Shown: positions 1 to 64,000 of the stretch, in pieces
Layout of the letters: each line of letters opens with the position of its first letter
Numbering within the stretch: position 1 is the stretch's first letter
Assembly (NCBI GenBank): GCA_963807065.1
Contig: CAWDZQ010000003.1
Span: 1,056,427 to 1,120,426 of the forward strand
Direction of reading: 5' to 3'
Source: an uncultured Chloroflexia bacterium
GTDB lineage: Bacteria; Chloroflexota; Anaerolineae; Anaerolineales; E44-bin32
Length of the DNA: 64,000 nucleotides
Program-made: the position numbers and the translations under genes
Notes under the pieces: generated by a model
Database searches by the model: none
Seen by the model: the letters and a program-made list of their open reading frames with translations, nothing else
Told to the model about the DNA's origin: nothing

Positions 1-368
1 AGGCCGTCTTCCAGTACGGCCTGGATGGCGTCGAAGGGCTCGGGCGCCACCTCGTCTTGCAGGCCCGACAACTCGTCGGTGATGCTCGATGGCAGGACAT
101 CCACCCGGGCCGACAGAAACTGGCCGACCTTGATCCAGACGCCCCCCATATCGGTGGCCAGCTTGCGGAAGGAGCGCGCCGCTCCCTGGTACCGGCGGGC
201 CGCCGTGCGGCGAGCCAGCCAACGCAAACCCACGCGCCGCAGGACGATGTCCCAGAACAGAAAGCGTGCCAACAGGCCGGCGAAGTACAGCACGGCCCGG
301 CGATAGCGAGCTGAAAACCGCGGAGCGCGCCTTGCGCTGGCTGGTACGTCGAGGGTTGATCCTTCCAC
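1..368 (-). CDS. ABC1/UbiB-family atypical kinase, N-terminal part (gene runs off the left edge)
   Basis: Own minus-strand translation from GTG at 366-368 (AGGAGG just upstream) gives ...RYRRAVLYFAGLLARFLFWDIVLRR...FRKLATDMGGVWIKVGQFLSARVDVLPSSITDELSGLQDEV. This contains the GGxxIKxGQxxSxRxDxLP signature of ABC1/UbiB proteins. It is absent from the ORF track because it has no stop inside the window. Confidence 0.7.
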   Translation of the reverse strand, partial: MEGSTLDVPASARRAPRFSARYRRAVLYFAGLLARFLFWDIVLRRVGLRWLARRTAARRYQGAARSFRKLATDMGGVWIKVGQFLSARVDVLPSSITDELSGLQDEVAPEPFDAIQAVLEDG

Positions 369-585
369 TGAACCTCCTGGAATCAATGGCAGCGGCAGAA
401 TGGCTGCCTCCCTATCCTAGTCGATCTTTGAGGCGGCGGTCGACCCGCGCCCCATGATCGATTCAACCAGCCGGCCGCTCGCATGCGGCGGGAGGGCATC
501 TACCGCGCCCGAAAGACGCCACGCTCTGGACGATCATCTCAGGCTCGGATAGACTGAAAGCAGTCGGCGGCCGGAGGGAGGCTCC

Positions 586-1839
586 ATGCCAGAAAACGCG
601 GCAAACCAACATGATGTGGTGATCGTGGGCGCAGGCCCGGGGGGCTCATCCGCGGCCGCCTTCCTTGCCCGCGCCGGGCTCGATGTACTGCTGCTGGACA
701 AGGCATCCTTCCCGCGGGACAAGACTTGCGGAGACGCTGTGTCCGCGCAAGGCGTCGAGATCCTGGACGAACTGGGCCTCGGAACGAGGCTGCGCCGCAC
801 CGGCTTCAAGACCCCCGCGGTTACGATCGTGTCGCCATCCAGCTACCGGCTTCGCACCGACATCCCCCCCGCCGATGGGCTTCCGCGCTACGGCATTGTG
901 GTCAAACGCCTGGACCTGGACCAGATGGTGCTCGACGCCGCCGCGACCGCCGGAGCAACGTTTAAGGACAGGGTCCATGTCCGCGGTATGGAGCGCACGG
1001 CCGGTGGGTGGACGATCAGTGGCGACCGGGGCGGGACACGCTTCTCGGCCATGGGGCGGGTCGTGGTCATGGCCGTTGGGGCCTCCTTGCCCTTGATGCG
1101 CCAGCTCGATCTGGTACCCCAGAAGATGGAATTTGCCTTCGCTGCTCGGACCTATTTTGAAGATATCCTGGGGTTGGATGACTCGCTTCACATCCATTTC
1201 GACGGCGTGCCGCTGCCGGGCTACGGCTGGATATTCCCCGTCTCGGCAACCGCCGCCAACGTCGGGGCGGGCTTTTATCGCCGAGGGCCATCAACCCCGA
1301 CGACGGCTGCTGGCATGTTGAAGTCGTTCCTGGATTTTCCGCCGCTAGCCGAGCGTTTTCGCAACGCCAGGCAATTGGCTCCCATCAAGGGGTTCCCGAT
1401 CCGTACGGACTTCCACCGCTCTCGGTGCCTGGCGGACCGCCTGCTGGTCGTCGGCGAAGCGGCCGGTCTGGTCAATCCGTTCACCGGCGAAGGCATCGAT
1501 TACGCGCTCGAATCGGGGCGCATGGCCGCGCAAGCGCTGCTGGACGCGTTTCAATCGGGGGACATCGGCCGCTCATCGCTTGGCTGCTACGAACGATCCC
1601 TGAGGCGGCGATTTCAAATGCTCTTCAGACTGACGTACCTCATGCGGCAGCTCTATATGACGCCGGCGCTCCTCGACCCTCTGATCCGAGCCTGCGCCGC
1701 ATGGCCCGACATGGCCCGCCTTTTGATCTCCGTGCTCTTGTCGTACGAGAGCCCGATCAAGGCGTTTGCACCGTCAGTGATGGGACGCGTCCTTCTGACG
1801 ACAGCCTTAGGTGAGCCCAGGTCGCCTCGGTCCGTGTAG
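586..1839 (+). CDS. geranylgeranyl reductase family FAD-dependent oxidoreductase
   Basis: 417-aa ORF. N-terminal dinucleotide fold HDVVIVGAGPGGSSAAAFLARAGLDVLLLDK, CGDAVS motif, and C-terminal LLVVGEAAGLVNPFTGEGIDYAL typical of the GGR/FixC-like family. Confidence 0.85.
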   Translation: MPENAANQHDVVIVGAGPGGSSAAAFLARAGLDVLLLDKASFPRDKTCGDAVSAQGVEILDELGLGTRLRRTGFKTPAVTIVSPSSYRLRTDIPPADGLPRYGIVVKRLDLDQMVLDAAATAGATFKDRVHVRGMERTAGGWTISGDRGGTRFSAMGRVVVMAVGASLPLMRQLDLVPQKMEFAFAARTYFEDILGLDDSLHIHFDGVPLPGYGWIFPVSATAANVGAGFYRRGPSTPTTAAGMLKSFLDFPPLAERFRNARQLAPIKGFPIRTDFHRSRCLADRLLVVGEAAGLVNPFTGEGIDYALESGRMAAQALLDAFQSGDIGRSSLGCYERSLRRRFQMLFRLTYLMRQLYMTPALLDPLIRACAAWPDMARLLISVLLSYESPIKAFAPSVMGRVLLTTALGEPRSPRSV

Positions 1840-1867
1840 GGCCGGTCCAAAGCGCCGCCCCGGGCTC

Positions 1868-2995
1868 TTAGAACCCGACCCCAAAGAATCGGCCGATCAC
1901 GTAGGTCGCCACGGCCACACCCATCCCCACAAGAAACATCTCAAACCCGCTGCGGATCGCCGGCCGCCCGGTAAAGACCGCCCGGCTGGCCCCCACGGCG
2001 AAGTGGGCCAGCATGCTGATGCCGATTCCTGTCCAGATCGCAGCCGATCCGCTAAGAAAGACAAAGGGGACAATGGGAATCACTGCCCCCAACCCGGTCG
2101 AAATCCCGGTCAGCAGCCCCTCCTGCAGCGGCGTCAGCGACTTCTCGATGTCCAGTCCCAATTCATCTGCGGCCAGCTGGGCCAAGGCGGCTTCGGGCCG
2201 CCTCATCAATGCGTCGGCGACCTGGCTGGCTTCTTCTTCTGAAAGCCCTTTCTCCATGTAGATTTGTTTGAGCTCGTTCCGCTCCTGCTCCGGCATGTAA
2301 GTAATCTCAGCGCGCTCCAGCCGCAAATGGTGCTCACGGACCTCTTCTTCCGACCGCCCGGCCAAGAAGGCGCTGGAGGCCATCGACAATGCATCCGCCA
2401 GCAAACCGGCAAAGCCCGTCAGGAGCACGAGTTGGGCGGTGATGTTGGCGCCGACCACGCCCATGACCAGGCCGAAGTTGGCCGTGAGTCCGTCGTTGAA
2501 CCCATAGACCACCGACCGAAGCCAGCCGCTGGCGTCGACGCCCTGGTGCCACGGCTCGACATCGTGGGCCTCGTCCGGGCGGTGGAGCGTGCGCAGGAAT
2601 CTCGCGTGCGAGGTCTCGTCCTTCAGGACCTGGGAGAAGGTTTCATGGTCTCCGGAAGTTTCGGCCTGTCGCACATAGATGCCGATGTCGTTGACTTCAT
2701 CTCGCACCAGAAGACTGAGCAGGCTGTCGGCTCCCAGGAGACGTGACAAGCCGACAATCATGCGAATCCTCAGGTCCGGCCCGGTGCGGTGGGTTTCGAG
2801 CCCCAGCGCCTGGAGCTTCTGCTGCCAGACTTCGGCATGGCGGTCCTCTTGTTCCGCCATATCGGCCAGACCTGCGCGTACTTGGTCCGACCTGGCATGG
2901 GGGATGAGCTTGCGGTACAGAGCTGCGCTTTCCACCTCCCTGCGCCAGTTATCGATCAGGTCTTCTTTGTCCAGGGGTTGAAGGTCCGTCATCAC
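1868..2995 (-). CDS. VIT1/CCC1-family Fe/Mn transporter with N-terminal ferritin-like (rubrerythrin-type) domain
   Basis: 375-aa ORF. The N-terminal half has diiron-type ExxH pairs (AEQEDRHAEVW, LKDETSHARFL). The C-terminal half has the VIT1 membrane domain (NDGLTANFGLVMGV..., several hydrophobic helices). Confidence 0.8.
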   Translation of the reverse strand: MMTDLQPLDKEDLIDNWRREVESAALYRKLIPHARSDQVRAGLADMAEQEDRHAEVWQQKLQALGLETHRTGPDLRIRMIVGLSRLLGADSLLSLLVRDEVNDIGIYVRQAETSGDHETFSQVLKDETSHARFLRTLHRPDEAHDVEPWHQGVDASGWLRSVVYGFNDGLTANFGLVMGVVGANITAQLVLLTGFAGLLADALSMASSAFLAGRSEEEVREHHLRLERAEITYMPEQERNELKQIYMEKGLSEEEASQVADALMRRPEAALAQLAADELGLDIEKSLTPLQEGLLTGISTGLGAVIPIVPFVFLSGSAAIWTGIGISMLAHFAVGASRAVFTGRPAIRSGFEMFLVGMGVAVATYVIGRFFGVGF

Positions 2996-3371
2996 GGCTT
3001 GAGGCCAACGGCCCGCTGGCGTTCCTGCCCGGTCAAGGCAGGAGCGTCAAGAGCTTGGCGTTCGCCTCTTCCCTCCTTATCAAGTGCAATTCGATCCACG
3101 ATCTCTTCTTGGCGCGCAGCGACTTCGACTGATTCAAACCCAGACGTAGCTGGAGATTCAACGGGCACCACGCCCGCCATCTCACCTGGAGGGGTGATGG
3201 TCAGCACATTAGCCAGCAGGTGAGCCCCGGACAAACAAGGGCGCCACATCCAGATGCTCATGTGATCAGCGGGTATCAGAACGGTCACATGGGGAAGCTG
3301 ATCGAGAGCCACCTCAGGCGTATTCCATGCAGGCCAGCGCCGAACCCTGCATGTCGATCGAAAATGCCAAC

Positions 3372-4274
3372 TCAGATACGAATGGGTACCAGCAGCAACG
3401 GCAGCGATGAGCGCGCGGCGACGGCGGCCGCCACACTCCCCGCCCAGAAAGCTTCCATGCCGCTTCGGCCGTGGGTGCCGAGCACTATGATGTCGGCTCC
3501 ACATTCCTGGGCTTCCTTCACAATCGCACCGCTTGGATCGCCTCGGCGGACGGCCCTGGTCGCCGTCACGCCCTGGGCCGCCAGGTTCTCCAACATGGCG
3601 TCCAGATACGACTCTGCTCCTTCTAAACTCATGTCGAGCATGGCCGTCGTCACCCCGGGGAGCAGCTTCCCGGTCGCCGCATCCTGCCCGGTCAACGTCC
3701 CCAGCGTTCGTACCACCGTCACCAATTGCACGGAGGCGCCGCAAGACTTGGCCAAGTCGCCGGCCACCTGCATACCCTGCTCGTGCGCCGGATCGCCGTC
3801 CAAGGGGACGAGCACCAAACCGCAGCTGAAGTCATCACCAGGCGGCACACTTTGCGGATGGACAAACAACACCGGGGTCTTGCCCAGCGACGCCACCTGC
3901 TGGGCGATGCTGCCAAACAATCGAACTCCCAGCCCGCTCCGGCCGTGCGTGCACATGATGATCAGATCTGGAGCGAACTCGTCGACGTGATCGGCGATGC
4001 TTTGGGGCACGTCTCGAACGTAGTTGGTGTGCACGTGGCACCTGACCTTGATCGACGAACCGAATCGTTCCTTAGCGACATCTTCAAGGTAAGCCTGGGC
4101 TTCCGCCGGATCGTTGAGGTGTTTCTCACCATGAACCGCTTGGGGCAGGTCGCGTTCGATGATATGAATCAGCGTCACATCTGCCTTAAGGCGTCCCGCA
4201 AGATAGGCGGCCGGCGCCAGCGCGGCTTCGGACATCGACGATCCGTCCAGGGGGACCAGCAGCTTCTTGAACAT
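3372..4274 (-). CDS. tandem universal stress protein (two UspA domains)
   Basis: 300-aa ORF with two Usp repeats, each starting (L/V)LVPLDG and ending in a THGRSG motif (LIIMCTHGRSGL, IIVLGTHGRSGM). Confidence 0.85.
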   Translation of the reverse strand: MFKKLLVPLDGSSMSEAALAPAAYLAGRLKADVTLIHIIERDLPQAVHGEKHLNDPAEAQAYLEDVAKERFGSSIKVRCHVHTNYVRDVPQSIADHVDEFAPDLIIMCTHGRSGLGVRLFGSIAQQVASLGKTPVLFVHPQSVPPGDDFSCGLVLVPLDGDPAHEQGMQVAGDLAKSCGASVQLVTVVRTLGTLTGQDAATGKLLPGVTTAMLDMSLEGAESYLDAMLENLAAQGVTATRAVRRGDPSGAIVKEAQECGADIIVLGTHGRSGMEAFWAGSVAAAVAARSSLPLLLVPIRI

Positions 4275-4466
4275 GGTCTAGCCTCCGGCGCAAGTCTGAA
4301 GGGTCAGGTACACGTTTGATGCTTATGTTGACTCGGTCTTATGTCCCAGGTAACTGACCTCGGCGGTCCGGGCCAGTTCTTCGTCCCACGGCTTTAGGAT
4401 GTCATTCTCGGGCGATGTCAGTTATACAGCAAGCTTTGCCTCTTATCTCGGTCCATCAACCGAGGA

Positions 4467-5738
4467 TTAACGCACGGTGGCTCTCGGTCGCAGCCGCTGG
4501 GTTAGGAGATTCAACCCCTCAAGCAGCTGCGCATCCTGGCTTGACTTCAGGTCGGAGTCCGTCATCTGGCGTTCACCCTCGGGCGTCAGCGGCAGCACAC
4601 CTGTGGGCAAGGCAACCACCTGTCCGGGTTCGATGCCCTGGTGCCAGATGACCCGCCCCTTGGGTGTCAGCCACTCCTGGGTGGCCAAGAGCATCGAAGA
4701 TCCGTCCGCCAGCGGGAAATCCTGGAGGACGGTACCCGTGCCGAAGGTCGTCTCTCCGACGAGCTGAGCGCGGCCAGCATCTTGAAGCGCGCCCGAGACA
4801 ATCTCGGCGGCGCTGGCCGTTCCCTGGTTGATGAGCACCACCATCGGTAGATCAGGGGCCAGGGCACCCGATTTGACGGGAACGTGGATCACGTTGCCTT
4901 GGGCATCTTTTTCGAGCAGAACGTCTCCCGAGGTGAGGAACTGGCTCGTCACCCCGATGGCTTCGTCCAGCAGGCCGCCCGGATCATTGCGCAGGTCAAG
5001 CACAATGGCGGTCGCACCGCCGGCTTTGATCTCGCCCAGCGCCTGCTTCAGGTCTTGCGTGACACCCTGGCTGAAGACACTGATCCGCAGGTGCGCCACA
5101 TGGGTGCCGGGGAGCATCTGCCAAGTGACGTTGTGAATAGTGATCTCGGCCCGCGTGATGGTCACCTCGCGTTGCTGTCCGGTGTTGGGGTCCTGCAGGG
5201 TTAACGTCACCTGTGTACCGGCTTTGCCCAGGATCTTGGTGACCACCTGCTCCAGGGGCTGACCGGTCACGTCCTCCCCGTCGACCTTGATGACCACGTC
5301 GCCCGGCAGCACACCAGCTTTTTGCGCCGGCGAGCCGTCGAGCGGAGCCACGATCACCACGTGCCCGTCCTTCATTTGGACCTCAGCGCCGATGCCCGAG
5401 AACTTGCCCTGGATGGCGTTCTGCTCCTGGCTTCGCATCTCGGGCGTCAGAAACCGGCTGTGGCCGGTGTCCCCCAGGGCATTCACCATGCCGCTGATGG
5501 CAGCGTAGCTCAGAGTCTGCGGGTCGATGGAAGCCTGATCTACGTAGTTCTGGTCGATCATGTTCCATGCCTGTTCCATCAATTGAAAGGAGCCCTGTGC
5601 GTTGGCTGGAACATCAAGCGCCGTGCTGCCGGTGGTGTGAAGCCGGGCCTCGGTGATGGCAACACCGCCCACGCCTCCCAAGACCAGCATCAGCAGACTC
5701 AGGCTGGCCAGACCAAGCACTTTTATGCCTTTGTGCAT
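4467..5738 (-). CDS. S41 carboxy-terminal processing peptidase with PDZ domain
   Basis: 423-aa ORF with an N-terminal signal/anchor, a PDZ segment (GVLPGDVVIKVDGEDVTG) and an S41 core (VLINQGTASAAEIVSGALQD). Confidence 0.9.
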   Translation of the reverse strand: MHKGIKVLGLASLSLLMLVLGGVGGVAITEARLHTTGSTALDVPANAQGSFQLMEQAWNMIDQNYVDQASIDPQTLSYAAISGMVNALGDTGHSRFLTPEMRSQEQNAIQGKFSGIGAEVQMKDGHVVIVAPLDGSPAQKAGVLPGDVVIKVDGEDVTGQPLEQVVTKILGKAGTQVTLTLQDPNTGQQREVTITRAEITIHNVTWQMLPGTHVAHLRISVFSQGVTQDLKQALGEIKAGGATAIVLDLRNDPGGLLDEAIGVTSQFLTSGDVLLEKDAQGNVIHVPVKSGALAPDLPMVVLINQGTASAAEIVSGALQDAGRAQLVGETTFGTGTVLQDFPLADGSSMLLATQEWLTPKGRVIWHQGIEPGQVVALPTGVLPLTPEGERQMTDSDLKSSQDAQLLEGLNLLTQRLRPRATVR

Positions 5739-5992
5739 ACCTTCGCACCTTCTCCGAATGGGAACGTTCGTCGAATTTCACAGCGCAGGTGATCGACCAG
5801 CGGCCCGCGCCTTTCGCGCCGAAACCGTCGGCCCCTGGCCGACCCGTGTGAGCCAATGACATTGTAACAAGCAGACGAGAGCTGAGGGAGATGAGCACGT
5901 CTCCAGTTCCAGGCTCATTCACCGGAATCTCACCGGGCCAAGCACGCTGCTGGGCCGGCCTCTGCGAGCGCCGCGCGATCCAACACAGGGAT

Positions 5993-6028
5993 GCCGACTG
6001 CTTGTGAAATAATCCACAAGCAGTCGGC
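5993..6028 (-). terminator. strong hairpin just downstream of kynU (14-bp perfect stem, 8-nt loop), no clear U-tract
   Basis: GCCGACTGCTTGTG-aaataatc-CACAAGCAGTCGGC read directly. It lies 11 nt past the kynU stop. Confidence 0.45.
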
Positions 6029-6038
6029 CCGCGCCAGC

Positions 6039-7304
6039 TCACGTGACCGTCGGTGTGTCACCCAGATAGGCTTGGTAGCGCTTCTCGGTCACGATGCGCG
6101 CCAGGCGCTCAACGGCTTGGTGGATTTCCACGAATGACGTGTACAGCGGGGAAAGCCCAAAACGGATGTTTTCGGGCGGCCTAAAGTCGGGGAGAACACC
6201 GGCCTCCTGGATCAGGGCCTGGTCGATCGCCAGCGCGTATTCGTGCCCTAGCGCTACATGTCCGCCTCGGACTGCCGCGTCCTGCGGTGATTTGAGGCTG
6301 AATCCAAGGGGCGCCAGCCGATCCCGCCACAGGTCGATCAGATAACCTGTCTGCCGCACCGATTTGGCGCGCACCCGCGCCATCCCGGCCTCTCGCAGCA
6401 TGTCCACCCCGGGTTCGATGGCGAGCAGCGACAGGGTCGGTGGGGTGCCGGTCAGAAAGCGGCGCATCCCGCTCGCCGACTTGTAACCCAGGCTCATCTC
6501 AAAGGGCTGATCCTGGCTGAACCAACCCGTGATCGGGTTCACCAACCCCGGCTGTAAGTCACGCCGGACGAAGAGGAAGGCCGGCGAGCCTGGCCCCCCA
6601 TTGAGATACTTGTAGGTGCAACCCACCGCCAGATCAGCTTCAGCCGCGTGGAGATTGGCTTCGATGACGCCCACCGAGTGGCTCATGTCCCAAACCACCA
6701 GGGCGCCCACCTGATGAGTCAGGCGCGTGACCTGCGCCAGGTCGTGGGTGAATCCACTCTTGAAGGCGGTGTGTGAGATCGCCAGGAATGCGGTATCGTC
6801 ATCCAGGGCGCCCTCGATCTGGTCGGCCGGCAGGCTGATGCCGTCCGGTGAACGCAGGATGACGACTTCCCGCTCTCCTGCCTGGCGAGCGACGCCTTGC
6901 AGGATATAGATGTCCGACGGGAAGTTAAGATCATCGGTGACAATTTTCTTCCGTTCTGGCCTGGCCAGGGCGGCGGCCATGGCTGCTTTGTAGAGATTGA
7001 CCGAAGTCGAATTGGCGATCGCCACCTCGTCGGGGTCAGCGCCGATCAAGCCGGCCAGCTTGCCCCCCACTCTGAGGCTGGCCTCGTACCAGCCTTCATT
7101 CCAACCGCGAATCAGGCGATCCCCCCACTCGGTATCGACCGCCGCCAGCATGCGCGCCATGGTCGCCTTCGGAAGTCGGCCCAAAGAATTGCCGTCCATG
7201 TAGATTAGATCCGGGTCGCGGATCACAAACCGTTCTCTAAACGCGCCTAGGTCGTCTTCACGATCCAGGCGCTCTGCATGGCCTCGGCTGGTGTCCATCG
7301 TCAA
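6039..7304 (-). CDS. kynU: kynureninase
   Basis: 421-aa ORF: IYMDGNSLGRLPKATMARM...GWNEGWYEA...VVWDMSHSVG...CTYKYLNGGPGSPAFLFV, matching kynureninase (PLP fold type I). Confidence 0.9.
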   Translation of the reverse strand: MTMDTSRGHAERLDREDDLGAFRERFVIRDPDLIYMDGNSLGRLPKATMARMLAAVDTEWGDRLIRGWNEGWYEASLRVGGKLAGLIGADPDEVAIANSTSVNLYKAAMAAALARPERKKIVTDDLNFPSDIYILQGVARQAGEREVVILRSPDGISLPADQIEGALDDDTAFLAISHTAFKSGFTHDLAQVTRLTHQVGALVVWDMSHSVGVIEANLHAAEADLAVGCTYKYLNGGPGSPAFLFVRRDLQPGLVNPITGWFSQDQPFEMSLGYKSASGMRRFLTGTPPTLSLLAIEPGVDMLREAGMARVRAKSVRQTGYLIDLWRDRLAPLGFSLKSPQDAAVRGGHVALGHEYALAIDQALIQEAGVLPDFRPPENIRFGLSPLYTSFVEIHQAVERLARIVTEKRYQAYLGDTPTVT

Positions 7305-7690
7305 CTCGCTTGACTGCTCCGGGGAAGCTTGGCCGCCCTATTGTATCCCCGAGCCGGTGCGGGCCGACCGGGTGACCAGGGCGGGCACAACCACATTGCC
7401 TCATCCGAGCTCTCGGGGACCGCTTCCAAGGCATCCCGTGCAGGGGCGGATCACGCCACGGGTATGGCGCTCGGTCCAGCCTTGGGGGAGGTGGCCAACC
7501 CGGGTGCCTTCGGGGCTCCGTGTCGGATCCTGGCGATAAGGAACTCCCGCGGGCAGGTTCATGACAAATATCACGCCGCTCTCCAGCCTGCCCGGTGATA
7601 GGATGCGGAGTGGACACTTGCTCACCCTAGTTAGCCGCCTGAGCGCAGGCCCAGCCCGGGTCCGCCGAAGGCGTGACGGAGGTCGCTCTC

Positions 7691-9604
7691 ATGCTCGAAA
7701 CTGTCTCCCCAGCCTTTCACCCCACCGCGATCCATCCCCGCCATCCCGTACCCAGCGATATTGAGATCGCCCAGGAAGCTACCCTGAAGCCCATCAACGA
7801 AGTGGCTGACGAGATCGGCCTGCAACCGGATGAGCTGGAGCTTTACGGAAAGTACAAAGCCAAGGTGCGCCTGAGCGTGCTGGATCGGCTGCAGGATGTC
7901 AGCGACGGCAAGTACATCCTGGTGACCGCCATCACACCCACGCCTCTGGGGGAGGGCAAGACAACCACCACCGTCGGTCTGAGCCAGGCCATCGGCGCCC
8001 ATCTTGGAAAGCGGGTGTTCACCTGCATCCGCCAGCCCAGCCAGGGCCCGACGTTCGGCATCAAGGGCGGCGCCGCCGGCGGCGGCTACAGCCAGGTCAT
8101 CCCGATGGAGGACTTCAACCTCCACCTCACCGGAGATCTCCACGCCATCACTGCCGCCAACAACTTGCTGGCGGCGGCAATCGACACGCGCTGGTACCAC
8201 GAGAGCCGCCAGACGGACGAGCAGCTGTTCGACCGGCTGATCCCGATGGGCTCCAACGGCCGCCGAAAGATCGCCCGCGGCATCCGCGCCAGGATGGACA
8301 AGCTGGGGATCAAGGAAGCCGACCTGGAGACCCTGAGCGAAGAGCTGCGCCGGAAGCTGGTTCGGCTCGACATCGACCCGGACCGGATCAGTTGGCGCCG
8401 GGTGGTTGACACCAATGACCGATTCTTGCGTGGCATCACCATCGGGCGAGGAGAGAAAGAGGAAGGCTACGAACGCGAAACCGGCTTCGATATCACCGTC
8501 GCCAGCGAAGTGATGGCGGTCCTGGCGTTGACCACCGGTCTGGCAGATATGCGCGACCGCTTCGGCCGGATGGTGGCCTGCATTTCCAAGTCGGGCGATC
8601 CGATCACCGCCGACGACCTGGGGGTGGCCGGCGCGATGACCGTGCTTATGAAGGACACCGTCAAGCCCAACCTGATGCAGACTTTGGAGGGCACCCCAGT
8701 ATTCGTGCACGCGGGGCCGTTCGCCAACATCGCTCACGGCAACAGCTCGATCCTGGCGGACAAAGTAGCCCTCAAGCTGGCGGATTACGTGCTGACCGAG
8801 GCCGGATTTGGGGCCGACATCGGGATGGAAAAGTTCTTCGATATCAAGTGCCGCTATTCCGGGTTGGTCCCCAACGCCGTGGTGCTGGTGTCCACCGTGC
8901 GTGCCCTCAAGATGCACGGGGGCGGGCCCAAGGTCGTGGCAGGCAAACCGCTAGACCGGGCCTACACGGAAGAAAATCTTGAGCTGCTTGAGGCCGGATT
9001 GGGCAACATGAAGCACCACATCGCCTCCGCCCGAAAGTACGGGATCCCGGTGGTGGTGGCGGTGAATGCTTTCCCCGACGACACCGAGGCCGAATTGGAA
9101 ATGGTGCGTAAGGCGGCCGCCGAAGCCGGGGCCGAAGACGCCGTTGTATCCAAGCACTGGGCCGAAGGCGGCGCCGGAGCCGTTGACCTGGCCAAAGCAG
9201 TTGTAGCCGCAGCCGACAAGCCCAGCGATTTCAAGTTCCTGTACCCGCTGGGTGAGAGTGTCGAAGAGAAGATTCGGACCATCGCCGTCGAGATTTACGG
9301 GGCAGATGGAATCGAGTTCTCCGATTTGGCCAAGGAACAAGTTGAGCTGTACACCAAGCTGGGCTTCGACGGCCTCCCGATCTGCATGGCCAAGACCCAC
9401 CTTAGTCTGAGCCATGACGCGTCGCTTAAGGGCGTCCCCACGGGGTTCACCGTGCCGATCCGGGAAATCCGTGCCTCGGTCGGCGCAGGCTTCCTGTACC
9501 CACTGATCGGGTCGATGTCGACCATGCCCGGCTTGCCCACCCGACCGGCCTATTTCGACATCGATATTGATCCTGAGACCGAGAAGATCGTCGGGCTTTC
9601 TTAG
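7691..9604 (+). CDS. fhs: formate--tetrahydrofolate ligase
   Basis: The ORF track gives 7673..9604. I prefer the ATG at 7691 (GGAGG 8 nt upstream). Motifs: PSDIEIAQ..., [26 protein letters not shown]. Confidence 0.93.
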
Positions 9605-9677
9605 GCTCGGAGCCCACAAGAATATGCTCCGCACTCGGACGGGCCAAGCCGTCCACCGGCGAACCCGGTGAGGCCAT

Positions 9678-10289
9678 ATGCCTGAGGGGTCACTACCCAA
9701 GCCGAGTGCGGAGCTGAAGGCTCTCCTCAATCAATCCGCAGGGCTTCACAAGCATCTCTGCCCGAGGCAGGTCCTCGGGGTTCGCATGGGCCTCTTTGCC
9801 GGCCGCCTGCTCGGCCTGTCCCTGCCCCAGACCGAACGCAAACGCTTGTTTGTCTTCATGGAAACCGATGGCTGTGCCGCCGACGGTGTATCGGTCAGCA
9901 CCGGCTGCTGGGTCGGCCACCGCACCTTACGCATCATCCACTTTGGCAAGGTCGCCGCCACGTTCGTCGACCGTCAGAATGGCGCCGCCTTTCGCCTCTC
10001 GCCGCACCCGCAGTCACGCCAGGCGGCGGTCGAGATGCTCCCGGGCCTGACCGGCTGGGAGGCCATGCTTAGCGCCTACCAGACGCTGCCTGACGACCGG
10101 TTGCTCGTGGCGCAGCGGGTGGCGTTCCAGGGCGATTTGGAGGCCATGATCAGCCGGCCGAGCGCCCGGGCGATTTGCGACTCGTGTGGGGAAGAGGTGC
10201 TCAACGACTTGCAGGTGGAGCGCCAGGGCATGACGCTCTGCCGGTCTTGCGCCGGCGAAGCCTATTATCGTCCCTTAGAAGACGACTGA
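9678..10289 (+). CDS. FmdE-domain protein with C-terminal zinc ribbon
   Basis: 203-aa ORF: HKHLCPRQVLGVRMG and ETDGCAADGVSV resemble the FmdE (formylmethanofuran dehydrogenase subunit E-like) domain. The C-terminus has CDSCGEEV...CRSCAG. Confidence 0.75.
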   Translation: MPEGSLPKPSAELKALLNQSAGLHKHLCPRQVLGVRMGLFAGRLLGLSLPQTERKRLFVFMETDGCAADGVSVSTGCWVGHRTLRIIHFGKVAATFVDRQNGAAFRLSPHPQSRQAAVEMLPGLTGWEAMLSAYQTLPDDRLLVAQRVAFQGDLEAMISRPSARAICDSCGEEVLNDLQVERQGMTLCRSCAGEAYYRPLEDD

Positions 10290-10306
10290 TCCGGCATACG
10301 CCTGAT

Positions 10307-10936
10307 TCAGCCTGAGTCGCCGGCCAGGCTGGCGAAGATGACCTCAGCCTGCGCCAGGTCCTGCGGGGTGTTGACGTTGAAGAAGCTCAGGCCCTCGGGG
10401 TCAAGCTTCATAAGCTCCTGCGATGAAACAATGTGCAATGGACGCAGGTCAAGCAGGTCATGCAAGCGCTGCGAGCCTGTCCCAATGACCTCGTCAATCG
10501 CCGGCAGCGCCGACTTCGGGTAAACGCTCAGCAGAGGTTCCAGCCCGCGGTGCCAAAGTGGGACGACAATTTTGTCTCTCGCTTCCCGCTCGGCAAGACC
10601 GATCAAGAGTTGGGCCAGGCGGATGCGCACGAAGGGCATGTCGCAACCCACCACCAGCGCCCGCTCGCCGGCAGCCGCCCGCAGCGCCGTGCCCAGACCC
10701 GTCAGGGCGCCGGCGCTATCCGCCGGATCGGAAACCATCCGTAGCCCAAGATATGCCAGGTCCTCCGGGTGATTGGTGGTGATCAGGCACTCGCACCCCA
10801 GCCCGCCCACCTGCTCCAGAACGTGTTCGATCAACGGACGCCCAGCCAGCTCGGCCAACGCTTTGGCTGCGCCCAGCCGGCGGCCTTGTCCGCCGGCCTG
10901 CACCACCACACTGGTGCTCTCGCTTCTGAAGCTCAA
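10307..10936 (-). CDS. mobA: molybdenum cofactor guanylyltransferase
   Basis: 209-aa ORF: VVVQAGGQGRRLG..AKALAELAGRPLIEHV and LVVGCDMPF motifs of the MobA family. Confidence 0.8.
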   Translation of the reverse strand: MSFRSESTSVVVQAGGQGRRLGAAKALAELAGRPLIEHVLEQVGGLGCECLITTNHPEDLAYLGLRMVSDPADSAGALTGLGTALRAAAGERALVVGCDMPFVRIRLAQLLIGLAEREARDKIVVPLWHRGLEPLLSVYPKSALPAIDEVIGTGSQRLHDLLDLRPLHIVSSQELMKLDPEGLSFFNVNTPQDLAQAEVIFASLAGDSG

Positions 10937-10964
10937 TCGCTATGGTTCCTATTTGTGAAATTCA

Positions 10965-11885
10965 TCACAATCCCCGGCCGGTCAGCTGCGCTTTGTCCGC
11001 CATCGCATGTGCTCCGAGGGTGGCGGCGAATTCTGCCCCCAGGAACAGGATCAGACTTGAGAAATAGACCCACAGGACCAGTACCACCACGGACGCCAGC
11101 GATCCATACACGTAGTCCAAGCGGGTCAGCCCAGAGGTCAGGTACAACGAAAACGCGGCCTTGGCCGCCTGCCAGATGACCGCCGCCAGCACAGCCCCAA
11201 ACAACGCCGACGGCACGTGCACCGCCTGGTTGGGAAGCAGCGTGTAGAGCAGCCAGCATATGAGCACGGTGGCCACGAAATCGAGCCCACCGTTGAGCAG
11301 GCGATCCGCCAGGGCGCTCTGAGGGGGTAGCGCAAAGGCTGCCAAGGTACGGGTCAATAACGAGAAAACAAATAGGGTGACGGTCAGGAAGACGGCGATC
11401 AGGCCGACCAGCCGACGAACGATGAAATGGCGCGGGCGGGCATCCCAGATGACATTGAAAGTTGACGAGAGGACGGTGAAGATCGCCGAGGCCGACCAGA
11501 GAAGCCAAGCCCCGCCGATGATACCTATCGTGTCGCGCGCCCGCGTGGTCTGGGCGATCACCGGGTTGACCGTTTGAGCCAACTGGGGAGAGACCCTGGT
11601 CACGTAGCCTTGGATCGTCTGCAGGGTGTTGCCGCTGCTCAGCACGACCCCTCCCAGAAAGACCAGAAACAGCAACAAGGGAAACAGCGAAAGCAGGCTG
11701 TGGTAGGCCAAGGCGGCCGCCCGAAGGCTGCATTCATCGTCGCCGAAGGCGATCAGGGTCTCCTTCAAGAGTTCAACCACGCGTTTCCATCGCCGCTCAG
11801 GCATGTGGGCATCCGGCCCTGGAGTAGAACGATCCTGGGCGAGCCGGTCGATCCCGGTCTTGTCTTGCAGTGGATTATCAGGCAT
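10965..11885 (-). CDS. YihY/BrkB family membrane protein
   Basis: 306-aa polytopic ORF with AAALAYHSLLSLFPLLLFLV and C-terminal LWVYFSSLILFLGAEF, typical of YihY/BrkB. Confidence 0.8.
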   Translation of the reverse strand: MPDNPLQDKTGIDRLAQDRSTPGPDAHMPERRWKRVVELLKETLIAFGDDECSLRAAALAYHSLLSLFPLLLFLVFLGGVVLSSGNTLQTIQGYVTRVSPQLAQTVNPVIAQTTRARDTIGIIGGAWLLWSASAIFTVLSSTFNVIWDARPRHFIVRRLVGLIAVFLTVTLFVFSLLTRTLAAFALPPQSALADRLLNGGLDFVATVLICWLLYTLLPNQAVHVPSALFGAVLAAVIWQAAKAAFSLYLTSGLTRLDYVYGSLASVVVLVLWVYFSSLILFLGAEFAATLGAHAMADKAQLTGRGL

Positions 11886-12010
11886 CAGCCTGTGGTCTCA
11901 CCGTTGCGGATGGGGGGCAAACAACCCAAACAGGCCGTGTACGGGTTTCTCCTGGTGGGCTCTGAAAGCCTGTTGAGGCTGGCAATGGCGATCGCTTGAA
12001 GCTCCCCCGG

Positions 12011-12970
12011 CTACTCGTTGAAGAGCTCGCCGACCGAGCGACCCTCATGGGCGCGCAGGATGACCTCGCCAAGAAGCGGCGCCACCGAGAGCACCTTCAT
12101 GTTGGGAAGCCGTTTGTCTTCCGGAACGGGGATGGTGTTGGTGGTGACGATTTCCGTCACACCGGCAGCCGCCAAACGTTCCACGGCCGGAGGCACGAGC
12201 AAGGCATGCACGAAGGACATGTAAACGTCATTAGCACCATGATCCTTGACGATCTTCACCGCCTCGGTCACCGAGCCGGCGGTCAAAACTTCGTCGTCCA
12301 CGATCAGGACGTTTTTGCCCTCCACGTTACCGATCAGCGTGGTTGCCATGGCCCGCGGATCGTCTCCACGCCTGCGTTTCTCCACAAAGGCCAATGGCGT
12401 GCTCAGTTTGGCGGCGAAGTTTCGCCCCTTCTTAGCGAAACCGAGGTCGGCCGTGGCCACCACCAGGTTCTCGAGATGCAGGTTCACGAAATAATCGCTT
12501 AGCATATGGAACGCCGTGAGCACGTCGCCCGGGATGGAGAAGAAACCCTGGATCTGGCCGGCGTGCAGGTCGATCGTCATGTAGCGGTCCGCGCCGGCCA
12601 CTTCGATCATGTCGGAGACCAACCGGGAGGTGATGGGGACCCGAGGCTGGTCCTTCTTGTCCGACCTGGCGTAGGCCATGTACGGGACAACGGCCGTGAT
12701 GCGGCCCGCCGAATCCCGTTTCAGGGTGTCGATCATGATCAGCAGTTCCATCAGATTGCGGTGGACCGGCGGCGCCATGGACTGGATGATGTAGACGTCC
12801 TGGCCCCGCGCGCTGCCCTGCAGCCGGATGAACAGGTTTTCGTTGGGGAATTCGACCAGATCGTAACCGCTGAGCGGAACCTGAATGTACTCGCTTATCT
12901 CCTGGGCCAGATCAAAGTTGCCAGAACCTGCAAAGAGCCTGATGTCCCCGTAGCCATACATGGGTGTCAC
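12011..12970 (-). CDS. prs: ribose-phosphate pyrophosphokinase
   Basis: 319-aa ORF: IRLFAGSGNFDLAQEI, DLHAGQIQGFF, and PRPP-binding loop VLIVDDEVLTAGSV. Confidence 0.95.
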   Translation of the reverse strand: MTPMYGYGDIRLFAGSGNFDLAQEISEYIQVPLSGYDLVEFPNENLFIRLQGSARGQDVYIIQSMAPPVHRNLMELLIMIDTLKRDSAGRITAVVPYMAYARSDKKDQPRVPITSRLVSDMIEVAGADRYMTIDLHAGQIQGFFSIPGDVLTAFHMLSDYFVNLHLENLVVATADLGFAKKGRNFAAKLSTPLAFVEKRRRGDDPRAMATTLIGNVEGKNVLIVDDEVLTAGSVTEAVKIVKDHGANDVYMSFVHALLVPPAVERLAAAGVTEIVTTNTIPVPEDKRLPNMKVLSVAPLLGEVILRAHEGRSVGELFNE

Positions 12971-13359
12971 TCAGCCCTCCTTGGATGGATCGACCGGCCA
13001 CTCGCTGCGCAAGATGCCCATCACCAATGTATCCCAATACTTCCCATGACGAAAGGCATCCTGCCTCAGCCGTCCTTCGAGGACGAACCCCACCCGCTCG
13101 TAGACCTTTCCTGCACGTTGATTGAACTCCATGATGCGCAAGATGATTTTCCTGAAGTTGAGCGTTTCGAAGCCGTATTTGAGCATGAGGCGCATCACCT
13201 CCGTGCCCAATCCCTGATCCCACAGGCGCTTGTCCCCAATCACGATCCCGAGTTCCGCTTGCTGGGCGACCGGATCATGGTTGAAGAAACCGCAACTGCC
13301 AGCATGGACCCAATCGCCATCCTGCATGGCATTAATCGCAAGCGTGCGCTCCCCGACGA

Positions 13360-13363
<4 letters not shown>
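12971..13363 (-). CDS. short GNAT-family N-acetyltransferase (RimJ/RimL-like core only)
   Basis: 130-aa ORF: AELGIVIGDKRLWDQGLGTEVMRLMLKYGFETLNFRKIILRIMEFNQRAGKVYERVGF. Its ATG overlaps the meaB stop (ATGA) and its stop abuts the prs start. Confidence 0.75.
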
Positions 13364-14373
<1,010 letters not shown>

Positions 14374-14378
14374 GGGCC

Positions 14379-14792
14379 TCAGTGACCGTGATCGTTTGAC
14401 CCAATGGCGGCTCGAAAAGCCTGAATCACCGCCTCGGTCTCCGTGCCCGGACCGAATACCGATGCGACTCCAATCTCCTGCAGAGCCGGAATATCCTGAT
14501 CCGGGATGATGCCTCCCACCAGCACTGGCACGTCCGTCTGGCCTTGTGCCTCGAGCAGCGCGATCACCCTCGGAACCAGCACCATGTGAGCCCCCGAGAG
14601 GATCGAGAGCCCGATGGCGTCGACGTCCTCCTGCAGGGCGGCCTCGGCGACCATCTCGGGTGTCTGCCTGAGGCCGGTGTAGATCACCTCAAATCCGGCG
14701 TCGCGCAACGCCCTAGCGATCACCTTGGCACCGCGGTCGTGACCGTCCAAACCCGGCTTGGCGATGAGGACGCGCTGTTGGGTCTTCGGCAT
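14379..14792 (-). CDS. methylmalonyl-CoA mutase-type cobalamin (B12)-binding subunit
   Basis: 137-aa ORF: [34 protein letters not shown] with the DxHxxG B12-binding motif. Confidence 0.9.
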
Positions 14793-15053
14793 GCGGCTGT
14801 TCTTCCGTTAGGTTGGATTCTCGACTGGCAGCGATTATACACCAGCCTCATTGCAGGGATGTGGGTCGACCAGAGGCATGGATTGGTAGGTCATTGTGAG
14901 GCCCCGGGTTCTTGCGCCGGCCACTTCCCACCCATAAAATGATGCTGGGAGCAGCGACCAGCTTAGCTTGAACCTTATGGCAAATGCCCACCCGATCACT
15001 CTGGATCCGCTGTTCGCCGGGTAGGAGGGAAGCTTGAACCCTCAGGATCTGTT

Positions 15054-18000
15054 ATGAAGCCTACCTTCAGCGGTTGGGGCACGCTGACGTATATCGCACT
15101 TGGGCTGGTGGTTGCCCTGAGCTATGCCATGGCTGTCGCCGGCGCCAGCCTGCTCTTGGGCCAACCGGTTCCGGCCGGCAACCCCATCTTGATCAGCCTG
15201 CTCGCCCTTCTTCTGGCTCTCGGCCTCAACCCCCTGTATGCCAGGATTCACCGTGCCATCGGCAGCACACTTTTCCGCGGGGAAGAGGCTCGTCGCACTC
15301 GCCGCGAGCAGCTTCAGGCGGAGCTGGACTCCACATCCGACCTGGACGAGATCGCAAATTTCATGCACCACGCCGTAATGGACGGCCTTCAACCCCGCCA
15401 CGCACACGTCTTCCTGCTGGATACGAACAGCCAGACCTTTGGAGCGATGCCTGCCAGCGGTCCCGGTACGAGCCAGCTCAAGCTTTCAACCGACGGCGCA
15501 CTCGCTGGACTGCTGCGCCGCACGGCCGCACCGCTGCGCCTGGACAGGGATGGGCCGCTGCCGTCCGGGCTGGCCCAGGACCGGGCTGTGCTGGCCGTGC
15601 TCGGCTCATCGCTGTATGTCCCTATCAGGGGCAACACTGGAATGACGGGTTGGCTTAGTCTAGGCGAACCGCGCCAGCGACGCTCAGGCAGCTACACGTC
15701 ATTGGAGATGGCCTTCCTCGAGGATGTCGCACGGCTTGGCGCTGTCGCCATCGCTCGCTCTCAGGCCCTGACAGATCTTCGACACCGCTTGCGAGAGCTC
15801 GATACCCTGAGCCATGTCGCCCAGGCCGTCAACCTTTCTCGGGCCGAACGGGATTTGATAGACGTCGTCGGCCAGGCCGTTCAGGACCTGCTGGTGGGAG
15901 ATAGCTTCATCAGCGTCATACAGTCCGGTGACCGGTCGGGGTACCGCCTCTTCGTCCGAACGGAGGCCCACGGCACACAGGCTCAATCTGCTGCTGAGAC
16001 AGAGTCCCATCTGGCCGGTCTGCTCGGGATGGTCCTCGAGGCTGGGGAACCAATCAAAACCGACGACTATCGTGCGGCCTGCTTGGCCGGCGGGCGACGT
16101 GCAGACATGCCCTTTCACGCATGGATCGGCGTACCGCTCAAGGGCGGCGCCGAACAGTTGGGGGTTCTGGCGATTGGAATGGAGAACCCCGGGCTAGCGT
16201 ATTCGGATGAGCAGGTCAAGATCCTCGCCGCCGTCGCCGATCAAGCCGCCAGCGGGCTCCTGCGAACTCGCCTGTACCGCCAAATTGAGGAGCGAGCGCA
16301 GCAGCTCAGCACGCTCAACAAAGTCGGCGCCGACTTGGCCAGAACTCTTGAGCTGGATCCTTTGCTTCAGCAGATTATGGCTGGGATCCTGAGCTTGGTC
16401 GGTTGCGAATTGGGGTTGCTGGCCCTCGTTGAGGAGGAGTCGGGGGATTTTGTCGTTCGTGTGAGTGCCGGCGCCACGGCCCAATCATTGGCCGGGGGCA
16501 GGCTGGTTCCCGATCAGGGCCCGATTGCGTCTGCGCTGGAGGATGCGCGCCCCATTCAGATCACCTCAAAGGATCAGCTGTCGACCATGCTTGCACCGCC
16601 CGGACCGAGCGCCGATGAGCCTTTCGGAAACGTGGTCATTCCCCTGTTGGCCAAGGGCAAACCGCTGGGGATCGTCCTGATTCGCAGCAAGCCGGGCCAG
16701 ACATCCTTCTCAGACGCTGACATGGCCCTCTTGTCGACCTTCGCCGGCCAGGCCTCTATCGCCATCGAGAATGCCCGCCTTTACACCCTGACGGACCAAG
16801 CGCTTGAGGCCAAAGTCGCCGAAATGTCGGTCATGCAGCGTATCGATCGTGATCTGAATGCCAGCCTGGATCTCAATCGGGCCCTGGGAATTACCTTGCA
16901 CTGGGCGATTGAGCACACCGGTGCTTTGGGAGGCCTGGTCGTCGTGCTTGGGGAGGACGGCGGAACCCAAATCCTGGCCCAGGGGCTGACGGAGGATCCG
17001 TCCCACGCAAACGGCGAAGTCGATGTGGCCGAAGTGTGGCTGCTTCGCAAGTGCCTCGACACGGCTAAGACCGCTTTCATCGATGACATTGCCACAGAAC
17101 CAGACTCGATCGGCCTGGATCCGCGTGCGAGATCGCTGGCGGCCGTTCCCCTGCAGCGCGAGGCCAGGGTTGTCGGGGGCGTCTATCTGGAACACCCGGA
17201 GGCGCGCGCTTTCAACAAAGACCGACTGGCTTTCTTGGAGCGCCTGGCGGATCATGCCTCGATCGCTATTACCAACGCCCTGCTGTACGCGCAGGTCCAG
17301 AGCGCCAACCTGGCCAAGAGCGAATTCATATCTTTCATAAGCCACGAGCTGAAGACCCCCATGACCTCGATCAAGGGATACTCTGACCTGCTGGCGCAAG
17401 AGACTGTCGGCACGATCAATCAGGCGCAAGCCGACTTCCTGGGCACGATACGGTCCAACGCTGATCGAATGGCGACCCTGGTGTCCGATCTGGCCGACAT
17501 CTCGCGCATCGAATTGGGCAGACTCAAGCTTGAGTTCGAGCCATTGGACCTAGGAGAGGTTTTGGAGGAGGTCGTTCGCTCTGTCCGCCAGCGCATGCAA
17601 GCCAAGAAACACCGTTTGGTCATGGAGGGACTCGAGGGCCAGCTGCCCGCTTGGGCCGATCGGACGCGGCTGATCCAAATCTTGGCTAACTTGTTCAGCA
17701 ATGCCGTCAAATACACGCCGGAGGGTGGTGAGATTGCCTTAAGCGTGGAATCGGCCGAAAACCTGTGGGATCCTAAGGGAGCGCCGCGAGTGCTCCATGT
17801 CCAGGTTGCGGACAATGGCATCGGCATTTCCTCCGAGGAACGACACCACGTCTTTCAGAAGTTTTTCCGCTCAGAATCTCGAGAGGTGCGGGAAGCTCCC
17901 GGAACCGGACTGGGGCTGAGCATCACCAAGTATCTGGTCGAACTGCAAGGTGGTCAGATCTGGTTTGAGAGCGAGGCAGGGAAGGGCACGACCTTCCACT

Positions 18001-18074
18001 TCACTATGCCTTTAGTCGAAGGCTACGAGCCCGGCGTACGGGACTCTGAATTTGATGGTCAGTTGATCTACTGA
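15054..18074 (+). CDS. membrane-anchored multi-GAF sensor histidine kinase
   Basis: 1006-aa ORF with N-terminal TM helices and several GAF-like repeats (the ...IENARLY / ITNALLY endings recur). HisKA H-box FISFISHELKTPMTSIKGYSDLL; HATPase_c GTGLGLSITKYLVELQGGQIWFESEAGKGTTFHF. Confidence 0.9.
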   Translation: MKPTFSGWGTLTYIALGLVVALSYAMAVAGASLLLGQPVPAGNPILISLLALLLALGLNPLYARIHRAIGSTLFRGEEARRTRREQLQAELDSTSDLDEIANFMHHAVMDGLQPRHAHVFLLDTNSQTFGAMPASGPGTSQLKLSTDGALAGLLRRTAAPLRLDRDGPLPSGLAQDRAVLAVLGSSLYVPIRGNTGMTGWLSLGEPRQRRSGSYTSLEMAFLEDVARLGAVAIARSQALTDLRHRLRELDTLSHVAQAVNLSRAERDLIDVVGQAVQDLLVGDSFISVIQSGDRSGYRLFVRTEAHGTQAQSAAETESHLAGLLGMVLEAGEPIKTDDYRAACLAGGRRADMPFHAWIGVPLKGGAEQLGVLAIGMENPGLAYSDEQVKILAAVADQAASGLLRTRLYRQIEERAQQLSTLNKVGADLARTLELDPLLQQIMAGILSLVGCELGLLALVEEESGDFVVRVSAGATAQSLAGGRLVPDQGPIASALEDARPIQITSKDQLSTMLAPPGPSADEPFGNVVIPLLAKGKPLGIVLIRSKPGQTSFSDADMALLSTFAGQASIAIENARLYTLTDQALEAKVAEMSVMQRIDRDLNASLDLNRALGITLHWAIEHTGALGGLVVVLGEDGGTQILAQGLTEDPSHANGEVDVAEVWLLRKCLDTAKTAFIDDIATEPDSIGLDPRARSLAAVPLQREARVVGGVYLEHPEARAFNKDRLAFLERLADHASIAITNALLYAQVQSANLAKSEFISFISHELKTPMTSIKGYSDLLAQETVGTINQAQADFLGTIRSNADRMATLVSDLADISRIELGRLKLEFEPLDLGEVLEEVVRSVRQRMQAKKHRLVMEGLEGQLPAWADRTRLIQILANLFSNAVKYTPEGGEIALSVESAENLWDPKGAPRVLHVQVADNGIGISSEERHHVFQKFFRSESREVREAPGTGLGLSITKYLVELQGGQIWFESEAGKGTTFHFTMPLVEGYEPGVRDSEFDGQLIY

Positions 18075-18127
18075 GCGCGGACCCTGTCCCGCGTTGTCCG
18101 GGCTGGGCAGATTGGTCGACGCGGCCC

Positions 18128-19144
18128 TTAGAGATTCTTGGGCCGGTACAGTCCCATCGCTCGGCGAGCCTCGGACATGGTTGCATCCGCCTCCTGACGC
18201 ATTCGTTGCGTGCCCTCTGTCAAAATGTCCTCTACCAGATTCGGCTCGGCGGCAAACCCCGCCCGGCGCTGCCGAATTGGTCCCAAGAACATCTCCAAGG
18301 CAGCGATGAGCTTCTGCTTGACTTCCACGTCCCCGACTTTCCCCTGGCGATAGCGCGCCTTGAGATCATCCACCTCTTCCAAGTTGCTGTTGAAGGCGTC
18401 ATGGTAGATGAAGACCGGGTTCCCTTCCACCCGCCCGGGAATATCCGCCCGGACGCGGTTGGGATCGGTGTACATGGCCATGACCTTCTGGCGGACGGTG
18501 GCCTCGTCATCAGAAAGGAAGATGGCGTTGTCGAGAGATTTGCTCATCTTAGATTGGCCGTCCGTGCCCACCAGCGTGGGGACGTCACCGACCATAACGT
18601 CGGGCACAGGGAAGACCTCACCATACAGGTGATTGAAACGCCGAGCAATTTCGCGGGTCACCTCGACATGCGCCTCGTTGTCCTTGCCCACCGGGACCAA
18701 GTTGGCTCGGGGGAGGAGGATGTCGGCTGCCTGCAGGACGGGGTAGCCGAGCAGGCCAAATGGAAACGAATCCAAATGTGCGGCCGAGGCCATGTCTTTC
18801 AAGCTCGGAATCCGTTCCAGGCGCGGCACACTCACGAGCATCTCGAAGATCAGGTTCAGCTCGAACGTTTCCCGCACCGCAGACTGCAGAAAGATCACGC
18901 TTTGCTTGGGATCGATCCCGACAGCCAGGTAGTCGAGCACCATCTCCTTGACATTGTCACCGATTTGGTCGATGGATTCCTTGTCCGGCCGCGTGGTCAG
19001 GGTGTGCAGATCCGCCACAACGAAGAAGCACTCGTAGCTGTCTTGCAGTTTGAGGCGATTGACCAGCGAACCCACGTAGTGACCCAAGTGCATCCGCCCC
19101 GTCGGTCGATCGCCGGTCAGAATTCGAGGTCGTTTCTCGTTCAA
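18128..19144 (-). CDS. trpS: tryptophan--tRNA ligase
   Basis: The ORF track extends to 19318, but that extension covers the T-box terminator. I place the start at TTG 19144 (GGAGGG upstream, in frame), giving (M)NEKRPRILTGDRPTGRMHLGHYVGS. HIGH-type and KMSKS motifs are present. Confidence 0.93.
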   Translation of the reverse strand: MNEKRPRILTGDRPTGRMHLGHYVGSLVNRLKLQDSYECFFVVADLHTLTTRPDKESIDQIGDNVKEMVLDYLAVGIDPKQSVIFLQSAVRETFELNLIFEMLVSVPRLERIPSLKDMASAAHLDSFPFGLLGYPVLQAADILLPRANLVPVGKDNEAHVEVTREIARRFNHLYGEVFPVPDVMVGDVPTLVGTDGQSKMSKSLDNAIFLSDDEATVRQKVMAMYTDPNRVRADIPGRVEGNPVFIYHDAFNSNLEEVDDLKARYRQGKVGDVEVKQKLIAALEMFLGPIRQRRAGFAAEPNLVEDILTEGTQRMRQEADATMSEARRAMGLYRPKNL

Positions 19145-19189
19145 GATCACCCTCCAGGTTGAAGCGTGCCAGGCTCGGTCGGCCGCAGC

Positions 19190-19498
19190 CTCATTTGGAC
19201 ACAAAAAGGCTCGTCCCATGGGGACGAGCCTCTGGCCCGCGTTGCCACCCCGATTAGGCCATCGGCCAAGACACTTGCGACGCCGATCTGCCTCTCTCAG
19301 CCTGGATACCTGCCACAACTTGCACCCAGGCGGCTGATAACGGTGGCCAACCGGCGGACCGGCATAAGATCACCGATCCACAGCTCAGGGGCCCATTCGC
19401 CGCCGCCCTGCCCGCAAGACTCTCAGCCTGTCTCGCTCTCTGTGGGGCTGGCCTGGCGGATACTCTTCCCCGTCTCAGCTTTTAGCGTATGCGATTGT
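19190..19498 (-). promoter_or_regulatory. T-box leader (tRNA-Trp sensing) with intrinsic terminator, upstream of trpS
   Basis: On the minus strand, AAUCGGGGUGGCAACGCGGG (19236-19255) matches the conserved T-box sequence. It overlaps an 11-bp terminator hairpin AGGCTCGTCCC-cat-GGGACGAGCCT followed by TTTTT (19201-19231). The UGGC bulge fits a G73 discriminator as in bacterial tRNA-Trp. UGG triplets in the Stem I region (for example 19393-19395) are candidate specifier codons. Confidence 0.8.
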
Positions 19499-19504
19499 CT
19501 TGTG

Positions 19505-19533
19505 AGTATAGTCCCGCTGCCATGCACGGTCAA
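19505..19533 (-). promoter_or_regulatory. sigma-70-type promoter for the trpS T-box leader
   Basis: Minus strand: TTGACC - 17 nt - TATACT. Confidence 0.55.
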
Positions 19534-19548
19534 CAAAAGGTAGTTCGT

Positions 19549-19881
19549 TTAGAGCTGAATGTGTTGCCCCAGCCGGTCAACGATCTTCTGCTTCGGTTGG
19601 AACCCGGTCAGGCGCTCCTTGGGCTCGCCATCGACGAACAGGATCAGGGTTGGTACCCCCATCACGCTGTATGCCATGGTCGTTTGAGCGTTTTGATCGA
19701 TGTCGAGCTTGACCACCTTGACCTTGCCCTCCCAGGATTCCGCCAACTCTTCCACGATCGGGTCGAGTTGCTTGCAAGGATGACACCATTCGGCGCCGAA
19801 ATCGACCAGGACCGCACCCTCTGAACCCTTGACCAATTCGTCGAAGTTGTCATCCGTGGCGTCGCCAATTTCCACCGGCAT
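19549..19881 (-). CDS. trxA: thioredoxin
   Basis: The ORF track gives 19549..19941. I prefer the internal ATG at 19881 (GGAGG 8 nt upstream). Active site AEWCHPCK; thioredoxin fold VMGVPTLILF. Confidence 0.9.
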   Translation of the reverse strand: MPVEIGDATDDNFDELVKGSEGAVLVDFGAEWCHPCKQLDPIVEELAESWEGKVKVVKLDIDQNAQTTMAYSVMGVPTLILFVDGEPKERLTGFQPKQKIVDRLGQHIQL

Positions 19882-19966
19882 TGAGATAGGCCTCCACCCC
19901 GTGTCCCGTTTCGAGGCATACAAGTCTAGACAGCCTTGCATCCGGCGTCAAGTGCCTTCAGCTCGC

Positions 19967-19995
19967 TTGACGCTCATCACGCCCCATGGTATCAT
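19967..19995 (+). promoter_or_regulatory. sigma-70-type promoter of the hrcA operon
   Basis: TTGACG - 17 nt - TATCAT, placing the transcription start just before the CIRCE element. Confidence 0.55.
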
Positions 19996-20008
19996 GATTC
20001 CCGTTATT

Positions 20009-20035
20009 TAGCACTCTCGTGTCGAGAGTGCTAAA
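20009..20035. promoter_or_regulatory. CIRCE operator (HrcA binding site)
   Basis: TTAGCACTC-tcgtgtcga-GAGTGCTAA is a perfect match to the CIRCE consensus TTAGCACTC-N9-GAGTGCTAA. It lies 15 nt upstream of hrcA. Confidence 0.95.
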
Positions 20036-20049
20036 CTGGTGTATAGCCT

Positions 20050-21084
20050 ATGGAAGAAAATCTATCTGACCGCCAGGACACGATCCTGGCACTAATCATT
20101 CATGAATATGTGGCCACGGCCCAGCCGATTGGCTCGGAGCGCTTGGTCGGCGAGTTCAGTCTGGGGGTGAGCTCGGCCACCGTGCGCAACGATATGGCCA
20201 ATCTGACCGATGCCGGCCTGCTGCGCCAGCCTCACACTTCGGCCGGACGCGTTCCGACGGAAGAGGGCTACCGCTACTTTGTTCAGCGACTGCTGGGCGA
20301 CACGGACCTTCCCGTGGAAGACAAACGCCGGATCAGCCATCAGTTCCACCAAGCACGGGCCGAAGTCGATGAGTGGTTGCAGTTGGCCGCAGCCATCCTG
20401 GCCAACCGATCTCAGGTGGCTTCTCTGGTCACCTCCCCCCACTCATCGCGTGCCAGGTTCAAGCACCTGGAGCTCATTGCAACGCAAGGTCAGCAGGTTC
20501 TGTTGGTGCTGGTGCTCCAAGGGGGCGAGGTCCGACAGCAAATTCTCACTTTGGCCGAACCGCTCGACCAAGACCACCTGTCCGAGACGGCCAACACCGT
20601 GACCGCGGCATTAGGCGGCAAGGATGGTGACGCCATCGCCGCCCTCGTCTCCCAATACACGGGGCTGGCTCAAGACCTAATCAAGCTTGTCTCTGAGATC
20701 ATGTTGCGATCCGATGCCGCCTCGGCCGGCGAGATATATCGGGATGGGCTGTCCAACGTCATCTTGCAGCCCGAGTTTGCCGATTCGGAGAGCCTGAAAC
20801 AGGCTCTGCGGCTTTTGGACGAACGCTCCTTTCTGGAAGACGTATTGGCCGAAGCGCTGAGCCCCAACATCGGCGGCGTTCAAGTGGTGATTGGTGGCGA
20901 AGGCGCATGGGAAGATCTCAAGGACCTTTCGATGATCCTGGCGCGCTACGGCGCCCCGGGCTACGCCACGGGCGCCGTGGCGGTGCTCGGACCCATCCGA
21001 ATGGCCTACGGCCCTACCATCTCCACCGTCCGGTACGTAGCGGGGCTTATGAGCGATATCGTCATTGAGACCTTTGCTGGCTAG
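20050..21084 (+). CDS. hrcA: heat-inducible transcription repressor HrcA
   Basis: 344-aa ORF with N-terminal wHTH (LSDRQDTILALIIHEYVATAQPIGSERL...SSATVRNDMANLTDAGLLRQPHTSAGRVPT). Confidence 0.95.
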   Translation: MEENLSDRQDTILALIIHEYVATAQPIGSERLVGEFSLGVSSATVRNDMANLTDAGLLRQPHTSAGRVPTEEGYRYFVQRLLGDTDLPVEDKRRISHQFHQARAEVDEWLQLAAAILANRSQVASLVTSPHSSRARFKHLELIATQGQQVLLVLVLQGGEVRQQILTLAEPLDQDHLSETANTVTAALGGKDGDAIAALVSQYTGLAQDLIKLVSEIMLRSDAASAGEIYRDGLSNVILQPEFADSESLKQALRLLDERSFLEDVLAEALSPNIGGVQVVIGGEGAWEDLKDLSMILARYGAPGYATGAVAVLGPIRMAYGPTISTVRYVAGLMSDIVIETFAG

Positions 21085-21131
21085 ACCACAAGGGGCCGAT
21101 CTCCCCGCTGAGGATCCCAGGAGGTACTTTC

Positions 21132-21734
21132 GTGTCCGATCACAACCAGAAGAGGGATGACCGCGAGATCCCCGAGCCCGAGGAAGAGTTTCCCGTCGAA
21201 TCCGAAGCCTCTCAGGCGGAAGACTCACATGCCACCCCCGCAGAAGGGGCCTCCGATCCGATGGAAGCGCAAGACGAGACACCCGAGGCTCAGATCGATC
21301 GCCTCTCAAAGCTAAACGAGGAATATCTCGATGGTTGGCAGCGCGCCCGAGCGGATTTTGCCAACTATAAGAAGCGCATCGAGCGCGAGCAGCGTGAAGC
21401 CTATCGCCGAGCCGCCGGGGACATTCTCACCCGTTACCTGGGCATCGTGGACGACCTGGAGCGCGCCCTGAAGGATCGCCCCACCGAGGGCGATCCCGCC
21501 AATTGGGCCGATGGTGTTGAGCTCATCTCCCGCAAGTTCCACTCGGTGCTTGAAGCCGAAGGGGTGGAGACCATCCAAGCCTTGGGGCAACCTTTCGACC
21601 CCAATCTGCACGAAGCGATCTCCCACGAAGAAAGCGATGAGCAACCGGCAGGCTACGTGATCGACGTTGTTCAGCAAGGTTATCGGATGGGGGAGCACGT
21701 CCTCAGACCCGCCCTGGTCCGAGTGGCAAAATAG
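21132..21734 (+). CDS. grpE: nucleotide exchange factor GrpE
   Basis: 200-aa ORF (GTG start): acidic N-terminus, WQRARADFANYKKRIERE, and C-terminal GYRMGEHVLRPALVRV. Confidence 0.93.
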   Translation: MSDHNQKRDDREIPEPEEEFPVESEASQAEDSHATPAEGASDPMEAQDETPEAQIDRLSKLNEEYLDGWQRARADFANYKKRIEREQREAYRRAAGDILTRYLGIVDDLERALKDRPTEGDPANWADGVELISRKFHSVLEAEGVETIQALGQPFDPNLHEAISHEESDEQPAGYVIDVVQQGYRMGEHVLRPALVRVAK

Positions 21735-21746
21735 GAGCACTGACTC

Positions 21747-23637
21747 ATGAGTCGGATTATCGGCATCGATCTGGGTACTACCAATTCCGCCGTCGCCATC
21801 ATGGAAGGCGGGGAACCCGTTATCATCGCTTCGTCCGAAGGGGGCAGACTGATCCCATCGGTCGTGGCCATCAACCCGAAGAACAATGAACGCATGGTCG
21901 GCCAGGTCGCTCGCCGCCAGGCCATCGTCAACCCCGAGAACACGATTTTCTCCATCAAGCGCTTCATGGGCCGCAAGTACTCAGATGCGCAGGTGGCTGC
22001 CGGGATGAAGAAGGTCCCCTACGAAGTCAGTGAGGCCCCCAATGGCGACGTGCGCGTGCACATGGGAGGCAAGGAATTCGCGCCACCAGAGATCTCGGCC
22101 ATGATCCTGGCCAAGATCAAGGCCGACGCCGAGGCCTACACAGGCGAACCGGTCAACCGGGCCGTCATCACTGTGCCGGCCTATTTCAACGACTCACAGC
22201 GCAATGCCACCAAAGATGCCGGGAAGATCGCCGGTCTGGAGGTTCTGCGCATCATCAACGAGCCGACGGCGTCGGCGTTGGCCTATGGACTTGACCGCAA
22301 AAAGGATGAGACCATCGCGGTCTATGACCTTGGCGGCGGCACGTTTGACATTTCGGTGCTGGATGTGGGCGACGGCGTCTTCGAAGTGCGGGCCACCAAC
22401 GGGGACACGTTCCTTGGCGGCGAGGATTTCGATCAGCGCGTGATGGACTGGGTTGCCGATGAATTCCAGTCGAACCACGGGATTGACCTTCGGCAGGACC
22501 GCCAGGCCCTGCAGCGCCTGAAGGAAGCCGCCGAAAAAGCCAAGATCGAACTCTCGAGCGTGCTCGAAACGGAAATCAACCTGCCGTTTATCACCGCTGA
22601 CGCCAGTGGTCCCAAGCATCTCAACTTGCGGATGTCTCGGGCGAAGCTGGAACAGCTCACTCAGGATTTGATTGACCGCACCATGGAACCCTGCCAGCAG
22701 GCATTGACTGATGCCGGCCTCAGCTACGAGGACATCGACGAGATCGTCTTGGTGGGCGGCATGACACGCATGCCTGCCGTGCAGGAATCCGTCAAGGCAT
22801 TCTTCCACAAAGAACCCCACAAAGGGGTGAACCCGGATGAGGTCGTGGCGATTGGAGCCGCCATCCAGGCAGGCGTGCTAGGCGGAGAAGTCAAGGACGT
22901 CCTGCTGCTCGACGTGACGCCCCTGACGCTTTCGATTGAGACCTTGGGCGGGGTGGCGACGGCGCTAATCGAACGCAACACGACCATTCCAACCCGCAAG
23001 GCGCAGGTCTTCTCCACCGCCTCCGACAACCAGCGGCAGGTGGAAATTCACGTGGTTCAGGGCGAGCGGCCCATGGCGGCCGACAACAAGTCGCTCGGAA
23101 AATTCACATTGGAAGGAATCCCCTCCGGCACCACGCGGCGTGCCCCAAATCGAAGTGACCTTCGATATCGACGCCGACGGCATCCTGAAAGTTAGCGCCA
23201 CCGACAAGGCCACCTCCCGGAGTCAGCAGATCACCATCCATGCCTCATCGGGCTTGAACGACGACGAAATCGAGCGCATGCGGCGCGAGGCCGAACAGAA
23301 TGCCGAACAAGACATTCGCCGGCGGGAATTCGTCGAGGCGCGCAACGCCGCCGACAACGCCGTCTACTCGGCCGATAAGCGGCTCGGGGAGCTGGGCGAC
23401 AGCGCGCCACAAGATCTGAAGAGCGACACCCAGGCCAAGGTGGTGGCGGCCAAGAATGCCATCCAGACCGAGGATGTGGCCAAGATCAAGGACGCCACCC
23501 GAGCCCTGCTGGAGGCCGTCAAAGCCCTGCCCATCGAGGGCAGCCAGGCTGATGCCGCAGGCTCCGCCGCGCCCGGAGAAACGGGTGACCCATCTGAAGG
23601 CAAAGACGTCGTCGACGGGGAATTCAAGCAGGTCTGA
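21747..23637 (+). CDS. dnaK: chaperone DnaK, reading frame broken by a 1-nt insertion in this sequence
   Basis: ORFs 21747..23195 and 23140..23637 together make a full-length Hsp70 ([14 protein letters not shown]...; ...[19 protein letters not shown]...). Removing one C from the run at 23120-23123 restores [19 protein letters not shown]. Confidence 0.92.
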
Positions 23638-23682
23638 CCAAAACGAAGACCCCTCCGGTGTTGATAATCGAAGGTTTATTTC

Positions 23683-24813
23683 GTGTCTGCGAACCCTATG
23701 AGTGATAAACGGGACTACTACGACATTCTGGGTCTTGAGAGGTCGGCCAGCGCCGACGACATTCGGCGCGCCTATAGGCGTCTGGCCAAGCAGTATCACC
23801 CCGACGTCAACAAAGAACACGATGCCGAAGAGAACTTCAAGGAGATCAACGAGGCCTACGCCGTACTTTCGGATGCGGAGCGCCGGTCAGCCTATGACCG
23901 CTACGGCCACGCCGGCCTCAAAGGGATGCCTTTTGATTTTGGGGCAGGGATCAACGACATCTTTGAGGAGTTCTTCGGGTTCGGGATGGGCCGCCGGAAC
24001 AGTCCACGCGCCCCGCGCCGCGGCACAGACCTGCGCTACGATGTCTCTCTCGAATTCGAAGAAGCCGTGTTTGGAGTCGAAAAAGAGATCGCGTTTGAAC
24101 GCCTCGAGCGGTGCTCGGCCTGCAGCGGATCGGGGGCTGAACCCGGCACGACCCCCGTACGATGCTCGAATTGCAACGGAACCGGTGAAGTCCGCCAGGT
24201 TCGTCAGACATTCTTGGGTTCGATGGTCAACGTCGCCACGTGCCCAACTTGCGGAGGCCGGGGTGAGACGGTCGGATCACCCTGCCGCGTCTGCGGCGGT
24301 CGTGGCCTTCAGAAGAACAGCGTCGAACGAACCATTCCGGTGCCCGCCGGTGTGGATCACGGCACCCAGATCAGGATTGGGGGCGAAGGTGAGCCAGGCG
24401 CCAACAGGGGCCCGAACGGCGACTTGTACGTCGTCGTCCACGTTCAACCCCACAAGTACTTCCGCCGGCGAGGCAACGACATCTTGCTCGATCTCGGAAT
24501 CAACGTCTCCCAGGCCGCTTTGGGCAGCCAGATCGACGTTCCTACCGTGGACGGCGACGAGCCGCTGGTTATTCCCCCCGGGACACAGTCCGGCAAAGTG
24601 TTGCGGCTGAAGGGCAAGGGGGTGCCAAGATTGCAGGGACGCGACCGAGGCGACCAGCTGGTTATCGTCAGCGTCGAAGTGCCACACAACCTCACTGACG
24701 AGCAGCGTCAGCTGTTTGAGCAGTTGGCCGAATCCTTGGGCACAGAAATACACCTCCAGGAGCGCGGTTTCCTCGAGCGGGTCAAGGATCTGCTTGGAGG
24801 TTTGGTGGATTGA
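23683..24813 (+). CDS. dnaJ: co-chaperone DnaJ
   Basis: J-domain DYYDILGLERSASADDIRRAYRRLAKQYHPDVN, G/F region, and four CxxCxGxG zinc motifs (CSACSGSG, CSNCNGTG, CPTCGGRG, CRVCGGRG). The start is GTG 23683 or ATG 23698. Confidence 0.95.
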   Translation: MSANPMSDKRDYYDILGLERSASADDIRRAYRRLAKQYHPDVNKEHDAEENFKEINEAYAVLSDAERRSAYDRYGHAGLKGMPFDFGAGINDIFEEFFGFGMGRRNSPRAPRRGTDLRYDVSLEFEEAVFGVEKEIAFERLERCSACSGSGAEPGTTPVRCSNCNGTGEVRQVRQTFLGSMVNVATCPTCGGRGETVGSPCRVCGGRGLQKNSVERTIPVPAGVDHGTQIRIGGEGEPGANRGPNGDLYVVVHVQPHKYFRRRGNDILLDLGINVSQAALGSQIDVPTVDGDEPLVIPPGTQSGKVLRLKGKGVPRLQGRDRGDQLVIVSVEVPHNLTDEQRQLFEQLAESLGTEIHLQERGFLERVKDLLGGLVD

Positions 24814-25715
24814 AATGGCTCGAGATTCGGCTGACGGTTGAAGAGGAGCTGGCCGAACCCGTCGCCGAGGTGTTGTCGCGCCATGCGCCGGGCGGTGTCG
24901 CCCTGTCCCCCGTCCAGCCTGTGGAAGCACCCGGGCGCCATCTCATCATCATTCACGCATACCTGCAGGCCGATGAGCGCATCGACGACGCCCGCCGCGA
25001 AGTCGAACGTGACCTGTGGTTCCTCGGCCGCATTCGGCACCTGCCGGAACCCGAATTCAGCTGGGTCGAAGACAGAGATTGGGAAGAGGCGTGGAAAGCC
25101 CACTTCAAACCCCTGCTTGTGGGCAGCCGGCTGCGTATTCAGCCGGCCTGGCTGCCGAGTCCCTCCGACGGCCGGCTGCCGGTGTTCATCGATCCGGGGA
25201 TGGCCTTTGGCACGGGCTCCCATCCCTCCACGCAGCTCTGCCTGGAGTACCTGGAAGAAAATGTGCAGCCGGGCGACCTTATGGCCGACCTGGGAAGTGG
25301 GTCCGGCATCCTGAGCATCGCTGCCATCAGGCTGGGCGCTGGCCGGTGTCTGGCATTTGACACCGACGCCTCGACCGTTTCGGTGTGCGAGGACAACGCG
25401 CAGCGCAATGGCGTTGCGGGCCAGCTCGAGGCCAGCGTGGGTTCATTGCCCGAACTCAAAGCCGAGTTGCGCGGAAAGGCCCTGCCGAGGCTGCTGGTCG
25501 CCAACATCTTCTTAAGTGTCCTGATGGGCATGCTGGGCGACGGTCTGGATCAGGTGCTGGCGCAAGATGGCCGCCTGATCCTCTCAGGCATACTACAACC
25601 ACAGATGGATGAACTGCTGGAGCAGGCCGCCCACTTCGGACTCCGGACCGTCGACGTCCGAACCCGCGAAGACTGGGTCGCCTTCCTCATGGACATAGAA
25701 AACCCGCCCCGGTGA
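24810..25715 (+). CDS. prmA: ribosomal protein L11 methyltransferase
   Basis: 301-aa ORF (TTG start overlapping the dnaJ stop): IDPGMAFGTGSHPSTQLCLEYLE and the SAM-binding DLGSGSGILSIAA. Confidence 0.9.
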   Translation: MKWLEIRLTVEEELAEPVAEVLSRHAPGGVALSPVQPVEAPGRHLIIIHAYLQADERIDDARREVERDLWFLGRIRHLPEPEFSWVEDRDWEEAWKAHFKPLLVGSRLRIQPAWLPSPSDGRLPVFIDPGMAFGTGSHPSTQLCLEYLEENVQPGDLMADLGSGSGILSIAAIRLGAGRCLAFDTDASTVSVCEDNAQRNGVAGQLEASVGSLPELKAELRGKALPRLLVANIFLSVLMGMLGDGLDQVLAQDGRLILSGILQPQMDELLEQAAHFGLRTVDVRTREDWVAFLMDIENPPR

Positions 25716-25727
25716 AATGGGGCGGGC
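25697..25727 (-). terminator. intrinsic terminator of infA, embedded in the 3' end of convergent prmA
   Basis: CCCGCCCC-ggtgaaat-GGGGCGGG is an 8-bp GC stem. On the minus strand it is followed by TTTTC. Confidence 0.5.
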
Positions 25728-25759
25728 AAGGTTAGTTCCTAGCGATGATTCCGGGGCGG

Positions 25760-26011
25760 CTAGCTCTCAACCGTGGCTGAAGGGCCTCGCTTCTTGAAGC
25801 GATAGGTGATTCTGCCTCGCGACAGATCGTAGGGCGACAACTCCACCCGGACCCGATCCCCGAGGAGGATGCGAATGTAGTAACGCCGCATCTTTCCGGA
25901 GAGGTAGGCAAGGACCGGATGACCGTTGTCGAGCTCGACCCGGAACTGGGTTGCGGGCAGCGCTTCGATCACTGTGCCCTCGACCTCGATTTTATCTTCT
26001 TGCTTCGCCAT
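25760..26011 (-). CDS. infA: translation initiation factor IF-1 (with short C-terminal extension)
   Basis: 83 aa: [73 protein letters not shown]. Confidence 0.93.
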
Positions 26012-26059
26012 TCAAACCTCCGGGATCGCTGCTCGCCTATGTGCGAGTGATGGGTAGGA

Positions 26060-26272
26060 CTAGCGATCCCCGCGCTTTTCTTCTATCTTGCGTTGGCGGC
26101 GGCGCAGGCGGCGTATGGCCTTCTTGCGCTGGATGCGGCGTAGTTCGCTCTTAGACACAAACCATCGCTTGCGCCGAACCGTGCTGAGAATGCCGCTCTT
26201 GGCAACCTTCTTCCTGAATCTCTTCAGGAGTTGTTCTTGACTTTCGTTGGGCCGGAGGACAACTTTCGCCAT
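26060..26272 (-). CDS. rpsU: 30S ribosomal protein S21
   Basis: 70 aa: MAKVVLRPNESQEQLLKRFRKKVAKSGILSTVRRKRWFVSKSELRRIQRKKA...; AGGAGGTGA Shine-Dalgarno upstream. Confidence 0.93.
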   Translation of the reverse strand: MAKVVLRPNESQEQLLKRFRKKVAKSGILSTVRRKRWFVSKSELRRIQRKKAIRRLRRRQRKIEEKRGDR

Positions 26273-26372
26273 GCTTCGATGTCACCTCCTTCCTGCTATG
26301 CTGGATTTGAGATCCACACTGCGCCGGCTGCAGGAACCAAGCGCCCAACATCCGCGCTGTGCGTGCTGGCAC

Positions 26373-26408
26373 AAAAAAGACCGGCCAGCAGGATTTTGAG
26401 CCGACCGG
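26373..26408 (-). terminator. intrinsic terminator about 100 nt upstream of the rpsU start
   Basis: Minus strand: CCGGUCGGC-ucaaaauccu-GCUGGCCGG, a 9-bp stem including G-U pairs and therefore strand-specific. It is followed by UCUUUUUU. Confidence 0.6.
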
Positions 26409-26510
26409 ACTCTCAGAAGCATTCCGCTTTTGGACGAAGTAAAAGTCTACCCTGCCTTGGCCTACTCCCCTACTCGTCTCACCTGCGGTCGAATTACATC
26501 CTGCGAACGC
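26373..26510 (-). ncRNA. candidate small RNA or attenuating 5' leader of rpsU-infA (unclassified)
   Basis: Bounded by a perfect consensus promoter (26517-26545) and the terminator above. I found no ORF of useful length. Hand-folded helices include GACGAGUA/UACUUCGUC and GCGUUC/GAAUGC. I did not recognise the RNA family. Confidence 0.35.
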
Positions 26511-26516
26511 CCGGTC

Positions 26517-26545
26517 ATTATACCTGTGGCCCAAAAGGTTGTCAA
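26517..26545 (-). promoter_or_regulatory. consensus sigma-70 promoter (TTGACA-17-TATAAT)
   Basis: The minus strand reads TTGACA accttttgggccacagg TATAAT. Both hexamers are perfect and the spacer is 17 nt. Confidence 0.65.
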
Positions 26546-26812
26546 ACCTGCTGAGCCGTGGACCGCATCGCTCAAGCCCCAGCGGATGGCTCGATTCAAA
26601 CCTGAGTATTAGCTTGCACTGCCTGAGCGCCCAGGCCAGGCGAGCTTTGGGGGACAAATTCATCCCCGTGAGCTATATCGGTCCCTTGGCAGATTGCGTA
26701 TACTTGTCATGTTAGTTACCACGGGGCGACCCTCCACCCGATCACTCACCCCATCGCTCCAGGCCCAACCGCGTGCTCATCCACAGTTGAGTGACACGCG
26801 CGTTGTGCTGTT

Positions 26813-29800
26813 TTGGCAGGCCACCGACCAGAAAGATTGGAGCCCAGTTTGTCAAGCTCAACAAAGCAGACTCGAGGGTTGATCAGCAGTTTCTCAACGA
26901 TCACCCTCTTCGCTTGCCTGGCCCTGTTAGCCGCTCTCTTGCCTGGCTGGCATGCCTCGGCCGACAACGCGGGATATGCGCTCTCCTTCGATGGCCTGGA
27001 TGACCGGGTTGTCCTCGATTCGACATCCGACTTGTTTGGCGGGTCAAATTGGACATCTGAGAAAACGGTCACACTTTGGGTACATCCAGAAGGAAGCTCA
27101 TCTCCGGCCACCTCCCCCGAGAGTGGTCAGATCCTGGTGGGCAATGACAGACCACACACCTTCGGCGTCTCTCGGGCAACCTTCAACGGCGCTGACCGTT
27201 TATGGATTTGGAACGCCGACGACAACGGGCTGGATGTCATTGGTGTTGACTTTCAAGTTGGAGAATGGATCCAGCTGGCCCTGGTCCATCACTCAGGGAT
27301 GCTGTCGGCCTATAAGAACGGCGAACTGGTTGGCCAGATAGCCAGCAATGCGACCTATCTTCCCAGCGCCTCTGCTTCAGGCACGCTCTATATCGGGGGA
27401 AATTCGAAGGGCAACACCTCCGCTGCGTTTCGAGGCGAGATCGATGAGGTTCGTTTTTGGAACACGGCTTTAAGCCAAACTGAGATCCAGAATTGGATGA
27501 ATCGCGAACTGGATTCGGGTCATCCCTCCTATGGCGACCTGGCAGCCTACTATCAGATGTCGAACGGCTCCGGAACACTGCTTGGCGACGATAGCGGTCA
27601 GGGCAACGACGGAAGTCTGCTGGGCGGAATGGGCGATCAGAGTTGGGTGGCCTCGGGTGCGTTCCTGACCACAGGCAACACGCCTACTCCCACTCCGATA
27701 CTTCCCAGCCAGACACCGTCAGGGACACCTGTACCGCCGTCGCCAACCCCAGAATCGCCGACGCCCACACCAACTGAAGTTCCTCCGAGCCCAACAGCAA
27801 CTTTCACCATAGAGCCACCATCGGCCACAAGCACTTCGGCCACGGCGACAGGTTCAGCTACCAATTCTCCACCAACATTCACCTTCACGCCATCAGCGAC
27901 GGCTTCTCCCACGCCGACCGATGCCCCACCTACCTTGACCCCCAGTTCGGTGCCCTCGGCAACCGCCTCCCCAACGCCGTCCAGTACGCCCACCTCTTCC
28001 ACCACACCGGTGTCATCCGGGGCAGGCTACGCTCTCGACTTTGACGGTAACAACGACTTTGTCGAGCTCCCGACAACCCACTCGATTTTTGGCGATGGGT
28101 GGGAAGACACTATGACCGTCAGCCTGTGGGTGAAACCCGACAGCTTCGCCGGCGCTTGTGAGCACAATCATCCGGCATGGTGTAACAATGTCCTCGGTGA
28201 TCGTCCTAGATGGTGGGGCATATCCATTGGCGAAGTCGTCGGGCTGGATCGTATCTGGGTGTGGAACTATGACGGATCGGCAACGTCACCGATTGACATG
28301 ATCCCCATCGACTACACTCCCGGGGAGTGGGTCCATGTCGCCTTGGTGCATTCCGGCGGGATGCTTCGCGCTTACCGCAACGGCGTCCAAGTGGGCGCCC
28401 TACCGAGCGGGACAACACTCCAACCCAACACAGGTGCCCTGCCCCAAGTCAACATGGGGGGCATCATCAACAGCAGCACCAGGAACTGGACCTTCGATGG
28501 CCAGATAGATGAGGTTCGGCTGTGGTCGACCGCCCGATCCGCCGAAGAGATACAGGCCGATCTCTTTCATCCCATCAACAAGTCCTCACCCAACCTTGCG
28601 GCCTATTACATGATGTCGGACGGCAGCGGGAGCATCCTGACAGATGACACCGGCCATGGAAATGTGGGTGTCTTGTATGACGGGGCGCGTGGCGTTGCTC
28701 CGGATGGGAGCCCCCCTCAATGGGTGAACTCTACCGCGCCCCTTGACAATATCGCCCCGACTGAATCTCCCACCGAAACGCCTACCGGGACTCCGACATC
28801 TGGTCCATCGCCCACGGCATCTCAGACGTCCGCTCCTACGTCCACACCGACTGCCACAGCTGTACCCCCATCACCCACACCGACAGAAATAGCGGCAAGC
28901 GCCACCCCTTCGGCTTCCCCGACCATAACCCAGACCCCGACCTGGACCTACACGCCGTCACCATCTCCGACCGCCGGCCCCGGTTTGATGGAAATCGCGG
29001 TTCAAAACACTTCGGGCAGCGCATATGATCTCGCCTTGGCGGGCAACTACGCCTATGTAGCGGCCACCACAGGTGGCCTGCGGGTCATCGACGTTTCTGA
29101 TCCATGGAATCCCATCGAAGTCGGGTCATTCCCCACGGCCACTCGGGCATACGGTGTCGACGTCGACAATGGTATCGCCTATCTCTCCGCCTCTTCCAGT
29201 GGCGTCTACGTGATTGATGTTTCCGACCCGTCGTCGCCCACCCTCTTGACCACTTTTCAGTCGGGTGGCTTTGCGTGGGATGTGACGGTCTATGGCGGCT
29301 ACCTCTTTGTTGCAGACAGGTCTGATGGCCTGCATATCATCGATATTTCGAACCCTGCCACACCCCAACAGGTCGGGTTCATCCCCAGTCCCGATCAAAC
29401 CCTCGACGTGGCTTTCTATGGAACGACGATGTATGTCGACCAGTCCCTGGCGGGCATTCAGATCGTTGACATATCTGACCCAACAAATGCCCAAATCGTA
29501 GGCAGCGTGGCGACGAACCAGACCTACGGAGTGGCCGTCCGTGACGGTCAGCTTTTCGTGGCTGACGGCGGGTTCGGGCTGCGTGTCTTTGACATAAACG
29601 ACCCCCTGGCTCCGACGGAAGTAGGCAGTTTCATCACAGGGGGTTCGACAAGGAGCACGTGGAACGAAGGTCCCGTCACTTTTATCGCCGACTGGAGCAC
29701 GGGGATCTTCGCCGTCGACTCCGCCAATCCTGGCGCGATCACGCTGCTGGACAACCTCGACCCACCAGGCCGCGCACGGGATGTCTTGGTTCGGGATGGG

Positions 29801-29854
29801 ATCGTGTTTCTGGCAGATTACGACGGAGGGCTCCGCCTTTTCACCGGACCCTAG
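26813..29854 (+). CDS. large secreted protein: two LamG-like (Laminin_G_3 / concanavalin-type) domains, Pro/Thr-rich linkers, and a C-terminal LVIVD-repeat beta-propeller
   Basis: 1013-aa ORF (TTG start). An alternative TTG at 26849 has a GGAG Shine-Dalgarno and gives (M)SSSTKQTRGLISSFSTITLFACLALLAALLPGWHASA, a signal peptide. There are two repeats of ...GYAL.FDG.DD.V......FG.......T...WV.P...IDEVR.W... At least five LVIVD-type repeats follow (GLRVIDVSDPWNPIEVG, GVYVIDVSDPSSPTLL, GLHIIDISNPATPQQVG, GIQIVDISDPTNAQIVG, GLRVFDINDPLAPTEVG). Confidence 0.85.
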   Translation: MAGHRPERLEPSLSSSTKQTRGLISSFSTITLFACLALLAALLPGWHASADNAGYALSFDGLDDRVVLDSTSDLFGGSNWTSEKTVTLWVHPEGSSSPATSPESGQILVGNDRPHTFGVSRATFNGADRLWIWNADDNGLDVIGVDFQVGEWIQLALVHHSGMLSAYKNGELVGQIASNATYLPSASASGTLYIGGNSKGNTSAAFRGEIDEVRFWNTALSQTEIQNWMNRELDSGHPSYGDLAAYYQMSNGSGTLLGDDSGQGNDGSLLGGMGDQSWVASGAFLTTGNTPTPTPILPSQTPSGTPVPPSPTPESPTPTPTEVPPSPTATFTIEPPSATSTSATATGSATNSPPTFTFTPSATASPTPTDAPPTLTPSSVPSATASPTPSSTPTSSTTPVSSGAGYALDFDGNNDFVELPTTHSIFGDGWEDTMTVSLWVKPDSFAGACEHNHPAWCNNVLGDRPRWWGISIGEVVGLDRIWVWNYDGSATSPIDMIPIDYTPGEWVHVALVHSGGMLRAYRNGVQVGALPSGTTLQPNTGALPQVNMGGIINSSTRNWTFDGQIDEVRLWSTARSAEEIQADLFHPINKSSPNLAAYYMMSDGSGSILTDDTGHGNVGVLYDGARGVAPDGSPPQWVNSTAPLDNIAPTESPTETPTGTPTSGPSPTASQTSAPTSTPTATAVPPSPTPTEIAASATPSASPTITQTPTWTYTPSPSPTAGPGLMEIAVQNTSGSAYDLALAGNYAYVAATTGGLRVIDVSDPWNPIEVGSFPTATRAYGVDVDNGIAYLSASSSGVYVIDVSDPSSPTLLTTFQSGGFAWDVTVYGGYLFVADRSDGLHIIDISNPATPQQVGFIPSPDQTLDVAFYGTTMYVDQSLAGIQIVDISDPTNAQIVGSVATNQTYGVAVRDGQLFVADGGFGLRVFDINDPLAPTEVGSFITGGSTRSTWNEGPVTFIADWSTGIFAVDSANPGAITLLDNLDPPGRARDVLVRDGIVFLADYDGGLRLFTGP
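27677..28020 (+). other. low-complexity Pro/Thr/Ser-rich linker coding region (linker 1)
   Basis: Encodes NTPTPTPILPSQTPSGTPVPPSPTPESPTPTPTEVPPSPTATF...SATASPTPSSTPTSSTTPVSS. Confidence 0.8.
28756..28980 (+). other. low-complexity Pro/Thr/Ser-rich linker coding region (linker 2)
   Basis: Encodes PTESPTETPTGTPTSGPSPTASQTSAPTSTPTATAVPPSPTPTEIAASATPSASPTITQTPTWTYTPSPSPTA. Confidence 0.8.
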
Positions 29855-30398
29855 GTGAGGTATGGAATGGCCACCCAAAGCCTTGAACTGGAGGTTGGGC
29901 TGGCCACCGGTGCCGGGCAATACAGCCGCCAGGACCATCCAGGGTTCGGTTGAGCCCAGGCACCCTACCCGCTTTAGGCAGCGATTGGGTGAAACTAACT
30001 CAGCTCATCGAGGTGTGACCCGACCCACCGGGTCTCGTCGGACCGTCTCGTTGCAGGAACCGTCTGGCCAGACAGCCCCTTCGTCCACAAGAACCTTACT
30101 TCATAGTCAGATCACCGCTTGGTCCCACAGTCCCAAAGACTCGTTTGCCTCAACCAACCATCTGGTGTCAAGTCCGGGATGAACCTGCGCAACTGCGACG
30201 GGCCCGTCATCCGCACTGACTCTCAATTAAGGCGGGGTTGAGGCACTCTTAAGTCTTGGGAGACGGCAGCCCCTATCGATATCGAAGCCTTGGCCCGGGT
30301 CCCCACAGAGAGCTCTCGGATCCGATGCCGTCAGCTACAGCCTGATTGCTGAGGAGGCGGCGTTCCTCGGATAGTGGGTAAGAAGTTCGCGTCCGAAC

Positions 30399-30884
30399 CT
30401 AACCCGACAGCTGCCGAGTATGGTCTAAGCCCCGATCTATTTCCCACGGATAGACGATGTGGGCATCCGTCACCGCCGCGTAGTAATCCGGCTTTTGCGG
30501 CGTGAAGAGGCTTCGGTACGGATTGTAGTGCAGCACGCAGGTGGATGGGATCCCCCCGGCCCCAGCCACCCGGCTGCGCACGGCGGTTATCGTCCGGCCT
30601 GAGCCCCAGACGTCGTCAACGATTAGGACCTGCCGGTCCACCAGGCGGTTCTCATCGGGGAATTGGATGAATTCCGGCCAGGCCAGCAGTTTGGAATCTT
30701 CTTGCCGTGCTTCGTATGGGAAATCGACGGCCGCCGTCAGAACATCCTCCAGGCCAAGCGCCTCGCACAGCAGGCCCCCGGGGATAATGCCGCCGCGCGT
30801 AATGATGAGCATCGCCTCGAAGGATGCGTTGAACTGGGGGATAAGGTGGTTGATGAGCCGATCGACCTCATCCCAATCGATCAA
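30399..30884 (-). CDS. phosphoribosyltransferase (purine PRTase-like)
   Basis: 161-aa ORF with PRPP-binding loop VLIVDDVWGSGRTITAV and the ITRGGIIPGGLL motif. Confidence 0.8.
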   Translation of the reverse strand: MIDWDEVDRLINHLIPQFNASFEAMLIITRGGIIPGGLLCEALGLEDVLTAAVDFPYEARQEDSKLLAWPEFIQFPDENRLVDRQVLIVDDVWGSGRTITAVRSRVAGAGGIPSTCVLHYNPYRSLFTPQKPDYYAAVTDAHIVYPWEIDRGLDHTRQLSG

Positions 30885-31069
30885 CTCGCGTCGTCTTTAA
30901 CTCATGGATCGCTTAAACCGTTCCTTGAATGCCAAACGCAGCCTGTGCCGGGTCTGGCGCGGGCAGGCGATAGAGGATCATCCCCGCCCTGCCCGAGCCA
31001 GAGTGTGAGTTGGCCGCATCGGCCCAGCCAAGCTGGTCGAGGCGTCCCACCCGGCAGCCCCGCTCGGCT

Positions 31070-31252
31070 TCAGCTCACCGATCGGACCAGATCCAGAAAC
31101 TCGGTCCACTCTTCTTCGAAGAAGTGGAGGGTTACCTGGCCCAACTCGATATGGTAGGTGGATTCACCATCCGGTTCTTGGGCCTTCCAGGCCATGAAAT
31201 TGGCCGTCTCAGCCAGCGTGCTGGTGTTCACATCGGACTCAGAATCAGACAT
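31070..31252 (-). CDS. small acidic hypothetical protein (60 aa)
   Basis: Internal ATG at 31252 with GAGGAG 6 nt upstream, giving MSDSESDVNTSTLAETANFMAWKAQEPDGESTYHIELGQVTLHFFEEEWTEFLDLVRSVS. It overlaps the upstream gene by 8 nt. Family not recognised. Confidence 0.5.
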   Translation of the reverse strand: MSDSESDVNTSTLAETANFMAWKAQEPDGESTYHIELGQVTLHFFEEEWTEFLDLVRSVS

Positions 31253-31583
31253 CGAAATCTCCTCGTGATTCGGCTCGATCGTAGGCCGCCAGAATTTGCT
31301 GAAGGGCAAGCAGGCTCGCACCCGCGTGCGCGATCTCATCCAGACCTGGCACGGAGTAGGTTCGGTAGAATTCGTTGGGGCGAAAGCCGCGGCTGGAGAT
31401 TACCGCCTCCACCGACAATGCGATCTGCGCTCTTCGCTCGGCGCCCCAACCTTGCACCAGTCGCGCCCAATACAAAGTATACGCGTAATCCGATGGACGA
31501 GGGTCGGGATTCTGCGCTCCAAGCCCCTCTTGCCTCCCAGCGCCCTCATCCCTCCTTTGCGACTGCTGTTTGGCGGACATCAT
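31245..31583 (-). CDS. hypothetical protein (112 aa)
   Basis: Its ATG overlaps the GNAT stop (ATGA). Sequence: ...YAYTLYWARLVQGWGAERRAQIALSVEAVISSRGFRPNEFYRTYSVPGLDEIAHAGASLLALQQILAAY... Family not recognised. Confidence 0.55.
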   Translation of the reverse strand: MMSAKQQSQRRDEGAGRQEGLGAQNPDPRPSDYAYTLYWARLVQGWGAERRAQIALSVEAVISSRGFRPNEFYRTYSVPGLDEIAHAGASLLALQQILAAYDRAESRGDFDV

Positions 31584-32437
31584 CGGCGGCGTTCGAAAGC
31601 CAGGAGAATCTCTGATGCATCGGCTGCCTCGAATCCCGCCGCCTCAAGGGATGCCTGGATCGGTGCCGATTCCGGGGCGAGCCAGTGCACTTCTTCAACC
31701 CCGAGGTCATCAGCCAGGCAGCGGACATCGGATAGCAGCTCAGAAAGCGGCTCGCCGGATGCAGCCGACAGAGTCATTTCCGGGTCGGGATTGGCGGCCT
31801 CGCGCCGCGTGACGAGCCAGCCCTGGCCGCTCCGCCAGGACCAAACGCTCAATCCCGGCGTGTGCCTCAGGCGCTCGGATGTCAGCTCGGCAAGCTCCCA
31901 TCCCAGATCCATCAGGCCGCCCCCAAGTCGAACAGTGCCCTCCCGCACCAGGCTGCTGAGTGCGTGTGAATCGTCGTTGCCCACCTTCACAAATGCGTGC
32001 GTGCCTTGCAAAGCCTTTCCCGTACGAAAGTGCATGCGAGCCACGGGCTCGAAACCCGACCTGGCGCACATCGCCTTCACGGCTTCACGATGTTCGTGGG
32101 TGAGGAGTCGGACCACTGGAGACCGGCCGGCAAGCCATCTGCCGACGAGATAGTCATGCAGGATCGAGCCGATGCCACGGCCTTGCAGATCGGGCGCGAC
32201 CCTTAGACCCTCAAGCCATGCCTCGCCCCAGCCGAGGTCAGCCAGATGCCCGATCCCCACCACGCGCCCCTGCCAGACGGCCACGGCCAAGAGTCCAGTG
32301 GCGTCTTCAAGCCATGATTCCCACACCTGGGGCACGTAATCGTCTCCACCCCAGATCTCGCTAGCCAGGCTCAACGCCTGCAGGGTGTCCGCCTGGCCCG
32401 CCGGGCGGCAGAGGATTGGGGAAGGGACTCGGATCAT
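31580..32437 (-). CDS. GNAT-family acetyltransferase (two-lobed, 285 aa)
   Basis: Acetyl-CoA site LRVAPDLQGRGIGSILHDYLVGRW. The start overlaps the stop of the upstream AI-2E gene (ATGA). Confidence 0.8.
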   Translation of the reverse strand: MIRVPSPILCRPAGQADTLQALSLASEIWGGDDYVPQVWESWLEDATGLLAVAVWQGRVVGIGHLADLGWGEAWLEGLRVAPDLQGRGIGSILHDYLVGRWLAGRSPVVRLLTHEHREAVKAMCARSGFEPVARMHFRTGKALQGTHAFVKVGNDDSHALSSLVREGTVRLGGGLMDLGWELAELTSERLRHTPGLSVWSWRSGQGWLVTRREAANPDPEMTLSAASGEPLSELLSDVRCLADDLGVEEVHWLAPESAPIQASLEAAGFEAADASEILLAFERRR

Positions 32438-33633
32438 CCCGCTTCCTGGCCCCCTTCGGCTGGCTTTGATGGTCTGCGCAGGAACCGCAGCAATCGCGAC
32501 CCACGTGTCCCAGGCGTGGCGTCAATCGGCGGATCCCATGGCGAAAGGTCCACCATCTTTCGGAAAGCGTAGCGGGTGAGCAGTATCAGCGACGCCGTTG
32601 AAGGGGCCGAAAGCAGGAGTCCGATCACTCCAGCCAGACTGGCCCCGACGATCGCCGCCAGCAGGATGACCACCGGATGCAGATTGAGAGAGCTCCCCAT
32701 GATGCGCGGCAGCAACAGATAGTCGATGGCCTGGTCGAGGACGATCGCACTGATGATAATCAGTAGGGCGTGTGCGAAGGGGTTCAGTCCAAACCAGTTC
32801 TCGGGCTGGAAGATGGCCACCAGGGCGGCGACCGCCCCAGCGGTCACCGGCCCGGCAATCGGCACAAATTTGGCCAGGCCGGCAAGCACGCCCAGCCCGA
32901 CCGAAAATCTCACGCCCAATGCGGTCATCAGTACGGACGTCAGAATACCGGTGATCAAGACGATCAACAGCTGGCCCCGCAGGAACGAATCCCAGATCTT
33001 GCTGAGCGCCTGCCGAAGCCGTTCCAGATCACCCTCGTAACCGGGAATGGCGAAGCCCTGCCAGGCGGTCTGAATCCGCCTGTAGTCGAGCGTCAAGAAG
33101 TAGGCGACCGCCAACACGAAAGTAAGCCTGGCGAGCGATTCGAGGGCCACGCTGGCCAGGGAGCGCACCAGACCGCTTGCCTGACCCAGCACCGGCTGGA
33201 CTGTCCCCAGAGCTTGCTCGGCCAGCACCACCAGATCGAAACGGCTCAGGTCGATGACCCAGGGTCCCACGACATACGCGTTCTGGCTCAGGCCGGCCAT
33301 AGTGACAGGCAAAGTAATCAGGATCCGCTGTAACGTATTGAACAGTGCCTGGAGCTGCTGGACTACCGCCAGGCCGGTTGCCGTTGATGCCCCCAGCAGC
33401 AGGAGAATCAGAAGCAGGAAGCAAAGGTTAGTCGCCAACGCCCATGGCATGCGGGCCCTGATGCTGACCAAGCGTGCTATCGGAACGACCAAGAAGGACA
33501 AGATTGCGGCCACAACCAGGAGGGGAATGATGGAACTAAAGCGCCAAAGCACGGCGCCGGCCAAGATCAGCCCGAAGGCGGCCGCCATTGATTTTGTGGC
33601 AGTCCCCCAGGGCGGGGACGGACGCTCGTCCAT
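32434..33633 (-). CDS. AI-2E family transporter (PerM/YhhT, UPF0118), paralog 1
   Basis: 399-aa polytopic ORF with the family C-terminal pattern: FVPIAGPV..., LDQAIDYLLLPRIMGSSLNLHPVVILLAAIVGASLAGVIGLLLSAP. Confidence 0.9.
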   Translation of the reverse strand: MDERPSPPWGTATKSMAAAFGLILAGAVLWRFSSIIPLLVVAAILSFLVVPIARLVSIRARMPWALATNLCFLLLILLLLGASTATGLAVVQQLQALFNTLQRILITLPVTMAGLSQNAYVVGPWVIDLSRFDLVVLAEQALGTVQPVLGQASGLVRSLASVALESLARLTFVLAVAYFLTLDYRRIQTAWQGFAIPGYEGDLERLRQALSKIWDSFLRGQLLIVLITGILTSVLMTALGVRFSVGLGVLAGLAKFVPIAGPVTAGAVAALVAIFQPENWFGLNPFAHALLIIISAIVLDQAIDYLLLPRIMGSSLNLHPVVILLAAIVGASLAGVIGLLLSAPSTASLILLTRYAFRKMVDLSPWDPPIDATPGTRGSRLLRFLRRPSKPAEGGQEAG

Positions 33634-34892
33634 CAGCTTGGTCCTTCATCCGGTGCCGCGTCGGCGTCCGGCGGAGCCTTGACCAAAGGTTTGCGCTGTA
33701 TCCAGCGGAGAATTCTCGCCAGCCCGCCAGATCCCGCCGGCTTCGAGCGGCGGTCGATCACTGGCTGAGCCCAGGTTTCCAACCCAACAGTCTTTCGGTA
33801 GACATAACCCAGCCACATGCGTAAGGTGGCGACCGTGGGTGCGGCCAGCAGAATCCCGACCACACCCGCCAGGATCCCCCCCGAGAGGGCCGCCAGCAAC
33901 ACTATGAGGGGGTGTAATTTGAGGCTGTGGCCGATGATCCGGGGCACAAGGATGTTGTTCTCGAGCTGCTGGAGGATCACTGCCCCGCCCAGCACCACCA
34001 TAGCGTACACCATCGGCGAAAGGCCCCACCAATTTGCGGGCTGGAACAGGGCCACCAGCACCGCCAGAAGGCCGGCAATGATTGGGCCAAACAAGGGGAC
34101 AAACTCCATCAGGCCGGCGATCAAGCCAAGGCCGAGAGAAAACCGCAAGCCCAAGGCAGCAAACACCGCGGCCGAACTGACCCCCATCGCCAGGGCCAAA
34201 ATCACCTGGCCCCGAAGGAAAGCCTGCCACACGCTGCCCGTCTCATCTAACAGTCTGTGACAATCTTCACGATAAGGGGCGGGAACCAGACCGAGCAGGT
34301 GGTCGTCCAGATGACCGAAATCGCGACCCAGATAGTATCCCATGACCAGCACGAGGACCATCATTCCAACCGTCGACGCGGTGGCGCCGACGGCGGTCGC
34401 CAACAGGCTCCCCGTTTGCGACAGAAGGGGCTGGAACGTCGAGACCAGGGAGTTGACCAGCGGATCGAGGTTGACTTTCGACAGGTCGACGACCCATGGG
34501 CCAAAATGGAGCGTAGCCTGGGAAAGCGCCTGGAGTTGCCCAGGCAGCTGAACCGACAGCTGGCTCAGATCCTGGACCAAGCCGATGATCTGCTGCGAGA
34601 TGGACAGCCCGATCCACGTGGTGGCGCCAGCCAGCGCCAGAATGATAGCGGCGTAGACCACGATCACGGCCACCGCCCTTCCCACCTTGAGCCCACGCTC
34701 AACTCTGGAAACCAGCGGATGCAGCAAGTAGGCGACCACGAGGGCCAGCACAAAGGGCGGGATGAGTTGGGTCAGAGAGAGAAGCAGCGCCGCCGTCAGC
34801 ACGATAAGGCATACGGCAAACAAAAGGCGCGTGCCGGTTTGCCATGGTGGAGATGTGATCTCGGTGATGCCTTGCTCCCGCTTGTCGGTCAT
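33633..34892 (-). CDS. AI-2E family transporter, paralog 2
   Basis: The ORF track extends to 35051. I prefer ATG 34892 (MTDKREQGITEI...), 4 nt after the stop of paralog 3. Motifs: FVPLFGPII..., LENNILVPRIIGHSLKLHPLIVLLAALSGGILAGVVGILLAAP. Confidence 0.88.
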   Translation of the reverse strand: MTDKREQGITEITSPPWQTGTRLLFAVCLIVLTAALLLSLTQLIPPFVLALVVAYLLHPLVSRVERGLKVGRAVAVIVVYAAIILALAGATTWIGLSISQQIIGLVQDLSQLSVQLPGQLQALSQATLHFGPWVVDLSKVNLDPLVNSLVSTFQPLLSQTGSLLATAVGATASTVGMMVLVLVMGYYLGRDFGHLDDHLLGLVPAPYREDCHRLLDETGSVWQAFLRGQVILALAMGVSSAAVFAALGLRFSLGLGLIAGLMEFVPLFGPIIAGLLAVLVALFQPANWWGLSPMVYAMVVLGGAVILQQLENNILVPRIIGHSLKLHPLIVLLAALSGGILAGVVGILLAAPTVATLRMWLGYVYRKTVGLETWAQPVIDRRSKPAGSGGLARILRWIQRKPLVKAPPDADAAPDEGPS

Positions 34893-34896
34893 GCGG

Positions 34897-36006
34897 CTAA
34901 TCCCCCGAACTGGATGAGGGCGTAGAAGCGATCGGGCGGCCATCGTCGACCAGATAGCCGCGAATGTAGCGGCCAAGCACCCGGGCGCTGGCAATGGTGG
35001 GGGCAGCCAGTACGATGCCCAGCACGCCGGCCAGGGTCGCTCCGGCCACAATCCCCAGGATGACCACCAAGGGGTGCAGGCGGACGCTGCGGCCGATAAT
35101 GCGTGGGATGAGGTAGTTGAGATCGACCTGCTGATACACCAGATGCAAGCCCACCACGATCAAGGCAAAGATCAGATTTGGCACCGGAATCCAAGTCGAA
35201 CCCTGGAACAGGGTAAGCACCACGGCGACCACCAGCCAGATGGCATGGCCCAGACTGGGAATGAATTCGAGCAAGCCGGCCAGGACGGCCATCGCCAACG
35301 AAAACGGCAATCCGATGATCAGACCCACCACCGAGAAGATAAGAGTGGCCACCAGGGCGAGAACCAGCTGCCCGCGGAAGAAGTCTCGCCAGATGGCGTA
35401 GATCTCCTGCCTCAGGCGGCGGTAATCCACCTGGTAACCGGGAGGTACCTGACGCTCGATCCAAGCCCCAAGCTGATGTCCGTCCTTGATCAGATAGAAC
35501 GAGATCACCACAATGAAGACCACCCAAACCACCGATGTGATCGCCTCGACCACGATCCCAAGGGTTTGCCCGAAGATCGGCTCCAACAGGGTCTGCAACC
35601 CGGCCAGAACCTGGTCTATGGTGCGGCCGACATCGATGGCATAGCCGGCGACTACGATGCTCTTGCCAAACACGAGCTCGATGCTGTGCAGGATGTCCTG
35701 AAGATCAAGATTGAGCAATCGGACCTGGCTGGCGAGCACCGGAATGAGGAGCGCCACCAGCAGACCCAGGATGGCCAGCAAGAGCAAGTAGACGATGCCG
35801 GTGACCAGCCCTCGGGCCATCCGGAGCCGGGCCTGCATTCGATTGACGATCGGAGAGAGGACAAAGGCCAGGATGATCGCCAGGATGAAGGGCGGGATGA
35901 CCTCACTGAACTGCACCAGCAGGTAGACAGCCAGCCCGAGCAGGCCGACCGAAACCACCACCTTTGTGGCTGCAGACCAACGAGGTTTCGCCTGGAGTTC
36001 ACTCAT
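34897..36006 (-). CDS. AI-2E family transporter, paralog 3
   Basis: 369-aa ORF: FIPSLGHAI..., QQVDLNYLIPRIIGRSVRLHPLVVILGIVAGATLAGVLGIVLAAP. Confidence 0.9.
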   Translation of the reverse strand: MSELQAKPRWSAATKVVVSVGLLGLAVYLLVQFSEVIPPFILAIILAFVLSPIVNRMQARLRMARGLVTGIVYLLLLAILGLLVALLIPVLASQVRLLNLDLQDILHSIELVFGKSIVVAGYAIDVGRTIDQVLAGLQTLLEPIFGQTLGIVVEAITSVVWVVFIVVISFYLIKDGHQLGAWIERQVPPGYQVDYRRLRQEIYAIWRDFFRGQLVLALVATLIFSVVGLIIGLPFSLAMAVLAGLLEFIPSLGHAIWLVVAVVLTLFQGSTWIPVPNLIFALIVVGLHLVYQQVDLNYLIPRIIGRSVRLHPLVVILGIVAGATLAGVLGIVLAAPTIASARVLGRYIRGYLVDDGRPIASTPSSSSGD

Positions 36007-36067
36007 GGGCCCATTCTAACCCAGCGCCAGCAGGCGGCAAATTCCGAGGAGACGGCCGCACGGCGTA

Positions 36068-36097
36068 AGAAAAATCCCCGCTTGTGGCGGGGATTTC
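36068..36097 (-). terminator. intrinsic terminator of pnp
   Basis: AAATCCCCGC-ttgtg-GCGGGGATTT is a 10-bp stem. On the minus strand it is followed by TTTTT. It lies 17 nt past the pnp stop. Confidence 0.8.
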
Positions 36098-36113
36098 AGG
36101 TCAGGCTCTTGCC

Positions 36114-38321
36114 CTAGCGGCGAGGGCGGTTTCGATCGTTGCCGCCCCTGCCATGTCCCCCTCCACCGGTGCGGCCCTTGGAACGCTTGGCACCGGAGTC
36201 CTTTTCCCGGGCTTCTTCCGGGGTCCAGCCTTCCATCACGGCCTGTCGGGAGAGGCGGATCTTGCCATCGGGGTCGATGTTCGTCACCATCACTGTGATT
36301 TCGTCACCGACCTTGGCGACGTCTTCAACCTTGTCGATGTGCTCGGAGTCCAGCTGTGAGATGTGGACCAGGCCGTCCACATTGGGCAGGATCTCGACAA
36401 ACGCACCGAAGTCGGTGGTCCGGACGACACGCCCGGTATAGATGTGACCCAACTCGGCTTCTTCGGTCAGTCGATCGATCATCTCACGGGCGAGATCGGC
36501 CCCGGGGCCATCGGGCGATGCGATGTAGACCGTCCCGTCATCCTCAATATCAACTCGCGTGCCGGTGCTGTCCTGGATACTGCGGATGGTCTTGCCGCCC
36601 GGGCCGATGATGGCGCCGATCTTGTCGGGGTCGATGTGCAGCACGGTCATGCGCGGCGCATGGGCCTTAAGTTCGGCTCGTGGTCCGGAAATGGTGTCCT
36701 CAATGGTCTTGAGGATGGTCAGTCTGGCATCTTTCGCCTGTGCCAGGGCCTTGGACATGATTTCGGGGGTGATCCCCTTGATCTTGATGTCCATCTGCAG
36801 GGCCGTGATGCCCTGGCGTGTGCCGGCGACCTTGAAGTCCATGTCGCCCAGGTGATCTTCTATTCCCTGGATATCGGTCAGGATGGTGTAGCGTTCGCCT
36901 TCTTTGACCAGACCCATGGCGATCCCGGCGACGGGCTCGCGGATGGGTACGCCTGTGTCCAATAGTGCCAACGTCGAGCCGCACACCGAGGCCATCGAGG
37001 TGGAGCCGTTCGAAGAGAGCACCTCGGATACGAGGCGCATGGTGTACGGGAACTCCTCCGGCGGCGGCAGCACGGGGATCAGAGCCCGTTCAGCCAGGGC
37101 GCCGTGACCGATTTCCCGCCGGGAAGTGCCGCGAAGGAAACGCGTCTCGCCGGTCGAGAATGGCGGGAAGTTGTAGTGGTGAATGTAGCGTTTCTCGTCA
37201 TTCGGACTGAGGTTATCAAGCTCCTGGCGCTCGCGGGGAGTCCCCAGCGTGGCCAGCGTGAGTACCTGGGTGGCACCGCGGGTGAACAACCCCGAGCCGT
37301 GGGCACGCGGGCTGAGGTCGACCTTGGCGCTGAGTGGACGGATCTCGGAAGAGCCCCGCCCATCAAGGCGTTTGTCGCCGCTCAGGATCTTCTCACGCAC
37401 CTGCTCCTTATAGATGTCCTCGAACGCGTTCTTGACATCGCGGGACTCGAAAGCCGTTTCGGCGTCGTCCCCGGTGAAAGACGCCACCAGATCGAGTTTC
37501 AAGGCATCGATCGCGTCGTAGAGCTCGGTCTGCTGGCGCGGCTGCGACAGAATTTCAGCCAAACGGCCGCCGAGTTGGGATTGCACGGCTTCGGTCACAC
37601 CCTCCTGCAATCCAAACGGCGGGTATTCGGATTTCTCTTTGCCGACATCTGCCCGCATCTTGTTTTGCAGCTCAATCAGCGCCTGCATCGTCTCGTGCGC
37701 CGCCTCGATAGCTTTCACCATCGTGTCTTCGTCAACCTCGCTGGCGCCAGCCTCGACCATCAAGATCGCATCCGCCGTGCCCGCAACTCGCAGGTCCAGA
37801 GATGAAACTTCGGTCTGCTGGTAGGTCGGATTGAAGACGAATTCACCGTCTTCGATGGCTACCCTCAAGGCGGCGACCGGCCCGCCAAAGGGTATGTTCG
37901 AGATCGTCAACGCGGCCGAAGCGCCTACGATGCCGAGCACATCGATCTGTGTCTCGGCATCGGACGAGATGGCGTACAGGATCACCTGCACGTCGTTGCG
38001 CATGTCGTTGGGGAACAAGGGACGGATTGGGCGGTCGGTCAACCGGGCGGTCAGGATGGCCCCTTCCGAGGGCCGTCCCTCCCTGCGGAAGAACGAGCCG
38101 GGGATCTTGCCGCCAGCGTACATCCGTTCTTCGTAGTCCACGGTCAGAGGGAAGAAATCGATTCCCTCCCGCGGCGTGTGGGACATGGTGGCCGTGGCCA
38201 GGAGGACGCTGTCGCCCTGGCGGACGGTGACGGCACCGCCGGCCTGCCCCGCAAAGCCTCCGGTCTCGATCGTGATGGTCTTGCCATCGATCTCGACCTC
38301 GTACTGTCGTTCACCTAACAT
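36114..38321 (-). CDS. pnp: polyribonucleotide nucleotidyltransferase (PNPase)
   Basis: 735-aa ORF with two RNase PH domains, a KH domain (IGAIIGPGGKTIRSIQD) and an S1 domain (GHIYTGRVVRTTDFGAFVEI). Confidence 0.97.
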   Translation of the reverse strand: MLGERQYEVEIDGKTITIETGGFAGQAGGAVTVRQGDSVLLATATMSHTPREGIDFFPLTVDYEERMYAGGKIPGSFFRREGRPSEGAILTARLTDRPIRPLFPNDMRNDVQVILYAISSDAETQIDVLGIVGASAALTISNIPFGGPVAALRVAIEDGEFVFNPTYQQTEVSSLDLRVAGTADAILMVEAGASEVDEDTMVKAIEAAHETMQALIELQNKMRADVGKEKSEYPPFGLQEGVTEAVQSQLGGRLAEILSQPRQQTELYDAIDALKLDLVASFTGDDAETAFESRDVKNAFEDIYKEQVREKILSGDKRLDGRGSSEIRPLSAKVDLSPRAHGSGLFTRGATQVLTLATLGTPRERQELDNLSPNDEKRYIHHYNFPPFSTGETRFLRGTSRREIGHGALAERALIPVLPPPEEFPYTMRLVSEVLSSNGSTSMASVCGSTLALLDTGVPIREPVAGIAMGLVKEGERYTILTDIQGIEDHLGDMDFKVAGTRQGITALQMDIKIKGITPEIMSKALAQAKDARLTILKTIEDTISGPRAELKAHAPRMTVLHIDPDKIGAIIGPGGKTIRSIQDSTGTRVDIEDDGTVYIASPDGPGADLAREMIDRLTEEAELGHIYTGRVVRTTDFGAFVEILPNVDGLVHISQLDSEHIDKVEDVAKVGDEITVMVTNIDPDGKIRLSRQAVMEGWTPEEAREKDSGAKRSKGRTGGGGHGRGGNDRNRPRR

Positions 38322-38541
38322 AGAAAAACCCTCCGCGCCTCAGGCCCGAAGGGTCAGGGACTGGAGCCCGGCCGTCAACCCAAGAGCTGACGAACACGCT
38401 CCAATACCCAACCTTTCCGAAGGTCTGGGCACCTTTGCCTTTTAAAACACATCCATTATACGTGGAAAGCCCGGCCAGCGCTGGTTTGCTGGCCGATTCA
38501 CCGACGACCTCAGCCCCCTGCGGAGAGGTGTTGCGGCCGGC

Positions 38542-38814
38542 TTACTTGCGGCGAATTCCCAGCCGCTCGGTGATTTCGAGGTAGGCGGCCGCGTCTTCCT
38601 TCTTCAGGTAAGCCAGATGCCGTCGCCGTTGTCCAACAAGCTTGAGCAGACCCCGCCGGGAGGACTCGTCATGCTTATGGGTCCTCAAATGATCGGTCAA
38701 TTGTTGAATCCTACGAGTGAGAATGGCCACTTGGACCTGGGGAGACCCAGTGTCCGAGTCGTGGCGATGATACTCGCCGATGATGGATTCTTTCTCTTCT
38801 TTGGTCAAAGACAT
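38542..38814 (-). CDS. rpsO: 30S ribosomal protein S15
   Basis: 90 aa: ...[50 protein letters not shown]... Confidence 0.95.
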
Positions 38815-38896
38815 GACTTACTGCTCCTCGCAGGTCACCAAGGGCCCAGTCGGAAGGCCGGGCCCCGGTCTAGTCATTCACGCTGGTCCTATTATA

Positions 38897-39719
38897 TCAG
38901 GCCGGTCCATCCGCGGACAGGGCGGCTTCCAGTACCTTGCGATGTCGAGGTGGGAAGTCCGGCAGAGCCGATCTGACCACCGCGAATACCTCCCGCTGCT
39001 TGGCGCCGTGGACCATCTGGTCCTTGAGCATCTGAGCCGTTTCCGCCGGGGACCGCAATGCCAGATGGCTCACAAGATCCCTGAGGGCAACACGAGGATG
39101 CGCCGCCAGCTGGTCGAGTTGCCTCTCAAGACCCTGGAAGAGCTCCGGCTCGAGGGTGAATTCGGGGCGGCTGATGGCTGCGCTCAAGGCAATCAGAGCC
39201 ACCGTCGGCAAGTGGGCGCGGGATGAATCCGATCCAGGACCAGACGCGTGTCAGGAACACATCGGGCTCGGCCGCCCTCCACGACCGCAGGCTCTGTCCG
39301 CCCAGGGCGTTCAGGACCACGGCGTCGCTGCACGAGATGGCATGTTCTTCGACCCAGCTGGGCACACCATCGTCGACCCGCGCCTCGAAGATTGCAGCTG
39401 CCGTCAACCTTGTCTCGCGATACCCGGACTCCCATAATGCATCCGCCAGAAGATCCCCGGCATCGGGGAGATCATGGGCCGCCTGAGCGACACGGTGGGA
39501 GAGTTGGCGCATCACCGGAGCCGGCACTCCGAACTTGGGTTCCAGATCCGCAGTGGTAGCCAGCGTTGGACGACGGGTGCGATCGGCGTAGAAGTCTAGC
39601 AAATTCAGGCAGGCGCGGGTCGTTTCCGCGGAATCTTGGACGAGGCCGGCCAAGGATTCCAGTTCACGCGCCAGCCGCATGGGGTCAACCGCAGGCATAT
39701 ACGCCACCCCGTGGTTCAC
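38897..39719 (-). pseudogene. HEAT-like-repeat protein resembling DNA alkylation repair enzymes (AlkD/AlkC-like), apparently split by a 1-nt insertion
   Basis: ORFs 39126..39719 and 38897..39211 overlap in different frames. Deleting one base in the G/C runs at 39214-39222 joins ...EPDVFLTRVWSWIGFI to ...HLPTVALIALSAAISRPEF.... LWESGYRETRLTAAAIF and WVEEHAISCSDAVVLNALG resemble AlkD-family HEAT-like repeats. The family assignment is tentative. Confidence 0.4.
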
Positions 39720-48956: not shown

Positions 48957-49622
48957 ATGTCATCTGCGGCTAGGATGAACAGGATCCCAGCCCCTACATG
49001 CCAAAAGAGTGTCGTGTCCAAGCACAAACGACGGTCGAAGACCAGCCTGAAAGCCAGACTTCGTCGCCCCGCCTATTTCATCCCGGGGGCTGTATTGCTC
49101 CTTGCCTTGGCGCTCAGCCTGTCAAGCATGGTCTATGCCGCCCATCTTGAGGGGTCGGACAGCTTCTGCGCATCCTGTCATACGCAGCCCGAATCGCAGT
49201 ACTTTGAAAGGACGCAGCAGCAGACTTCGGTGGATCTGGCCAGCTTCCATCAGACGAAGGACATCCGCTGCATCGATTGCCATTCGGGCTCGGGTGTGAC
49301 CGGTCGCGTTGGAGCGTTTATGGTGGGCGGCAAGGATCTGGTGGCCTTCCTCACCCACACCGACCATCAGCCCGCTCCGCTCACCGTCCCGATCGGCGAC
49401 GGCAATTGCCTCAAGTGCCACAGTGACGTGACCCAGACCCGCAGCTTCAATCGGCACTTCCATGCTTTCCTTCCGCAATGGCAGGCCCAAGACCCCAATG
49501 CTGCCTCATGCGTCGACTGTCACACGTCGCACACGACCGGCGGGGATTCCTCCCTGCAGTTCCTTCAAGAGGGGCCCACAGGGCAGGTTTGCCAGGATTG
49601 TCACGGCTCGTTCCACAGGTAA
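48957..49622 (+). CDS. membrane-anchored multihaem c-type cytochrome (NapC/NirT-like, five CxxCH)
   Basis: 221-aa ORF with one N-terminal TM helix (AYFIPGAVLLLALALSLSSMVYA) and haem-binding motifs CASCH, CIDCH, CLKCH, CVDCH and CQDCH. The start could be ATG 48975. Confidence 0.85.
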   Translation: MSSAARMNRIPAPTCQKSVVSKHKRRSKTSLKARLRRPAYFIPGAVLLLALALSLSSMVYAAHLEGSDSFCASCHTQPESQYFERTQQQTSVDLASFHQTKDIRCIDCHSGSGVTGRVGAFMVGGKDLVAFLTHTDHQPAPLTVPIGDGNCLKCHSDVTQTRSFNRHFHAFLPQWQAQDPNAASCVDCHTSHTTGGDSSLQFLQEGPTGQVCQDCHGSFHR

Positions 49623-49898
49623 CCCAGACGGGCGTCTCTGCCCCCTCAGGTGACCATCAACGGTTTGCCCTCCTGCATCAACCAACAAAGAGCGGCATGA
49701 GCTCTGCCGCTTGCCATTTACAGAATTCCGACCCTTTTGCAGCTGACAGACGCCTGCGCCATCTGCTCCCTGCTGGGGCCAACCGGAATGGCCGCAGGCG
49801 TGTACCTTGGTCATGGCTGGAGGGATTGAAGCCGGTTTGGCGGGAATCGGGTGGAAAGCCGGTTGATTCCGATCCTGTGCCGGCGCAGAGATGGAGGT

Positions 49899-51365
49899 CT
49901 AGGGACCTTGGATGATCAAGGGCAGGTAGAAGGTATGAGGGGGCACAGTACTCACGAGCGTTAGAGCCGAATCCACCTGGACCCGAGGTTTGCTGACGCC
50001 CGGGTTGCCATTTCGTTCATCGGTAATGATCACCCCGGAAGACGTCAGCGCCGAAAGCACGTCGCTGACGCTTGCATCGGGTGCCTTCGATTTAACCAGC
50101 GCCCAGACCCCGGCGACATGCGGTGCCGCCATGGACGTACCGTTCCAGGTCTGGAATCCTCCCCCCGGAACCGACGATGTGATTGTCGAACCTGGCGCAA
50201 ACAGCGACATCAAGGCTGAGACGTTGGAATAGGAGGCGACCCTGTCTGCCCCTCCGGATGTGTCCGAATCGGTGGATGCTCCCACGCTGATGGCGGTCGA
50301 GATGCACGCCGGCAAGGCGAGGGCATTGGTGAAGGCGCTGTTCCCGGCGGCGATCACCGTGGCGATTCCGGCACTGCGCAAGTTGTCGATCGCCAGTTTG
50401 CGCGGATCGTCATCACAGGCACTTGTGTAACCCCCGCTGCCCAAACTCATGTTGGCGGCGGCGATGTTGTAGCTGCTGCGCAGGCTGTACACCCAATCCA
50501 AGCCGCTTATCTGATCGGACGGGTAGCTGAGAGCACAGGGGGCGAGCAATCCATATCCACTGCAAGTGGCCTCGTCAAATTGGGAGAAGATCTGGACGGC
50601 AATCAAATCGGCGTCCCTGGCTACGCCCGAGAAGGTCGTCCCCTTTCCGGCAGCGATGCCGGCCACGTGAGTGCCATGGTCACAACCTTCCGTAGTGATC
50701 GGGCAGTTGACCCCAGCACCAGGGCCAATTTGTTCGGGCAGGCCATTCGGGCAGACTGTATAGTCGGTTGAACCCCCGCCCGAGAAACATGCCTCGGCAA
50801 CAACTTTCCCGCTCAAGAAGGAATGAGAACTATCGACACCGGTGTCAAGAATGGCGACGGCCCAACCTGTTCCCGTGTAGCCGGCGGCCCATGCGCTGTC
50901 GGCGCCGATCAGGGGAACGCTCGACGCCAGAGTTGGCGGTTCAAGCTCATCAGGCTGAACGCTCTCGACCTCCGGGCTGTCCTGGAGATCCTGGAGCTGT
51001 TCGGGTGTGACCTGCATCGCCATGAGCGGCAGGTTGGCGTATTTCCTGGCTGTGAGCTGCCCACGTTGCGCCAGACGGTCGATCACCGCCCGTTGTGCAT
51101 GGGCGATTCGCTCACGCTGCTCCGCCGCTACCGCAGGATCGCCAGCAGCACTCGAAGAGAATCCGACTCGCAGACGGACGATGACCCTGACCTGGCCGTC
51201 CAGCCTGGCCCGATCGACCAGGGCGTCCATCGGCGTCCCATCCCGCCCGAACGCTGTGCCCTGCCGTGCTGACGCCGCCGTCGCGCTCATTCCGGTGAGC
51301 GCGACCAAGATTGTGGCCAAGAGGATCGTCAGCCCTACTCTTCGCAGCGTATACGAAACTTTCAC
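49899..51365 (-). CDS. secreted subtilisin-family (S8) serine peptidase with N-terminal propeptide
   Basis: 488-aa ORF with a signal peptide and the catalytic triad contexts AILDTGVD, CDHGTHVAGIAAG and NGTSMAAPHVAG. Confidence 0.92.
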   Translation of the reverse strand: MKVSYTLRRVGLTILLATILVALTGMSATAASARQGTAFGRDGTPMDALVDRARLDGQVRVIVRLRVGFSSSAAGDPAVAAEQRERIAHAQRAVIDRLAQRGQLTARKYANLPLMAMQVTPEQLQDLQDSPEVESVQPDELEPPTLASSVPLIGADSAWAAGYTGTGWAVAILDTGVDSSHSFLSGKVVAEACFSGGGSTDYTVCPNGLPEQIGPGAGVNCPITTEGCDHGTHVAGIAAGKGTTFSGVARDADLIAVQIFSQFDEATCSGYGLLAPCALSYPSDQISGLDWVYSLRSSYNIAAANMSLGSGGYTSACDDDPRKLAIDNLRSAGIATVIAAGNSAFTNALALPACISTAISVGASTDSDTSGGADRVASYSNVSALMSLFAPGSTITSSVPGGGFQTWNGTSMAAPHVAGVWALVKSKAPDASVSDVLSALTSSGVIITDERNGNPGVSKPRVQVDSALTLVSTVPPHTFYLPLIIQGP

Positions 51366-51743
51366 AGGTGCCTCTCACCCCGCCGTGCCGGTAAGTCTCG
51401 CCCAGCCTGGCGCAAGTCGGGGCCGGTGCCCCAGAAACGCAAAACAGGGCCGGATTCCCTCCGGCGCATCCTCAGGCTGTCCACTCCACTCCACCAGAAG
51501 CGCGCAGGCGGTCTCGCGGCCCTACCCGGTCCAAGTGCAATTTGCGTGCCTGGCATGGAGTAAACCGTGCGCCGTGCGCGTTCGCCGATTATAAGTCAAA
51601 GTTGCGGGTGCATTCGCAGCGAGGATTTGATGGGACGCGGACTGTATCCACCGCCTGGCGGGACAACCTGGGTTGGCGGTCGCGTATCATCGAAAGCCAC
51701 CGGGCTTGACATTCAGGTTGAAAGGTCCGAAGCGCCGGGCCGA

Positions 51744-53786
51744 TCAGAGCCAGCCGAGAATATGGAGGTGGCGATAGAACTCTGCGCCTGCTACAAGCGC
51801 CAGGCGGCCCTCCGACTCGTCCGCCAGGGACTTGCAGGCATTGGTGAAATCAGCCGTCGTGACGAGGTAACCCCCGAGGCAGTCCCCTCGCTCATCGACC
51901 ATCTCCAACAGTGCCCGGCCTTCGGCAACGCCGATGTTCTTCTCGCCGCGGACCAGACGTCCCAAAGCCTTCTCTTCTCCCCTCGGACCTAGGCGCCAAG
52001 CGAGCACATCCTGCTGGAAGCCCTCGCCCTCTTCAGCGGGGGTCTCCAACCGCTGAGCGTGCGGGAATCCCAGCCCATGCATCAGCTGCTCGAGGGCCCG
52101 CAGCAGCTCTTCTTCTGAAAGAGCCTCCAGCTCCAGCCGCAGACTGGACGTGCCGGGAAGCAGGCCAGTGGTTGGGGCATGATCAGCCGGTTTGGCTCTC
52201 TGCCTCTCTTCGCCGAGGGAAAAGACCGACCCCAGCCAATCACGCATGGATAGTCGTTCTTCTAACTCGGCCGGCTGCGTGCCATCAGGCAGGTCGCGCG
52301 GCAGCAGATGGCGCTCATCCAGCAGTTGGTGGAGACTTTGATCGTGAGTGTCCGCCACCCAGAATTCGTAAATATTGAGCGGGGTCTCTGGCCGCAGCTC
52401 GGGGTAGAAACGAATTTCGGCCCGGCTTCGGCGGGCGGAATTCCAACTGACATCGAAATGCAAGAGGTGCGAGGCAGGCATTGGCTGGCCGTCACCACGG
52501 GCCTCCAGGTCGGCAAGGAGCAGATGGCGCCGGTCGTCTCTCCGAAAGGAGCTCAAGATCTGATCCCGCTCGAGCTCGGTGGCTGAGGACGGCAGGCGCA
52601 GAGCACCGTAGGCCTCCAATGGAGGCACCAGTTGATCCAGGGCGCGCTCGCCGTACTGGCTGAAGACGATCAGCTTATCCCCACCGGCGGCGACGCTCTC
52701 CAGCAGGTCAAGCAAGGCACGCATCTTAACACCGTCAAAACTTCCGGGGGCAAAGGCTGTGGCTTGATTGAGCCTGGCCAAGGCCGTTTCAACATGGGTG
52801 CGGGTCACCGCGCTACCCAATTTCGTCAACCGATGGCGCTCCTCCGCCAGGGCCTCACCGTAGGCCCCTCGCTGCTTTTCATCCAGGTCCAACCAGATCT
52901 CGGAACGCTTCTTGGCGCCCAACTCGGAGCGCATCTCAGCTTTGGTCCGTCTCAGGTAGTAAGGAGCGAAGCGCTCTCGCAGGTTGATCAGGGCATCCTG
53001 CGGCCCAGGCAGGGGTTCCTGGGGGAGCAGAAAATGGAACAAGACGCGCCAGTCGTCGTTGTCAGGCGGCAGGCCGCCGGCCAGGGCCCATCGACGCCGA
53101 ATGGGGAGGGCGGCCAGCGAGCTGAAGGGCTTGGGGAAGAGATGAATGGCGGCCAGCGCCGAGTTGACCAGCAGCACGTCAATGGCCTGCTCTTTGGGAT
53201 CCAGGCTGCCTCGATTGAAATCCTCGGCGAAAACCTGGAGGGTGGTCAAAATCACATTGGCGCCCGACCTCCACGCCCGACGCCGCGCCAGGGCTTCTCC
53301 CTTCGCCAACAGCACGTCCACCGCCGGACACCACTCCTCCAAAAGGCCGGCCCACATTCGGATCTGCGAATTGGGACTCAGGATGACGATCCGACGAGCC
53401 AACCCCTGCTGAAGCAGGGCGCCCAGCGCCAGACAAGCACTCAGCCGCTTGCCGGTACCCTCGTCATCGGCAACCAGCAGCGACGGTTCAGCCAGAAGGG
53501 CTTGAGCGGCCTGGCGGACATGATCCGGGATGGGCTCTGGCAACGGAGGGTTTTCCAGTGTCAGCGCCGGCGGTGCCAAACGAGGGATAACGGTCGCCAG
53601 AACATCTGTCCCGTCTGGGTCGTCCATGGGGATCGGCAGCGGCGCCGGCCCGGAGAGGCGGCCCTCCATGTAACCGGGAAGCCGCTCGCCGATGGGGCCG
53701 GCAATGGGCCAGACCTTCCACTCCGGGGCTTCGATGCCTGGAGCGTCCAGCCGGGCGGCACGCGTGACCTGCCCCGGTTCGGCCAT
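51744..53786 (-). CDS. SNF2-like helicase-fold protein with degenerate ATPase motifs, fused to a C-terminal Mrr/restriction-endonuclease-like domain (may extend to GTG 53994 if a 1-nt insertion in the G-run 53845-53850 is removed)
   Basis: 680-aa ORF with SNF2-type motif order. Motif I-like LLVADDEGTGKRLSA. Motif II position IDVLLVNSALAAIH (no DExx). Motif III-like RRRWALAGGLPPDNDDWRVLFHFLLP. Motif IV KLIVFSQY. Motif V/VI region HLLHFDVSWNSARRSRAEIRF. The C-terminus LEQLMHGLGF...QQDVLAWR...LVRGEKNIGVAEGRALLEMV...GYLVTTADFTNACKSLA...LALVAGAEFYRHL resembles Mrr_cat. Confidence 0.75.
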   Translation of the reverse strand: MAEPGQVTRAARLDAPGIEAPEWKVWPIAGPIGERLPGYMEGRLSGPAPLPIPMDDPDGTDVLATVIPRLAPPALTLENPPLPEPIPDHVRQAAQALLAEPSLLVADDEGTGKRLSACLALGALLQQGLARRIVILSPNSQIRMWAGLLEEWCPAVDVLLAKGEALARRRAWRSGANVILTTLQVFAEDFNRGSLDPKEQAIDVLLVNSALAAIHLFPKPFSSLAALPIRRRWALAGGLPPDNDDWRVLFHFLLPQEPLPGPQDALINLRERFAPYYLRRTKAEMRSELGAKKRSEIWLDLDEKQRGAYGEALAEERHRLTKLGSAVTRTHVETALARLNQATAFAPGSFDGVKMRALLDLLESVAAGGDKLIVFSQYGERALDQLVPPLEAYGALRLPSSATELERDQILSSFRRDDRRHLLLADLEARGDGQPMPASHLLHFDVSWNSARRSRAEIRFYPELRPETPLNIYEFWVADTHDQSLHQLLDERHLLPRDLPDGTQPAELEERLSMRDWLGSVFSLGEERQRAKPADHAPTTGLLPGTSSLRLELEALSEEELLRALEQLMHGLGFPHAQRLETPAEEGEGFQQDVLAWRLGPRGEEKALGRLVRGEKNIGVAEGRALLEMVDERGDCLGGYLVTTADFTNACKSLADESEGRLALVAGAEFYRHLHILGWL

Positions 53787-53995
53787 CCGGGCCCCGTTGA
53801 CCCGCAGGATGCTCGGCCTGTGCAGACCGGCGGGCAGCTCCTGAGGGGGGCTTTCGACTATGAGATGGAGTATCTTCTGCAGCGGGAAGGGTGAAGCGGG
53901 CGCGTTCGAGGAGGACCAGATCCCGGGCGCCTGCCAGCCGGGGACGCCTCAATGGCGAGACTGTCCGGCCGGTGGAGAGACGGATGGGCGACACG

Positions 53996-54508
53996 CTACT
54001 CCTTCGATGCTGCGCCGACGTTTAAGGTGTGGGCTTCTTCAAGCGCGCTCTTAATTCGGAGGAACGGCTCCAGGATGCTTCTGCCTCGCAGCCGCTTGGG
54101 CAAGGAATCGCGCACCTGCTCGGCCTCCTGATCGAAGCCGGGGAAAGCTTGCAGGACAAACTGACCGTCGACCGTCCCCCGCACCCACAGGATGGGAAAC
54201 TCGACCATAGGGCGGACTTTGAGGAACTCGGCGTCCCGCACAAGCACGAAATCCGGTTTGGACTCAAGGGTCTGAAGAATAGGAAGCCCCAACAAATCGT
54301 TGCAAACGTATTCGTGGAGGGTGTCGCCGTAGAGGACCTTCTGCAGGCTGGTGGGCCGGACGGCACCGCTGACTCGAAACTCCAAGGGCCGGGTCAATCC
54401 ATCCGTGACCAGACAGCCGCCACGAAGGGCCTCACCTTCTTCGAAGGTCGCCATATCCAGAAAAGCGACGACCTTTTCCGCTCCGTCCTGTTCCTTCGAG
54501 TCCGCCAT
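53996..54508 (-). CDS. hypothetical protein (170 aa), family not recognised
   Basis: ATG with GGAGG 9 nt upstream. Sequence: MADSKEQDGAEKVVAFLDMATFEEGEALRGGCLVTDGLTRPLEFRVSGAVRPTSLQKVLYGDTLHEYVCNDLLGLPILQTLESKPDFVLVRD... No signal peptide or TM segment is evident. Confidence 0.6.
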   Translation of the reverse strand: MADSKEQDGAEKVVAFLDMATFEEGEALRGGCLVTDGLTRPLEFRVSGAVRPTSLQKVLYGDTLHEYVCNDLLGLPILQTLESKPDFVLVRDAEFLKVRPMVEFPILWVRGTVDGQFVLQAFPGFDQEAEQVRDSLPKRLRGRSILEPFLRIKSALEEAHTLNVGAASKE

Positions 54509-54680
54509 CCCTATCGCCTCCGGCAGCCGATATTCGCCGCAAATGAGTACGAATCACGAACTCAATGTAGCCCAAACTTCCCCTACCTGCAACCGGGCAG
54601 ATGGGCCTATTGATGGACCGCAGCGCGCACGATGTCTATGCGCAAAGCACAGGGGCGAGGCTCAGGATGGAGTCAGGCCT

Positions 54681-55889
54681 CTAGTCAGCCGGAGACAGAG
54701 ATGCGGGCTCGGACAGCGGGTGGCGAGCGCCCAACAGGCGACGATAGATCCTGACGTAACGCTGGATCGTGCTCTCGACCTGGTGGGGCGCCACGCGCTC
54801 AAGACTGGCTTTGCCCATCTCCGGCCAACGACCCCGTTCATCCACCAGCCGCTCCATATGTCTTGCGCAATCGGCCGGATCTCCTGGCTCGAAGAGGTAG
54901 CCGTTGACCCCGGGATCGACCAACTCCGGCAGAGCTTGAGCGTTTGCCGCCAGCACCGGTTTTCCCGAGGCCATCGCCTCGAGGGTAGCTATGCTTTGGA
55001 GCTCGGCTTCGCTGGGCATCATGAAGACATCGGAGGCGCAAAGCAAGCCCGGCAGGGCTTCATTGGGCACGTAGCCCGTAAAGACCACCCGATCTTCCAA
55101 ACCGAGAGAAGCCGCCAGTTGGCGCAGGCTGGACTCCAATCGTCCCCTGCCTACCACCACCAGATGGATCGTCGGGCGTGTTTCGGTCAGCGCCCGCATG
55201 GCGACTTCAATGTGCTTCTCTTCATCTAATCGGCCCACAAACAAGAAAACCTCTGCTTGCGTGGCTATGCCGTACTTCCGGCGGACGGCGTCCCTGTCGC
55301 TGTGGGAGTTCGGCTCGAAGCGCTCACGGGATACCCCGCACGAGATCGCATGCAGCGGGACGTCAAGTGCCTGTTCCTTCAGAATGGCCACCGCAGTCCG
55401 GCTGGGTGCCGTGACAGCGTCCAACTTGCCGTACAGGCTCAGCATCGTCCACCACAGGAATCGGGTGAGTGCGCTTCGTCCGGACTTGAACGGGAGAACA
55501 AAGCCGATCACGTTGGCCGGCATGAAGTGATTGGTACCCACCACGGGGAGACCCCGGCGGCGGGCGAGCCGCACCACGGTTCGGGACAGGGGATAGTGAT
55601 CCTGGATATGCACGACATCCGGTTGAAAGTTGTTCATTATCGCCCCTACCCGTGGGCCCGGCACCACAGCGTAGAGGGCTTCTCGTATCCGAGGATCCAC
55701 AGGGATGGCGGTGAGATATTCTATTCGGACGCCGTTTCGATCTTCCTCGCAAGCCCGCAGCTCGTTGGACGGTGTGAGCATCACGACGTTGTGTCCGGCG
55801 GACGCCAAACCCTCAGCCAGTTGGGTGGTGAATACTGCCTGACCGTTTGCGTGCGGCTTGTAGGTTTGACCTGCAATCAGAATGCGCAA
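54681..55889 (-). CDS. glycosyltransferase family 4 (GT-B, group 1)
   Basis: 402-aa ORF: MRILIAGQTYKPHANGQAVFT..., C-terminal FMMPSEAELQSIATLEAMASGKPVLA (E-x7-E region). Confidence 0.9.
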   Translation of the reverse strand: MRILIAGQTYKPHANGQAVFTTQLAEGLASAGHNVVMLTPSNELRACEEDRNGVRIEYLTAIPVDPRIREALYAVVPGPRVGAIMNNFQPDVVHIQDHYPLSRTVVRLARRRGLPVVGTNHFMPANVIGFVLPFKSGRSALTRFLWWTMLSLYGKLDAVTAPSRTAVAILKEQALDVPLHAISCGVSRERFEPNSHSDRDAVRRKYGIATQAEVFLFVGRLDEEKHIEVAMRALTETRPTIHLVVVGRGRLESSLRQLAASLGLEDRVVFTGYVPNEALPGLLCASDVFMMPSEAELQSIATLEAMASGKPVLAANAQALPELVDPGVNGYLFEPGDPADCARHMERLVDERGRWPEMGKASLERVAPHQVESTIQRYVRIYRRLLGARHPLSEPASLSPAD

Positions 55890-55895
55890 AGCGTC

Positions 55896-56585
55896 TCACT
55901 CCTCGTGCTTGGTGCGGTGATCCGATGCCAGGTGATCCGGATCCCCGTTCTCCCTTTCATCCGCTTCAATCAGCTCACCCCATTTTTCTATAAAGCGGAG
56001 ACCGTAACGACCGATCATGAACAAGAAGAGCACAAAGGCTGCGATTGCGACTACTTTCAGCCAGGCTTCCATCCTGCTGATCGACAAAGTAAAATGATAC
56101 CCGATTAGAACCAGACTCCCCGTCCAGATCATCTCCGCCCCGAATACCGTGGTGAACCACTTGCGCCAGGGCACGCGTGCCATACCCGCAGCGATGAGTG
56201 CAGGGACGGCCAGGCTGGCGGTGAGCTTGGCGGCCAACAAGATCTTGCGGGCGTGCAGATTGAGGTCTCGCTTCAGATGGTCGATGTGCGAGTTCCTGAG
56301 CTTGATCCATCGCCCGTGGCGCACGAGCCAGTCCGTTCTTCCGGCGAAGCCGAGCGTGTACCACACGATGTCGGCGCTCAGATTTCCTGCGCTGGCTGAG
56401 GCGAACACCAGCCAGGGGTTCATCAGCCCGGTTGACGAGGCGGCAGCGCCCAGCAGGGTGGCGATTGGGCCCTCGATGAACACCAGGATGGCCAGCAAAA
56501 AATAGGAGGACGGCCCCCAAGGGACACCGCTTCCGGTCTGAATGGCCAACCAGAATTGATTGATCGAGTCCAAAATACCGCTCAT
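55896..56585 (-). CDS. DedA-family membrane protein
   Basis: 229-aa polytopic ORF: LLAILVFIEGPIATLLGAAASSTG..., GRTDWLVRHGRWIK..., consistent with the DedA/SNARE-associated family. Confidence 0.8.
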   Translation of the reverse strand: MSGILDSINQFWLAIQTGSGVPWGPSSYFLLAILVFIEGPIATLLGAAASSTGLMNPWLVFASASAGNLSADIVWYTLGFAGRTDWLVRHGRWIKLRNSHIDHLKRDLNLHARKILLAAKLTASLAVPALIAAGMARVPWRKWFTTVFGAEMIWTGSLVLIGYHFTLSISRMEAWLKVVAIAAFVLFLFMIGRYGLRFIEKWGELIEADERENGDPDHLASDHRTKHEE

Positions 56586-56645
56586 CCAAGAACCGTCTCC
56601 ACATCTGCTGTGCTGTTGAACGCCCCCGGCTTTTGGGCGCCGAGA

Positions 56646-64000: not shown

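Follow-up and report, generated by a model that had tools for sequence, protein, structure and literature searches.

Leaders of ribosomal-protein operons usually act by feedback from a product of the operon. To our knowledge they are poorly charted beyond the Proteobacteria and the Firmicutes, and the Chloroflexota are essentially unexplored in this respect. The L20 leader employs long-range pairing across the leader. A nascent 5' end that is itself the anti-terminator and pairs with the terminator hairpin occurs in Bacillus subtilis pyrG, in which CTP-sensitive reiterative transcription adds a poly-G tract as the 5' strand. In the L10 leader a protein complex stabilizes an anti-anti-terminator and promotes termination (PMC10931766). 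For bS21, feedback through the leader of its own mRNA is documented in Flavobacterium (PMC9976891) and Francisella (PMC13374519). In Flavobacterium johnsoniae an extended Shine-Dalgarno (SD) sequence on rpsU is read by ribosomes without bS21 (PMC9976891), and the two helices of bS21 form a V through which the SD/anti-SD helix passes in ordinary ribosomes (PMC13000457). In Francisella tularensis the rpsU2 leader suffices for bS21 to repress the abundance of the mRNA; the effect is ascribed at least partly to mRNA stability, and stem-loops of the mRNA are reported to be without influence on the regulation (PMC13374519).

The locus described here lies in a stretch of 64,000 nucleotides (the window), which its S21 protein indicates to be from the Anaerolineales (Chloroflexota). 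Comparative sequence evidence indicates that the RNA ahead of its rpsU-infA genes is a previously undescribed leader/attenuator family of a ribosomal operon in the Anaerolineae. The first-pass annotation had recognized no Rfam family in it, and Rfam 15 agrees: at E<=10 the leader region gave chance matches only (toga_FSE, with 20 bits where the gathering score is 40), a scan of the complete window at gathering threshold returned a SAM riboswitch only, and 20 related loci gave rRNA matches only. A literature search of motif-discovery papers found no S21 or Chloroflexi leader. CsrA (GGA motifs), 6S, SRP and T-box elements were considered and dropped because the leader has none of their defining features.

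Promoter, terminator and genes of the leader unit

The features of the locus are collected in Table 1. In the promoter scan the minus-strand TTGACA-17-TATAAT site scores 12/12 and is unique in the 64 kb window even when one mismatch is tolerated (0.02 expected by chance), and more than 100 related loci have a matching consensus promoter. The motif GCG(T/C)T begins exactly 6 nt past the -10 hexamer in 70 promoters, and the columns of the octamer GCGUUCGC are nearly invariant in two of our alignments (A3 and A4, see below). Transcription probably starts at the first base of this octamer, and the terminated transcript, from the predicted +1 to the U-tract, would be ~137 nt long.

Table 1. Features of the rpsU-infA leader and operon in the window.
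Feature	Position	Strand	Basis or remark
-35 hexamer TTGACA	26540..26545 (26545-26540)	minus	consensus match
-10 hexamer TATAAT, 17-bp spacer	26517..26522 (26522-26517)	minus	consensus match
Conserved 5'-terminal octamer GCGUUCGC	26503..26510	minus	exactly 6 nt past -10 hexamer; predicted +1
Anti-terminator 5' strand b, GCAGGAU	26498..26504	minus	pairs with AUCCUGC, 26388-26394
Anti-terminator 5' strand c, UCGACCG	26486..26492	minus	pairs with CGGUCGG, 26401-26407 (terminator 5' arm)
Putative sensor hairpin	26433..26478	minus	stem GACGA (26478-26474) and UCGUC (26437-26433), core enclosed
Purine-rich core GGGGAGUAGGCCAAGGCAGGGUAGAC	26445..26470	minus	invariant GGAG at 26468-26465
Pyrimidine run ACUUUUACUUC	26446-26436	minus	predicted GGAG partner
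GAAUGC, complementary to 5'-terminal GCGUUC	26419..26424	minus	part of minimum-free-energy (MFE) fold
Intrinsic terminator, whole	26373..26408	minus	hairpin and U6; fold, alignments
Terminator 5' arm CCGGUCGGC	26408-26400	minus	fold
Terminator loop UCAAAAUCCU	26399-26390	minus	fold
Terminator 3' arm GCUGGCCGG	26389-26381	minus	fold
Terminator U6 tract	26378-26373	minus	sequence
Whole leader as match of covariance model R1	26373..26512	minus	142.6 bits, E = 1.6e-26; circular, as the window sequence sits in the R1 seed alignment A3
Spacer between terminator and rpsU	26273..26372	minus	100 nt; SD sequence AAGGAGGUGA
rpsU (bS21, 70 aa)	26060..26272	minus	ATG at 26272; Pfam Ribosomal_S21 on identical protein
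infA (IF1, 83 aa)	25760..26011	minus	ORF and database record; after rpsU
Operon-end terminator	25727-25702	minus	terminator scan; 3' of infA

The terminator stem comprises 9 bp, two G-U pairs among them, and is strand-specific because of these G-U pairs; a simple terminator scan missed the hairpin only because its loop is 10 nt long. A hairpin with a U-tract thus stands between a promoter and the ORF that would be regulated, as in an attenuator. The promoter scan of the window found no promoter-like site in the 100-nt spacer that separates the terminator from rpsU. The first-pass annotation had described just this arrangement, with the window's only perfect consensus promoter directed toward rpsU, a strand-specific terminator that needs G-U pairs and is followed by U6, an S21 start codon about 100 nt farther on (100 nt as measured) and no second convincing promoter in between, and these points hold; its figure of 100-130 nt for the distance to the terminator, and hence for the terminated product, has to be raised to ~137 nt.

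Among relatives the spacer is variable in sequence and 24-121 nt long. The gap from hairpin to start codon is usually 25-60 nt (median ~50 nt), and because it is so short a second promoter has no room in most loci; expression of rpsU-infA would depend on read-through. The infA gene is also preceded by a strong SD sequence, GGAGG, and strong SD sequences are the norm in the organism of the window. The fold energy of the complete leader is unexceptional in single-sequence fold statistics (z = -0.97), and since this value is uninformative the case rests on the comparative data, whose support is strong.

The leader among relatives in the Anaerolineae

Relatives were collected as 160 S21-anchored loci of the Anaerolineae, 80 from species-representative genomes and 80 from metagenomes, and 42 further loci were added via exact-protein look-ups of the closest S21 variants. 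Comparison of the rpsU upstream regions of related genomes, a check proposed with the first-pass annotation, revealed a promoter-leader-hairpin unit at the 5' end of the operon, on the same strand, in 131 of 138 evaluable S21-anchored loci, with covariation in three alignments; a conserved structured 5' UTR thus heads this ribosomal-protein operon. In 87 of the 160 loci the unit immediately precedes rpsU and consists of a consensus promoter, a 123-257-nt leader and a hairpin with a U-run. By direct inspection, it is located in 44 loci ahead of a gene that itself precedes rpsU-infA and encodes an S1-like product, a four-domain protein resembling the 30S protein S1. An impression that many relatives are without the leader was wrong, the leader being found ~1.3 kb upstream, before the S1-like gene. 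The designation "rpsU leader" therefore fits many loci and fails in about a third of the relatives, in which the regulated operon begins with the S1-like gene followed by rpsU-infA. The infA gene follows rpsU in 186 of the 188 loci with room for it. In five relatives, 23S-5S genes are situated directly upstream of the leader promoter.

Sequence search with blastn reached few relatives (the leader matched only L001-L003 and L046), and the family emerged only by anchoring on S21 and reading the upstream regions. A covariance model, R1, was built from the subfamily of the window (alignment A3); it also matches leaders upstream of the S1-like gene in L110, L112, L102, L086, L007 and L014. Two model-defined groups result, one comprising the window type and the S1-type leaders (R1) and the other types B and C (R2), and covariance-model searches gave no cross-detection between them. 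Common to both groups are the promoter, the 5' GCGUUCGC motif, the pairing of the 5' end with the terminator loop and an AGGAG...GC...GUAUC core, and a common origin is likely. The S1-type leaders L021-L029, L110 and L084 are without a proper U-tract, and the hairpin in such loci may act differently.

The center of the leader is occupied by a hairpin that encloses a purine-rich core. Its GACGA/UCGUC stem is preserved in 15 of 16 type-A sequences and is fully compensated by eye in L004 (AACCAA/UUGGUU). The GGAG and GCC columns show no variation in A3 or A4; the order after GGAG is GCC-purines-GC and then G(G)UA, and the window core GGGGAGUAGGCCAAGGCAGGGUAGAC aligns column for column with the S1-type core GAGGAGUGAGCCGAAGCAGGUAUCC. 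GGAG is predicted to pair with a pyrimidine-rich strand (mean probability 0.67-0.84). This strand is ACUUC or ACUUU in the window subfamily and exactly ACUCCUU in several S1-type leaders; in type B it is GCUCUU and lies on the 5' side. An SD/anti-SD-like GGAG/pyrimidine duplex is thus predicted in most leaders, with a partner that varies, changes side between subfamilies and is weak in some. The sequence ACAAGG...GUAUCGG may resemble the h44-h45 junction of 16S rRNA. The length and the helices of the central domain vary widely across subfamilies (125-257 nt), which argues for a protein or ribosome ligand over a small-molecule pocket. A leader-peptide attenuator was rejected: the window has no start codon at a usable distance from GGAG, and the candidate AUY/UUG frames of type B are of unequal length, with 3 codons in L123 and 12 in L138, and an open frame in L035.

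Mutually exclusive folds and their covariation

The first-pass annotation had pointed out that GCAGGAU near the 5' end is complementary to AUCCUGC at the terminator, and the pairing was correctly placed (26504-26498 with 26394-26388); it is part of a conserved anti-terminator. When the 3' arm of the terminator is withheld from folding, an imitation of the moment when RNA polymerase has just finished the loop, the helices GCAGGAU/AUCCUGC and UCGACCG/CGGUCGG appear in the best fold of the window leader, as an anti-terminator rod of -37.6 to -38.7 kcal/mol; the full RNA prefers the terminator fold (-47.9 kcal/mol). Of 34 type B/C leaders, 30 have a fold before the 3' arm that is closed by a helix joining nt 3-10 at the 5' end to the last part of the terminator loop. 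This long-range helix can be regarded as an anti-terminator on geometric grounds, since a helix of 10-13 bp that uses the whole 13-nt loop excludes a closed 9-bp stem. As in an attenuator, the leaders therefore conserve a second pairing that excludes the terminator and is excluded by it. In many type B/C leaders the anti-terminator fold is the full-length MFE structure, an observation that counts against simple factor-enforced termination there, and no conserved anti-anti-terminator was found in leaders of these types.

The sequences of these helices change from locus to locus while their pairing is kept. The strand b helix is GCAGGUUC/GAACCUGC in L001, an A-U to U-A swap relative to the window, and is extended to GCAGGAUG/CAUCCUGC in L166; strand c is compensated in L002, L003 and L136 (CAACCGG/CCGGUUG, G-C to A-U). 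The 5'-end helix reads CGUUCGUGGACU/AGUCCGCGAACG in L045, AAUCGCGG/CCGCGAUU in L030, GACGUUU/AAACGUC in L061 and CGCUUGCCU/AGGCAAGCG in L019. In S1-type relatives the 5' octamer segment pairs with the terminator loop GAAUGCGC. Two helices folded by hand in the first-pass annotation fared differently: GACGA/UCGUC is the conserved stem of the central hairpin (15 of 16 relatives), whereas GCGUUC/GAAUGC is absent in the nearest relatives (L178, L166). A hexamer homologous to GAAUGC is located in the terminator loop of S1-type leaders, where the two hexamers pair as 5' end with terminator loop.

Covariation was tested on three MAFFT alignments, none of which was fitted to structure. In A3 (the window subfamily, 16 sequences), 82% of the cells are paired, against 29-51% in slid controls, and 9 pairs are changed on both sides, a number reached by 1 of 500 shuffles; its helix 1 is the GCAGGAU/AUCCUGC anti-terminator helix, and its helix 2 (UCGACCG/CGGUCGG) is 85.7% paired with 3 pairs changed on both sides. 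In A2 (type B, 16 sequences), for which the 5'-end/loop helix, a second helix and the terminator were written as a pseudoknot, 81.5% of the cells are paired against 35-44% in slid controls, with 19 pairs changed on both sides (reached by 0 of 500 shuffles); in the 5'-end/terminator-loop helix 8 of the 11 pairs have both partners altered, and pairing in the terminator reaches 93%. A4 (20 sequences: 18 S1-type leaders, the window and L003) has 77% of its cells paired against 31-45% in slid controls and 15 pairs with both sides changed, a count that 1 of 500 shuffles reached; its terminator is 94% paired with covariation, one pair being UA in 11 sequences and CG in 6. This covariation argues that the GCAGGAU/AUCCUGC alternative pairing is real and under selection. 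RNAalifold on the MAFFT alignments gives the terminator only, because the two folds compete. Cognate 5' segments pair with terminators better than non-cognate ones with a significant but weak difference (ungapped p = 3e-6; RNAduplex p = 0.002), which is weak because the loops share motifs.

Proposed control of the operon and known leader systems

The element is quite probably a regulated attenuator, judging from its conserved and exclusive folds. On balance, we favor a cis-acting transcription-attenuation leader for rpsU-infA with an operon product as the most likely effector; feedback by such a product is favored because leaders of ribosomal operons usually work that way. In the proposed scheme, transcription from a constitutive consensus promoter yields an RNA that can pair, over its first ~25 nt, with the 5' arm and the loop of the terminator. 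If this long-range helix has formed as the loop emerges, the hairpin could not close and RNA polymerase would read through into rpsU-infA; if it is absent, the hairpin and the U6 tract would release the ~137-nt transcript. The choice between the folds is presumably regulated, and the GGAG-core hairpin between the anti-terminator strands may be the sensor that sets it. Points against this scheme are the unexceptional single-sequence fold, the anti-anti-terminator not found in types B and C, the S1-type hairpins that have no proper U-tract, and the shifting partner of GGAG.

As a first guess, free bS21 would recognize the SD/anti-SD-like duplex of the leader and favor termination, giving autogenous feedback. 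We prefer bS21 because of the Flavobacterium and Francisella precedents, the SD/anti-SD helix located at bS21 in the ribosome and the similar duplex in the leader. Its role as the effector is nonetheless tentative, a possibility that we consider rather doubtful: bS21 is a late-assembling and weakly specific RNA binder, which counts against it, and the S1-like protein, whose gene comes first in a third of the loci, or IF1 would be equally well placed.

The two readings left side by side in the first-pass annotation, a stand-alone small RNA and a leader that is read through, can now be weighed. As a small RNA, the ~137-nt transcript would have a function of its own, such as that of a decoy mimicking an SD sequence in trans, and its adjacency to rpsU would be incidental or co-regulatory. 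The unit does have its own perfect promoter and its own terminator, the sequence of the terminator stem is unusually conserved, and the core contains an SD-like AGGAG. However, in all 131 loci it shares the orientation of this one operon and immediately precedes it, whichever gene comes first; the short gap in most loci implies that the downstream genes need read-through; and a conserved anti-terminator makes sense only for a decision in cis. In addition, R1 detects a single copy in the 64 kb window and no extra copies either there or in ~600 kb of S21-anchored loci, all of which were ascertained through S21. The operon linkage, the short gap and the compensatory changes speak for the attenuator, and an independent small RNA seems quite unlikely to us. 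Control by Nus factors, in which RNA polymerase modified at a boxA reads through the terminator as in rRNA operons, is the least plausible of the alternatives and a very improbable one. It could draw on the element YGCUCUU(A/U)UA just after the 5' strand in type B/C leaders, and on the 23S-5S genes upstream of the leader promoter in five relatives. This element matches the first six positions of boxA, GYTCTTTAANA (10.1101/091223), a consensus that is gamma-proteobacterial and may not be that of the host. The GYUCUU element is absent from the window leader and from its whole subfamily, and in type B the segment is one strand of a covarying helix with UA/CG swaps.

A switch that works without any ligand, on temperature or RNA polymerase speed as in cold-shock leaders, or with a metabolite or ion bound to the GGAG core as in riboswitches, is the likelier alternative and still an unlikely one. 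A promoter-aptamer-terminator layout with two conserved exclusive folds is classic riboswitch architecture; an anti-terminator with a span of ~110 nt should be sensitive to kinetics as it forms; and the anti-anti-terminator not found in types B and C is a further point in its favor. IF1 has a CspA-like OB fold, and in cyanobacteria S21 is induced by cold; we count both for a switch of this kind. Against it, the central domain varies in length and shape to a degree unusual for a small-molecule pocket, its constant parts are short motifs only (GGAG, GC, GUAUC), no Rfam riboswitch matched the leader (in the leader region at E<=10 or in the 20 related loci), and the regulated genes encode components of translation, which are typically controlled by proteins.

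The bolder idea, in which bS21, possibly acting with the S1-like protein, has here its first structured RNA operator and the leader carries an internal mimic of the SD/anti-SD duplex, is a shade less likely than bS21 as the effector as such. We know of no conserved RNA operator for bS21 or IF1. If the idea is true, free bS21, or 30S subunits with an available anti-SD tail, would set transcription of the S1-like/S21/IF1 genes, by means of an unusual output device in which templated 5'-terminal nucleotides pair with a terminator loop. The operon encodes three exchangeable components of the 30S initiation site (the S1-like protein, S21 and IF1), and would be a tractable system for how cells balance late-binding small-subunit proteins. 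With more than 130 natural variants and clear two-state covariation, the family illustrates cleanly how an attenuator can use the very 5' end of its transcript as anti-terminator, and it could enter Rfam and improve the annotation of Anaerolineae genomes.

Among the described systems, the L20 (infC-rpmI-rplT) and L10 (rplJL) leaders of Firmicutes are similar in that a translation operon carries a 5' UTR with a terminator and a competing structure. The Rfam scans gave no sequence or covariance-model similarity to them; the operon here is S1-like/S21/IF1, and the very 5' end of the transcript serves as anti-terminator strand, pairing with the loop or the 5' arm of the terminator. The bS21 autoregulation of F. 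johnsoniae shares with our locus the rpsU gene, SD/anti-SD chemistry and the position of bS21 at the SD/anti-SD helix (PMC9976891; PMC13000457). The mechanism there acts on translation and depends on an anti-SD sequestration specific to the Bacteroidia, without a structured leader or a terminator, whereas the decision here would be taken at a terminator upstream of the ribosome-binding site. For rpsU2 of F. tularensis, which belongs to an unrelated phylum, no conserved terminator/anti-terminator pair is described. B. subtilis pyrG also employs the 5' end as anti-terminator; in contrast to its poly-G tract, the 5' strand here has no homopolymer at +1, and is templated and covarying.

Gene neighborhood of the leader

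Among the related loci collected through S21 (L-numbers), about a third (L005-L029 and L081-L112) carry an S1-like gene with four domains that is joined to the operon before rpsU-infA. The leader in these S1-type loci lies on the upstream side of that gene, about 1.2-1.3 kb upstream of rpsU. The S1-like protein of L007 has 386 aa, and its top NCBIfam match, which falls below the cutoff, is 30S S1. This gene has been lost from the operon in the window's lineage.

Five relatives have their 23S and 5S rRNA genes close in front of the leader promoter, with about 30 nt left between them in L030, L039 and L069 and roughly 50 nt in L035; the rpsU-infA unit of these five therefore lies directly downstream of an rRNA operon. 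The gene divergent from the leader promoter in the window encodes a protein that contains two laminin-G-like modules and, at its C-terminus, LVIVD repeats, along with long linkers rich in Pro, Thr and Ser; the Pfam families are those listed for L161, an identical locus. The same position is occupied by a phosphoribosyltransferase gene instead in relatives, or by transposases in L167, L174 and L186.

Features of the window and of related loci (locus-internal coordinates for L-numbers)
Feature	Locus	Position	Strand	Remark
rpsU Shine-Dalgarno	window	26281-26290		
1013-aa protein gene	window	26813-29854	+	divergent from leader promoter
SAM synthetase (metK) ORF	window	42369-43595	-	408 aa
SAM-I riboswitch	window	43669-43781	-	87 bits
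Leader, S1-type example	L007	1175-1345		
23S/5S rRNA region	L030	1-2178		
23S/5S rRNA region	L039	1-2233		
23S/5S rRNA region	L069	1-2261		
23S/5S rRNA region	L048	1-532		
23S/5S rRNA region	L035	1-63		

Hairpin, boxA-like motif and Shine-Dalgarno sequence

Upstream of the S1-like gene, the U-runs that follow the conserved hairpin are broken or missing in L021, L023, L024, L027, L029, L084 and L110, as exemplified by CCAGGUGAUUUCAUUU and CCAGGCCGCAUUGUU. Intrinsic termination may therefore not be the role of the hairpin in these seven loci, where Rho or an effect on translation could be involved instead.

Type B and C leaders, the other large group (e.g. L123, L042, L160 and L040), have a conserved YGCUCUU(A/U)UA right behind the 5' strand, a motif that also pairs with GAGAGC in a covarying helix. 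It is similar to the first half of GYUCUUUAANA, the gamma-proteobacterial consensus for the boxA of rRNA operons.

Most of the upstream regions inspected retain an extended Shine-Dalgarno sequence at rpsU, 8-15 nt before the start. It usually reads (A)GGAGGUGA, which complements the 16S 3' tail in full; variants, among them GGGGGUGA and GAGGUGA, occur in a minority of loci. Since infA of the window likewise has a GGAGG Shine-Dalgarno, such strong sequences may be no more than what is usual for this organism.

Other RNA elements in the window

The covariance model of types B and C (R2) gave a weak match of 15 bits at 55040-55087 on the minus strand. This match is not a second leader copy; it consists of nothing more than a terminator-like hairpin with GCCGGGCUU at its end. 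Elsewhere on the minus strand, metK lies directly downstream of a SAM-I riboswitch, a pairing that is an ordinary, already known arrangement.

Follow-up and report, generated by a model that had tools for sequence, protein, structure and literature searches.

Two adjacent genes in the window (the whole 64,000-nucleotide stretch of DNA analysed here) raise the question of what can be the function of a protein that joins an SNF2-type motor to an Mrr-like nuclease domain when the residues normally needed for catalysis in both folds appear altered, and whether this protein, together with the small protein encoded directly upstream of it, forms a defence system or something else.

A two-gene operon at a fixed, syntenic position

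The two open reading frames proposed in the initial annotation, of 680 and 170 aa, are real and lie on the minus strand. On the other hand, the boundary of the larger gene had been misplaced: it starts at the GTG at 53994, and the N-terminal 69 aa of its product and a frameshift had been overlooked. The layout is as follows.

53996..54508, minus strand: small-partner gene (ORF), 170 aa, TAG stop at 53996-53998
53999..54004, minus strand: AAGGAG, a Shine-Dalgarno-like hexamer read from the sequence and located in the last part of the small gene
51744..53994, minus strand: SNF2–Mrr-like gene in its true extent, 749 aa if the extra G at 53907 is left out
51744..53786, minus strand: the 680-aa ORF first annotated, in-frame C-terminal part of the 749-aa gene
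53907..53907, minus strand: single extra G (CTCCTC-G-AACGCG) that shifts the frame, a probable assembly indel

The larger gene begins 1 nt past the stop of the small one; among family members this distance takes values of -4, 0, 1 or 4 nt. Such short gaps, together with the AAGGAG hexamer 4 nt upstream of the GTG, suggest translational coupling. Co-occurrence of the two genes was complete among the related loci with enough flank, bearing out the pairing assumed initially: the SNF2 gene lies directly downstream of the small gene, on the same strand, in 51/51 loci of the close clade and in 50/50 distant ones. The two genes form a closely coupled operon that is shared by Anaerolineales bacteria. 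A scan for sigma-70 promoters gave nothing useful, and the only Rfam match between 49 and 57 kb was a sub-threshold miRNA inside coding sequence, judged to be due to chance.

The surroundings of the operon are also constant. In the clade of the window, murE lies upstream of the pair in 45 of 47 loci, with nuo and atp genes nearby; the neighbours in the window and in syntenic loci include GT4, a DedA/VTT protein, MurE, nuo genes and an S8 peptidase. The pair is probably inherited vertically in the Anaerolineales (Chloroflexota), and in the clade of the window it occupies a fixed position of the core genome. The small protein has a median identity of 72% to its counterpart in the window, compared with 58% for MurE and 41% for the SNF2-like protein, and it is more conserved than MurE in 30 of 31 loci. 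When the window was compared with the related locus L006, the small gene gave a pN/pS of 0.059/0.727 and the SNF2-like gene one of 0.149/0.716, the constraint on the latter extending to each of its domains. The dN/dS of the SNF2-like gene (about 0.07) indicates strong purifying selection despite the loss of motifs described below.

Domains and catalytic motifs of the large protein

The following features were located in the SNF2–Mrr-like gene.

53679..53994, minus strand: tail at the N-terminus, about 105 aa long and predicted to be disordered, starting with the conserved peptide VSPIRLSTGRTVSPLRRP
52800..53486, minus strand: SNF2 lobe 1 (RecA1), aa 101-329 of the 680-aa ORF (Pfam SNF2-rel_dom, Foldseek)
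52431..52727, minus strand: SNF2 lobe 2 (Helicase_C-like), aa 354-452 (Pfam Helicase_C, phmmer)
53445..53459, minus strand: motif I (Walker A), GTGKR, with Lys kept and Thr/Ser replaced by Arg
53154..53174, minus strand: motif II position, LLVNSAL, lacking the catalytic Glu; Asn codon at 53163-53165
53067..53087, minus strand: motif III position, ALAGGLP in place of LTGTP (alignment to relatives)
52401..52430, minus strand: motif VI position, RSRAEIRFYP against QAEDRAHR, first Arg kept, Gln and second Arg lost
51771..52127, minus strand: Mrr-like domain (PD-(D/E)xK fold), aa 554-672, matched by Pfam Mrr_cat and folded in the AF2 model
51939..51962, minus strand: position of the Mrr QxK catalytic motif, GRLVRGEK, with Q changed to R and K to V

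The two RecA lobes of an SNF2 protein were recognised by Pfam and Foldseek. SNF2-rel_dom matched with 2.8e-11 (43.5 bits against a cut-off of 24.9), and Helicase_C marginally, with 1.3e-4 and 22.6 bits, just under its cut-off of 23.5; in phmmer searches, the second lobe aligned with Fft3 and Swr1. The tail preceding them has pLDDT below 50 over residues 1-103 in the P0002 model. Its initial peptide is conserved in the close clade, and the N-terminus of the distant clade shows a related pattern, h-R/Q-x-h-G/A-x-x-h-[AS]-P-h-x-x-P.

The degenerate motifs seen at first reading were upheld when profile searches, which found both SNF2-rel_dom and Mrr_cat, were combined with an explicit alignment to relatives of the same family that carry canonical motifs. 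The window protein reads GTGKR at the Walker A position where GxGK[T/S] is expected, ALAGGLP where relatives have TGTP, and RAEIRFYP where they have QxxDRxHR, so that neither the TGTP of motif III nor the QxxxRxxR of motif VI is present. The absence of DExx in LLVNSAL was likewise sustained by the alignment, but the Asn itself is peculiar to this assembly: the near-identical protein P0384 and the closest relatives read LLVDSAL, still without Glu. These losses extend to the clade of the window, in which the motif II Glu has disappeared from 63 of 65 members, TGTP from all of them (kept in 0/65), the motif VI Gln from all except 3/65 and, in addition, the second Arg of motif VI and the Gly-rich part of motif V. 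What has been retained is the fold, the DNA-contact segments of motif Ia/IV type and, in most members, the Walker A Lys. Judging from these residues, the SNF2-like protein has lost what is required for ATP hydrolysis and its coupling, and its motor is predicted to be dead. Some members of the clade may still bind or slowly hydrolyse ATP, since 59/65 still have the Walker A Lys (and 44/65 the Thr/Ser following it), two proteins (L002 and L021) retain the DE of motif II, and DD is found at that position in 12/65. The sub-lineage to which the window belongs (GKR, D/N-S) has probably lost even nucleotide binding.

A similar situation is found in the C-terminal domain, which matches Mrr_cat with 1.3e-6 (28.9 bits, cut-off 21) and, weakly, NA-iREase1. 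The resemblance to Mrr_cat had been noticed initially without the catalytic triad being confirmed, and the triad is in fact absent, the QxK position reading R-L-V. Distant-clade relatives have QCKRY there, whereas the clade of the window has R-C-[ILMV]-R; neither the Q (0/65) nor the K (0/65) of the catalytic D…(Q/E)xK signature is kept in any member. The nuclease would consequently be dead as well, as far as can be read from its residues.

The small partner

The 170-aa protein, placed from the beginning in an unrecognised family, belongs to a large one. It has more than 139 close homologues (56-89% identity), and an exhaustive profile search returned 1461 cluster representatives, that is, at least 1461 clusters at 50% identity. 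No match was obtained for it with any Pfam, PADLOC, NCBIfam or PHROGs model, nor for 50 diverse members of the family with Pfam or NCBIfam. The family profile gave only chance matches to PDB sequences (Rheb and the giant-virus repeat protein Crov588), with no EndoV among them.

Structure prediction of the small protein was one of the checks suggested at the outset. The AF2 model (pLDDT 91.9) has as its top Foldseek match the Endonuclease V structure 4xpu (E 1.9e-5, probability 1.0, TM 0.52), and the EndoV matches as a group (4xpu, 3ga2, 3goc and 6oz*) range in E from 1.9e-5 to 1e-3 and in TM from 0.5 to 0.57, the highest value corresponding to 3ga2; they are followed by the PIWI domains of prokaryotic Argonautes and by RNase H1. 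The protein is accordingly assigned, from its predicted structure, to an undescribed family with an Endonuclease V/RNase H-like fold. The fold is what it has in common with Endonuclease V (Nfi), its best structural match. The differences are that no Pfam, PDB or NCBIfam entry ties the two at the sequence level, that the small protein is about 50 residues shorter, and that neither the β1 Asp nor the remaining catalytic positions are kept throughout the family, no catalytic tetrad being common to all members.

Relatives with intact motifs and comparison with known systems

Distant relatives of the large protein carry canonical SNF2 motifs (GTGKT, DEAQ or DEAH, TGTP, and QAEDRAHR), and many of them also an intact Mrr site (DGGID…QCK). 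Their genomic context is variable, sometimes with type I R-M, Mrr, HNH or transposase genes adjoining; a conserved third gene was considered and rejected, given that the distant-clade neighbours are heterogeneous. The A4 alignment was too diverse for a pattern-based locus search. Three scans of viral contigs revealed no relatives, and literature searches found no description of a pair made up of this small protein and an SNF2–Mrr protein.

No named defence system fits the locus according to PADLOC and NCBIfam, in agreement with the initial annotation, and the small protein has no PADLOC match. The ZorD models of PADLOC are among the best matches of the window protein, and the best or near-best of the intact-motif relatives; the ZorD equivalog NF041790 gives 14.6 bits against a cut-off of 1500. 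None of ZorA, ZorB and ZorC is found among the neighbours in the window and syntenic loci, and there are no adjacent methyltransferase, PLD or dpd genes. DISARM (DrmD), Dpd (DpdE) and BREX (BrxH) models give partial matches to the ATPase core, all far under the curated cut-offs.

Several described proteins are nevertheless useful for comparison. ZorD, of type I Zorya, is an SNF2/DEAD-box helicase with an Mrr-like nuclease domain (PMC11890865). It shares with the window protein the SNF2-type ATPase core and the Mrr-like domain, and its structure (8qy7) is among the Foldseek matches. On the other hand, ZorD has about 1000-1200 aa compared with 749, the obligatory partner of the window protein is a different small protein, and the version in the window apparently lacks the catalytic residues of both ATPase and nuclease. 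The best structural match to the two-lobe core is SsoRad54 of Sulfolobus solfataricus (PDB 1z63/1z6a; E 3e-22, TM normalised to target 0.68-0.70), with a sequence match over both lobes. SsoRad54 is, unlike the window protein, an active dsDNA translocase with canonical motifs, and it has no Mrr domain, disordered N-terminal tail or small partner, all of which are present here. For an inactive SWI2/SNF2-type domain in DndH, a role in binding DNA has been suggested (Aravind lab, NAR 2024, PMC10853773). This is a precedent for an inactive SNF2-derived module kept as a presumed DNA binder beside a domain of restriction-endonuclease fold; DndH, however, keeps only the second lobe whereas the window protein keeps both, and it belongs to a multi-enzyme defence complex in which the restriction-endonuclease domain is treated as active by the authors (PMC10853773), while the corresponding domain in the window seems to be dead too and the pair resides in the core genome. 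Finally, in DdmDE the SF2 helicase–PD-(D/E)xK nuclease DdmD works with DdmE, a separate pAgo of RNase H (PIWI) fold that recognises nucleic acid (PMC11795196). Its logic resembles that of the intact-motif relatives, but as an analogy without detectable homology: the small protein lacks MID and PAZ, and the helicase is of the SNF2 type and not DdmD-like.

What the pair may do

The explanation that we consider reasonably probable is that the pair derives from a helicase–nuclease module not described before, which became inactive and was fixed in the core genome, where it would now form a complex that binds nucleic acid without catalysis. The parent would be a large undescribed two-gene family with an SNF2 ATPase of canonical type as its large subunit, frequently joined to an Mrr-type nuclease that is intact. 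The clade of the window has lost the motif II Glu, TGTP, the Gln and second Arg of motif VI and the nuclease QxK, and the fold and the partner gene have been kept under strong purifying selection. Homology, motif loss, linkage, synteny and selection are results of the analysis; the formation of a complex, its binding to DNA and its lack of enzymatic activity are inferred. The small protein would dock onto the tail at the N-terminus of its large partner. The SNF2 lobes and the Mrr domain, both of them dead, would provide the contacts of this complex with nucleic acid, the complex acting as a sensor, scaffold or regulator that neither translocates nor cleaves, with ATP binding at most as a switch.

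The best surviving alternative, although unlikely, is that the pair continues to operate in defence or DNA surveillance, in which case the small protein would be the active nuclease of this clade, with its EndoV fold, and the dead SNF2–Mrr protein a scaffold for sensing or recruitment. The EndoV/PIWI/RNase H-like fold of the small protein is consistent with this, as are the occasional restriction and transposase neighbours of the intact-motif relatives and the DdmDE analogy. In addition, D18 (β1), D62/E66 (α1), E158 and H160 are conserved at 93-100% in the close clade, at places where RNase H-type catalytic residues are expected; these residues could form an RNase H-like site in the clade of the window, and the small subunit might then give the complex a remaining capacity to cut nucleic acid. 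This conservation says little, however, given an overall identity of about 73% in the close clade, and in the wider family the positions are not kept (D18 in 29% of distant members, E66 in 23%, H160 in 62%). The initial annotation had read the locus as phage-defence architecture. For the copy in the window that reading loses its support with the fixed syntenic site downstream of murE, the conservation of the small protein above that of MurE and the apparent disappearance of both catalytic centres of the large protein; such synteny and conservation, and so low a dN/dS, are atypical of defence genes, and the PADLOC models and viral contigs offered no match. A defence-like role, still unproven, fits better the distant clade, with its intact motifs and variable context.

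It is quite improbable that the SNF2-like protein continues to work as an ATPase motor by means of non-canonical residues, having diverged without losing its function. The Walker A Gly and Lys persist in most of the clade, as do the Asp of motif II (59/65) and the first Arg of motif VI (56/65); HFDxxWNP and LRRxK are conserved, and L002 and L021 have kept DE. Against this stand the near-complete loss of the catalytic Glu, the complete loss of TGTP, the missing Gly-rich part of motif V and second Arg finger, and the combination of GKR with D/N-S in the lineage of the window. The alignment itself is not in doubt, since relatives of the same family have every canonical motif.

Returning to the inactivated, core-genome complex, a broader and more tentative proposal, which we regard as less likely than not, is that a widespread unnamed two-gene module was domesticated in the Anaerolineales as a core complex working without ATP hydrolysis or DNA cleavage. 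Its near-invariant small subunit would perform a housekeeping task on DNA or RNA with the dead motor–nuclease as its scaffold, and the intact-motif relatives would constitute a new system of the helicase–nuclease type, serving in surveillance or defence, with the EndoV-fold subunit as sensor. In any case, a large family of predicted EndoV fold has now been identified that has no counterpart among the models of Pfam, PADLOC, NCBIfam and PHROGs, and this protein is an obligate partner of SNF2(-Mrr) proteins. The module offers a natural experiment, with all motifs intact in some lineages and both sites lost under strong selection in others, so that non-enzymatic roles of the SNF2 and restriction-endonuclease folds become directly testable. 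If the intact-motif relatives serve in defence or repair, this would be a documented instance of such a module being absorbed by the core genome in a phylum that has received little study.

Integrity of the reading frame

The 209-nt stretch 53787-53995 is coding and carries the conserved N-terminal peptide of the SNF2-like gene. In fact, tblastn with the full-length L006 protein places its aa 1-29 at 53994-53908 and aa 35-749 at 53891-51747, in different frames. The extra G at 53907 is likely an assembly error, because P0384, from another, independent assembly, is an intact protein of 749 aa, and because nuoN is likewise frameshifted in the window. Many split genes are also found in related MAGs with contig names of the 'contig_N' style, possibly long-read assemblies. 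Programmed frameshifting was rejected, as the orthologues, P0384 included, stay in frame. P0384 differs from the window protein at two residues, both D-to-N; to see whether these reflect systematic miscalls at GANTC sites, such sites were counted, and the window has 195 of them where about 223 would be expected, which is not a clear depletion. If the frameshift were real, the copy of the large gene in this organism would be broken. Nonetheless, that the locus is a decaying pseudogene remnant, as could be argued from the severed N-terminal peptide, the dead motifs and the two D-to-N changes, one of them in motif II, is very improbable in view of the intact P0384, the other split genes, the constraint on every domain and the ORFs of about 750 aa that are intact in dozens of short-read assemblies and dozens of species.

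Gene model of the module

The initial annotation placed an SNF2-like gene directly downstream of a small gene on the same strand, and ORF calling recovers both:

51744..53786, minus strand, large SNF2-like ORF, 680 aa
53996..54508, minus strand, small ORF, 170 aa

Both ORFs are real, but the boundary of the 680-aa one was wrong, since N-terminal coding sequence starts at GTG 53994, behind a frameshift. Large-protein homologues have ~70 additional N-terminal residues, starting MSPIRLSTGRTVSPLRRP, and in the window a MSPIRLSTGRTVSPLRRP-type peptide is encoded from this GTG, 1 nt past the small gene's TAG and 4 nt past an AAGGAG, out of frame with the 680-aa ORF. At the related loci L006 and L007 this region is in frame with the large gene. 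DNA alignment and tblastn place one surplus base between 53908 and 53891, identified as the G at 53907 by comparison with P0384, a related protein from an independent assembly that is an unbroken 749 aa. The N-terminal peptide is the same in the window and P0384 save for the start residue (V vs M; GTG start), and the 680-aa part has only two residue differences, both N in the window and D in P0384, one of them at the motif II position. Each of the two (codons 53163-53165 and 53370-53372, minus strand) is a G-to-A change within CGANTCG, P0384 having GANTC where the window has AANTC; methylation-related miscalls or genuine polymorphism could explain them. In the window, GANTC occurs 195 times vs ~223 expected, with no clear depletion. 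Another split gene is the nuoN-like gene (Proton_antipo_M family; NADH-quinone oxidoreductase subunit) at 58378-59833 (minus strand), present as two overlapping ORFs with a frameshift at about 59402-59417; its orthologues are one protein of ~484 aa, which suggests indel errors in the window's assembly. Many broken genes have also been found in related MAGs with 'contig_N'-style contig names, possibly long-read assemblies. Because P0384 is intact, nuoN is also split and related MAGs carry broken genes, the frameshift at 53907 is most likely an assembly indel, and the supposed intergenic gap between the two ORFs is coding sequence. The S8 subtilisin-like peptidase gene immediately downstream of the module (49899-51365, minus strand) is broken into three ORFs in the closest relative (L001/L010), which again points to indel errors in the relative's assembly.

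The large protein

Pfam matches the large protein with SNF2-rel_dom (aa 101-329, 2.8e-11) and, in agreement with the C-terminal fold first proposed, with Mrr_cat (aa 554-672, 1.3e-6, above cut-off); Helicase_C (aa 354-452) falls slightly under cut-off, and NA-iREase1, an 'inactive restriction endonuclease' model, matches weakly. PADLOC and NCBIfam return only partial ATPase-core matches (ZorD, DpdE, DrmD, 'pilus-regulating Snf2'), all far below curated cut-offs, so the statement that no named system fits holds. An AF2 model of P0002, an orthologue, shows well-folded RecA1, RecA2 and Mrr-like domains after ~105 disordered N-terminal residues; Foldseek gives SsoRad54 as the best structural match of the modelled core and ZorD as a further hit.

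The degenerate motifs called initially are upheld by an alignment in which 65 non-redundant sequences of the window's clade were set beside four distant members of the family and eight ordinary SNF2 helicases. Motif I is GTGKR in the window (clade: Lys 59/65, Thr/Ser 44/65), motif II is LLVNSAL (Asp 59/65; Glu 2/65, at loci L002 and L021 only), motif III is ALAGGLP (TGTP in none of the 65) and motif VI is RAEIRFYP (Gln 3/65, first Arg 56/65, second Arg lost). In the Mrr-like domain, distant relatives have the canonical DxG[IV]D…QCK, where the clade reads …R-C-[ILMV]-R and the window G-R-L-V-R; the catalytic Q and K are each found in 0/65, and the intact triad that the initial annotation could not confirm is indeed absent. 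Kept segments include the motif Ia-like LIxCP…W, motif IV KxxVFSQ, LRRxK and HFDxxWNP, which are structural or DNA-contacting in SNF2 enzymes. The SNF2-like proteins of L002 and L021 retain GKT and, in motif II, the dipeptide DE (VVLDELQ), without TGTP or canonical motif VI, and may be intermediates with residual ATP hydrolysis.

The small protein

The 170-aa protein, initially assigned to no recognised family, has no match in Pfam, PADLOC, NCBIfam or PHROGs. Close homologues (56-89% identity) come from Anaerolineales/Chloroflexota MAGs, and an exhaustive profile search retrieved 1461 cluster representatives at E≤1e-3. Its AF2 model (pLDDT 91.9) has an RNase H-like β-β-β-α-β-α-β fold, for which Foldseek returns Endonuclease V first (E 1.9e-5, TM 0.52-0.57), followed by PIWI domains and RNase H1, making the predicted RNase H/EndoV-like fold a solid assignment. 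Conserved family-wide are D36, P41, E43, F44, R45, T/S47, P52, Q56, Y60, G61, R99, E147, P148, F149 and R151. The fold does not imply nuclease activity, because only 29% of distant members have D18, the Asp that an RNase H/EndoV-type site would be expected to carry in β1; within the window's clade, where D18, D62, E66, E158 and H160 are all conserved, a nuclease role would be a minority possibility. The 332-aa predicted protein P0330 combines a ribosomal protein L7/L12 domain with a homologue of the small partner (56% identical, covering 56% of the query), and is either a gene-calling fusion or a case of the small gene adjoining rplL.

Linkage, synteny and selection

In the window's clade, the SNF2-like gene lies immediately 3' of the small gene, on the same strand, in 51/51 distinct loci with at least 1.5 kb downstream (including L042, whose match is fragmented by indels), usually with a stop-to-start gap of 1 nt. 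For small-protein relatives at 30-45% identity, an SNF2 gene is next in all 50 metagenome loci that extend 1.5 kb or more downstream, and the same order is seen at L057-L060 and L068-L070; the pairing proposed initially thus extends to other genomes. In the close clade, murE lies upstream in 45 of the 47 loci with enough upstream sequence, flanked by nuo and atp genes, the order in the window being nuo – murE – DedA/VTT – GT4 – small gene – SNF2-like gene – S8 peptidase. Across 31 loci, median identity to the window proteins is highest for the small protein (72%), followed by MurE (58%) and the SNF2-like protein (41%), and in 30 of these loci the small protein is conserved above MurE. Between the window and L006, pN/pS is 0.149/0.716 in the SNF2-like gene and 0.059/0.727 in the small one, with 0.193/0.649 in murE, rough ratios given saturated synonymous sites, yet with pN far below pS; within the SNF2-like protein, constraint is evident in RecA1, in RecA2 and in the Mrr-like domain. 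The 'dead' large protein is clearly under purifying selection. The window also encodes (48957-49622, plus strand) what looks like a multihaem cytochrome c, 221 aa long, with a membrane anchor at its N-terminus and five CxxCH motifs for haem binding.

Interpretation and relatives with intact motifs

Of the undescribed system proposed initially, what holds is that the two genes form a strictly linked module that has no name and whose small subunit is novel; the literature searched yielded no account of the pair. The phage-defence reading, on the other hand, is unsupported for the window copy, which is core-genome and has lost both catalytic sites. The simplest account would be that the ancestral module paired a small EndoV-fold subunit with an SNF2 translocase carrying an Mrr nuclease, and that in an Anaerolineales lineage it became fixed at a single chromosomal site, where it would have lost ATP hydrolysis, translocation coupling and DNA cleavage, yet been kept; this retention would be long, as MurE from these loci is now down to 54-60% identity. 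Three features lead us to infer that the small and large proteins assemble into a complex: the disordered N-terminal tail with its conserved peptide, the translational coupling of the genes, and their linkage without exception. As the catalytic residues are gone but both lobes and the restriction endonuclease fold are kept, the pair would most likely have a non-enzymatic DNA- or RNA-binding role. A precedent for non-catalytic DNA binding is DndH, for whose inactive SWI2/SNF2-type domain such a role has been proposed (PMC10853773).

Distant-clade SNF2 proteins carry canonical GTGKT, DEAQ/DEAH, TGTP and QAEDRAHR motifs in two architectures, of which the longer (~780-860 aa) includes an intact Mrr site, DGGID…QCK, and the shorter (~680-750 aa) has no Mrr domain. 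A peptide similar in pattern to the N-terminal one of the window's clade, h-R/Q-x-h-G/A-x-x-h-[AS]-P-h-x-x-P, is found at the SNF2 protein start throughout the family. At L068 (9022-12588), the SNF2 protein (622 aa) has intact motifs and lacks the Mrr domain, and the small gene is immediately preceded by a separate, divergently transcribed Mrr_N–Mrr_cat gene, an HNH gene and a transposase being close by; the arrangement shows that the nuclease can come from a gene of its own instead of a fused domain. Distant-clade contexts are heterogeneous (type I R-M adjacent in 2/23 loci, other neighbours unrelated), with no conserved third gene among the neighbours examined. The best PADLOC/NCBIfam matches of the intact-motif proteins are the ZorD, DpdE and 'SCO1167/pilus-regulating Snf2' cores, all far below equivalog cut-offs. 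Their closest analogies are DdmDE, which pairs an RNase H-fold sensor with a helicase–nuclease (PMC11795196), and ZorD, which joins SNF2 to an Mrr-like domain (PMC11890865), with membership in neither. Finally, in a distant member (L066:3836-5344 and L067:2333-3685), Walker A is broken straight after GTGK (…ADDMGTGK|EQPLDARLLTPVGWVTMGDVQVG…) by sequence resembling an intein N-terminus, probably an intein in the P-loop.
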